NCBI GenBank assembly: GCA_951406725.2
Contig: OX597822.1
Location: 107,384,001-107,448,000, forward strand
Reading direction: 5' to 3'
Source of the DNA: Octopus vulgaris
Taxonomy: Eukaryota
DNA length: 64,000 nt
In this document: positions 1-64,000 of the stretch, piece after piece
Layout of the letters: each line of letters begins with the position of its first letter
Numbering within the stretch: position 1 is the first letter of the stretch
The notes under the pieces: model-generated
Database searches by the model: none
What the model was told of the DNA's origin: nothing
Seen by the model: only the letters and a program-made list of their open reading frames with translations
Position numbers and translations under genes: made by a program

Positions 1-11
1 TTTACAATTAT

Positions 12-262
12 TAATGGTTAGGGAGTTGTCCTCTAGATCCTGAGATCGCGATTTCAATTCTTAGACCGGGTGGTACATTGTGTTCTTGAGCAAAACACTT
101 CACCTCACGCTGCCCTGCAATCATTTCGGCACCCGACGTGCAGTAAACCGTGCAACTGTTCAGACAAAGTCGATGTGATGGAGGGCGGGCGCTAACGTAC
201 AAAACATATATTTGATCACTAAAACCAAATCATTTGTGCAGACCGTTCGACGGCAGAGACAA
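12..262 (+). mobile_element. Degenerate tRNA-derived SINE (family H)
   Basis: tRNA-like head (TGGTTAGG...TTCAATTC), then TTGTGTTCTTGAGCAAAACAC. Homologous to 24035-24262 (shared ATATTTGATCACTA). Confidence 0.6.
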
Positions 263-544
263 TCATTATTGTTATTATTCGTCATTTGATAATTGCAGGC
301 AAGTTTCTACTGCATCACTTTCTATATATCCGTGCTGCTGAGGTGAGTGCACCATTGAATGTTATTGTTTTTTGTTGTCGTGGAGTACAAACTCCTCCCA
401 GTAATGTATTGCATCAGCTTGTTTTATTATGGGCTTTGACTTGAGTCTTTAGTTTCATTGTATGCTGTGTGTAATGCTGGTTGTTTTCTCTTTGGTATCC
501 GACATGTAGAGTACAGATTGAGGGGTTGTTTATTTTATTGAATA

Positions 545-912
545 CTAGCAGTATCGCCCGGCGTTGCTCGGGTTTGTAAGGGAAATAACTATAAAGCATT
601 TTTTGAGAGTTATAGCCAAAAAATGGAAAAAATGATGGTAAATTTTTTTTAGTTAAAAAGGTCGAGTTGCGTCCCCTAGACAGTCTGTGGTTTGTGTTTC
701 TGATTCTCGACCCCATGTCGAATTTATCGATTTTTTTCAGAACTGGGGGAACTTTTCAAAATTTTCGCTGCGTTAGTTTTGAATTATGACATTGGGCTAT
801 GTGTGTGTCAAGTTTCATCAGAATCGGTTGAAAGCCGTGGTCAGGGTGAGGGTACAACCTAACAGACACACAGAAACACACACAGACAAACTGCCGTTTA
901 TATATAGAGAGA
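545..912 (-). mobile_element. Non-autonomous Helitron
   Basis: Minus strand starts TC (912-911) and ends with the hairpin CCCGAGCAACGCCGGG followed by CTAG (548-545). Inserted between A and T with no TSD. The 3' ~100 bp are shared with 59715-60112. Confidence 0.8.
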
Positions 913-1436
913 TTTATGTACACAGTGTGTCTTGTGTTCGTGGTGTGTACTATTGAATTGACAGTCTCTTTCGCAGGATGTGGGCTGTTCCTCGCAGGAC
1001 TATTTTTCTTGGATAGTGTTCAGGCTCCAGGTATAGCTTCCACGTTTTGTTTATACGTTGTCTTTTATTTGCGATAACTAATGCTCCAGTTATAGCTAGT
1101 ATTGTTTCACTTTTACGGCCCGAATTTAGACTATTTCAATTTGACCCTGTTTGTGTTTTGACAATCTCTCCACTTCTTTTGATGACAATATTTTGGTCAG
1201 AAGTGTTTACAATGTCTATTAGAAAGAAGGCGTTTTTTTTCCAACCATGCTTATTACGTTTTTTCTTTATTCCTTTGTCAATTTGAACTCGCATATTCCC
1301 AGATGATTGTGACCTGGTCGTTGTCATGTACCTTGTTTGGCACACGTTCATCCCATACCTTGTCAGTTTTTTTGTAGTAGTGTCAGCATATTGTCTATTG
1401 GATATAACTATTCACAAGGTCATTTCTTGATATATA

Positions 1437-1469
<33 letters not shown>

Positions 1470-1483
<14 letters not shown>

Positions 1484-1697
1484 ATGTGTGTGTGTTTGTG
1501 TGTTTGTCCCCCTAGCATTGCTTGACAACCGATGCTGGTGTGTTTACGTCCCCGTCACTTAGCGGTTCGGCAAAAGAGACCGATAGAATAAGTACTGGGC
1601 TTACAAAGAATAAGTCCCGGGGTCGAGTTGCTCGACTAAAGGCGGTGCTCCAGCATGGCCGCAGTCAAATGACTGAAACAAGTAAAAGATAAAAGAA

Positions 1698-1698
<1 letters not shown>
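1470..1698 (+). mobile_element. SINE family B, 3' half
   Basis: Near-identical to the 3' half of 16521-16925. Confidence 0.85.
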
Positions 1699-1758
<60 letters not shown>

Positions 1759-2279
1759 TATGTATGTATATATGTATATATATATATATATGTATATATA
1801 TATGTATATGTATATATATATGTATGTATTCAGATTTGGCTGGGACTGGACACTCAGATATGATGTGGTTAACTGTTTCATTATCTGGTTGCACATTCCG
1901 CATTTGTTGTTAGGGCCTGTTTTCACTACTTAGCTTTTTGATATATGTTTGTGGTAAGGCATTGGTCTTGTGCAGCGAGAATCAGTCCTTCCATCTCTGC
2001 TTTTGCCTCACAGCTTTTGAGTCAACGTTAGATTTTATTCAGCTTCATTTCTTTTTCTGTCAAGCCTTGCAAGGTATTGGGGGGGGGGCATGGAAGGATC
2101 TTTCTCTCCGCTCCTTCTTCTTTATTAGGTCTTGTACTTTATGTTTTGTCGTTTTGTTCGTGTCTGTAGGGTTGTCATCTGAGTTCACTGTTTCAGTATG
2201 ATTTCTTTACGTTTTGTTGTTTATCGCCTCATTATGCAAAGAGAAGACCGTTTCTTTTCTTTTTTACTGTTGCTCCATT

Positions 2280-2353
2280 CTTCTTCTTCTTCTTCTTCTT
2301 CTTCTTCTTCTTCTTCTTCTTCTTCTTCTTCTTCTTCTTCTTTTCTTCTTCTT

Positions 2354-2445
<92 letters not shown>

Positions 2446-2468
2446 CATTATTATTATTATTATTATTG

Positions 2469-2514
<46 letters not shown>
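2280..2514. repeat. Compound (TTC)n(TTA)n microsatellite
   Basis: Direct reading. Confidence 0.98.
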
Positions 2515-2515
<1 letters not shown>

Positions 2516-3052
2516 GAGTGAGAGAGAAGCGCATGCCTTCAAAGTGACACTGGGGTAAAATATACGGCGCCCAGTATACCCATCATGACTACCCGTCTGA
2601 TAAGGGTACACCAGGCACATGCATCACAACCATATGTGCGCGACATGAAGATCTCATATCAAGATAAACAGCACATGACCTTGCAGGTGGAGCCCAGTTA
2701 GAATTTTCTTCAGATCGAGTAACCCATCCTGCTCAAAAGGTCCCTGAATAAGGGTTGTTTAAGGACGTTGAACGAAACACCCATGTTTCCAGAGGTGAAT
2801 TATTCAAACCCCAAAGAATCCTTCTCAACACATGGCTGTGATGCTCCCCCACTACTTCTGCTCGTGATCAGAGATGCACATATCGTCAGCCACTAAGGGA
2901 CATGCTCAACTGGTTAAGGTCAAATAACTGACAAGCAAATCTGTGGTATTGAGCAGAATATTTGCTGTAGCCCATCATTTATACCAAGACAAAACAATGT
3001 ACATGATAACACTTCCAATCAGTTAAGATCAGAAGCCATGAGAGCCACTGCC
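2515..3052 (-). mobile_element. ~540-bp interspersed repeat (family D) embedded in (AAT)n
   Basis: Reverse complement of 32097-32630 at high identity. Both copies are flanked on both sides by AAT/TAT repeats. Confidence 0.85.
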
Positions 3053-3124
<72 letters not shown>

Positions 3125-3569
3125 GTTGTTGTTGTTGTTGTTGTTGTTGTTATAATTCAACTTGAAATGAAAAATAAATGAATGTAGTGACAAGTGCATC
3201 ACCTAGATTAATTAGACGCACGACGGTGATCATTGGGACTTGATGATAGTGACTAGTGCAGAGTCTGGGTTCGTCGGACACACGAAGCGGATCCTTGGGA
3301 AATGGTTGTTGTGACTAGTGCAAGTTCAGGGCTTTTTGAGACATGGCTGTATTGACCAGTGCAGGACATGAGTTGGTTGGACACATGAGGGTGAAGAGAA
3401 GGAAATGTGAATAGTGTGTAGTGAGGTGCCTGGGAGGATCTAATCTATGCGGGATGGATTAAGCGGAACGGAAATTTCTTATTGAAGATGGTGATGAACG
3501 CAGTCAACTCTGGAGAGCAGAGCCCGTTACAGAAACGAAGTCGTACTGTATAACATTCTAAAACCAATA

Positions 3570-4231
3570 ATGGAGCTTGAGATGCTAAACATAGCTGGAT
3601 GGATTCTCCGAACTTTCAGAATAAGAAAGAAGGAGACACTGATGGTCCTTTGGAAGACATTCGTCCTCAGTCACTTGGACTACTGCTCCCAACTATGGTC
3701 ACCACACAATATATATTTAACAGCAGAACTCGAAGCAATTCAACGAATATACACTAAGAAGATCGTCTCAATGCAACATATCAGCTACTGGGAAAGACTG
3801 AAAGTATTAAAACTCTTCTGCCTGGAGCGAAGGCGAGAAAGATATGCGGTGATATGCATCTGGAAAATACTGGAGGGTCTTGTCCCAAACTTTGGCATTC
3901 AAAGTTACCTCAACAGCAGAACGGGGCGCCACTGCATGGTGCCAAAGATCCCAACATCACCATCAAAATATAGGATCAGATACTGCAACGGCCTGGTTTC
4001 AGAGGACCACAGCTCTTCATTATCCTTCCTAAATGACTGAGAGACCTGCAATGTGTGGATGTAGGTTTCTTTAAAACTAAACTGGATCTCTTCTTGTCAG
4101 GGGTCCCAGATGAACCTACCTCTCGGCAGGAAACAGAGGTGGTTTCACATTCTAGTGTAGCTCATTCAACGGTGGTGCCCCAGCATGGCCGCAGCCTTCG
4201 GGCTGAAACATTTTTAAGGATTTAAGGATTT
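3570..4231 (+). mobile_element. 5'-truncated CR1-group LINE (ORF2 C-terminus plus 3' UTR)
   Basis: ORF 3570-4040 contains SHLDYCSQLWSP, LEAIQR, SYWERLKVLKL and LERRRER. The 3' end has a stem-loop and a (TTTAAGGA) tandem tail. Confidence 0.85.
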
Positions 4232-4651
4232 ATATCTATTAAATATACCTCAGATCAGGGCTTATAGCCGCAAAAAAAGGTTGCTAATGTAATCTAGGCT
4301 ACCCTGTACCTACAAAGACGAAAACGTGATGGTCATGGATGGAATCCTATAAATCAAAGAGCTGCTCAGTATAGATCTAGATGCGGCTAAACAACAACAT
4401 TAGCAAGTAACAGCAGTAGTAGTATCACAAAGTGAAGTGTTTCTTCTGTCTGGTTAGTAAAATTCCTAGAAATAGCAGCTAAATCACTTTCCAAAAGATC
4501 CCAACAGTTTGAGTAAAGAGGCATGTACCAGGCGGGCAAAGCAGCTGAGATGGTCACGGCTGGATGGATCATGATTTTTATCCGACCTACACCTATCTTC
4601 TACGAAACAACTAAGAGCTTTGTATTACAGAAAACCAGTCAACAAGATCGT

Positions 4652-4652
4652 A

Positions 4653-4717
<65 letters not shown>

Positions 4718-4719
4718 CG

Positions 4720-4758
<39 letters not shown>

Positions 4759-4878
4759 TTACTACTACTACTACTACTCCCTTTTGCTGCTACTACTACT
4801 ACCACCACTACGATTACTACAACTTCAAACTCAATTACTACTACTATTAGAGCTTCAGTCTCTACTACTACTACTACA

Positions 4879-4970
<92 letters not shown>

Positions 4971-5080
4971 AGCAACAACAACAACAACTACTACCACTAC
5001 TACTACTACTACTACCACCACCACCACCACCACCACTACTACTACTACCACTACTACTACTACTACTACTGCTGCTGCTG
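4652..5080. repeat. Compound (CTA)n/(CTG)n/(CAA)n/(CCA)n microsatellite
   Basis: Direct reading. Confidence 0.97.
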
Positions 5081-5340
5081 TAGTTCCTGCTGCTGTTGTA
5101 TAGGTAGCTCCGAAATACCGCCACTACCACAGCTGCAATCTATATTGCAGCAGTAGGCAACCGCTGCCATTACTGTTGCAGCGATCCTGGTGGCGATTGG
5201 TGTCCAGTTATGTTTGTTGTTTACTTCAACACGACACCAGATGTCATGTGGTCGCATTTATTCTCTGGATTCAGTTCTCTATGGGTTATGATAAGCAATC
5301 ACAGCTACACCGCTTTATATATATATATATATATATATAT

Positions 5341-5647
5341 CGTTTTGGGATTTGGTTTGTAAGATTCGTTATATGAGTTCGCGTGTTGAAGCATATTCTG
5401 TTGTCTCTGGGGAGACTCATTTTCTTTTTGTGCCTTATCATTTAACATACTCTTATTATTTAATTTAATTTAATTTAATCTAATTTAATTTAATGAATTA
5501 ATTTATTTACTTTTATTTATATTTTAATTTTAATTTTTTTATTTAAAAGATTTTTTAAATAAAAAATAAGAAATAAGTGGAAATTTTACCGGTGTGTGTA
5601 TTAAATCATAAGGCACAAAAAGAAAATGACTCTCCCGAGACATAACA

Positions 5648-5648
<1 letters not shown>
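5341..5648. repeat. Partly inverted repeat fragment between (TA)n tracts, same family as 9358-9545
   Basis: 5341-5450 matches 9360-9470. 5570-5648 is the reverse complement of the same family. Confidence 0.75.
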
Positions 5649-5742
<94 letters not shown>

Positions 5743-6031
5743 AATATACATACATGCACATAGTCATACCTACACTCATATACACACGTCCACATAAACA
5801 TGTAAACATGTATGTATATGTTTATATATGTAGTCGCGATTAATCATATATGAACTTTGCTATAGCTATGTAGTTATGTAGATATCTATTTATGCTTAAT
5901 AATAAGACGAAGACATCCATTTATGACTATCATCATCATTACCGTATATAAATTATTAAATTATTAAGGTAACTTGTCACAATTTAAAAACGAAAAGGCA
6001 CAAATTATATACACACGAACATGCATGCATG

Positions 6032-6081
<50 letters not shown>

Positions 6082-6102
6082 CATGGATACATACACACAC
6101 AT

Positions 6103-6174
<72 letters not shown>

Positions 6175-6258
6175 TATACGAGGGATATAAGTGAAATACT
6201 TACTCATACCCATGGAAAAAGCAAGTACTGAGTCCTGGGGGTACTTAGGTCTGCTCAG

Positions 6259-6299
<41 letters not shown>

Positions 6300-6300
6300 A

Positions 6301-6375
6301 TTATATAGAAGGAGCTTCTACAGGACTAGTACTGTTTCATTCAAGAGAAATCTTCAGAAGCTCCTTCTATATAAT
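6301..6375. repeat. Short fold-back with a hammerhead remnant in the loop (minus strand 6324-6357)
   Basis: Arms TTATATAGAAGGAGCTTCT / AGAAGCTCCTTCTATATAA. The loop on the minus strand reads CTGAAGA-TTTCTCTTGAAT-GAAA-CAGTACTAG-TC; the helix I 5' partner is missing. Confidence 0.55.
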
Positions 6376-6445
6376 AAATTAATTTTACTCTGCTATGTAT
6401 TGAGTACCTTACTTACTGTGGTTAACCCCGAATCAACCCGGGACC

Positions 6446-6497
<52 letters not shown>

Positions 6498-6866
6498 CAT
6501 ACATACATACATACATATATCTGTATATGTTTCGACGTATATCTTGCTTATGTAAACGCAGTGTGTGTTTATATGCAAATATATATATATATATATACGT
6601 GTGTGTGTGTATGCATCTGTATATATATGTATACCTATGCTTGCATACACAAATATGTGCATCCATATTTTTACATAAATGTATGCATAACCTTGAACTG
6701 TAATCAATATGGCTGAATCAGCTGTTACTCTTGTCTGCTTCTTGTTTACATTGGATAAACAGAATTGATTTATCACTTATGGTTAGAATCAAACACACAT
6801 AAGCGCGTGCGCACGCACATGCACAAGCGCACACACAAACACACACACTTGCACTCGTGTATGTGG

Positions 6867-6903
<37 letters not shown>

Positions 6904-7607
6904 GGTAAATAACAACGTGGATTTTGCGTTAGGAAATAAGTCATACGTATCATATACGTCAGTCAAATACACTGATTGTGTCTGTATAGGAATCCCATAT
7001 ATCGCTTGTCTAGTAGATATTCATATGAAGAAATACGGCCAATATCCTGCCATCTGTTGTGTGTAGTTGCTCGTATCCACATGGTATCGGACTTCTGACT
7101 CGATAGTTGGCCGATCATACCCTACTTCTCTACATAGGTGTCTTTCTATTTATTCTTTAATATTTTCTCTAGATTCTGCCATGCGAATATCTATTTCTTT
7201 ATTGCCCACAAGGGGCTAAACATAGAGGGGACAAACAAGGGTAGACAAAGGGATTAAGTCGATTACATCGACTCCAGTGCTAAATTGTTACTTTATTTAT
7301 CGACTCCGAAAGGATATCATCACGCTTGACAACAGCATTGTACATCTTTTATCTTTTACATTTTCTCTTACATATTTCAGTCATTAGTCTGCGGTCATGC
7401 TGGGGTAACGTCCCGAAGGATTTTCGTCGAACGTATCGATCCCGGTACTTGTATTTTAAAGCCTGTTACCTATTTTATTGGTCTCTTTTTCCCGAGCCGC
7501 TAGTTCACGAGGACATAAACAAGCGGTGGTGGGGAAAACCGCAGACACAAACACATATACACACATATCAATATGTATGTATGTGTATCTCTATGCATGT
7601 GTGTGTG

Positions 7608-8619
<1,012 letters not shown>

Positions 8620-8750
8620 TATATATATATATATACATACATACCTACATATATACTATCTATATATGTATTGTGAGAGAGAGGGAGAAATATATATATA
8701 TATATATATATATATTTCTCTCTCTATCTATCTATCTATATATATATATA

Positions 8751-8970
8751 TATAACTAATGTACGATAAATTTTTTTCGAGAAAAAAATTTTATCAATGG
8801 CCGGCATATCAAAAAATAACTTTAAAGGTTACATTTATAAATAATTTACAAAATAAATTTTGTTAATTTTTCGTAAATTATTATAAATTTAATCTTTAAA
8901 GGTATTTTTTGATATGCTGGCCATTGATAAAAATTTTTTCTCGAAAATATTTTATCCTACATTAGTTATA
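8751..8970. repeat. ~220-bp imperfect palindrome adjoining (TA)n
   Basis: TATAACTAATGTA...TCAATGGCCGGCATATCAAAAAATA pairs with TATTTTTTGATATGCTGGCCATTGA...TACATTAGTTATA. Confidence 0.85.
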
Positions 8971-9155
8971 AATTTAATAGTGTTTACTTCCGGATTCTCT
9001 CACTCTGTGAAAGTTTCTAGTTCGAATCACACGTGTCTCGAGATGTGCCGAAGATTTTCTATTTTGGATATATTTAGGGTACTTATGTCTGCTCAGGACA
9101 TAGTGCTTGCTTTTTCCGTGGGTATGAGTAAGTATTTCATTTATATCTCACGTAT

Positions 9156-9216
9156 TTATCGCTGAAGAGGGGAAAATTCTTATGAATTAACCCCGAAATT
9201 GGGACCAATACGGTAA
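9156..9216 (+). ncRNA. Type I hammerhead ribozyme motif (canonical core)
   Basis: TTATCG-CTGAAGA-GGGG[AA AATTC TTAT GAATT AA]CCCC-GAAA-TTGG GA CCAA-TA-CGGTAA. All three helices pair; the cleavage triplet is AUA. Confidence 0.8.
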
Positions 9217-9326
9217 TAACGGATTTTTAGAAATTTCTACCGGTTTGTTTCGAGACGCATAAATTATAATGGTTATTGACAATTTTCTCTTTTTTTCGGC
9301 ATATTTGGCATTCGAATTTATTTTGT

Positions 9327-9357
<31 letters not shown>

Positions 9358-9508
9358 TTCGTTTTGGGATTTGGTTTGCAAGATTCTTTATATGAGTTCG
9401 TGTGTTGAAGCATATTCTGTTGTGTCTGGGGAGAGTCATTTTCTTTTTGTGCCTTATTATTAACTCACTCACCGGTAAAATTTCCACTTTGTTCTTATTT
9501 TTATTGTC

Positions 9509-9545
9509 CTAAAAGTTTCGTTGCGTCCTGCAACCTTTTCAATAG
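9509..9545 (-). ncRNA. Minimal hammerhead-like motif with U3-A8 core
   Basis: CTA-TTGAAAA-G-GTTGC AGGAC GCAAC-GAAA-CTTT-TAG. Confidence 0.5.
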
Positions 9546-9577
9546 TTATATATATATATATATATATATATATACAA

Positions 9578-9732
9578 GACGGGCTTCTTTCAGTTTACGT
9601 CAACCAAATCCATCCACATGGCGTTCGTTGTCCCGAAGACTATATTAGAAAATACTTGCCCAAGGTGTTAAGCAGTGGAATTGAACCTCGGACCTTGTTG
9701 TTGGGAAGAAATATTCTTACCACACAGCCACT
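9578..9732 (-). mobile_element. SINE family B head, degenerate
   Basis: Reverse-complement similarity to 16525-16682. Confidence 0.7.
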
Positions 9733-9944
9733 TCTTAACTTATCTCTTTCTAATGGTTTAGTGTGATGTGAAAAACCACCGCCTTTGAACTTTTTAAAAG
9801 CTCCAGAAACAATGGAGAGGAATAATAATAATCCATTATGCTCCATTGTATTAGTAATTAGTGTCGTAATTACCGTGTCGTTTTTTGATCGGATACCCTC
9901 ACTGAATAATTGAAGTTAAGTATGTTTCACTCGAAGCATCAATA

Positions 9945-10295
9945 AAGTGTAGCTAAGAAGCTCACGTTTCAAGTACTCAGCTTCGGGTTCAGTTCCACTT
10001 TGCGAAATTATGGGCAGATTTATTCTAGTATAAGTCCGGGTCAATCAAAGGCTTGTGAGTGAATTTAGTTGACAGAAACTGTGAGGAGGCTCGTTATATA
10101 TATATATTTATTGTGTGTGCGCATGTGTTAGTATTTGTCTTCCCCACCAATTGACAACTGATACTGGTTTGTTTACGTTCCCGTTATCTAGGGATTCATC
10201 AATGATACTGATAGAATAAATACGTTACGTAAGAATAACTTATGCGGTCGATTTGTTAGGTTGAAACCTCCAAAGTTATACTTGGGTATGGTCAT
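9945..10295 (+). mobile_element. Old degenerate SINE family B
   Basis: GGGTTCAGTTCCACT, GACAGAAACTG, TTGACAACTGATACTGG and GATAGAATAA occur in family order. Confidence 0.65.
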
Positions 10296-10339
10296 CTTTT
10301 CCCAATTAGATACACGCACTATTTATTTGATCTACACTG

Positions 10340-10578
10340 TAGTCAAGATAAAACTCTGAGTTTCAGATGCCGAAGTGGAAATCCACAACACCATCTCTTC
10401 GGTTATCTGGCCATCTGAAAAACGCTATGAAAAAATACCGTTATATAAAGTATTACAGTAATTTTCCCTTTATATAACGGTATTTTTTCATAGCGTTTTT
10501 CAGATGGCCAGATAACCGAAGAGATGGTGTTGTGAATTTCCACTTCAGCATCTGAAACTCAGAGTTTTATCTTGACTA
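10340..10578. repeat. Near-perfect inverted repeat (~110-bp arms, 17-nt loop), each arm carrying a hammerhead-like motif
   Basis: Arms 10340-10450 and 10468-10578. Plus 10510-10572 reads AGATAA-CCGAAGA-GATG...CATC-T-GAAA-CTC A GAG-TT-TTATCT. Confidence 0.85.
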
Positions 10579-11896
10579 TTAAAATGACTATTATTAAATG
10601 TAACATATATATATATTATATATATATATATATATATAGAAGAAATTCGGATGGTTTTATATTTACAGATATCTATTAATACGACACATGTTTTTATATA
10701 TTGTATAACTTATATCATAAAGAAAAAAAAGGAAAGGAAGAAAAGGGAAGGAGGGAAGAAAAAAAGTTGTTTTGCTGGTTTCTTTTGTAGTTGGTCAGGA
10801 TGTTTACTCCAAGGTGTTTCTAAGATCTTTGGGAAAAAATTGACCATTTTATAGTTTTATTGAGTGTGTAGTGGTGGGGAGGGATATAAGATAGTACAAG
10901 AGGGTGATGAAAGGGGAGGAAGTGAGAGAGAGCATGTGTGTGTGCGTGTGTGTGTGTGTTTGTATCTGAAAACGGTGTTAAAGAGAACGAAGGAATGGAA
11001 GAAAAGGGAGAGAAAGAAGACCATAAATTGTATTTCATTTTTATCATTGCCTTGTGAGAGGTGTGTGTGTGTGTTTATGTGTACGCGTGTGTGGTGCGTG
11101 TGTTTGTGTCTTTGTATCTTAAAGATGTGTTAAGGAGAACTGGTCAAGTTGTTAAGAGCAACCAGTCATTAGCTTTTAGCAATGGTCAACAGTGCCACTT
11201 TTGTTTATATTTTTGAAACTGTAAATGAGTTTTGGTTTTTAGAAATTGGCCATTTCAAAAAAGAATTGTCTGGATTTCTTTTTATTATTGTTTTGTGAAG
11301 GTGTGTGTGTGTGTGGAGGGGTGCCTGTGAATCTGGAAGGGGTGTCGTTGGAGAAAGGAAGAAAGAAGAAAAAGAGGAAGAGGAAATAATTGTGTTGATA
11401 TTTATACCACTATTCAGTTCTTTCAATCCAATGTTTGATTCCTGTGCTTACACGGGATGGAAAATCTGGATTACAAAAATAGGTTTGTTTTATTCACATT
11501 TTAAAAATCAATTTGCTTTCTTGATCAACAAGAATGTAGAGTAATATACAGTGTACTAAATGCTACACTATATTTGTTATATTATAAATTTGTCCTTCAA
11601 TGTATGATGAGCAAAATTTCATAAGGTCCATACTTGAAAAATAAACTTTCTTGTGTTGAAGTTACAGATGACAGAATACAAACTGACAACCACTGAGTCT
11701 GTTGTTTGATCTTCAATTGGTTTAGTCTAATATCTCATTGATTGACAGCTAAATAAATATTAAGTTTTATCATACTGAAGTAACTGGTTCTGCAAATCAA
11801 AGTAAAATGGTTTCATTCAAATATTAGACTATCATTTGTTTAATGTTGCATTTTCAGAAACCAAAACATATGTGTAGAACTGTGTGTGTGTGCGTA

Positions 11897-11940
<44 letters not shown>

Positions 11941-12206
11941 TGTGTGTTTAATACAATTTACTTTACAAATTTGGTCCTTCATAGGGTACAGCTTATTATA
12001 GAGATATTTTCAGCCATTCAATTTGGGGGAGAACTTAGTTATGAAATATTTTTCCATATTCCTCCTGAAGGAGGTGTCGTTCTTTGGACATTTGTAGAAG
12101 GGAAAGAACTTAAATTTTCTTGCTCCACATGTATCTAGGTGTTAGTCAGTGGTATCTTGCGCAGTTCCTCCTGTCGGACATGTTGTCGGTGAATCCTGTA
12201 TTTCTG

Positions 12207-12461
12207 TCTTCCTTCCTTCCTTCCTTCTTTCCTTCCTTCCTTCTTTCCTTCCTTCCTTCCTTCTTTTCTTTCTTTCTTTCTTTCTTTCCTTCTTTCTTTC
12301 TTTCTTTCTTTCCGTCTTTCCTTCTTCCTTCCCTTCTTTGTTATTTTCGCTTCTTCCTTCCTTCCTTTCTTTCTTTCTTTCTTTCTTTCTTTCCGTCTTT
12401 CCTTCTTTCTTCCCTTCTTTTTTATTTTCGCTTCTTCCTTCCTTTCTTCCTTTCTTTCTTC

Positions 12462-12492
<31 letters not shown>

Positions 12493-12631
12493 TCCGTCTT
12501 TCCTTCTTTCTTCCCTTCTTTCTTTTTTATTTTCGCTTCTTCCTTCCTTCCTTCCTTCCTTCCTTCCTTCCTCCCTTTCTTCCTTCCCTACTTCCTGTCT
12601 TCCTTGCTTCCTTCCTTTCTTTCTTTCATCC

Positions 12632-12663
<32 letters not shown>

Positions 12664-12720
12664 GTCTGTCTTTCTTAATTTCCTTCCTTCCTTCATCTTT
12701 CTTTCCTTCCGTCCTTCCAT
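12207..12720. repeat. Polypyrimidine (TTCC)n/(TTTC)n tract with internal higher-order repeats
   Basis: TTCCGTCTTTCCTTCT...TATTTTCGCTTCTTCCTT recurs three times. Confidence 0.95.
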
Positions 12721-13001
12721 TCGTTCTTCCTATTCTTTTTTCCATTTGCTTTAATTAACTAATTCATCAATTCATATTTCTTTCCTTCCATCTTCCTTCA
12801 TTAAATGCTCTTACCTTTATCCTTCTTTCCTTTACGTATTCTTCTCCCTTCACACCTCTTCTTTTCTCTTCTTCCTCTCATCTTTCCTTCTTTTATTTCC
12901 CTCTACATCTCTTCCTCCTCCGCTTCCTCTTTTAGCCTATCAATTTTATGTCCATTACATTCTGGATCTGTGTATCTCTCTTGTAACAATCCAAGACCAT
13001 A

Positions 13002-13060
<59 letters not shown>

Positions 13061-13185
13061 CGCACACATACACGCACGCACGCAGGCACGCACACACATA
13101 TGCACACTCACGTACACAGCTAACATTTTCTGCTCATTTCTTCACTCAGTCTCTCCCTTTTACATACTCTCTCGTATATATTTAT

Positions 13186-13567
13186 GGAGGCGCAATGGCC
13201 CAGTGGTTAGGGCAGCGGACTCGCGGTCATAGGATCGCGGTTTCGATTCCCAGACCGGGCGTTGTGAGTGTTTATTGAGCGAAAACACCTAAAGTTCCAC
13301 GAGGCTCCGGAAGGGGATGGTGGTGATCCCTGCTGTACTCTTTCACCACAACTTTCTCTCACTCTTACTTCCTGTTTCTGTTGTACCTGTATTTCAAGGG
13401 GCCGGCATTGTTACTCTCTGTGTCACGCTGAATATCCCCGAGAATTACGTTAAGGGTACACGTGTCTGTGAAGTGCTCAGCCACTTACACGTTAAATTCA
13501 CGAGCAGGCTGTTCCGTTGATCGGATCAATCGGAACCCTCGTCGTCGTAACCGACGGAGTGCTTCCA
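13186..13567 (+). mobile_element. tRNA(Arg)-like SINE family C1 (possibly octopus OR1-type)
   Basis: Head GGCGCAATGGCCCAGTGGTTAGG (A box) and GTTTCGATTCC (B box); (CATC)n tail. Four copies in the window. Confidence 0.85.
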
Positions 13568-13971
13568 TCCATCCATCCGTCCATCCATATTTATAATCAG
13601 ATCCATTCATACAGGCAAACGTATACATGTATAAGCACACATACAGATACTTATAAATACCTTTATTCCATTCTTGTCATTTACCTATCATCATTGAATT
13701 ATTAGCACAAAACTAAGGTGGTACATTGACAGAACAGAGACCGTTTCTCAGAGCATTGTGAACGGCTACTGTTGAGGAGTAGGGGACTCTGGAATGGGGT
13801 GGATCTAATCAATAGATAAATAAAACTTGCAATAAAGCTTTAATGTATATGTTAAAAGGTTTTATGTAAATATGTTTCTGAAAAAGAGACACAGAAAGAG
13901 AGAGTGTGTGTGTGTCTATGTATGATGTATGTATATGTGTGCGTATATACACGCGTACATACATAAATACA

Positions 13972-14027
<56 letters not shown>

Positions 14028-14206
14028 GGGCTTAGTAAAATAACTTACTTTGCCACATACTGAACTTAGTAGAAATAGCAGCCCAAAAAAAATTTTTCTT
14101 AGCATTTCTACCACTTAAAGAAAATTTCTCTCAGATAATGTTTACTCCAGACAGCTCACGAAGGTTTGGGGGTAAATACAGAAAAATATCACAAGTACAT
14201 AGATCG

Positions 14207-14268
14207 TTTGAGTACGTCAACGTTTCAAGATTAGCCATGTAAATCAGCATTTCTTTCGTCAGCTCAAA
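14207..14268 (-). ncRNA. Type I hammerhead ribozyme motif (left arm copy)
   Basis: Mirror copy of 14575-14636 with an intact core. Confidence 0.75.
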
Positions 14269-14574
14269 ATTTCTTAATTTGGATTTGGAAACACTAAAAG
14301 AAGGAACTTTACCTATCAGCGTACTTGTCGCTTCAGATGAACCACTCCAATTGATATTATAATTCATTTCTCTCGGTCATACTGCCTCGGTCTCGCGGTT
14401 AAAATATAATGTTTGCTAGATAGACCACGTGGGTGGAATGGGGAGTGCAGAATTTTACGCCTGCGCATTTTGAATTTGTTGACACTGTTTAGTTGGAGTG
14501 GTTCATCTGAAGCGACAAGTACGCTGATAGGTAAAGTTCCTTCTTTTAGTGTTTCCAAATCCAAATTAAGAAAT

Positions 14575-14636
14575 TTTGAGCTGACGAAAGAAATGCTGAT
14601 TTATTTGGCTAATCTTGAAACGTTGACGTACTCAAA
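14575..14636 (+). ncRNA. Type I hammerhead ribozyme motif (canonical core)
   Basis: TTTGAG-CTGACGA-AAGA...TCTT-GAAA-CGT TG ACG-TA-CTCAAA; the cleavage triplet is GUA. Confidence 0.8.
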
Positions 14637-14914
14637 CGATCTATGTACTTGTGATATTTTTCTGTATGTACCCCCAAACCTTCGTGAGCTGTCTGGAGTA
14701 AACATTATCTGAGAGAAATTTTCTTTAAGTACTAGAAATGCTAAGACAAATTTTTTTTTGCTGCTATTTCTACTAAGTTCAGTATGTGGCAAAGTAAGTT
14801 ATTTTACTAAGCCCTAATTATATAATGTAATATTTTGAATTCGCCTTAAATGGTCCTTTTACATACTGAACACTTGGTGAAATTGATTAATTAATTAATT
14901 TTACCCTCAATTGT

Positions 14915-14954
<40 letters not shown>

Positions 14955-15002
14955 ACAGATGCATACACACACAAATACATACATTCACACACACACACAC
15001 AC

Positions 15003-15054
<52 letters not shown>

Positions 15055-15289
15055 ATATATATATATATAGAAATAGTGAACGTCTAAATGTCTCAAAGAG
15101 ACATGAGCGGTGATGGAGCGATAGAGTGGTTGTATACCGTCAACTTAACATGACAGTCCCATAGAGGGAATTACAACACCGCTGTTTAGCCCTAGGAAGC
15201 ATCGAACGCTTCCTGTCGGCTTTGACACATTTTCTGTGTCCTTATATTTGCGAAGGGGAGGCAAGCACGCCCACTATCTAGGATTTGCA

Positions 15290-15325
<36 letters not shown>

Positions 15326-15330
<5 letters not shown>

Positions 15331-16049
15331 GGAATTTACGAAAAACGAAAGACGAAGACAAGTGTATAAACAACAAACAGATGCATTTATTTAACGGCAG
15401 GGAAGTTGAGAGAGTCTTTTAACGTTTCGTGCCTACGCCCTTCAACAGAAAGGAACAACAGAAAGGCGGGGAGCTGGCAGAAATGTTAGCACGCAGAGCG
15501 AAATGCTAAGCGGTATTTCGTCTGCCGTTACGTTTTGAGTTCAAATTCTGTCGATGTCGACTTTGCCTTCCATCGTTTCAGGGTCGATAAATTACGTGCC
15601 AGTTACGCACTGGGTTCGATGTAATCGACTTAATCCCTTTGTCTGTCCTTGTTTGTCCTCTCTATGTTTAGTCCTTGGGGGCAATAAAGAAATAAGAAAG
15701 GAACACGAGTAAATAAACAGAGAGAGAATAGAAAAAAAAAGCTTTAGTGGCTAGCGTCGATCATGGCGGTTGGCTGGACGGAGGTGGTCAGATAGGAGAG
15801 CTAAGGAGACGGGCAGATAATAAGTGGTGATCCCAAAACGAAGGTGCTTGTGCGTTTGTATGCGAGAGTGTGCAAGCGCGTGTGTGTAGTGGATGGAGGT
15901 GGTGATAGAGGAGTGATGTATGCTGACCGAAATGTCGAGAAAGGAACCGGAAGTGCTGGAAATAGTGCAGGAGAATTCGAGGGCAGAATGGAACTAGTTG
16001 TTCACGGTTGAGCGACCGCATAGTTCAGGAGTGGGACCAGTGAATCTTG

Positions 16050-16050
<1 letters not shown>
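15326..16050 (-). mobile_element. Penelope-like terminal-repeat family E fragment, interrupted by SINE A
   Basis: Shares GACGAAGACA..GTG...ACAAACA.ATG and a minimal hammerhead-like motif (15416-15452) with copies at 18377-19420, 20960-21115, 26055-26215 and 47430-47617. Confidence 0.55.
15465..15694 (+). mobile_element. SINE family A (~230 bp)
   Basis: GGCGGGGAGCTGGCAGAAA head, GAGTTCAAATTC B box, central GTCGACTTTGCCTT.CATC...GTCGATAAATTA (resembles the Nin/Deu-type SINE domain), AAAGAAATA tail. Confidence 0.85.
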
Positions 16051-16130
<80 letters not shown>

Positions 16131-16140
16131 AAGAGAGTGG

Positions 16141-16321
16141 GAAAGAGCAGTTAAAGCCTACTTCCATCGTGTTGAATGACCGTTGTTTATGAAATGAAAA
16201 TAAAATAGAAACAAACGGACTTTTCTCCTTGGTACGAAAATGAAAAAGGTCCGTTTCTTTTATATTTTTCTAAAAACAATGGCCATTCAACACGTTAGAA
16301 TTTGGCTTTAACTGCTCTTTC
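16141..16321. repeat. Imperfect ~180-bp palindrome
   Basis: GAAAGAGCAGTTAAAGCC..CGTGTTGAATG pairs with CATTCAACACG..GGCTTTAACTGCTCTTTC. Confidence 0.8.
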
Positions 16322-16520
16322 TCCTTCTCTTTTTGTTTATATACATAATTTGCCGCTATCGGCCCAGCGACAGATTAGCAAGTGTGTTTGAACGTGGATG
16401 AAGAACTATGTTTCCTCTCTCTTTCTTCCTTTATACAGTATACTGAATACCTTGGGTTACGAATTGCTGTGTATAAATGAAGATAAATATATTTTATAGT
16501 TATATTTTTTCTTAAACTAT

Positions 16521-16925
16521 GGTAGGAGTGGCTGTGTGGTAAGTAACTTGCTAACCAACCACATGGTTCCGGGTTCAGTCCCACTGCGTGGCATCTTGGG
16601 CAAGTGTCTTCTGCTATAGCCCCGAGCCGACCAATGCCTTGTGAGTGGATTTGGTAGACGGAAACTGAAAGAAGCCTGTCGTATATATGTATATATATAT
16701 ATGTATGTATGTGTGTGTTTGTGTGTCTGTGTTTGTCCCCCTAGCATTGCTTGACAACCGATTCTGGTGTGTTTACGTCCCCGTCACTTAGCGGTTCGGC
16801 AAAAGAGACCGATAGAATAAGTACTGGGCTTACAAAGAATAAGTCCCGGGGTCGATTTGCTCGACTAAAGGCGGTGCTCCAGCATGGCCGCAGTCAAATG
16901 ACTGAAACAAGTAAAACAGAAAACA
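16521..16925 (+). mobile_element. Full-length tRNA-derived SINE family B (~400 bp, internal TA/TG microsatellite; possibly octopus OK-type)
   Basis: TGGCTGTGTGGTAAG A box, GGTTCAGTCCC B box, CTTGGGCAAGTG core, LINE-like tail. Confidence 0.88.
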
Positions 16926-17115
16926 GAAACAGAATACAACTGAAGATCGGAATATGTACTGCTAAATTAAGTTAATTTTTTTTAAAAATTGATTTATTTA
17001 GTTTGTACTTTAATCGTGAAACTAGTTTTGTATATATAAACCAAGAGAGAAAATGGAGAAAGATTAATAAAAATGTATTAATACATTGATAAGACATATA
17101 ATTTCTTCAATTCAA

Positions 17116-17536
17116 CGCTTGTACTATGAAATCAATCAAATTTAATTATTTTAATTTAATCAATTTGGTTAATTATTACAAATCAGAGTAACTTCATGGA
17201 AGAACGTACAAAGAAATTTATGAATATATCATATTCAAAACACAATGAAAACAATAATTGATCAAACATGAAAAATACAATGTACTATTAATATTAATGT
17301 ATAATATAAAAATATATACTGTTATAACATTTTATAACTGTATGTATTTTTATATTATGTTTAATGTCAATGGTACACTGTATCTTTCTTGTTTGATCAT
17401 TTAATGTTTTCATTATGTTTTAAATATTATATATAAAAATTTCTTTGTAAGTTCTTTCCTGATGATATTCTGACTTGTAATAATTAATCAAATTGATAAA
17501 ATCAAATTAAATTTGATTGATTTTATACTACAAGCG
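17116..17536. repeat. Old AT-rich ~420-bp palindrome
   Basis: CGCTTGTA.TAT.AAATCAATCAAATTTAATT pairs with AATTAAATTTGATTGATTTTATACTACAAGCG; centre near 17325. Confidence 0.8.
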
Positions 17537-18099
17537 AAACTTCAGTTTTTTTTTATATGCTAGACCACTGGTGTGAAATCGATGTTAATTAAATTAATAT
17601 CTAATTTATCACCCTCATTTTATATTCAAATTTAAATTAATACGTTCTCTAACCGGCAAAGGCCACTGCAGTAAAGTATTATCTGCAGCATCAGTTTTTC
17701 CGGTAATTTAGCGCGTCAAAACGAGGACATTTGAAATAGTAACCACGAGTGTAATGCACAGAACTGTTTACAGGTCTGACTTTATGCGGACGTCCTAGTA
17801 CGCAGTCCTGTAAATTATATTCATCTGGACGGTCGCACCGATGATCTACGGACATCTATGTAAGTAAAATTACGTAATATGTTAATAGCGAAACATGTGT
17901 GGGAATAATCCATATTTTTATTGCTTTTTCTTTTGTCTTGCTCGATTTCGTTTTGGTTGTTTTGCTAAATTTTTCTTGCGAACATTTCTTAGTGGTGAGA
18001 CCATAGCGGATCTATTTCTAGCATAAGTTTGTCCACATAGTGGTTTCCCTCTATATTTATATACATACATACAAACATATATATAACTATATATATTTA

Positions 18100-18327
18100 A
18101 GGCGGCGTGCTGGCAGAAACGTTAGCGTGCCGGGCGAAATGCTTAGCGGTGCTTCGTCTGCTGTCATGTTCTGAGTTCAAATTCCGCCGAGGTAGACTTT
18201 GCCCTTCATCCTTTCGGGGTCGATAAATAAAGTACCAGTTTCGCACTGGGGTCGGTGTAATCGACTTAATCCCTTTGTCTGTCCTTGTTTGTCCCCTCTA
18301 TGTTTAGCCCCTTGTGGGTAGTAAAGA

Positions 18328-18330
<3 letters not shown>
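18100..18330 (+). mobile_element. SINE family A
   Basis: Matches the family A consensus end to end. Confidence 0.88.
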
Positions 18331-18364
<34 letters not shown>

Positions 18365-18447
18365 ATATATATATCTACGGAGAATTTCACAAAAAGAAAC
18401 AAATGACGAAGACAGGTGGTGTAGAGAACAAACAAATGTATTAGTAT

Positions 18448-19338
18448 AAACTTAGATATGTTTCGACCAAAGATTGGTCCAGGCCATGTCTAACTTAATA
18501 GCACCACCTGATAGGATTATTTGAATCCTGTTTAAGTCAAGTTTTGCTTATGGTCCATTCAAGTAGTGAGTTTTTGTTGGGTGAGTTGTATCCAATTATG
18601 GGTGACTTATCTGGTATTCTTTGACGGAATCTATCCAGACTCCATTTAAAGTTGATGGGATCCTTTTCCTCTTTGATCTCTTTCGGGACAATGTTAAATA
18701 GGGCAGGACCTGTTGAGAAAAAGAAATTATGTTGCAGTGTACATGTATGCTGTGATCTTGAATTGGGCAGGGGACGTATGGCCCGTGGTCCCAGTCTTGG
18801 ATGAACCTTGAAGCTAATGTTCAGGTCGTTTGGGCAAAGTTGGCGGTATATTCTCCACAACGTGCAAATGATGTACCGCTCACGGCGACGCTGGAGAGAG
18901 TAGAGTTTCAAGGCTTTAAGGCGATCCCAATAATCGAGAGCAGCCATGCCTTCAATTCGTTTAGTGAGTGCCCTCTTGGGTGATTCAATCCTCGAGATGT
19001 TTTGTCTTGTATGGGGAGACCACAGTGGGCAGCAGTATTCGAGGTGTGGCCGTACAAAGGAGGAGAAAAGTGGTATGATGTCATCTTGTTCTCTGGACCG
19101 GAAAATTCTTAAGATCCAGGAACTCATCCTACGAGCTATATCGACCTTATTGTTGATGTGTGCACTCCAACTGAGATCGTCATCAACAATTATACCCAGG
19201 TCTCTGATATTGTTAGAGGCTGTGAGCGGTTCCCCTGAAGGAAGAGTGTATGGCTGTTTTAGTGACGAATTTCTTCCAAAATGCATCAGCTCAAATTTTC
19301 CCTCGTTCAGTTGCATTTTGTTTCTATCTGCCCAAACT
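18448..19338 (-). mobile_element. 5'-truncated CR1-group LINE inserted into a family E element
   Basis: ORF 18537-19343 contains MQLNEGK, IRDLGIIVD, FVRPHLEYCCPLWSP and LQRRRER. The flanks 18377-18447 and 19339-19420 join into one family E sequence. Confidence 0.9.
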
Positions 19339-19481
19339 CTCAAGAATTGAAAAAGTCTTTTATGTTTGGAGCCTACGCTCTCCCACAGAAAGGAACACAG
19401 AAAGAAACAAGGAGAGAAATGTATATATAAAAAATGGATATATATATATATATATATATAACGTGTGACATATAAGTGTGC

Positions 19482-19562
<81 letters not shown>

Positions 19563-19904
19563 TACTTATATGTCACACGTTAGTGTATATTTGTATGTGG
19601 GAAGAGACTTCAGAGTTGGACTGTAGATGACCCTCATCGGATCGTAGGCTGCACACATTTCTGCGTCGTTTCACGTTATCATCAACGACTACGGAATTCG
19701 TCATTTACAACTCCCTGGATACGACTTTCTGTACATGAGACCCGCAAATGAGGGGTGGGGGTGATGTGTACAATGAGTTCGGTATTATGTATATAGATTC
19801 AAAATTGTACTCAAGCACCCTCCCACACATACACACGCACACACATCCGTACGTAAACACACATATATTCATGAATCTATATGCAAGTATATATATATAT
19901 ACAT

Positions 19905-19946
<42 letters not shown>

Positions 19947-19986
19947 CTCTCTCTCTTTCTCTCTCTCACACTCTCTCTCTTTCTCT

Positions 19987-20031
<45 letters not shown>

Positions 20032-21435
20032 TATTTATACATATATATGTGTATATCTATCTATTCATCTATCTGCGTCTGTGTATGTGTGCGTCTATAT
20101 GTCAATATGATATATGTACATATTGAAATGATTGTGAAGATGCCAGGGATCCAGATAGGTCACAGATGTAATTTAGATAATCCATGAAAGGTAAACTGAT
20201 ATACAATCATCCAGTTTGGTTAGCAGTTGGAAAATAAACAGAACTCAGAAAGAAACTAATGAAATCCCGCCATTCCTAAGATAATTATATTGATACAGAG
20301 ATTCTTCGATATGTAACACTGGAAATAGCAGAATTCTTCTCACTGGTATTAATGTTGTTTTTGCTGTTGTTGATAATGTTGTTTGGTTAATTTTTTTGTT
20401 GTTATTATTTAAGACCATGTCATCCTTGATTAAGCAGATATATAACCAATATTATTCCATCTGTGATTATTCTTATCGGTTTACATTCTTAGATTACAGT
20501 ATCGAATTTGTTTGTTCATCTATTTTTAAGCTGGGGATATATAATTTGAATAAGGTTTGGTTGTTATTTTTAGAGTGTCAAGCAATCATATATAGAAACT
20601 ATTTTCTCTTTGATTTGCTCTTCTACTGTTTATCAACTACATGAAAAAACAGTAGTATAAGGAATGTATAGATAAATATTCTGAAGCAAAGAACGAAATA
20701 TTATTTCAGGAGAATTCTTTCAATTTACGAGTGATTTATGAGTCAATACACAAAGAATGAGTCATGCTAAATTTAATTTCTCATATGTTCATGTGATAAA
20801 TGAAATTGCATTTTTTTTATATATATATTTTCACTGTATTGCAATATTCATTCCAGAACTTTCGATTTCAACTGAGAGAGCTTGGGTTCAAATTTGCACC
20901 AAAAGTCTTTGAAACAAGTAGGTTTCTAATTACAGAATGGCACAAGAAGTTTATCATACGAAGACAAAGTAAAAAGAAAAACAGGCAGAGTGCATTCGGT
21001 TTACGCTCAGAAAATACGATGAGATAAGAAGAAAGACTTTTACATTTCGGGCATACGCTCTTCTTCTAAAACAAAAATTGACAAGCAGAGAAAAATGGAG
21101 AAAGGAACACATGTCTTTTAAGCATCGATTTAAAATAACTAATTTTAAATATATGAAATTAGTGACGTGGTCGGCTGGAGTTAGATTTCGTTGTCATGGG
21201 CAAATCCCTTCGTGCGTAGTGCAGTCTGAACTGTCGGCAATTTAAATGGAATGACATCTCATAATTAAGTAACTACGGTTCATACACATACACACAGACA
21301 CGCACACGCACGCACACACGCACTCATATATGCACACGCGCACACATGCAACCGCGCTCTCACACATTCCTCATATACGTGGTCACATTCATTTTATACA
21401 CCTTCACTCATATTCACCTACATGCACACGCACGT

Positions 21436-21800
<365 letters not shown>

Positions 21801-21870
21801 TATTTATCTCTCTCTGTGTCTGTCCATCTGTCCGTCTGTCTGTTTGTCTATCTATCTATTGATACATCTG

Positions 21871-21918
<48 letters not shown>

Positions 21919-22349
21919 CGCGTGTGTGTGTATCTGTTTCTTCATATGTCCATAAAAATACAATTCCAGGATGCACCTGCATAAAGAACGAAAAAGAGAG
22001 AGAGAGAGATACAGAGAGAGAGAAAGGCAGATAGAGAGAAAGGGAGATAGAGAGAAAGAGAGAGCCAAAAGTATGAGGCAGAGGAAAAAGGAGAGAAAGA
22101 AAATAGAGAAGGAGGAGTGAGATTTGCCGAGAGAAAATTGAGAAATAAGAAATGCAGCGAGAGTTTGAAAAGGAAGGATAATATGAAACAGAAGCAGCGA
22201 AAGAACGAAATAGACTAAGAAGGAGAGAAGGATTAAAACGAAAAAGAGAGATATGAGTGGCCAATCACAGCCCATCTGTGCACCATTATATGTTGACTGA
22301 AGCGGGGATGCGCTCATACACCAAAGCACTTCATACCTTTGTCTGTGAA

Positions 22350-23240
22350 TTACTTACAAACAATCCAGGCGCTGATATCAAATAATTCTATGATAGTGGA
22401 CTTAACCAAATTTCGATGTCTTCCGCTTACAAATATTCAGTACATTTCAGAACATCAATACACAGATAATAGCGACCATTTCTTTCAAGTGCTTCCACAA
22501 CCGCAGAAATCAGTTATCAATTTGATATTCGATTCCACAGAGAATATCAAGTAAAATCAAAGGCTTCACTAAAACGTCTCAGAAAACGGATCGTCCGGAT
22601 TTCCACATCCCTATCTCTGATGCATGTTCCGATGAAATTGATCACATTCCTCCATCTTGGAAATATTCTTTCCAATTTCAAATGTATTTCTAAGAAGCAT
22701 TTGGAACACAGAATTGGATCAATTCAGTCAGCATTTGGTAACCAGGGAAAATGTGTCTCAAAGTGGGAAAGATATTTCCTAGAAAATGGAGTTGATGATG
22801 TATTAAGCTGTCGTTGTCTCATTATTATTATACAGTTGTGAATCATGGAATATCATTGGCGGGGCATCGAAATGTGAAGCAATTCCATCACGAAAAGCGT
22901 AGCCCCATGCTAAGCATCAAGTGGGAATAATATATAACCAAAAATGTTATCCTAGAAGAAGCTAAAATCGTAGTGTAGAATCGTGAAACATCAATTTCTG
23001 CTGGTCACGTCATGTGGTTCGAATGAAATGAAAGAAGTTTCCCGAAGGAAAAGGAGAAAAAGGGAATATCATGACTACTGTCACAAAGACCATCTAAAGT
23101 GGTTCTTCAAAATGGCTGAAATTAAAGCAGAAACCTAATATACGGCAGCCCATAAGTTTTCCGACAAGCGTCAGTGCATTATTTGGCGGTCCGACATGTT
23201 TTGAAATCAAAAATAAAAGTTGAAGATGAATGCAAAGAAC
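22350..23240 (+). mobile_element. Highly decayed RTE-clade LINE fragment
   Basis: Across frameshifts it reads FLHLGNILS, RIGSIQSAFG, AVVVSLLLYSCESW, MLSIKWE and WSRHVVRM. Confidence 0.7.
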
Positions 23241-23289
23241 GAATGATACAACACCAACAACAGCAACAATCAATATCACCACCAGCACC

Positions 23290-23327
<38 letters not shown>

Positions 23328-23692
23328 CAACAGCAACAACAATAACGACAACAACAATAACACCAACACCCACCATCACCGCCACTAATACACTTCGCCA
23401 ACCGTTACAATGTCTGCTGGCATCTGATTGAGTTGTTCCTTTGGGGAGAAACGTTCATTCAGATGGAAATTGAAATTATAGGACGCGACAAGCAGCCCGT
23501 GACGATGATAACTGATAACAGTACATATCTATATGGACGTTTTGGGAGTGTGTGTATATGTGCATATACATACATACATACATACATATATATTTATGCA
23601 TGTATGTATGTGTATATGTATGTGCGTGTGTGTGTATACATACATCCATATATATATATATGTATGTATGCATATGTATGTATGTTTATATG

Positions 23693-23725
<33 letters not shown>

Positions 23726-23846
23726 ATGTATGTATGCATATGTATGTATGTTTATATGTATATATGTATATATATATATACCGGAGTAAACACATAAATG
23801 TGAAACAAGGTGGAAAAAAGAGTACTCTAATACCAGGGGTAGAGTA

Positions 23847-24014
23847 ATATGCTTTATTTAAAAGCAGCAGAAAATTCAAGAAAACATGTTACTCTGAGTT
23901 TCACGTTCCCGTTCGCCGGACAGTTTCTGCTAGAAAAACTGTCCGACGAACGGAACGTGAAACTCAGAGCAACAGGTTTTGTTGAATTTTCTGCTGCTTT
24001 TAAATAAAGCATAT
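23847..24014. repeat. ~168-bp palindrome with a hammerhead-like motif in each arm
   Basis: Plus 23939-23975 reads CTGT-CCGACGA-ACG GAA CGT-GAAA-CTC A GAG-CA-ACAG. The minus arm has CCGGCGA and GAG-TA. Confidence 0.8.
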
Positions 24015-24034
24015 ATATATATATATATGAAGTA

Positions 24035-24261
24035 CATGGCTTCGTGGCTCGGGCCGTTCCACCCACGATTGCGAGATTGTGGGTTCCATTCCCAGACCAG
24101 GCGTTGAGTTGTGTTCTTCAGCAAAGCAGGTAATGTCGATTTGATAGAGAGAGTGAGCTTAAGTGTACACACATATTTGATCACTATAAAGAAATCATCG
24201 TTGTGGTTTTCGGCTAGAAATTGCCGAAAACTCATATGTCCTCTACGACGGGAGAGTCCAT

Positions 24262-24262
<1 letters not shown>
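24035..24262 (+). mobile_element. Degenerate SINE family H with RTE-like tail
   Basis: Homologous to 12-262; ends CTCATATGTCCTCTACGACGGGAGAGTCCAT. Confidence 0.55.
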
Positions 24263-24320
<58 letters not shown>

Positions 24321-24681
24321 GTAAAAAGGGGTTTGTATGATTGTGTATATATTATTCAATATTATTGGATATATATTATTCAAAGAAATTCCAACTATGT
24401 CTGTTTTTTATGTTTTATTTATGTTCTTTATAATATTAATGTAGAATATAAAATATATAGTATAAATAATATATATATAGTAAAATGAAATGAAGTATTG
24501 ATTGTCTTAGTGAATAGATGAAACATTGAATATAAAATATTAGGGGACTAGTAAAGTTTCTTGCATTAAAGCAGTCTTCAATGTCCCAAGCACCTCGGGA
24601 TGGGGCTGAACCCGAAATCACGTAGTTGCAACGCGAATTTCTAACTATTGTGCCATGCGTATGTGTATGTGAGTTTGTGTT

Positions 24682-24722
<41 letters not shown>

Positions 24723-24953
24723 CTGAATATATTTCTAGTTTCTGTATTATTCAAAAACTACAAAATCAATTGTATCATAAAAACGGGATCTGTTGTATTT
24801 AATCTGACATACACTTCAGTAATCGGTTAGAATTGAGTTCTTAAATAATGATAAACAGGTGGTGAATTCGACGCAAGAATTTCTTCAAATCTTCTCTCTT
24901 GACAGACATTATTTTATAGGCTTAGACAGGTTTATATGCTCTTAGTACATGGT

Positions 24954-25002
<49 letters not shown>

Positions 25003-25254
25003 CATTTGAAATGATTGCGCTAATTTTAAGAGACAGTACGAGTATATAAAAGTGCAATAAAGAATATAGTATTTATTATCGATAGGTGTATGGAGATATA
25101 TGTATATTAGACTTATCAGTAGACGTAAATGTGTCTATTCATGATGTTCTGTACATGGTAATGTTTGTTTAGATGCGTAAGTCGTTACAAATGCTACTGT
25201 GTATAATTCTTATTAGTATAAGTGAATTGACATACACACACGCACACACATATG

Positions 25255-25308
<54 letters not shown>

Positions 25309-25487
25309 AATGAATGTGTGTGTATATGTATGTATAGACAGATAAACATATACACATATACATATGTATATTATATGTCTTCTTTTTTATTCTTTTCCTT
25401 GTTTCAGTTATTTGACTGCTACCATGCTGGAGCACAGCCTTTAGTCGGACAAATCGACTCCAAGATTTATTCTTTATTCTATATTTA

Positions 25488-25665
25488 TTCTATATTTAAG
25501 AGATGAGGAATTGGGTACATTATTTACATTTGACAGATATTTCTTTTCATCTTGTTTGTTGTTAACACAACATTTCGGCTGATATACCCTCCAGCCTTCA
25601 TCAAGCGTCTTGGGGAAATTTCGAACCTGGGTTCTCATTCCTAAGGTATTTTTCGATGTTATTAT
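25488..25665 (-). mobile_element. Penelope-like repeat with minimal hammerhead (25564-25609)
   Basis: GACGC-TTGATGA-A-GGCTG GAGGGTATAT CAGCC-GAAA-TGTT-GTGTT. Homologue at 59040-59210. Confidence 0.65.
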
Positions 25666-25829
25666 TGTTATAATAATTCTGGCCACTGCTTGGAATCGAA
25701 CTCAGAATCTTGGAGTTAGTAGCCCGCGCTCTTGACCAATACACCATATGCCCGTGGGCATGTAATAATGTATAATAATATATAATATAATGATAGTAAT
25801 AATAATAACAATAATAATAATAATAGATG

Positions 25830-25886
<57 letters not shown>

Positions 25887-26054
25887 GTAGGTAGGTTTAC
25901 GTGCGTGTGCATGTGGGTGAATATGAGTGAAGGAATATAAAATGAGTGTGTCCAGGTATAGGATGAATGTTTTCATTTCTCATTGTCTTCAACGCATTTG
26001 TTGGATGCCCTGTACCCATATATGCATTACACATATATATAGGTATGTACATAT

Positions 26055-26215
26055 ATGTTTCTCTCCTTGTTTTCTGTGTCCCTCTCTGTAGAAGAGCGTA
26101 GGCTCCAAACGTAAATGACTTTTTCTATTCTTGAGCGTTATACTAATGCATCTGTTTGTTTTGTACACCACCTGTCTTCGTCTTTTGTTGTTTTTTCGTA
26201 AACTCTCCCTATATA
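26055..26215 (+). mobile_element. Family E fragment with hammerhead-like motif (26082-26117)
   Basis: CTGTAGA-A-GAGC GTAG GCTC-CAAA-CG-TA. Confidence 0.6.
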
Positions 26216-26994
26216 TATACGGACTTCTTTCAGTTTCCGTCTACCAAATCGACTCACAGGGCCTTGGTCAGCCCGAGGCTATAGTAGAAGACATTCATAT
26301 TTGCACGCAGTGGGACTGAACCCGGAACCATGTGGCTGGGAAGAAAAAACTTCTTACCACGCAGCTTTTTTCTAAATTTTAATATTTTGAGTATACTTAC
26401 ATTTCAGCTTCTTATAAATTGCCAAAGATCTATACATTTGAAAAATGTTGTTTATTGATTAATATCTCAACGAGCCCGACGGCTGATTCCTTTCTAAGTC
26501 GAATTGTATTAAAATTCAAAGAGATTCAGTTATGACATTATTTTTTTTATTATATGCAGCCTATTTTTGCTCTATTGCCTGTATTTTGTGCAGAAGTAAT
26601 AAAAGAAATTTCACTAATATATATAAAAATACGTTTTGCATGTAATCAAATTAGTTATAAAACATAGAAAACAGAATTACCTAATTAAAAATGAATGTCT
26701 TACCTGTTGCAGCCATTAAAAAATATTGTCTTCAAATTTTAAAGAAGCAATATTTAAACCAAACTGACTCTAACTGAATTATTTTCATATTTCTAGAAAA
26801 TAATATTTTAAGAATTATGTTTTAGGACTATATAACCACACATGCTAACTAATCAAATATTAAGTCGATAAAAATTCAATATGCCGGAGAATTTGTAACA
26901 ATCTGTTTTTTTTTTTTATTAAATTTAACTTGACAACCCTAAAGTAATACAAAAAATGGCGTTGTTATGTACTTCTATTGATTAAAGATAAGCA

Positions 26995-27652
26995 TCAGAA
27001 TTGGGCAAAGAACTTTATAACCTCCCCATATATTCACACCGTTGAACATAAATACATATTAAAATATCAGAGCGGTCAGCACACAAAATGTCAGAACGGT
27101 CAGCACACAAAACCCGAATATACATACATACTCATCTAAAAACGTGTGAAAAACCTGTAAAGAACGATGCGTATGAAGAAAATACATGAAGAAAATATGA
27201 ATGTATATATATACTAATGCGACTAAAAATTTAAAAATAATGTAGTTAAACTATTAAAGGTAAAAGGAATCCAGAATAACGTCCATCGTAAAGTGCAAGA
27301 AGGAATTCAAGTCTACGGTCGTTAATGGATTGTGGCAGTGGCTCCTGAAACGGCCGTAGATTTGAATTCCTTTTTGCACTTTACGATGGACGTTATTCTG
27401 GATTCCTCTTATCTTAAATAGTTTAGTCGCCTTGCTATATATACATTCATATTTTCTTCGTGTATTTTCTCCATATACTGTCATACCCATCATTCTTTAC
27501 AGGTTTTTCACACGTTCTTATATGTATATATACGTATATTCATAAACCATCGGATTTTGTGTGCTGAACGACCTGCGATCTTAATATGTGTTTATTTATG
27601 TTCACCTGTGTGAATATATGGGGATGATATAAAGCTGTTTGCCTAATTCTAA
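26995..27652. repeat. ~660-bp imperfect palindrome centred near 27335
   Basis: GGAATCCAGAATAACGTCCATCGTAAAGTGCAA pairs with TTGCACTTTACGATGGACGTTATTCTGGATTCC; the outer arms also pair. Confidence 0.88.
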
Positions 27653-27754
27653 CGTTTACGATTTAATTACTGAGTTTGACTTTTGCCTCGGTTTTTTACT
27701 TAAGCACTTCTATTTGCAGCCCTACATTCATTTAATTTTTTTATTTCTATAAGA

Positions 27755-27793
<39 letters not shown>

Positions 27794-27840
27794 ATAAAAA
27801 GACTATGGAGGATTTAACAAATCGCTAATGTGTATACAAT

Positions 27841-28529
27841 AATTAATAAGGACAGATGTTTGCAACGTTATACCGTGAGGGAAAATTATAGTCGTCAGCT
27901 AAACTTCAATATGTGTGTGAATAACACCTCTATTACTTAAAATAAGACTTAAAATTCTCCAATGCTGTTACCATGCACACAACATATACTCTGATAGAGA
28001 CTGCAATCGCCCCGAACACCGAACCGAGAATTTCTAAGACTGAAGGTCCGTTTCAGCAATTTCCGTTGTCATCGTTCGGTTGATTCCGGGCTAGCTCGCC
28101 TATCTCTATATTCCTCATAAAAATCTATGGATGATTTAGCAGCTCGCTAGTGTGTATACAAAATAATTAAAAAATCACAGAAGCAGCTTCTTTAAACTTT
28201 ATATCTGCTAAACCATCAATAGATTTTTATGGTGAATATATATATTGTGATAGGTGAGCAAGCCCGGAATCAATCGAACGACCTGGCCTTAATGAAGATG
28301 TCAGCGGAAATTGCCGAAACGGGCCGATCAGTCTAAGAGATTCTCGGTTCGGTGTTCAAGGCGATTGCAGGGACTATCAGAGTATCTGTTATGGTTTTTG
28401 TAACAACATTGGAGCATGTTAGCTCCTATTTCTAGCAATTTAGGTATTATTCACACTCTTAGTTAAGTTTAGTTGACTGCTATACATTTCCTTTACGGTA
28501 TAACGTTGCAACATCTGTTTTTATTAATT
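27841..28529. repeat. ~690-bp diverged inverted repeat between (TA)n tracts with a decayed hammerhead-like motif (28292-28334)
   Basis: ACAGATGTTTGCAACGTTATACCGT pairs with ACGGTATAACGTTGCAACATCTGT, and GAACACCGAACCGAGAAT pairs with ATTCTCGGTTCGGTGTTC. Confidence 0.85.
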
Positions 28530-28585
<56 letters not shown>

Positions 28586-28592
<7 letters not shown>

Positions 28593-28869
28593 ATCACTGT
28601 GACCGACCAGGCTATCAGATGTTGCTACACATCGCTGGTCACAATACGCTTCGTATTGTTTTAGCCACTGGCTAAGCGGGCAGGCCAACAGAAGAAAGAG
28701 TGAGAGAAAGCTGTGGTGAAAGACTACAGCAGGGATCGCCACCACCCCCTGTCGGAGCCTCGTGGACATTTTAGGTGTTTTCGCTCAATAAACATTCACA
28801 ACGCCCGGTTTGGAAATCGAAAGCGCAATCCTACAACCACGAGCCCGCTGCCCTAACCACTGGGCCATT
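28586..28869 (-). mobile_element. SINE family C2 (C1 head, different tail; possibly OR2-type)
   Basis: Homologous to 62594-62903. Confidence 0.82.
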
Positions 28870-28879
28870 TTGTATATAT

Positions 28880-28925
<46 letters not shown>

Positions 28926-29004
28926 TATACCTATATGCCCACGGTTATATAGTCAGACGTACGTATTTATAAACATTCACATGCGTACACACATGCAATA
29001 CACA

Positions 29005-29058
<54 letters not shown>

Positions 29059-31062
29059 GAGAGAGAGAGAGAAAGAGAGCTAAAAAGAGAGGCGAGAGGA
29101 AAAGAGAGCAAAAGACAAGGAACCTGAAATGACTCCAATGCATTTAGAATGTTTGTGTACATAGCTTTTGAATGAAATTAAAAAGGAAAGTCTGTGAATA
29201 TTCTAAACACTTTACTCAGACATTTTGTTTAATATATATCAAACATATATAACGGTTATGGTTATCTAGTAAGTAATCAATATTTTGTGTATACACTCAT
29301 ATTGTAAAATATCCAGTACAAAGGTATCATCATGAACAACTGAATATTTATTTTCTTTAGGTAAAGAGCATGATATTGAGAGAATCTCCGTTCATTGTTC
29401 CGCAACTTAACTGTTGTTATGATTTTATTTCCCTCGGCTAACGTTTTCCTTTTTTTTACTTTTAGATTACACAAATTATAATAGCATAGACTTTTCTTTA
29501 GAAGCATTTTAAACATTCACACAAAGCGAAACAATTATCTGTTTATTTATTTATATATTCATTTATTAATTCATTCATTTTTCTTTTTCGTTGACATGCC
29601 TGCTAACAGTTAATTCAAACGGGTGACTTCTATTGTGCAAAAATATATAAAACACCATTTATTTCACTGAAATTTACTCATTTTATAAATGATGTTCAAA
29701 GAGACTAGTTTTACTCTGGGTACACATATAAAAAATACATCTATTCTATATGATGCTATTCATTTAATAGTTTCGATATACTCGCCACTTTATAATTTTA
29801 GTTTACTGTATTTTATATTTTGAAATTTCTTTCGTAAAAAAACGCATCTTTTATTTTATAGAAAGTGCAAAACATTGTTATATAAACAACCCAAATGCTT
29901 CCAAGCACACTCACAAACTTATTTACCTTTATATTTATTGGCAACCCGTAATTATTAGCCTCATGAAAATAGTTCTGATCAAAATTTATGGCCGAAATTC
30001 CATCAAAAAATCAATAACCATTTCACAAGTCAATGTACTCTTTGCATTTGACACCTGTTTTTGGAGAAAGAGGTTCCGATGTTTTCTTTCGTATCAGTTC
30101 ATCTCTTTGAACTAAAAGAGTTATTCGTTCCCACACTAACATGCCAATTAATGGTGCCGAACAATTCTTGTTGAAGATGAAAAGCTCGAAGCTTTTATGC
30201 AATGTCACAATCAGTAACTTCCGAATTGTAACCGGTTTATCGCTAACGAACAAAGCGTTACTTTAGTGCAATTGTTTAGATGCGTTCATGGTGCATTGCT
30301 TTAGGTTGCTTAAGTGAATTTAATCTGAAATGCTGATGTTATTTTTACAGATGTTATTATAGCGCTTGTCTCCATAGACATATATTCTGCTATAACTGGT
30401 GTCTATCTTCGACTGAAAGCATTTGAAGAATGAACTATTTCAAATAAATGACACTATATATTTAAGTAGAAAGAAGTGAAGGGAGACACGTAAATTGACT
30501 GAATGAGCCGTGATCGAGAGATACAAAATCAAAAAGGGGGAAAAAGGATCCGGAATAAAAGCAGAGCATAATGCTACCGCTGAGTATAATTTCAGCCGCC
30601 CAAAGAATTAAAACGTTTTAATTCTTTAACCATTCTGTTGTACGGATGAGAGAAAAGAAATTAAAATCAATTTCAATGTCTTAAATGTTTTCTCTAATAT
30701 TCTCGAGTTAATAAATCTTCAAAGAGAAAAAAGAAATCCATTCTAACATGCAAACAAACGGAGCTCTGCCAAAGAACCGTAGCGACTCCATTTTCATTGG
30801 TACCTTCGTTGTTTAAATCTCATCACATTTCTTTTTTAAACTAAACGGATAACAATCATTTACTCATGTGCTTTTTATATATTGAGATGTACTTCATATA
30901 CTAGAAATAGTGGCCAAGGTTTCCTCAAATAGCGCATTATTATCTAATAAAATAAAGGTCACGCTGGATAATGTAGTTCTGAACAGACTGTATCTAAATA
31001 TAAATGAGATGTTCATTACTGGAGCGTGTTTGATTACAGGGCGGTATGATTATGTCTGGTAA

Positions 31063-31659
31063 GGCGGCGAGCTGGAAGAAACGTTAGCACACCGGGAGAA
31101 ATGCGTAGCCGTATTTCGTCTGCCGCTACGTTATGAGTTCAAATTCCGCCGAGGTCGACTTTACCTTTCATCCTTTCGGGGTCGATAAATTAAGTACCAG
31201 TTACGCACTGGGGTCGATGTAATCGACTTAATCCCTTTGTCTGTCCTTGTTTGTCCTCTCTGTGTTTAGCCCCTTGTGGGTAGTAAAGAAATAGGTATTT
31301 CGTCTGCCGCTACGTTCTGAGTTCAAATTCCACCGAGGTGGACTTTGCCTTTCATCCTTTCGGGGTCGATAAATTAAGTACCAGTTACGCACTGGGGTCG
31401 GTGTGACCGACTTAATCCCTTTGTCTGTCCTAGTTTGTCCTCTCTGTGTTTAGCCCCTTGTGGGTAGTAAAGAAATAGGTATTTCGTCTGCCGCTACGTT
31501 CTGAGTTCAAATTCCACCGAGGTCGACTTTGCCTTTCATCCTTTCAGGGTCGATAAATTAAGTACCAGTTACGCACTGGGGTCGGTGTGACCGACTTAAT
31601 CCCTTTGTCTGTCCTTGTTTGTCCTCTGTGTTTAGCCCCTTGTGGGTAGTAAAGAAATA
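31063..31659 (+). mobile_element. SINE family A head-to-tail trimer with 17-bp TSD
   Basis: Units restart at GGTATTTCGTCTGCC (31294, 31478). TSD GGTATGATTATGTCTGG at 31043-31059 and 31660-31676. Confidence 0.9.
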
Positions 31660-32025
31660 GGTATGATTATGTCTGGCTTGTGGCTAAACAGTATTAGCAG
31701 CCGGTCATTGTTTTCTTTTTACAAACAGAAACTAAGGCTTTCCCATTAACATTTTTATCTGTAGTATCACTAAACAATAGTTGTAAGAAAGAATGCTTGG
31801 CCCAGAAAGGCACATTTATCATCAGGTAGTCAAGAATTTCAAAATCAACACTTCCAAACGTCTTAACCGGGTGCGTAGAGAACATTGTTCTTTATAAAAC
31901 TGAAACACGGACAAATGAGGAGCTTCAAGATGATCCATTTCAACTGCATTTGCTCAATTCAGAAAGCGGGCCTCTGCTACAATTTATATACTAAGCCATA
32001 GTGAATGTTATATTTCAGAGATTTT

Positions 32026-32079
<54 letters not shown>

Positions 32080-32630
32080 GCCCTGATGCAGTACCAGGCA
32101 GTGGCTCTCATGGCTTCTGATCTTAACTGATTGGAAGTGTTATCATGTACATTGTTTTGTCTTGGTATAAACGATGGGCTACAGCAAATATTCTGCTCAA
32201 TACCACAGATTTGCTTGTCAGTTGTTTGACCATAACCAGTTGAGCACGTCCCTTAGTGGCTGACGATATGTGCATCTCTGATCACGAGCAGTAGTGGGGG
32301 AGCATCATAGCCATGTGTTGAGAGGGATTCTTTGGGGTTTGAATAATTCACCTCTGGAAACATGGGTGGTTCTTTCAACATCCTTAAACAACCCTTATTC
32401 AGGGACATTTTGAGCGGGATGGGCTACTCAACCTGAAGAAAATTCTAACTGGGCCCCACCTGCAAGGTCATGTGCTGTTTATCTTGATATGAGATCACCA
32501 TGTCGCGCACATATGGTTGTGATGCATGTGCCTTGTGTACCCTTATCAGACGGGTAGTCATGATGGGTATATTGGGCTTCGTATATTTTACCCAGTGTCA
32601 CTTTGATGGCATGAACTGCTCTCTCACTCA
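32080..32630 (+). mobile_element. Family D repeat embedded in (AAT)n
   Basis: Homologous to 2515-3052. Confidence 0.85.
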
Positions 32631-32656
32631 ATAATAATAATAATAACAATAATAAT

Positions 32657-32923
32657 GAAATTATTGTATACCACAACTTGTCGAAAGTGCGTATAAAGCA
32701 TATGCAGTAATGTACATATGTCTGGAAGGTGAACAGTGTATGAGTCAGATACATGCTTGCATGTGTGTATGGAGGGGAGAAAATCAGGTGTAGTGTTGGC
32801 GAATCTCAGGAAGCATGGAAATTTTGAAGGATGCAGTGCTCCGACAACTAACAACTGATGCCGGCAGTTTGTTCCATGCGTCAACAACTCTTAGCATGAA
32901 AAAATGTTTCCGAAAGTCATGGG
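32657..32923 (-). mobile_element. CR1-type LINE 3' end
   Basis: Minus strand reads SHDFRKHFFMLRVVDAWNKLPASVVSCRSTASFK followed by a UTR. Confidence 0.8.
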
Positions 32924-33164
32924 AAACATTTATACCCTAATAGAAAGTAAAGGCTATTCAACGATCTTGATGTTATCGATCGATACAAGCAATATGAAAC
33001 TGAGTACATACGGAAACTAATGAAGTACAGAGATCCTTGGTACGGTTTGGCGAAACAGATGTCATTTGCAGCAGCTTGATAAACACATACGGGCACACAC
33101 ACACAAACACACACACACACACGCACAGCCGCACACACACGGGCGTGAGCGCACAAATATAACA

Positions 33165-33665
33165 TCATATAATGGTCTCTTCTATCGGTTTCAACGTATG
33201 AGGGTCCGACAACCAGCACTTTCTTTGTCAGTCATGATGCTTATGTCGAATGTGATATAACGATTTGCGAAGATCACAGATGTTGCGAGTATGAGGATAA
33301 CAGCTCAATACAGGTGGTATATTTGCACCTGCTTCTCTCATTGGCCCTGAACCCCTTGGCCTGTTGATGCTGGTTGAAATAATGTCTTTTATACCATTTT
33401 GACACGATGACATCCATTTTGTTCTTTCCAAGGCTCTTTGCTCAAAGGTATTGTGCACTATATTGACAGCTTGTCCTTATATTTGAGCCATGATCGACTG
33501 GCATTCCTGTGTGCACTATCAAGCTGCTGTACATATGGACTTTGAGTATTCTCTGGTCACTCATTCGAACAAAATGTCCACACCAGCGCAATTGCGACTA
33601 CATAAGGAAGTTCTCGGTTCATCATTCTTTCACTTACTAAACAGCTCAACATTAGACACTCTGTC
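33165..33665 (-). mobile_element. Decayed RTE-clade LINE 3' end
   Basis: Reads RVSNVELF, SQLRWCGHFVRMSDQRILK and KYKDKL. Confidence 0.78.
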
Positions 33666-33721
33666 GTTATTATATAATATAATATAATATAATATAATAT
33701 AATATGATATAAATAAAATAA

Positions 33722-33968
33722 ATACGCCCTTTTAAGGCCTAGCCAGGCTCATAGGCCCGGTTTCCCCGATTTCTATGGCGTATGTGTTCCCTAGCTGGAC
33801 GGGACGCTAGTCCATCACAGCGTTACTCACTTTTGCCAGCTGAGTGGACTGGAGCAACGTGAAATGAAGTGTTTCGCTCAAGAACACAACGCGTCGCCAG
33901 GTCTAGGAATTGAAACCACAATCTTACGGTCATGGTGCTGACACTCTAACCACTAAGCCACGCGCCTG
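33722..33968 (-). mobile_element. tRNA-derived SINE (family G) in (ATATT)n
   Basis: GGCGCGTGGCTTAGTGGTTAG A box, GTTTCAATTCC B box, central GATGGACTAGCGTCCCGTCCAG. Confidence 0.75.
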
Positions 33969-34818
33969 CAGATTATATAATATAATATAATATAGTAGTA
34001 GATTTGTTAGTATGATTACATATTGAAAATATGAGGTTTTGTGTATTGGCTTCCAATTAATCCGGCTATCCCGTATATACGGTCCCTTGTGTCACATGCA
34101 AAAGAGAGTTTCAAATCTTCAATTATGTGAAATTGGTTTTGAAATAACAAGACAGAAAAAAAAAAAGCAATCGCCGAGAGTTTAAAATTTAGAAACTGTC
34201 AGCAAGGGGCATTAACATCAGCTAAGTGAAATTTGAAGTATGAAAATTAATGAATAAACACTGCAATTAGGAATGGACACTATCTTAAAAATCGGTTGAG
34301 GAACACAAGGGAAAACAAGGGATGACAGATCTCAGAAGGCTAGAGAAAGTTGCGCCTTTTAATTACACGGTTGAATGCATTTCAGTAAATGTTCCACTTC
34401 ACTATGAGTATCTAGAAGCATCGACATTTGTCTTGAATTGTGACATTCCTGTGAGAGAAATCTTTATCAAATTCTGCAAGAAGATCTAGACGCAACTAGG
34501 AATTATGCTTTGGCAAAAATGACTTAAAACCAAGGTGCGTTTTGTGAATAACAGGGGATGAATTAATAAAGGTTGAACTGTGTATTGGAGTATGAAATTA
34601 AGTATCAGTGTTAGTGTAAAGCACAGATTCCTCGCCAGGCTGTCGTTCGGATTTAGCTTTTTATTTTCGGGCTCCTCATTTCTCTATTTCACTCTCCTAC
34701 GAATACACACACTCAAAACACTCACGTAGAAGTTGAGAAATTGTGACGTTAATTCAAGATCAATAAGAAAACATCGGCGCTTCTCTGTGTGTGTGTGTGC
34801 GTGCGTGTGCGTATACAT

Positions 34819-34873
<55 letters not shown>

Positions 34874-35319
34874 CGTATACATAGAAATATTCATACTAAT
34901 AACATTTGGTGGGTATCATTTATTGTCTAATTAATGAATTCTGTATGTATATATTCTGAAGCACTTATACAATTTCTGTAATCGAATGTTAATGAGAAAT
35001 TGATTCTTAAAATTGAAATTTTTAGTTCTACTGACTAAAAAAACAAAAAAAACTAACACCTTTTAAATGTTCGAACCTACCACCTTTTACAGGTGTGAAC
35101 AGCAAACGCATGGTGTGCATAAGTCCAGACCATAACCATGGCTAAAAGAAAAGTCAATGAAATATTAGCTTCATAAAGACACCATTGACACCTCTGTAAC
35201 ACTACTAGCAGCACATCAATGGCCGTACAACATGGGAGATTTTGATAACGCATCATGGGGAGAATAGTGGTAAAAATAAAGTTGCAGTTTTAAAAATGTA
35301 GGTTATTTACTTTACTTTT

Positions 35320-35515
35320 TACTCTTTACTCTTTTACTTGTTTCAGTCATTTGACTGCGGCCATGCTGGAGCACCGCCTTTAGTCGAGCAAATCGACTCC
35401 AGGACTTATTCTTTGTAAGCCCAGCACTTATTCTATCGGTCTCTTTCAACGAACCGCTAAGTGACGTGGACGTAAACGCACCAGCATCGGTTGTCAAGCA
35501 ATGCTGGGGGGACAA

Positions 35516-35550
<35 letters not shown>

Positions 35551-35721
35551 CATATATACGACAGGCTTCTTTCAGTTTCCGTCTACCAAATCCACTCACT
35601 AAGCATTGGTCGGTCCGAGGCTATAGTAGAAGACACTTGCCCAAGATGCCACGCAGTGGGACTGAACCCGGAACCATGTGGTTGGTTAGCAAGCTACTTA
35701 CCACACAGCCACTCCTGCGCC
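35320..35721 (-). mobile_element. Full-length SINE family B
   Basis: Reverse complement of 16521-16925. Confidence 0.88.
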
Positions 35722-35861
35722 TTTAAGACGAAACATATATAGACAGCTCTCTTCATAGCAATGAAATCGTAATCTAGGGCTACGTTCAATATATTCAGGT
35801 ATACTCTTCTGTCAATCTCAATATTTATACAAATAACTAAGTATGGCGGTATAGGTCAGTA

Positions 35862-36088
35862 GCGAGCTGGCAGAAACGTTAGCACGTCGGGCGAAATGCT
35901 TAGCGGTATTTCGTCTGCCGTTACGTTCTGAGTTCAAATTCCGCCGAGGTCGACTTTGTCTTTCATCCTTTCGGGGTCAATAAATTAAGTACCAGTTACG
36001 CACTGGAGTCGATTTAATCGACTTAATCTATTTGTCTGTCCTTGTTTGTCCCCTCTGTGTTTAGCCCCTTGTGGGTAGTAAAGAAATA
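35862..36088 (+). mobile_element. SINE family A with 15-bp TSD
   Basis: TSD GGTATAGGTCAGTAG at 35848-35862 and 36089-36103. Confidence 0.9.
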
Positions 36089-36467
36089 GGTATAGGTCAG
36101 TAGTTCGCTTCTTAGCTACGCAGATTTTGATTCAATCCCATCGAGCGTCTTTAATTACTGCCTTGGACTGAGTGATAACATGTGATTCAATTTGTTGGAT
36201 GAACATTTTATGGAATTCCCTCCAATATACATACCCACACGTACGTATATACATATACAAATGCGCGCATATGTGTAGATACACACACACACACACTCAT
36301 ATACCTGTGTGTGTGTGTGTAGTATATAAGTGTTCCGCTTTGCCTGTAGATTTATAACTGTTGTTTTCTGTGCGTCCCTGAATGTTAGTGGTTCGGCAAG
36401 GCAGAGCGATAAAATAAGTTTCAGGCTTAAAAAATTAAGTCGATTCCACCGATTAAAATTTTGCACA

Positions 36468-37064
36468 GCGGCGAGCTGGCAGAAATGCTTTGCAGTATTT
36501 CGCCTGCCGCTATGTTCTGAGTTCAGATTCCGCCGAGGTCGACTTTACCTTTCATCCTTTCGGGGTCAAAAAATTAAGTACCAGTTACGCACTGGGGGCG
36601 TTATAATCGACTCAATCCGTTCGTCTGTCCTTGTTTGTCCCCTCTGTGTTTATAGCCCCTTGTGAGTAGTAAAGAAATCGGTATTTCATCTGCCGCTACG
36701 TTTCGTCTGTCTTTATGTTCTGAGTTCAAATTCCGCCGAGGTCGACTTTGCTTTTCATCCTTTCGGGGTCGATTAAATAAACACCAGTTATGCACTGGGG
36801 TCGATGTAATCGACTTAATCCGTTCGTCTGTCCTTGTTTGTCCTCTCTGTGTTTAGCCCTTTGTGAGTAGTAAAGAAATAGGTATTACGTCTGGCGCTAC
36901 GTTCTGAGTTCAAATTCCGCCGAGGTCGACTTTGCCTTTCATCCTTTCGGAGTCGATTAAATAAGCACCAGTTAGGCACTGGGGTCGATGTAATCGACTT
37001 AATCCGTTCGTCTGTCCTTGTTTGTCCTTTCTGTGTTTAGCCCCTTATGGGTAGTAAAAGAATA
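36468..37064 (+). mobile_element. SINE family A trimer
   Basis: Units restart at GGTAT (36680, 36881). Confidence 0.88.
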
Positions 37065-38227
37065 AGTATTCAGGCATATCTGCAGTCTAATGATTTATTC
37101 ACGTAGAATATAAAAGATAATTTCTCGACAGGAAACAAAGTATATTTCTTCCACTGATTGTTGATTAGTTTTCTCATTTTCTCTACATCTTATACCATTA
37201 TTCAGCTGAAACAACGCCATAATTGTTTCCCCTTTTTCCTGACTCACAATTGTAAAAGGTGGACTTGTGAGATTCTACATTTCTTGCGGTCAGTGAACTT
37301 CACGAAATCCCTGAGGTAATGGATATCCTTGTATATGGATTGCCATTATTTTCTTCCTGAGCTATTACACGTTATTGAAAAGGAGAAGAATAATCGATAA
37401 GATACATCCTTGTCTCCTGCTGATATTCATTTCATGAATATCAAAGAAAAATGGACAATTTTGTTGCCGGATTTTAGGTTAGAATTTAAAGATACGATAT
37501 TAATAACAAGTCTCCTAATTTGCTGTTGGTCCCAAGTCAATATTGTCATATCGATTCCTAACATCAGTGAAGTACAAAGTATCGCATAAGTTGGAGAGAA
37601 CTATTTCTAATCGAATCCATTCAAATTTGTTTAATTTTCAATTTTCCCGGAATTATAAAATACAACCTGTTTACTTTAATGTAACTGTTTTTTGTCGTTC
37701 AGTTCATGAATATCGCTTGTCTTCTATTGGTTGAAATATACAGCATTCTAGAAAGATGCGTAACTGATTGAATAAAGTGATTACACACCTGTTACAAATG
37801 ACATTCGCATTATCCATGAGAAAGTATCTATAATATTTTAGTGTATTTTCCTTCTTCAAGTGAAGATGATGATGCTAACGGTTAACTAAATTTTCAAGTA
37901 CTTTACTAACCTGCATCGATATATTTATAAATGTCCGCCCATTATATTGATAGAACATCGTTTATGTAATACAACGTTCATGATTTTTTTCCTTAATAGC
38001 TGGCTGGGTAATATTATGGAAGTAGTTCAAGCGAAATAAATCTATCAACATGTTATTGAGAAAGTGCCAGTAAACGTAGGTGCCTTTTGTCGTGTCCCGT
38101 ATATACAAGCTGCATCATAACAGTGAAAAACTGGAAAGGATGACGACGCATCGAGACAAGTAATATAATCTTACCTGGACGACGAGTAGCTATCTTTGAC
38201 TTGAGGTTGAATATGCGGGAAAGGTGA

Positions 38228-38542
38228 GAGACTGTTATATAAAGCAAAGCGGCATAATCCGTATAAAAAAACTGGGATAATTATTCTTCAAGATGAATTT
38301 ACACTCCTTTTTATTACTATCGGCACACAAAAGCTCTAGAACCTTCGGCCAGACGATTTGGTAGGAAGGCTAGTACATTTCCTTAGAGACTGTTTTATAA
38401 AGCAAAGCGGCATAATTCGTATAAAAAACTGGGATAATTATTCTTCAAGATGAATTTACACTCATTTTTATTACTATCGGCACACAAAAGCTCTAGAACC
38501 TTCGGCCACACGATTTGGTAGGAAAGCTAGTACATTTCCTTT
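38228..38542. repeat. 158-bp tandem duplication
   Basis: 38228-38385 and 38386-38542 are nearly identical. Confidence 0.92.
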
Positions 38543-38829
38543 GAAGATTGCCTCTTCAGCCAAAATAATCTAGCCATTACTACTTAGTTAAGCCACGTTC
38601 ACGTAGGTGTTAATGTCTTTTATGGCAACAATTTTCCTTTTACGGGATTAGTTCATTGTTCTAGAATGGGAAAATCCGAGACTTTGGTTCAAATCAGGGC
38701 AGAGACTTGTTATAACGACTTGTGTCTCATTCGCTTCACTCGGCAATTGATTTCGTTTTAAGTGAGCAGAAATATACAGAAATATACATATGTGTGTGTG
38801 CGTGTGTTAGAGTGCGTGTATATATATTA

Positions 38830-39398
38830 AGCGAAGTGGCTATGGCGAAAGAATGTATCTGGTGGACGTGTCTGAAAGGATTAAAGACAAACACTTTCTT
38901 CTCTGGTCAATCTCCCATCAACTTCTTCAAGAATCACTTGAAAAGGAAAGTTAGAGTAGAGAGGCAAGTTTTGTCTAGCGAATGTTTCAAAAAAAGATGG
39001 GTGAATGTAGCAAGGATGGCACGTATGAATGACGAAGCCACCTTGAGCATAATCCTATGAACCCGGAAAAATTTAAAACAGAGAGTTACTTGCAATTAAA
39101 TGTGTTAACATGTGACATTATTGACCGAGGTCACCGTAGTCTTTTCTTTCCAGGGATAAACCTTATCTGCTTCCTCCTTTACACTTTACATCATGACATT
39201 TCTGTGATACACGATCCCTATTGATCGTTTCTTTTTCTTTACTTTTTACGATCCCTTTTGATCGAAAACCTACCCCACAATTTTTTCTTCCCAAAAAGAA
39301 AAGCTCTACTTTGTAATTTGTCCCGTCTGTGTTCAACCCTGTATGGCTAATAAAGAAACATATCTATCTATTTGTTTGTCTGTCTGTCTGTATATCTG

Positions 39399-39440
<42 letters not shown>

Positions 39441-39743
39441 ATATAACAATATTGACCAAGGTTACCGTGGTCTTTTTCGTAGGCTTTTCTTACCACGGAT
39501 AAACCTTACTTGCTTTCCCCTTTACACCATACATCATAACACTGTGGTACACGATCCCTATTGATCGTTTTTTTCCTCTTCCCCTTTTTTTCCCCTTTTC
39601 TCTTCTTTTTTTTCATTTCTCTTTTCTTTTGTTCCTTTTCCTTTTCTTCTTTTTTTTAATTTTTTTTTTAATCCCCCAAAAGAAAAGCTCTACCTTGTAA
39701 CTTGTCCCATCTGTGTGCAGCCCTGTGTGGTCAATAAAGAAAC

Positions 39744-39806
<63 letters not shown>

Positions 39807-40025
39807 ATTGACATTTCTGTGATAACGATCCCTATTGATCAATTTTTTTTTTCCTCTCCCCCTTTTTTTTAACCCCCCCTTTTTTGTCCTCTTTCTCTCC
39901 TTTTACGATCCCTTTTGATCGAAACTCCCCCTTCCTTTTATTTTTTTTTTAAACCTTCAAAAGAAAAGCTCTACCTTGTAATTTGTTCTATCTGTGTGCA
40001 GCCCTGTGTGGCTAATAAAGAAACA
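38830..40025 (+). mobile_element. Three stacked 3' ends of a Tx1/L1-like LINE separated by (TATC)n
   Basis: C-terminus VAMAKECIWWT..FFKNHLKRKVRVERQVLSSECFKKRW* (to 39060). UTR copies end AATAAAGAAAC plus (TATC)n at 39360, 39744 and 40025. Confidence 0.72.
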
Positions 40026-40467
40026 TATCTATCTATCTATCTATCTGTCTGTCTACCTATGTGTCTATTTATCTGCCTGCCTGCATTATTGCCTATCAGT
40101 TTGTCTACGTATGCCGGTATGTGTGCGTGTGTTCGGTTACGTATCTATGTACGGGATGTTTGATCATTATTTATCTAAAGATGATTGCAAAAACATGGAA
40201 AAACGAGCGACTAAGTGAGAAACGGAGAAAGACCGAGAGAGAGAGAAGAAAAGAGAGCGAGAAGGGAGAGAGAGAACAGTGAAGTGAACGAATATCCAAG
40301 TATGTGGCGGGAAAATCTTGTTCTGTGTCTGTGTGTTCGCACCGCTATCGGATCAGCAGTGAATTCTCTTAATTCAACAGTTTTTACATCTTACTGTCAA
40401 TGGAAGCTGGAACCCCTTAAGAAATTACAATAAGCTGCAATAAACTGGACATTTTACTATATATATA

Positions 40468-40862
40468 GGCGCAGGATTGGCTGTGTGGTAAGTAGCTTGC
40501 TAACCAACCGCATGGTTCCGGGTTCAGTCCCACTGCGTGGCATCTTGGGCAAGTGTCTTCTGCTATAGCCCCGGGCCGACCAATGCCTTGTGAGTTTATT
40601 TGGTAGACGGAAACTGAAAGAAGCCTGTCGTATATATGTATATATATATAAGTGTGTGTGTATATGTTTGTCCCCCTAGCATTGCTTGACAACCGATGCC
40701 GGTGTGTTTACGTCCCCGTCACTTAGCGGTTCAGCAAAAGAGAACGATAGAATAAGTACTGGGCTTGCAAAGAATAAGTCCCGGTGTCGATTTGCTCGAC
40801 TAAAGGTGGTGCTCCAGCATGGCCGCAGTCAAATGACTGAAACAAGTAAAAGAGTAAAAGAG
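40468..40862 (+). mobile_element. Full-length SINE family B
   Basis: Matches 16521-16925. Confidence 0.88.
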
Positions 40863-41039
40863 TATACTTGCTACAGACATTCTTTTAATAGTATGTTGTC
40901 TCTTAAAACATGTTGAATTCCACACTAATTATATAAGTTAAAGCGAATCCTGTAGTTAAACCACATATAAATACACGCACCTTTACTTTATACGAATAAC
41001 ATTGATACTGGGTGTGTGTGCGTGCATGTGTTTGTGTGT

Positions 41040-41423
41040 GGAGGCGCAATGGCCCAGTGGTTAGGGCAGCGGACTCGCGGTCATAGGATCGCGGTTTCGA
41101 TTCCCAGACCGGGCGTTGTGAGTGTTTATTGAGCGAAAACACCTAAAAGCTCCCCGAGGCTACGGCAGGGGATGGTGGAGATCCCTGCTGTTCTCTTTCA
41201 CCACAACTTTCTCTCACTCTTACTTCCTGTTTCTGTTGTACTTGTATTTCAAGGGGCCGGCCTTGTCACTCTGTGTGTGACGCTGAATATCCCCGAGAAC
41301 TACGTTAAGGGTGCACGTGTCTGTGGAGTGCTCAGCCACTTACACGTTAATTTCACGAGCAGGCTGTTCCGTTGATTCGGATCAACCGGAACCCTCGTCG
41401 TCGTAACCAACGGAGTGCTTCCA
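41040..41423 (+). mobile_element. SINE family C1
   Basis: Matches 13186-13567. Confidence 0.88.
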
Positions 41424-41805
41424 TCCATGTGTTTGTGTGTGTGTGTGTGTTTGTGTGTGTGCACGTGCTTCTTCGACTTGTTTTGTGTATTATATTTCCA
41501 AGTTAATATGGTACACCTTTGTTTCAAAATTACAGGTGGCAGTCCCAGGTACACATACACGGGTGCGCACACACACTGACAGAGACACATGAGCACACAC
41601 ACATATGTACGAAAATAATAAACGTCTACGACGACGAAAGACCTACCATCTGCAACTAAGGCCTCCACTGACCATCAGATGTGAGCCCCGTGGACAATTG
41701 CTCCGCTCGAAATCCGGTTTCGCTAGCCACCAGAGAGATAAGACACCGATATAAATCAGAAAGCACAAATGAGGAGAGAACGATTGGATGAGAGGGGAGT
41801 CAACG

Positions 41806-41874
<69 letters not shown>

Positions 41875-41877
<3 letters not shown>

Positions 41878-42190
41878 GTGATACACGATCCCTATTGATC
41901 GTTCTTTTTTTCCTCTTCCCCTTTTTTTCCCCCTTTTTTTCTTCTTTTTTCATTTCTCTTTCCTTTTGTTCCTTTTCCTTTTCATTTTTTTTTCTCTTTT
42001 TATTCTTTTTATTTTATTCAATTTTTTTTGTTTTTGTTCTTTTCTTCCCTTTTACGATCCCTCTTGATCGAAAACCTACGCCACCCCTTTTTTTTCTTTT
42101 GTTTTTTGTTCTCTTCATCCCCCAAAAGAAAAGCTCCACCTTGTAACTTGTCCCATCTGTGTGCAGCCCTGTGTGGCCAATAAAGAAACT
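41875..42190 (+). mobile_element. Fourth Tx1-like 3' UTR copy inside (TATC)n
   Basis: Homologous to 39540-39744 and flanked by TATC repeats on both sides. Confidence 0.78.
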
Positions 42191-42221
<31 letters not shown>

Positions 42222-42822
42222 CTATTTATCTATCTATCTATCTATTTATCTACTCACTCCTTTATCAAAACTCACTCACATTACCTATGTATGTATGTAT
42301 GTATGTATGTATGTGTGTATGTATGTATCTATCTATCTATCAATCTATCTATCTACCTATCTATCTATCTATTTATCTATCTGTCTCTCTATTCGCCTAT
42401 TACATATTATAACATGGAAAATGAATGATGGGCCTCTTTATATCAAATGAGAGTCGGATGTATCGTTATTAACTAGCAATTTATTTTACCTGACAGACGT
42501 CATTTTTCTGTAAATAATTGCCAATTCGAAGGAAAGGGATTGCGTAAGTCACACAGCGTTTCCAACAGAATTTGACACCGTATGACTCGATTAGATTGTC
42601 TTTGTTTAATATGAGACGATTTAGATGAGAAACTTGGATATAAAGAGTCAGGAGGGGTAGATCGTTAGTATTAAATTTTCTGTCATGTAAAATCTCGCTT
42701 ATGTGAAAAGTTAGAAACTTTCAGAAGAACCGAAGTTATATTGGTAAAGGGGTGAATGCACAACAACCAAATTTACTAGATTTTCATATCTGTGGCATTT
42801 ACAGTTTTGATTCAACGAATGA

Positions 42823-43193
42823 TGGGAGCACTCCGTCGGTTACGATGATGAGGGTTCCGGTTGATCCGAATCAACGGAACAGCCTGCTCGTGAAATTAAC
42901 GTGTAAGTGGCTGAGCACTCCACAGACACGTGTACCCTTAACGTAGTTCTCGGGGATATTCAGCGTGACAAAGCCAGCCCCTTGAAATACAGGTACAGCA
43001 GAAACAGGAAGTAAGAGTGAGAGAAAGTTGTGGTGAAAGAGTACAGCAGGGATCACCACCATCCCCTGCCGTAGCCTCGTGGAGCTTTAGGTGTTTTCGC
43101 TCAATAAACACTCACAACGCCCGGTCTGGGAATCGAAACCGCAATCCTATGACCACGAGTCCGCTGCCCTAACCACTGGGCCATTGCGCCTCC
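42823..43193 (-). mobile_element. SINE family C1 with TSD
   Basis: TSD CAACGAATGAT at 42813-42823 and 43196-43206. Confidence 0.88.
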
Positions 43194-43443
43194 ACCAACG
43201 AATGATAGGGATTGTGGAATTGAAGCATTAAATTCCCGTCTATTTCAATCAAAGGAAGGTGTTTCGATTCCAGCTTAAAATCGATTCGCTTATTTTACAT
43301 CACTAACCTCATTCAATTAACCAACAAGCGAATTGTCCGTATTGTTAGACGGATTCTAGGTTCAATTAGAGCTTAGATTTGCCTTGGCTTTCATTCTACT
43401 GGTAAATATCATACCAGTCCAATAGTGGTATTATTAATTCTTC

Positions 43444-44524
43444 GGAGCCGCTATGGCCCAGTGGTTAGGGCAGCGGACTCGCGATCGTAGGATGGCGGTT
43501 TCGATTCCCAGACCGGGCGTTGTGAGTGTTTATTGAGCGAAAACACCTAAAAGCTCCACGAGGCTCCGGCAGGGGATGGTGGTGATCCCTGCTGTACTCT
43601 TTCACCACAACTTTCTCTCACTCTTACTTAATGTTTCTGTTGTACCTTGTATTTCAAAGGGCCGGCCTTGTCACTCTCTGTGTCACGCTGAATATCCCCG
43701 AGAACTACGTTAAGGGTACACGTGTCTATGGAGTGCTTAGCCACTTACACGTTAATTTCACGAGCAGGCTGTTCCGTTGATCGGATCAACCGGAACCCTC
43801 GTCGTCGTAACCGACGGAGTGCTTCCATCATCCAGTATTACAATAGATGAAGGTGGCGAGCTGGCAGAACCGTTAGCGCACCGGGCGAAATGCTCAGGAG
43901 TATTTCGTCTATCGCGGCGTTCTGAGTTCAAATTCCGCCGAGGTCGACTTTGTCTTTCATCCTTTCGGGGTCGATTAAATAACTACCAGTTACGCACTGG
44001 GGTCGATATAATCGACTTAATCCGTTTGTCTGTCCTTCTTTGTCCCTTCTGTGTTTAGCCCCTTGTGGGTAGTAAAGAAATAAGTATTATTAATTCTTCA
44101 TTAAGGCGGCGAGCTGGCAGAAACGTTAGCGAGCCGGGCGAAATGTTTAGCGGTATTTCGTCTGCGTTACGTTGTGAGTTCAAATTCCGCCGAGGTCGAC
44201 TTTGCCTTTCATCCTTTCGGGGTCGATAAATTAAGTACCAGTTACGCACTGGGGGCGATGTAATCGACTTAATACCTATGTCTGTCCTTGTTTGTCCCCT
44301 CTGTGTTTAGCCCCTTGTGGGTAATAAAGAAATAGAAATAGGTATTTCGTCTGCTGCTACGTACTGAGTTCAAATTCCGCCGAGGTCGACTTTGCCTTTC
44401 ATCCTTTCGGGGTCGATTAAATAAGTGCCAGTTACGCACTGGGGTCGATATGATCGACTTAATCCGTTTGTCTGTCCTTGTTTGTCCCTTCTGTGTTTAG
44501 CCCCTTGTGGGTAATAAAGAAATA
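43444..44524 (+). mobile_element. Stacked SINE cluster: C1 (43444-43830), A (43852-44082), A dimer (44104-44524)
   Basis: GTATTATTAATTCTTC is repeated at 43428, 44084 and 44526. Confidence 0.88.
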
Positions 44525-45065
44525 GGTATTATTAATTCTTCAACAACTAAAAGGATATTAATTTCAAATGGTTGGTACAAAGCCATTAGATGCTCAACTA
44601 CTACTTAATGTTTCGACCCAGAAAGGGCAAAAATCAAAGTCGACGTCGTCTGAATTTGAATTCAGGACGTAGAGATGCCAGTTAGCATTTTTATCCGACG
44701 CATTAAAGATTCTGCCTGCTAGATACTTTAATAACAAAAGAACATAATGGTTCACAATGTTATTTGATTATATATATATAAAAAAATCCGACAAAATAAA
44801 TAAATAAATAAAATAAAATACGGGAGATATAAAGTGAAGAAGAGAAGGGACAAGAAGTAAAGGAAAAAAGAAAAGTAGGATGAATGGACGGAAGAGAAAG
44901 AAAGTGAAGAGCTTCACAAAAGACGAGGTGGACGAGAAGGAAGGAGAAGAAAACGAAGTAGAAAAAAGTAGTGGATAGTATGTGTTTGTATATTTATTAA
45001 CGTTACTCACGTACTCTTAGTTCTTATAGTCTCTCTCTCTCTCTCTATCTCTATCTATCTATCTG

Positions 45066-45205
45066 TAGCTTGCTTACTAACCACATGGTTCTGGGTTCAG
45101 TCCCACTGCGTGGCACCTTGGGCAAGTGTCTTCTACTATAACCTCGGCCTGACCAAAGCCTTGTGAGTAGATTTGGTAAACGGAAACTGAAAGAAGCCTG
45201 TCGTA

Positions 45206-45238
<33 letters not shown>

Positions 45239-45467
45239 GCGTGTGTGTGTATATGTTTGTGTGTCTGTGTTTGTTCCCCCAACATCGCTTGACACCCAAT
45301 GCTGGTGTGTTTACGTCCCCGTAACTTAGCGGTTCGTTGAAAGAGACCGATAGAATAATTACTGGGCTTACGAAAATATGTCCTGGGGTCGATTTGCTCG
45401 ACTAAAAGGCGGTGCTCCAGCATGGCCGTAGTCAAATGACTGAAACAAGTAAAAGAGTAAAGAGAGT
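45066..45467 (+). mobile_element. SINE family B, slightly 5'-truncated
   Basis: Matches the family B consensus. Confidence 0.85.
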
Positions 45468-45473
45468 AATGAG

Positions 45474-45528
<55 letters not shown>

Positions 45529-45575
45529 ACGTCTATCTATCTATCTATCTGTCTATCTATCTATCTATCTATCTG

Positions 45576-45661
<86 letters not shown>

Positions 45662-45724
45662 CCTCTGTATGTCTGTCTATGCATATATGTATTTATATAT
45701 GAATATGTGTGTGTGATGTTTTTG

Positions 45725-47345
45725 AATTTCACGTCACTTCGACGAATGAGCATTTAGACAGGACACGGCTTCACAGTGGATTCGCTTATTTTACATCACT
45801 AACCCCATATTTAATCATGTCATCTCACGTGGTTATTGAAGCCTGTTCGGAATTTGGAGACGATGTAGTAGAGTTCTCCATCATTTGACGGTAGAGTGGG
45901 CTCGGCTCGACACTGGGCATTTTTTCTCTTTTAGTGACTTGATTCTGCTCGCAAATTCATGATCACTTGGTAGCTAGAAGCTCCCCACTCTATTCACTGA
46001 CTCTGATTCACATCCATGTCTTAAGGTTTATTTTGTGGGTTTTCAAGTATGTCCTTAGAGTCTGTTTTTAACGTACCAGCGGGCGGGATTGATGTCTGGC
46101 TGCAGAGCTAAGATATCTAAAGCAGAGGAGATTAGATAAGCGAGTGTCTCATACACAGTAATGGGTGAAACCAACTCTGGTGCACTTCTATAAACTTTCT
46201 ATGCCTAGGATGTAACATTTTGGAAAAACCTCTGTTAGTCAAGCCACTTTATGTGGCAAATTGAAAGCATATAGCGGAGATGGGATGTGTTTAGACATTT
46301 ACTATGGTGCCCGTAGAATGTCCATGTTTCACAGCCATACGCGAGGGGGTAGTAAGCATTACTGTCTAGTATACTTTGGTCCTTGTAATCTCAAACAGAT
46401 TGTGATGGAGTCTGAATTAGCCTTAGAAATCTGCTAATTGCTCTCTTCATCCAGTTTGGTTGCCTAAAACGATGGTCACAGTTGTAAGACCATTCCTCAA
46501 TGGACTGATGGACTCTGTGATGGCAAGTACTTCAGTTTCTGATACTTTCGCTCTAAAAAAAAAATGGAACCAAGTAGGACTACGTAATGGCACCTGTATT
46601 GAGTGCAATAAAATTCACTGCCATATTGCAAGTTGCATTCACGGATATTGATGAGGGCGTGCATGTCTCAGGACACCTTGCAACCATTTCAATCTACAAC
46701 GCCTCAGAGACGGACCCAAAGTGAAAGAGTTTCTATTTGCAGATGACCGTGCGTTGATAACACTGTCTCTACCCGACGTCCAACAGTGGTATTGTTAATT
46801 CTTCAACAATTAAAAGAATATTAGTTTCAAATGTTTGGTACTAAGCCATTAGATGCTCAACTACTACTTAATGTTTCGACCCAGAAAGGGCGAAAATCAA
46901 AGTCGACGTCATCAGAATTTGAATTCAGGACGTAGAGATGCCAGTTAGCATTTTTATCCGACGTATAAAGATTCTGCCTGCTAGATACTTTAATAACAAA
47001 AGAATATAAAGGTTCGCAAAGTTATTTAATTATATATATATATATATATTTAAAAACACATTCTGACAAAATAAATAAATAAATAATATAAAACAAGTGC
47101 GATATAAAGAGAAGAGAAGGGACAAGATGTAAAGGAAAAAAGAAAAGTAGGATGAATGGACGGAAGATACTCTCCTATAGAAAATCTCCAAAAAGAAAAG
47201 AGAAAGAAAGTGAAGAGCTTTAGAAAAATAAGAGTAGACGAGGTGGACTAGAAAGAAGAAGAAGAAAATGAAGTATTAGCCAACTGTTTTGCTACTTCTA
47301 CCAAACCCTTCGTTTGAGGAAGACTGAGGTGTGCACTAGCCAACA
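45725..47345. mobile_element. Rearranged RTE-clade LINE: C-terminal part on minus (~45725-46520), RT part on plus (46640-46785 and 47276-47345)
   Basis: Minus strand reads YGCETWTFY. Plus strand reads FNLQRLR..KVKEFLFADDRAL, then NCFATSTKPF..RKTEV after an insertion. Confidence 0.68.
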
Positions 47346-47612
47346 CACGAACCCTTAAAACGGCATATATGTGTAAATGTGTCTATGTGTGTGCGTTTGT
47401 GTGTTTATATATCTATGTATGTCCGAAGTCAGTCGCCATGATAGATCGTTTGCCACTACACACATTTTTACTCTGCTTGTTTCTCTCCTTGCTTTTTCTG
47501 TGTCCCTTTCTCTAAACGTAAAAGACTTTTTCTATTCCTGAGCGTTATACTAATACATCTGTTTGTCTTGTACACCACCTATCTTCGTCTTTTGTTCTTT
47601 TTCGTGAACTCT

Positions 47613-47675
<63 letters not shown>

Positions 47676-50124
47676 GTGTGTGTTTCTAATATATAGAGAA
47701 AATGAGAAGGCAAAAATACATAATATTCTATATAAATTTAAAAACCAGACTGAGAAAGGGAGACGTAAAAGTAGTCGTGTAATTATATAGAAGTAAAAAG
47801 TTTTGTGTAACTATAAAAAATATATATACGAAATCTAGAAGTCAAATCATGAAAGCCTGTGAGGCATAGAAAAACAGAGACAGGCATTTATACATGAAAG
47901 TCTGAAAAAACGGAAAGGAAAGACATAATAACGATAAAGTAAAGATGAAGAGGTAACAGAGGGGAGATATAAAGACAGATTTATGGAAAGTAGAGAGGAA
48001 ACTATTGAGGGATACTTAAATAAAAATAAAATGCGATACAATATTTAATATATTGCGCAGATTAAAGATATTTTTTCAAACGGGTGTCAGAATTTGTTTA
48101 CCAAATGTCTTTAGATTTCTTATGGAATATCTTTGAAGTAACTCTTGGTCTGTAGACAAACTTAGGCACAAACATGAAAATAGCGGAGGACATTAAATAT
48201 TTAAATGACACTATATATTAAAATCACTTTCAAAGAATTTCAAATAGATTCTACATACCACAGAATCTATTTGAAATTATATACTGGGTATTATATCCAG
48301 CCCATTGGTAAAATAGCGGAGTATGGTTTCATTTTAGTGATAAAATTATTTTACACCTAGAATTTAAAAAGTTAAATATGGACATCAACATAAAGAAATA
48401 ATAGTCAAGGCTACGTAAGCAGTATATTCTAGCACCTTCGAGATACGGTTTTGGAAATTGGATCACTTACCACATTACTGTAATTTTGAGGATCATTAAT
48501 CTTTCAGTCTCCCGACATACTGAGAGAAGGATGCAGTAATTCTTTTTCCGGTTGCTTCAAATGATATGTATGCTCCATGTATCTACTTATCAGGCTATGC
48601 TCTGTCAAATACAAAATAATTTTACCAGAGTCTGCCTAATTAACTTCGAACAACACAACTTATCCCTGTGAAGGAATCTACCATCCAGTAAACATAATTT
48701 AACGAAGGCAGTATTACATTGGAGTTAATTATACGACAGACGTTTATTAGTTCCTACATTCAATACCTGAAATCAAATTATTGAGAATTTTATTACAGTT
48801 GTAGCTAACTTTCATTGAGTTCTTCTTAAAGTTATTACAACGCGGAAGACACACAGCCATTAGAAAAGCACTAAAACTGTTAACTTTACTCAAGGTTTTA
48901 TTCTTTGACATAATTTTCATCCTACTGTCTATGACATGACCACCGAAACACTTCTATTGAAACTAAGTTGAGATGGCGATGTTCGCCAGTATATATAGGC
49001 TTCGAAGTTTTAGATATCATTTTTCTCTTATGTATATAGATAAATGTTTAATATGTGTCTTCCGTGTAGCTGCGTTCGTTTCAGCACACGGTTTTAGGTC
49101 AAATCACTCAGGTAAGTATATCTTTTTAAAGTTTTTATAGTAAATGTGACTAATTAGAAACTACCTCAGTATATGGTTTAAAATAGTTTTGCTACATTAC
49201 ACAGCAAAGCCAAGCATAACTGAGAATACTAAACCTGGTAAAATGAAAAAAAAAAGCCCTACATATTTTTAAGTCTGTCGCTTTTGTGTATGCGTTTATG
49301 GTTAAAATCATTTAAGAGCAGGAGATTGGAAATGGATGGGTAGAATTCTATGTCAAACTGGGTAAATATCCAATTATGATTACTGTTTAAACCAATTACT
49401 TATAATATATGTATGTTTCCATAAAACGACATCTATAAGTAGGGAAAAGTTTAAGATAATTGCATCTAACATATATTTAATGACTATACCTACTTTGCTG
49501 TTTTTGAAAGATTAATGAGACTACACTTGGGATCAGCTATAAATCAAATATGGGATTTACATGTCCCTAAACATTTATCTGTCTACTTTAAATATGATAG
49601 CAAATGTTTATGCCTCTTTATTTTGTGATAGGTCCTGGTGTTGGTTTTTTTTTGTTTAGTATCTGTAATGTTATTTCAAAGCAAATGAGTTTTGTGGATA
49701 TGTCAGCTTCAACAGAGACTTATATTCTTGGTATAAAGTATTAATATTTCACAAGCGATTTGACCTGGATTTTTTAAAGAACTCTATGGATTGAATTCCT
49801 GTGAGAACAAATTGTTGTCGTTATGATTTTATGAAAACGTTCGTTCGCAATAATCTACCAACCTCTTAATGTGCAATGGAAAATTTTCTCCATTAAACCT
49901 ATATTTTCGATCATTAAAATTCTTAGTTCATTCATTAACGACAAAATATTTCCAGTGAATTCTATTTAAGTGTAATTTCCGCTTTGTATTTTGTTTTATT
50001 AATCATCTTACTACGCATTTCTCGAAAGAATAATTAAGGAGACCAATGAATATGAAACTGCATGCAAACATTTATAGTTAAATTTTCCTAAATGCGTAAA
50101 GTGCTCTGCAGTAATGAACCATTA

Positions 50125-51027
50125 ACTGAATGAGGGAAAATTTGAGCTGATGCATTTTGGAAGATAATTCCTCACTAAAACAACCATACTCTCTTCCTTC
50201 AGGGGAACCGCTCACAGCCTCTAACAATATCAGAGACCTGGGTGTAATTGTTGATGACGATCTCAGTTGGAGCGCACACATCAACAAGAAGGTCGATACA
50301 GCTCGTAGGATGAGTTCCTGGATCTTAAGAACTTTCCGGTCCAGAGAACAAGGTGTCATCATACCACTTTTTTCATCCTTTGTACGGCCACACCTTGAAT
50401 ACTGCTGCCCACTGTGGTCTCCTCACACAAGACAAAACATCTCCAGAATTGAGTCACCCCAGAGGGCACTCACTAAACAAATTGAAGGCATGGCTGCTCT
50501 CGACTATTGGGATCGCCTTAAAGCCTTGAAACTTTACTCCCTCCAGCGTCGCCGTGAGCGGTACATCATTTGTACGATGTGGAAAATATACCGCCAACTT
50601 TGCCCAAACGACCTAAACATTAGCTTCAAGGTTCATCCGAGACTTGGACCACGGGCTATACGTCCCCTGCCAAATTCAAGATCACAACATACATGTACAC
50701 TGCAACATAATTTCTTTTCCTCAACAGGCCCTGCCCTATTTAACATTGTCCCGAGGGAGATCAAAGAGGAAAAGGATCCTATCAACTTCAAACAGAGTCT
50801 GGATAGATTCCTTCAAAGAATACCAGACAAGCCACCCATAATTGGATACAACTCACCCAACAAGAACTCACTACTTGAACAAAACTGGATACAACTCACC
50901 CAACAAGAACTCACTACTTGAACAAAACTTGACTTAAACAGGATTCGAATAATCCTATCAGGTGGTGCTATTAAGTTAGACATATGGACCAATCTCTGGT
51001 CGAAACATATCTAAGTTTATTTATCTA

Positions 51028-51030
<3 letters not shown>
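50125..51030 (+). mobile_element. 5'-truncated CR1-group LINE, same family as 18448-19338
   Basis: ORF 50157-50921 is nearly identical in protein. A ~43-bp tandem duplication at 50843-50928 alters the C-terminus. The tail repeats TATCTAAGTTTAT. Confidence 0.9.
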
Positions 51031-51105
<75 letters not shown>

Positions 51106-51110
51106 GTATT

Positions 51111-51141
<31 letters not shown>

Positions 51142-51204
51142 GTATTTATATATATATATATATATATGTATATGTATTTATATATATATATATATATATG
51201 TATT

Positions 51205-51265
<61 letters not shown>

Positions 51266-51317
51266 ATATATTTTATATATATATATATATATGTATTTAT
51301 ATATATATATATATATG

Positions 51318-51371
<54 letters not shown>

Positions 51372-51544
51372 AATATATGTACATATACACACCCACTCAC
51401 ACACATATACTCATCTATGCATACACCTGCAGAAAAATATATACGCATATGCATTTATAAAGCATATATATATATGTGTGTGTGTGTGTGTTTTGCATTT
51501 ATATACATATACACACAAGCATATCTACATATATATATATATGC

Positions 51545-51575
<31 letters not shown>

Positions 51576-51605
51576 TACATATATAATATAAACGTATGTA
51601 TACAT

Positions 51606-51656
<51 letters not shown>

Positions 51657-52139
51657 CTACGTATACATACATACGCACGTACATATTCACACTCGCGCGC
51701 CTATACATATGTACATAAGACTGTAATTGTACCGAGACAAACAGCAAATACGAAACCATGCAAATATACGTACGATTATGATAATTAGCAGCATATAAAT
51801 ACATTAAATACACCGATTATATATATGAATATAAGAAACACTTGAGACGCTCATCAAAGGTATATAATAATTTAGTGAAGAAACATTAAGAAATTCGATA
51901 ACATATATATAAAAATGGAAGGCTCTATATATTAGAATATATATCAATATTAAATGTATAAAATTTGGATTATACTAGTTGTGTGATGGTTGCAATAACA
52001 CAAATACGGAATAAATTTTATGGAATTGTAAGAACATAATAATAAGTAAAGGCATATCTGTGTGTGCATACTTCTGGAAAGTCTCGTAGATATTTATGTG
52101 TGTATGTGTGTACGTATATATGTATGTATTATTCGTGTA

Positions 52140-52340
52140 TTCTTTTACTTGTTTCAGTCATTTGACTGTGGCCATGCTGGAGCACCACCTTTAGTCGAGC
52201 AAATCGACCCCAGGACTTATTCTTTGTAAGCCTAGCACTTATTCTATCGGTCTCTTTTGCCGAACCGCTAAGTTACGGAGACATAAACACACCAGCGTCG
52301 GTTGTCAAGCGATGTTGGGGGAACAAACACAGACGCACAA

Positions 52341-52373
<33 letters not shown>

Positions 52374-53167
52374 GAAATTCGGGGTGAGTACTTGATAATT
52401 ATAAGCACCTGTGTGTACCGTTTGGAGGTGTAGGTAGTGGAGTAACTTGATCAAAATAAAAACATGATGCCAAGGATTCAGCGGTACATATGTTTCGGGC
52501 CTTTATTAGACAGATTTATAACAATGCATAATGTATGTCTGTGGCCTTCTTCAGCCGCGCACAACAGCTTCCACAAGGACATGTGTAACATCAAAAATTC
52601 TTGGTTGGGGATGCAAATCCTCTCATTCGCGTACGAGATAATGCGGCAACAGCATAGAATTGAAGCGTCCATCTCTTTCTTCTCTCAGAATCCTTGGCAT
52701 CATGTTTTTATTTTGATCAATTATATATATATATATATATATACATATATACGATGGGCTTCTTTCAGTTTCTATCTACCAAATCCACTCACAAGGCTTT
52801 GGTTGGCCCGAGGCTATAGTAGAAGGCACTTGACCAATGTGCCACGCAGTGGGACTGAACCCGGAATCATGTGGTTCGTAAGCAAGCTACTTACCTATTT
52901 CTTTATTACCCACAAAGGGCTAAACATAGAGGGGACAAACAAGGACAGACATAGGTATTAAGTCGATTACATCGACCCCAGTGCGTAACTGGTACTTAAT
53001 TTATCGACCCCGAAAGGATGAAAGGCAAAGTCAACCTCGGCGGAATTTGAACTCACAACGTAACGACAAGTGAAATACCGTTAAGCATTTCGCCCGGCGT
53101 GCTAACGTCTCTGCCAGCTCTCCGCCTTGGTAAGCAAATTACTTACCACACAGCCACTCCTACGCCT
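52140..53167 (-). mobile_element. SINE family B interrupted by a hammerhead-bearing fold-back (52373-52722) and by SINE A (52895-53127)
   Basis: Tail 52140-52345; head 52748-52894 and 53128-53167. GTAAGCAA..TACTTACC is duplicated around SINE A. Confidence 0.82.
52481..52558 (-). ncRNA. Type I hammerhead ribozyme motif
   Basis: GCGG-CTGAAGA-AGGCC...(AGACA/TGTCT)...GGCCC-GAAA-CATATG-TA-CCGC. Helix III is palindromic, the triplet is GUA, and there is an A-C mismatch at the base of helix II. Confidence 0.75.
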
Positions 53168-53259
53168 ATGTATGTATGTATGTATGTATGTATGTATGTA
53201 TGTATGTATGTATGTATGTATGTTGTATGTATGTATGTATGTATGTATGTATGCATGTA

Positions 53260-53980
53260 TGTCTGTCTGTAGATTTGTATGTTCTGTTTTCATGCATATA
53301 GCTGCATGTCTAGATATGCTAAAGAAATCATATATACTTAAATCATAAAGTTTTACGGAATTTTATAGGTTTGGATATGTAGTCTTCGAATCAGCTTTCT
53401 CCTTTCTGGTTTTGAGAAACCTTGTTTCTTAAGATTGGTAATTAAGCAGTGTACGTACGTATCGATGTACGTTTGTCTTTCAGTTTCATTTAAAAATGTC
53501 TTGCCAATAGGGTAAGAGTCAGTTTCTAACCTAAATTCAAACCTCCTTCATTAGAATTTCAACAACAGCAGAGTATTTTTGTTTGTATATATGTATGTAT
53601 TTGTGCAGATTTATGTTTTGTTTTATGTATATATCCCCATGCATGTGTAGACATGCTCATATATATTTAAATGATAAATGTCTAGAAAGTTTTACAGATT
53701 TTTACACTTCCAGCGATGGTTTGGATATGTAGTCTTCGAATTAGCTTTCGCTTTTCTGGTTTTGAGAAGAATAAATTTTCAAGATCGGCATTTACATATC
53801 CCAAGACCCAACAATTGAAGTTATAGACTTGAAATTGTAATCTGGAGAGAGTAACTGTATATTTCTTAGTAGTTCAGCGTAGGTATTCTTCTTTTCATTG
53901 ATCCTCAGTTTTATGTTAACATCCGCTCGGTAGCTAATTTCCACAACTGTACACAATTTCTCTTCTCTATTCTAAATCAT
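53260..53980 (-). mobile_element. Two tandem 3' fragments of an RLE-type non-LTR retrotransposon
   Basis: Reads REEKLCTVVEISYRADVNIKLRINEKKNTYAELLRNIQLL..IVG. FSKPE(K/R)RKLIRRLHIQT occurs twice. Confidence 0.75.
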
Positions 53981-55688
53981 TATATAATTATATGTATGTA
54001 CGTATATATGTATATAGGTACTTTTGTATGTAGGTATAGTGCATGTATGTATATGTATATATTCATATATGAAAGTATCACTGTAAAGTGCGACAGCTAA
54101 CCTAAAATTAAGCTCAGTAGAAGTTTCCACAATCAACTCCAGTCAAGTAAGGCACGGGGTATCGACTTTGCTATATGTTAGAGTGCTGAATACGAACTAA
54201 ATAATAAAAATAATATGCAGAAAACAGGTATGGTATCTAATGTTTTATTGGACACACACGTGTATCAACAAATTTCCAAAATTATTACTTAATAGTTGTT
54301 GAAACATTATGCAATCATGTACAACACCTCATCAGTGTTCTCCTATAAAGCATTGAATATCGTACCTATTTTCTGCTTATTATTATTATTCCTCTCCCAA
54401 TCATTCTGTCTCTATCTATCTATCTATTTCCCTCCTCTCTTCTTCTCTCTTCCTACATACTCTCTCTCTCTCTACATATATACACACATATATACATATA
54501 CTTACACACACACTCACACACACACACACACACACACATGTTAGTACAATTAAAAAATTCCTGGAGTAGGAATTTAGTAAGCTTCAAGTATGTACACAAC
54601 TGTTATAGATTTCAAAATGTGGACAGCGTACGATAAAGAGTTCATTAGCCATTGTATGTTATACATTTCGTCCGATATAGAAATCAATAGAAGTATGGAT
54701 AAGCTGATCGTCACCAACCAACTCACGGTTTAGCAACTGTAATTGCTAAAGACGAGAATATAATTCCAAGGTAGTAAGAAATGAGAAAGGTAAATAAATA
54801 CTCTACATAATTCATAGCTAAAACAATGTTTGCTACATAACTTGTTACACACCTAAAACTTCGTTCATCTTCTGGTCCTATTACCTTGAATGTAATAAGA
54901 CCTTCACTGTCGCGTGGAGATGAGAAAATGCTTCATGAATAATAGCCACGGCACAAATCGTAATCTGAAAAACAAAAAAGAAGAAACATCAAAATCAAAT
55001 GACCAATGAAATTAATTGTTAGTATGTAAATCGTCCAAGAAAGGTAGGTTTTAAACATTATTTTTTTTTACTTTGCTGGATCACTATAGACATTCTATGT
55101 ATATATATATGTGTCCTCTACCGAAAAGGTAACCGCTTCCCACGCTTGCTGATCAATTGTTTTGTCTCATGTTGTCTCAAAGTCGTAAGACGCCCCCGTA
55201 TCATTCCTGTTTTTATTCGTTACTGTTTCCAATTTTATCTTCGTCTCTTGTTTTCCTATTCGTCTCGGTTGTCACATTATTTCCTTCTGCCAAGCAAATC
55301 TAATGCCCATAGCTTAGCTTTTGGATCTTTTCTTTTTGAAAGCCAGATTTTCCTAGTTAACTAAACAATTTGAAACTTCGTATACTGGTAGAATGTGTCA
55401 AAAGAAAACATAATTGTAAACCAAAATGAAAACGGAATTATAATTTCTAAGTTTAACGTTGTTTAATAATTCGAATTTTAACCAATGATATTCTTTCTTT
55501 CGGCCTCATATTATTTACTGCCTCTCAAAATATTGTTACTGTGACGTAAACAGCTATTTTGTGACGTAGCTAACGTAAACATGTAAATAGCTAACTAAAA
55601 TGTAAACATCTCCGCTTATCATAAACTTCGTGAATATATAAAATTTGTGTAGATCCTAAATAGCTACACACACATGTATACAAACATA

Positions 55689-55732
<44 letters not shown>

Positions 55733-55736
<4 letters not shown>

Positions 55737-56535
55737 CGTATTTTTGCCATTTCAATATGGCTAACCCCTAAGGGTGGATGCTACTGTAGTTTTTAGCCCC
55801 AGGAGGACACACTCCTCCAGCTGGCCATAGACACACTTTCTGCCTGTCAGTATAAAGGGAAGTATCCTTCCCGTCTTCAACTATGATACACACGGACTCG
55901 AGTTTCGATATACCACTCGTCATGTGACAATCATATATATATTTTCCAGCGTCCACTGTCGCTGATATTGAAAAAGTGAAATAAACAATGATAAATATCA
56001 AAGTGAGTTATATACAGAGCAGTAACACATCGTGACGTATTTTTGCCATTTCAATATGGCTAACCCCTAAGGGTGGATGCTACTGTAGTTTTTAGCCCCA
56101 GGAGGACACACTCCTCCAGCTGGCCATAGACACACTTTCTGTGTCCTGTCAGTATTTGCAAAGGGAAGTCATCCTTCCCGTCTTCAACTTATGATACACA
56201 CGGACTCGAGTTTCGAGGTATTGACCTCTCGTCAGCGTGTGACAATCATAGTTGTCGGCGAGAATTAGATTTCCTTCACAAATACTTATACTTTTTCCAG
56301 CGTCCACTGTCGCTGATATTGAAAAAGTGAAATCAAACAATGATAAATATCAAAGTGAGTTATATACAGTAGCAGTAACACATCGTGACGTATTTTTGCC
56401 ATTTCAATATGGCTAACCCCTAAGGGTGGATGCTACTGTAGTTTTTAGCCCCAGGAGGACACACTCCTCCAGCTGGCCATAGACACACTTTCTGTGTCCT
56501 GTCAGTATTTGCAAAGGGAAGTCATCCTTCCCGTC

Positions 56536-56539
<4 letters not shown>
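55733..56539 (-). mobile_element. Retrozyme-like tandem array (299-bp decayed unit, 353-bp unit, ~155-bp partial unit) in (TA)n
   Basis: Units start GTGACGTATTTT at 55733, 56032 and 56385. Each full unit has a hammerhead at the same offset. Confidence 0.8.
56197..56241 (-). ncRNA. Type I hammerhead ribozyme (perfect consensus)
   Basis: CACACG-CTGACGA-GAGGT CAAT ACCTC-GAAA-CTCGAG-TC-CGTGTG. GUC triplet; predicted cut between 56203 and 56202. Confidence 0.9.
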
Positions 56540-56574
<35 letters not shown>

Positions 56575-57845
56575 CTATACACACATATTCTAATGCATAT
56601 GCATATATGTGTATATATTTATAATGTGTGTGTATTATAGATGCATACATTATATATATATAAAAGATGTTTACATACAATATATATATGTTATATACAT
56701 CTACATGTATATATATGTATGAATATATAAGAACCACAGAATTTGAATCAAACTGTTTTGAACCATTCATACACACACACACACACCAACACTACCATCC
56801 ATGAGACATCCTAACATAATCAATGCTACTACTTCTACTATCATCATCATTATCATCATCATCCACTACCACCACCACCACCACCACCTCTACAAAAACA
56901 CCAACACTATAATTGCTGCCATCATACACATCCACTGTCACCACTACCACCACTGCCATGATAACCACATCTACCACAGCTGTTTGCTTACTGCTTACCC
57001 ACTCACAAAATAGCTATCTACGTCACATTAACACTATGCAGCTAATAAGTTCAAATGAAAACAGACAATATGATTGGCTAAGGATAGAATAAGTACTGGG
57101 CTTACAAAAAGAATAAGTCCCGGGGTCGAGTTGCTCGATTAAAGGCGATGCGGTCAAGAGTAACATTAAAGGTAAAATATGTTTTATATGACACATTAGG
57201 GTTAGGGTTAGTGTCCGAAGGTTGAAAGTGTTTAGTTACAAAAAATATATTTCTCGATCTGCCGTTGAAAGGGTAAAGATCCCTTATATTATTTATTTAA
57301 ACCCTTTACAAACTAGAAGGGTTATGGGTCAAGAGGAAAATACATCAATCAAATGTTGGGAAGACCATCGGTTGAATAAAACAACATTGTTCCTCAACAG
57401 AACAATAAGGCTCTATAGTTAGAATTTCTTGAATTTTTTGTTACCCTTATATTGATTGATTAATGAATTTTTGACTAATTCTGAAATTTGTATCAGCAGC
57501 TTATATTTGCTGCGGAGTAGATGGCGGGATTACGGTGAATTCGAAAATTTACGATATATAGACCCGAGGCTTAGATGGTGTAGCCTCGTGTATATATATC
57601 TGCCTCCTATTTTGGTGACTTTGCTGACGAGACAAGCCAAGCGTAAACGGATTTAATTTAATTTAATTAAATTTGATTGCGTGAAGATGTTGAAACCTTG
57701 CAGGGTACAAAGTTTGAAGGGGATAAATGTTTTTTATTTTCCTCTAGTTTCAGAATTACTATTTTTTGCGGTTTTGAGTTTTAGCTGCTCTTTTCAAGTG
57801 AGTCGAACGACCTTCTCAGGGTCATTCCTTAATATTTTGTTGAAA

Positions 57846-57925
<80 letters not shown>

Positions 57926-58325
57926 GTGTATGTATATACTTACATATATATGTATATACATATGCATATATGGGTTCAGGACGTCACAGAAGGTAAACAA
58001 CAGGAAATACGAAATACGAAAATATGGAATACGAACTTTTTTGCGAACAGCGAAAGAAACAATAGTATCGATAAAGCCCGATATTGCGTTTGACTCCTCT
58101 TGCTGATAACTGATGAAGAATTTGTGACCTTGTGTGTTTTCTGTTCGCCTGTGCATTTAGTATGTGTTCGTTTGTTTATTTACAAGACGTTTATTTTTAA
58201 TTATATATATATAGATATGTCATATTTTCCGTTTGTTGTCTTTTTATTTAATCCTGAAGATATTATTTATGTAACGCACGCACTCATTAATCTTTTACCT
58301 ATATATATATGTGTGTGCGTGTGTA

Positions 58326-58368
<43 letters not shown>

Positions 58369-58527
58369 TTCAAATTTACAGAAAACAAACGACGAAGACA
58401 GGTGAAAGAACAACAAGCAGAGTTTGAAGGTTTTTTAGTTATAGAAATCGACCCCAGGACTTACTCTTTGAAACCCTAGCACTTATTCTATCGGTTTCTT
58501 TTTCCAAAACGCTAAGCTACGGGGACG

Positions 58528-58607
<80 letters not shown>

Positions 58608-59077
58608 CGTAGGAGTGACTGTGTGACAAGAAGTTTGCTGCCTGGTCACTAGGTCAAATAGATTTGGACGATGGAAACTGAAAAAAGCCCGTCGTATATA
58701 CGTGTTTGTGGGCCGGAAGGGGCTAGCTTCGTGCTTGTCCCAGACAACCGCTTGTTGACTTCCTTTCCATCCCCGCAACTTAGAAGTTCGACGAAATTAA
58801 CCGATAGAATATGTCGAATGACTGAGACAAGTAAATGTTTTTTTTAGATATATCGTAGTAATATCTAATGTAGTTGTGGTTTACGACCAGTCTGGACGTT
58901 ACCATTGGTTTCACACTTTTTATACTCTTAGCAATATAGACGTCTCCCACGGCTAAGAACGTAAAAGGCGCGAAAGCAAAGGTGACTCCCTGACCGGCCA
59001 TACCAGCCACATAGTTTCGGGTTCATTCACACTGCGTGGCACCTTAGAACCTAGGGTTGGATTCAAAATTCTACCAG

Positions 59078-59121
59078 GACACCTGATGAAGGCTGGAGAG
59101 TAAATCAGCCGAAATTTTGTG
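59078..59121 (+). ncRNA. Minimal hammerhead motif (Penelope-like family, helix III decayed)
   Basis: CAC-CTGATGA-A-GGCTG GAGAGTAAAT CAGCC-GAAA-TTTT-GTG. Confidence 0.6.
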
Positions 59122-59714
59122 GTAGCAACAAACAAGATGAGGACAAATATCCGTCCAATGTAAAAAATGTAAATATTGTAGAGAATTCCTCATCTCTAAA
59201 ATATAGAACAATTTATGATTGTTTCAAAAATTCTATGTTGACTTAATCTTGCATCGTGTTTTTAAACGACTCCACAATTAATGATGTAGTCATATCCGTT
59301 GTACAGATACCCCGTTCATAGAAATGATCCCTCGCAACTCTCTACAAAAAATAATATGCTGAAGTGTTTGTCTATCGCTTAAATATAGGACATTAATCAA
59401 TGTTTATAGTGGACGGCACAGCGGTCACGTTTATAAACATGATTGAAGATAAGTCAAAATGAATTTGTAGAAATAATTGTAAACTATGAAACAAAAATAA
59501 TAACGCAAACTCCACTTTTCAGTGCTTATTACTTCTGTAACCCCTCAGAGGAAACATGACTCCTCCTTCACTCCTCTCCACCCTTCATTTATGGTTTGAG
59601 AATAATTCTATAATTGTTGTAAACTGGAATGGAACCTACTCTCTTTCTGCTCACATCCATTCACCATTTAATGCTACTTGCTTTGCATCTTTTAGAGAGA
59701 TAGATTAGATATAA

Positions 59715-60112
59715 CTAGCAGTATCGCCCGGCGTTGCTCGGATTTGTAAGGGAAATAACTATATAAGCATTTTTAGAGAGTTATAGCCAAAAAATAGCAA
59801 AAAAAAATGCATTAAAAATGGAAAAAAATGATGGTAAATTTTTTTAAATCGTTGACTCATCGTAGACATTTTTAGAGAGTTACTTCCCTTATATAATATC
59901 GAAAAAATGCATTAAAATGGAAAAAAATGATGGTAATTTTTTTTTTTTAATCGTAGACTCATCGTAGACGCGCGCTAATACTCAGAAGGGCTCCATATGA
60001 ATCACGACTATAAGATACCCGGTTTGGGTTAAACTGCACCGCAAAATGTGGGAGTAGTTACGAATCTAAATCGTAGGAGACAGACACACAACCTCTCTTT
60101 TATATATAAAGA
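59715..60112 (-). mobile_element. Non-autonomous Helitron
   Basis: 5' TC at 60112-60111; 3' hairpin plus CTAG at 59718-59715; A/T target site. Confidence 0.8.
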
Positions 60113-61431
60113 TAAACTCAAAGAGCAACTAGAAAGTGAAAGTAGTTTCTAACTTAGGATGTCTCATAGATAGTGGTGGCAATGGTGTTGGAGGTGGTAG
60201 ATGTGGTTATCATGGCAGTGGTGGTGTAGTGGTGACAGTGGATGTGTATGATGGCAGAAATTATAGTGTTGGTGTTTTTGTAGAGGTGGTGGTGGTGGTG
60301 GCGGCAGTGGATGATGATGATAATGATGATAGTAGTAGTAGCATTGATTATGTTAGGATGTCTCATGGATGGTAGAGTTGAAGACATTGCAGAGTGTAGT
60401 GGTGGTGAAATTGGTGATTTTGAATATGATACTGGTATTGATCTTGGGGTTGTGGTTGCAGAAGATGGTTGTGGTGGTGGCATTCGAGGTTGTAGTAATG
60501 GTTGTAGTGGTGGTTGTGAAGATGATTCTGATATTGATAGTCTTTGCATTGAGGTGGTGGCAGAGTCAGAGTAAATAATAAAGCCGAGTTAACACAAGAT
60601 TCTTAAATTTCGGAGATCATAAGATAGAGAGCAAGAAGTTAAAAGTTCCAATACTGGCCCAATACCTACACCCCAGATTCTTCAACTATTTTATAAGAAA
60701 GGGGTTAATGGCAGCATAGGGATTCAGCTTTAAAATAAATTGTATAACAAAAAATACATAAATAAATTACTGCTCCAACGATGTAATTTTAGTATGTGTG
60801 TATGTATGTATGTGTGTGTGTGTAAGCAATGCAAACAATGGAAAATAATTTAAACACTCATTTTCTGATGTCTAAGGATGGATATTTATGCGTATGAATC
60901 TTTTTATTTTTATTTTCTTTGAAATATAATTCTAGGGAACTGAAAAAGCTGTGTACGATGCCAATGAGCGGATGTTTACGTTACAAACGAATCTGTAGGT
61001 CTTTTTACGTTAACTACGTCACAAAATAGCTGTTTACGTCACAGTAACAATATTTTGAGAGGCAGTAAATAATATGAGGTCGAAAGAAAGAATATCATTG
61101 GTTAAAATTCGAATTATTAAACAACGTTAAACTTAGAAATTACAATTCCGTTTTCATTTTGGTTTACAATTATGTTTTCTTTTGACACATTCTACCAGTA
61201 TACGAAGTTTCAAATTGTTTAGTTAACTAAGAAAATCTGGCCTTCAAACTGAAAAGATCCTAGCTTTTCCTTGGGGCTGGCCTTTTCGGAGCAAATCTCA
61301 GAATTAAACAGCCGAAATTTGCCATGATGAATCGGTTTCTGACTGAAGAATGAAGGCTCTGAATTACTGTCCGTTTTTCCGTGTTTGTCAATTCGTGAAT
61401 TTCACGTTCTTCATATATAAGTTTTATTCTA

Positions 61432-61477
<46 letters not shown>

Positions 61478-61517
61478 AATATAAATATAAATAGATATAT
61501 ATATATATATATATACA

Positions 61518-61564
<47 letters not shown>

Positions 61565-61650
61565 GTATGTATATATATGTATATATATATATATATATAT
61601 ACATACATTACATACATACATACATACATATATATATATATATGTATGTA

Positions 61651-61751
<101 letters not shown>

Positions 61752-62329
61752 ATATATATGTATGTATATATATATATATATATATATAATCTTACAGTAT
61801 GTTTGTAATTAAATACTATTAGGAATCGTATTATCTAATTGAAATATATTGTGTATTGTAGATGTATAATCAATTTTTTGCACATAAATTTTTAACAACA
61901 AAATCTTATATGCGTACCCTTTTTCCCCTTTTTGAGAATCACTGCGCTAAATGGAAATAAAGTCAGTTTGTATACAGATATCATTAAATAGGAGGAAGAT
62001 GCTAAGTAGAGGAGGCGAGGAGGACAAAGAAAATGAGAGTCTCAGTTGGGGCGATAAAATTCCTTTGTACTTCGACGTCGGAGAGATAATAGGTGTTAAA
62101 GAACCAATAGACTATTAAACTAAGCGGTAAGCTTCGACGCTAACATGAGTTAGTGGAACATTCTTAAAAAAGGAGTAATAAAAGTCACGTATAGGATAAG
62201 TATATAAACGTATATATGAACAAAGAGGAGAAAAATGAGTACTAAACCATAAAAGAAATAAGACAAAATTCAAAATAAAGGCATTGTAGCTCGTAGGCAC
62301 GCTGAATGTATGAAAATCCTTACATTCGC

Positions 62330-62412
<83 letters not shown>

Positions 62413-62553
62413 AAAGGTGATTACACTGGCGGTGCTCGAGTTCGTGCGTTGCCATTTATCAATCTAGTTTGATGAGTGCCAACGCACGAAACTCTAGGAA
62501 CTTGAGTTACTCTGTTACTTCTTCTAAATATTAATAGTAATATTAATATATAG

Positions 62554-62592
<39 letters not shown>

Positions 62593-62593
62593 C

Positions 62594-62899
62594 GGAGACG
62601 CAATGGCCCAGTGGTTAGGGCAGCGGACTCGCGGTCGTAGGATCACGGTTTCGATTCCCAGACCGGGCGTTGTGAGTGTTTATTGAGGGAAAACACCTAA
62701 AGCCCCACGATGCTCCGGCAGGAGGTGGTGGCGATGCCTCCTGTACTCTTTCGCCACAACTTTCTCTCACTCTTTCTTCTCTTGGCCTGCTCGCTTAGCC
62801 AGCGGGGTGGCGTCAGTTGAAGGCTAAAACAATGCGAAACGCATTGTGACCAGCTATGTATAGCAACATGTGATAGCCTGGTCGGTCACGGTAATCACG

Positions 62900-62903
<4 letters not shown>
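62594..62903 (+). mobile_element. SINE family C2
   Basis: C1-type head to ~62772, then a distinct tail ending GTCGGTCACGGTAATCACGGTGA. Confidence 0.85.
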
Positions 62904-62945
<42 letters not shown>

Positions 62946-62990
62946 TCAATAAATGGTGGGGTTGTGTTGACCGCACGTGGAGAAATGATA

Positions 62991-63222
62991 AGCAAGGAAA
63001 AATTGTAAAAATGCAGAATGCTCGATTGAAAGAAAATTTTAATGAAATGAGAAAATGAAAAATATATGAAACATTGTAAAAATGCAGAATGCTCGATTGA
63101 AAGAAAATTTTAATGAAATGAGAAAATGAAAAAATATATATTTATATATTTTTTCATTTTCTCATTTCATTAAAATTTTCTTTCAATCGAGCATTCTGCA
63201 TTTTTACAATTTTTCCTTGCTA
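62991..63222. repeat. ~70-bp unit present twice in direct and once in inverted orientation
   Basis: ATTGTAAAAATGCAGAATGCTCGATTGAAAG at 63002 and 63073; reverse complement at ~63180-63210. Confidence 0.9.
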
Positions 63223-64000
63223 TATATATATATATATATATATATATTAGTCTACAGAGAAAGAAGTCTATATGACCCGGTTTGGGGCCTTTATGCCATC
63301 GGAATGGATGGTGGTCGGTAACGTTACCTTAGAAGTGGGGCCTGAATACTATAAAGCTTCTGATACTGATGGATGGAACACTAAAAACTTACGATGCTGG
63401 TAAGCTATTGTTTCTTTTTAAATTCAAAACTAAGACCTAAATACTCTAGCATGTTTCATCTGGCTTCCGCTTCCACTTCTGTCATTTTATCCCTTTACCT
63501 GTGCAGAATAATGATTTTTAACATTGGCTCAAAACCAAACATTTTGGTGGGCGACGTGTTTTCGATCCAATCAACTTCAATACCCACTAATAGTGTAGTA
63601 TATATTTAAATTGATGAAAGGTAAAATCGATTACATTAAGTTTGAACTGAGCCGTATATAAATTCCGAACGATTTTTATCCAGCGATCTTTCGGTTCTGT
63701 TTACTCCACCGATGTCTCCCTGACTAAATATAACAAAGGAGAAGTAAGCATATGTTTAATATAGTTTTAAAAATTCCATTATTTTTCTTTATTTCTTGAG
63801 TTATTTCCTCCGAAATCTCATTAAATTTTCTTCCTTCAAGAAAGAAATATTTTTATTATTTTATTCATTTCATTTTACTAACATTGTATATAAATAGTTC
63901 TTTCTATTGAAAAAAATACTTTTATTCAAAAAAAATTCATTGTTTTATTGGTTAGTTTGAAATATCTATTCTTATTTTTCTCATGTCACGTAAAATGATT

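What the first reader, a model, noticed from the sequence alone, without database searches (positions are those of the whole stretch)
55315..61268. Pack-type 5.9-kb TIR element carrying ribozymes and other cargo
Seen: near-identical ~255-bp TIRs, an exact 8-bp TSD, and flanks that rejoin as a relative of the 7715-8619 element. Inside are the retrozyme-like array, a second hammerhead (59078), a Helitron, very decayed SINE B pieces, a diverged TIR-like stretch (~57003-57080) and an inverted pair 56792-56977/60194-60374. No transposase is seen. Inference: the cargo looks older than the TIRs, suggesting capture and cut-and-paste movement of genomic DNA (Pack-MULE-like), possibly mobilising ribozyme elements.
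Basis: partly seen in the sequence, partly recalled or inferred. Interest (0 to 1): 0.7.

Follow-up and report, generated by a model that had tools for sequence, protein, structure and literature searches.

The report
Giant gene-less transposon hauling transposon debris
This 5.9-kb insert is a shrunken copy of a young family of gene-less jumping DNA whose other copies span 8 to 52 kb and carry the same load of old mobile-element scraps; its two intact ribozyme repeats sit in this copy alone, so they likely landed after it moved and are not what the family spreads.

Summary
TIRs (55323-55579/61004-61260, 250/257 identical), the 8-bp TSD and the split host repeat are real. The element belongs to a family of likely about a hundred copies: 20 others read end to end span 8.5-52 kb, 17 with exact 8- or 9-bp TSDs. 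Copies on different chromosomes share up to 18.6-21.6 kb of collinear interior at 1.5-2.5% divergence, so large units moved. Every Pfam hit in the shared load is a mobile-element domain (Helitron, mariner, LINE); no host gene and no own transposase. The Helitron, SINE scraps and the 59078 hammerhead are inherited family cargo, but that hammerhead is a decayed Penelope-type motif. The retrozyme array is absent at that site from 29 of 29 other left ends. A second retrozyme, not in the finding (57425-57844, hammerhead 57617-57714), sits exactly where this copy lost at least 3.6 kb. Two copies with TSDs begin with a complete 1.1-kb MITE, which points to birth by end bypass. Ends fit Merlin; no autonomous partner was found. 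Giant elements with fixed nested inserts are known from brown algae. The scan had not noted this family. Verdict: new variant of a known kind, not a ribozyme vehicle.

The parts
55315..55322 (.). Left target-site duplication TAGCTTTT
55323..55579 (+). Left TIR, starts GGATC; family has 1239 first-look candidates, top 40 at 98-100%
55323..57081 (+). Left arm: body of a ~1.1-kb MITE that also occurs alone with 8-bp TSDs; here split by the retrozyme array and cut inside its own right TIR
55733..56539 (-). Retrozyme 1 array (353-nt unit, 2.3 units) inserted in a (TA)n tract; private to this copy; 3' end matches the fixed end of free arrays
56197..56241 (-). Intact type I hammerhead of unit 2 (GUC site, palindromic loop 3); the only intact one in the array
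55733..56031 (-). Unit 1 with 54 nt deleted in many small gaps; hammerhead destroyed (real or assembly error not resolved)
56787..56977 (.). Core segment shared in inverted form with 60194-60380 (93%); present in family copies and in the short MITE
57003..57081 (-). Inner remnant of the MITE's own right TIR; its outer part and about 1.8 kb are deleted in this lineage but intact in C9:39.16 Mb
57083..57151 (+). SINE 3' piece, family cargo
57162..57283 (-). End of a sister GGATC-type MITE (83% to L226), family cargo
57425..57844 (+). Retrozyme 2 fragment (420 nt of a 482-nt unit, 98-99% to free arrays), private to this copy, replacing at least 3.6 kb of family interior
57617..57714 (+). Type I hammerhead with complete core, long stem II, GUA site after 57707; not in the finding
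57847..61260 (+). Right arm shared with other copies at 94-97% with gaps, 1-2% substitutions
59062..59211 (+). Old Penelope-type repeat piece with a decayed minimal hammerhead (59077-59123); TT where free copies have CG at 59115-59116; family cargo
59715..60112 (-). 398-bp non-autonomous Helitron, family cargo
61004..61260 (-). Right TIR
61261..61268 (.). Right target-site duplication TAGCTTTT
55156..55314 (+). Left half of the host repeat (relative of 7715-8619, Penelope-like by inference)
61269..61426 (+). Right half of the host repeat

Best explanation
The element is an internally deleted copy of a young, gene-less, TIR-bounded transposon family whose copies share up to about 18-21 kb of nested mobile-element debris, and it likely moved by cut-and-paste using a borrowed, probably Merlin-type transposase. 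Shown: TIRs, TSDs, unrelated flanks, shared collinear cargo on many chromosomes, and no own transposase in the copies read. Inferred history: (1) a 1.1-kb MITE likely bypassed its own right end and paired its left TIR with a related inverted end 15-20 kb away, taking the repeat-rich DNA between; (2) a ~2-kb deletion removed the inner TIR in the main lineage, which would force full-length moves; (3) further elements (for example a Helitron with Pif1 remnants) landed in copies that kept moving; (4) this copy inserted into an old Penelope-like repeat; (5) two retrozymes then likely inserted at its (TA)n tracts, the second with loss of most of the interior.
For: 20 other copies read at both ends: 8.5-52 kb, 15 with exact 8-bp and 2 with 9-bp TSDs, 3 imperfect or none. 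0 of 435 pairs among 30 left flanks share junction sequence. Collinear shared interior 18.6 kb at 1.5% (C27 vs C8), 21.6 kb at 2.5% (C8 vs C30, of which 4 kb is a Tx1-type LINE), 16.4 kb (C8 vs C26). Interior probe 59250-59700: 118 candidates, top 40 at 98-100%. Near-identical high-depth contigs bridge the cargo junctions in 4 of 4 public runs under 4 organism labels; depth is about 40 times that of unique flank contigs in X1 and X4 (the tool warns this is no copy number). 8 of 59 ORFs in shared blocks hit Pfam, all mobile-element domains. C9:39.16 and C26:38.39 Mb start with the complete short MITE and end in the family right end with 8-bp TSDs; 5 short copies have their own TSD, 4 exact. Tree of 15 copies: a 98% branch splits the 8 Helitron-bearing copies plus this one from 5 Helitron-free copies and one copy deleted there. 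Retrozyme 1 is absent at its site in 29 of 29 other left ends; no other scored hit joins the left arm to retrozyme 2; both end at their family's fixed 3' end against (TA)n.
Against: No autonomous partner: no Merlin, MULE or hAT ORF was found between two GGATC-type TIRs, so superfamily and enzyme are inferred from the ends. No stand-alone form and no inner end of the right arm was found (best profile hit E 0.2), so the two-element origin is shown for the left side only. The short MITE could instead derive from the long element through the internal TIR. For 8 further copies the other end was not found within the 20-33 kb read. Searches score only the best 40 hits, so a diverged donor locus or a sister copy with the retrozymes could be hidden. 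Most nodes inside the Helitron clade have 22-60% support. No true empty allele at this locus was seen.
Confidence: 0.8

Rival explanations
1. True Pack-type capture: a MITE copied stretches of ordinary genomic DNA by gap filling or template switching, then transposed (Pack-MULE/FoSTeST route).
For: Segments 57284-57422, 57980-58290 and 59211-59714 matched no non-family locus among those held, and 59250-59700 has only about as many candidates as the family has copies (118), as captured low-copy DNA would. Multicopy with distinct TSDs.
Against: No host-gene domain among 10 window ORFs or 59 ORFs of shared blocks. No donor locus seen. The load is 16-21 kb against a median of 224 bp for animal Pack-TIRs (PMC8277862, passages). 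A complete inner MITE end in two copies fits bypass better.
Confidence: 0.15
2. The long element is the ancestor, an old autonomous transposon that lost its gene and filled with insertions; the 1.1-kb MITE arose from it by using an internal TIR.
For: Left and right arms share an inverted 190-bp core, as long imperfect TIRs would. Short MITEs differ by only a few percent from the long left arm. Nested insertion into moving copies is shown.
Against: No remnant of an own transposase in 16 full copies with a Merlin profile (best domain E 0.021, in a non-core insert). It needs a pre-existing internal TIR in the correct orientation, which a neighbouring MITE explains directly.
Confidence: 0.25
3. 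The family is a vehicle that spreads active ribozyme elements.
For: One hammerhead-derived motif (59077-59123) is in nearly all right arms read. One other copy holds an older retrozyme-like array (L040).
Against: The shared motif has TT where free copies have the palindromic CG, a mismatch in stem I and a UUU site; one copy breaks CUGAUGA at each of two positions and five copies lack stem II. Free copies outnumber it by orders of depth. The intact hammerheads are private inserts, and each insert has only one intact motif.
Confidence: 0.04
4. Two independent solo TIR repeats happen to flank unrelated DNA, or the copies are segmental duplications.
For: GGATC-type MITE ends are very abundant in this genome.
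Against: Exact TSD, split host repeat, 17 of 20 other pairs with their own TSD, unrelated flanks, shared collinear interiors.
Confidence: 0.01

Closest known systems
Giant KDZ, EnSpm and Sola-1 transposons of Ectocarpus (PMC12477816, passages read)
   Same: More than 10 kb and up to about 30 kb; nested insertions of unrelated TEs fixed among copies, taken as proof of continued transposition; some families wholly non-autonomous.
   Different: This family is in an animal, has GG ends with 8-9-bp TSDs, shows no accessory gene in the ORFs scanned, and begins with a complete MITE.
Merlin superfamily, non-autonomous members (definition in PMC8101967, passages read)
   Same: 5'-GG ends, TIR length within 24-462 bp, 8- or 9-bp TSD; Merlin transposases are abundant in this genome (150 scored matches).
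   Different: No DDE_Tnp_IS1595 gene inside and no coding partner with these TIRs found; size far above the 1.5-kb Merlin elements with TSDs seen.
Multicopy Pack-TIRs of animals and Pack-MULEs (PMC8277862 and PMC6431247, passages read)
   Same: TIR ends move non-transposase DNA to many sites with distinct TSDs.
   Different: Load is 16-21 kb rather than about 0.2-2 kb, is TE debris rather than gene fragments, and has no identified parent.
Composite or macro-transposons from paired elements (Ac/Ds pairs, PMC3429523 search listing only; bacterial composite Tn and Drosophila FB-flanked TE recalled)
   Same: Outer ends of two related elements carry the DNA between; a complete element at one end.
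   Different: Here the composite amplified to many copies and lost its inner end; the right-hand partner is not shown as a free element.
Animal non-LTR retrozymes and PLE minimal hammerheads (PMC7229834 passages; 10.64898/2026.07.22.740005 part 1 of 5; PMC4209133 passages)
   Same: Tandem 353- and 482-nt units with type I hammerheads; the 59078 motif has the extra base after A9 typical of PLE minimal hammerheads.
   Different: Each insert here holds only one intact hammerhead, below the two-unit rule for an active retrozyme in the 2026 preprint; the 482-nt unit is above the ~300-bp monomer size quoted in PMC7229834.

Membership tests
Merlin (non-autonomous) | TIR starts 5'-GG, 24-462 bp | tested here: met
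   GGATC..., 257 bp
Merlin (non-autonomous) | 8- or 9-bp TSD | tested here: met
   this copy 8 bp; 15 x 8 bp and 2 x 9 bp of 20 other long copies
Merlin (non-autonomous) | TIRs shared with a DDE_Tnp_IS1595-coding element | tested here: inconclusive
   TIR-clan hits within 1.5 kb of 4 of 30 and 5 of 30 Merlin loci (7 distinct), 0 of 30 MULE, 0 of 30 hAT, 1 of 38 control loci, but mostly facing away and never bracketing an ORF
MULE / hAT | TIRs shared with a MULE or hAT transposase locus | tested here: inconclusive
   0 of 30 loci each (of 66 and 150 matches), only 1.5 kb flanks; the one hAT delimited starts CAGGGG
Pack-TIR / Pack-MULE | Non-autonomous, TIR pair with TSD, multicopy | tested here: met
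Pack-TIR / Pack-MULE | Interior holds a host gene fragment | tested here: not met
   0 of 10 window ORFs above Pfam cut-off; 8 of 59 shared-block ORFs of one 35-kb copy hit Pfam, all TE domains; short or non-coding exons not excluded
Pack-TIR / Pack-MULE | Parental non-TIR locus of the captured DNA | tested here: inconclusive
   none among top 40 of 118 candidates or among loci held; the tool lists only the best 40
Composite (end-bypass) transposon | Complete element at the left end that also moves alone | tested here: met
   C9:39.16 and C26:38.39 Mb; short copies L012, L017, L019, L021 with exact TSD
Composite (end-bypass) transposon | Complete element at the right end that also moves alone | tested here: not met
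   20 of 20 right-end loci continue into cargo; no significant inner end
Non-LTR retrozyme (55733-56539, 57425-57844) | Tandem short units with type I hammerhead, dispersed in the genome | tested here: met
   353- and 482-nt units in free tandem arrays; 2273 and 1431 candidates
Non-LTR retrozyme (55733-56539, 57425-57844) | Two consecutive intact hammerheads (active copy) | tested here: not met
   one intact motif in each insert
Non-LTR retrozyme (55733-56539, 57425-57844) | Self-cleavage and circular RNA | not testable with these tools
   needs bench assay or raw RNA reads
PLE minimal hammerhead (59077-59123) | Palindromic positions 15.2-16.2 for dimer folding | tested here: not met
   TT here; G at 59116 in about 77-89% of laid depth in 4 runs

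The most novel reading that the evidence does not exclude
A 1.1-kb animal MITE turned into a gene-less giant by bypassing its own end, then lost that inner end, which locked in a load of 18 kb or more. The family now acts as a ferry that copies other transposons, including a LINE with an unbroken 1,132-aa ORF, to new chromosomes, and retrozyme insertions can collapse such copies by deleting more than 10 kb. It would be a Merlin-type element over ten times the size of the coding Merlin elements delimited in this genome.
Probability: 0.35. Interest if true: 0.58.

Novelty: new variant of a known kind. Interest (0 to 1): 0.42.

Why it matters
A review states that natural cut-and-paste efficiency falls above about 6 kb of cargo (PMC6431247, passage), yet this animal family amplified units of at least 16-18 kb within what is roughly the last 1-2 million years (terminal branches 0.4-1.2%, scaled with JC 0.09 = 25 My from PMC13282606; rough). 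It gives a dated series, MITE to composite to inner-end loss to nested growth to collapse, in one genome. It also warns that many 'independent' Helitron, LINE, SINE and hammerhead copies in repeat counts can be passengers of one carrier. It does not show a new route for ribozyme spread.

Tried and rejected
Rfam at gathering thresholds: 0 hits in the window. Autonomous partner: PF12762, a Merlin protein query, PF10551 and PF05699 searches with 30 loci each, plus 28 wider stretches; no ORF bracketed by GGATC-type TIRs. L161 (79% TIR next to a broken Merlin ORF) proved to be a sister MITE cut at its right end. A likeness of one window ORF to a Merlin motif gave no tblastn or profile support. My interim idea that 57162-57283 is the left arm's own TIR was dropped: it matches a sister family, and the true inner TIR is deleted. 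Empty allele: one X6 contig runs from 55322 into right-flank sequence with 2 differences in 30 nt, probably a paralogue of the multi-copy host repeat, so it is not counted as an allele. No RNA holder listed. Laying contigs to find a donor locus for 58610-59760 showed only the amplified form. Unconstrained folds of the three hammerheads gave modest z-scores (-2.0 to -2.5) and were not used as evidence. Literature: 8 searches listed no description of this family; of PMC13282606 I read part 1 of 3, and its repeat library and supplements, which may hold it as an unclassified TIR, were not read.
Full report
Observation. The window lies at G000:C9:107.38-107.45 Mb in a 2.8-Gb genome; the repeats look like those of an octopus (SINE types recalled; other notes of the scan say the same). 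The TIRs at 55323-55579 and 61004-61260 are 250/257 identical, start GGATC and are flanked by the exact 8-mer TAGCTTTT. The flanks align in register to the 7715-8619 repeat, overlapping by the TSD, and beat 100 shuffles each; two free copies of that host repeat run through the site. The listed interior parts are all there. No transposase is encoded.

The family. The left TIR has 1239 first-look candidates, the best 40 at 98-100%. Of 29 other left ends read, 21 share 55323-57422 with the window, and 8 carry a full diverged right TIR about 1.1 kb in. Five of those 8 are short MITEs with their own TSD (4 exact, 1 with 7 of 8); three have no TSD there and continue. Reading further gave 20 other long copies with both ends: 8.5, 8.6, 10.5, 11.8, 12.9, 13.2, 14.5, 14.8, 14.9, 15.1, 18.1, 19.1, 19.5, 19.7, 21.8, 22.7, about 29.9, 35.6, 39.1 and 52.2 kb; 15 have exact 8-bp TSDs, 2 have 9-bp TSDs, 3 are imperfect or lack one. 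For 8 more the other end was not within the 20-33 kb read; one left end (L014) was not followed. None of 435 pairs of left flanks shares junction sequence, so these are not segmental duplications. An interior probe has 118 candidates, the best 40 at 98-100%, and the same cargo junctions appear at high depth in 4 of 4 public runs under four organism labels.

What moved. Among 16 full copies compared, collinear shared sequence reaches 18.6 kb at 1.5% substitutions (C27 vs C8), 16.4 kb (C8 vs C26) and 21.6 kb (C8 vs C30; 4 kb of it is a Tx1-type LINE that might be a repeated site-specific insertion). Of 59 ORFs in shared blocks of the C30 copy, 8 hit Pfam: Pif1 (Helitron), mariner and DDE pieces, an HTH piece, LINE reverse transcriptases, and one unbroken 1,132-aa endonuclease-RT ORF. 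A tree of 15 copies on 3.6 kb of the arms (C8_94.4 left out, it lacks the right arm) has a 98% branch with 8 Helitron-Pif1-bearing copies and the window on one side, and 5 copies without it plus C26_3.65 (deleted there) on the other. So at least one passenger entered a copy that went on transposing. Other nodes in that clade are weak (22-60%, one pair 99%).

This copy. It shares 4.5-4.8 kb with 13 of 15 copies at 1.2-2.6%. Two stretches are private. The array 55733-56539 sits in a (TA)n tract that lacks it in 29 of 29 other left ends; its unit is 99% identical to free tandem arrays, and none of 24 free-array loci read carries the TIR. Only unit 2 has an intact hammerhead; unit 1 has lost 54 nt in small gaps. 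The stretch 57425-57844 is 420 nt of a second, unrelated 482-nt retrozyme unit, 98-99% to free arrays, with a full type I core. It joins family position 57422 to the (TA)n at 57847. The matching interval is 3.8 kb in the smallest copy and 10-48 kb in five clade mates. Both inserts end at their family's fixed 3' end against (TA)n. I infer Penelope-driven insertion after this copy landed, the second with deletion of the target; a deletion patched later at the same point cannot be excluded.

The 59078 hammerhead is family cargo: 98-99% identical in most right arms, but 10-16% from free copies. It has TT where free copies have the palindromic CG that PMC4209133 (passages) lists as conserved, a stem I mismatch and a UUU site; five copies have lost stem II. 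It is likely dead.

Origin. Copies at C9:39.16 Mb (19.5 kb) and C26:38.39 Mb (14.9 kb), both with 8-bp TSDs, begin with the complete short MITE and end in the family right end; in C9 about 1.8 kb follow before the sequence of 57083-57422 resumes. The main lineage, with the window, has deleted that stretch and the outer part of the inner TIR. The arms also share an inverted 190-bp core. The simplest reading is end bypass between two related MITE ends, then loss of the inner end (about 0.6 likely). Against it, no free form or inner end of the right arm was found, and the MITE could be the derivative.

Superfamily. GG ends, 257-bp TIRs and 8-9-bp TSDs meet the Merlin description (PMC8101967, passages). 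Merlin transposases are plentiful, and TIR-clan sequence lies near 7 distinct Merlin loci against 0 of 30 MULE, 0 of 30 hAT and 1 of 38 control loci, but mostly facing away, and it never brackets an ORF. Membership stays likely, not shown.

Comparison and novelty. Giant elements with fixed nested inserts that keep moving are described in Ectocarpus (PMC12477816, passages); multicopy Pack-TIRs are described in animals but with small loads (PMC8277862, passages); retrozymes are known (PMC7229834 passages; 10.64898/2026.07.22.740005 part 1 of 5). Eight literature searches listed no account of this family, and scan look-ups by TIR sequence and by place returned nothing; supplements of PMC13282606 were not read and may list it. 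What is new is the combination: an animal, gene-less, likely Merlin-type, MITE-born carrier of 16-21 kb with its intermediate stages still in the genome. The ribozyme angle is ordinary. Interest 0.42.

Noticed in passing
window 55733-56031: First retrozyme unit differs from the second almost only by deletions (54 nt in about 12 gaps, 1 mismatch), clustered in hairpin stems; may be reverse-transcriptase skipping or long-read error.
   Followed up: partly
L270:4404-7799 (G000:C30:13.36 Mb): Unbroken 1,132-aa endonuclease-RT-zinc-finger ORF of a Tx1/L1-type LINE inside a family copy, shared collinearly with the C8:37.5 Mb copy; carried or reinserted is open.
   Followed up: partly
L092-L130: Free arrays of both retrozyme families often have an inverted partial copy and end at a fixed base against (TA)n, as other notes of the scan report.
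   Followed up: partly
L197-L221, L226, window 57162-57283: The GGATC-type TIR clan has several abundant ~1.1-kb sister MITE families with 8-bp TSDs; the sister end inside this element has TTAGGG repeats in place of part of the TIR.
   Followed up: partly
L010, L016, L022 just beyond the inner TIR: A decayed TTAGGG-like run follows the intact inner TIR in the three long copies that keep it.
   Followed up: no
L042/L088 (G000:C8:94.43-94.45 Mb): An 18.1-kb copy with 8-bp TSD has lost the whole right arm except the TIR, and is inserted in a SINE identical over 50 nt to the piece at 57085-57134.
   Followed up: no
L006, L009, L018 (TA)n tracts of the left arm: Other private inserts sit in the same (TA)n tracts, so these tracts look like landing spots.
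   Followed up: no
G000 hAT hits: Many same-scoring hAT copies with open frames of 720 and 632 aa; one delimited with CAGGGG ends and an 8-bp TSD (L314): likely recently active families.
   Followed up: partly
L162, L165, L166 (G000:C19:44.41-44.49 Mb): Tandem serpin-like genes (named from recall of the sequence type), each next to the same MITE end and Merlin fragment: a local gene-cluster duplication.
   Followed up: no
window 7715-8619: Relative of the host repeat with direct terminal repeats and a hammerhead-like motif on the minus strand; Penelope-like by inference.
   Followed up: partly
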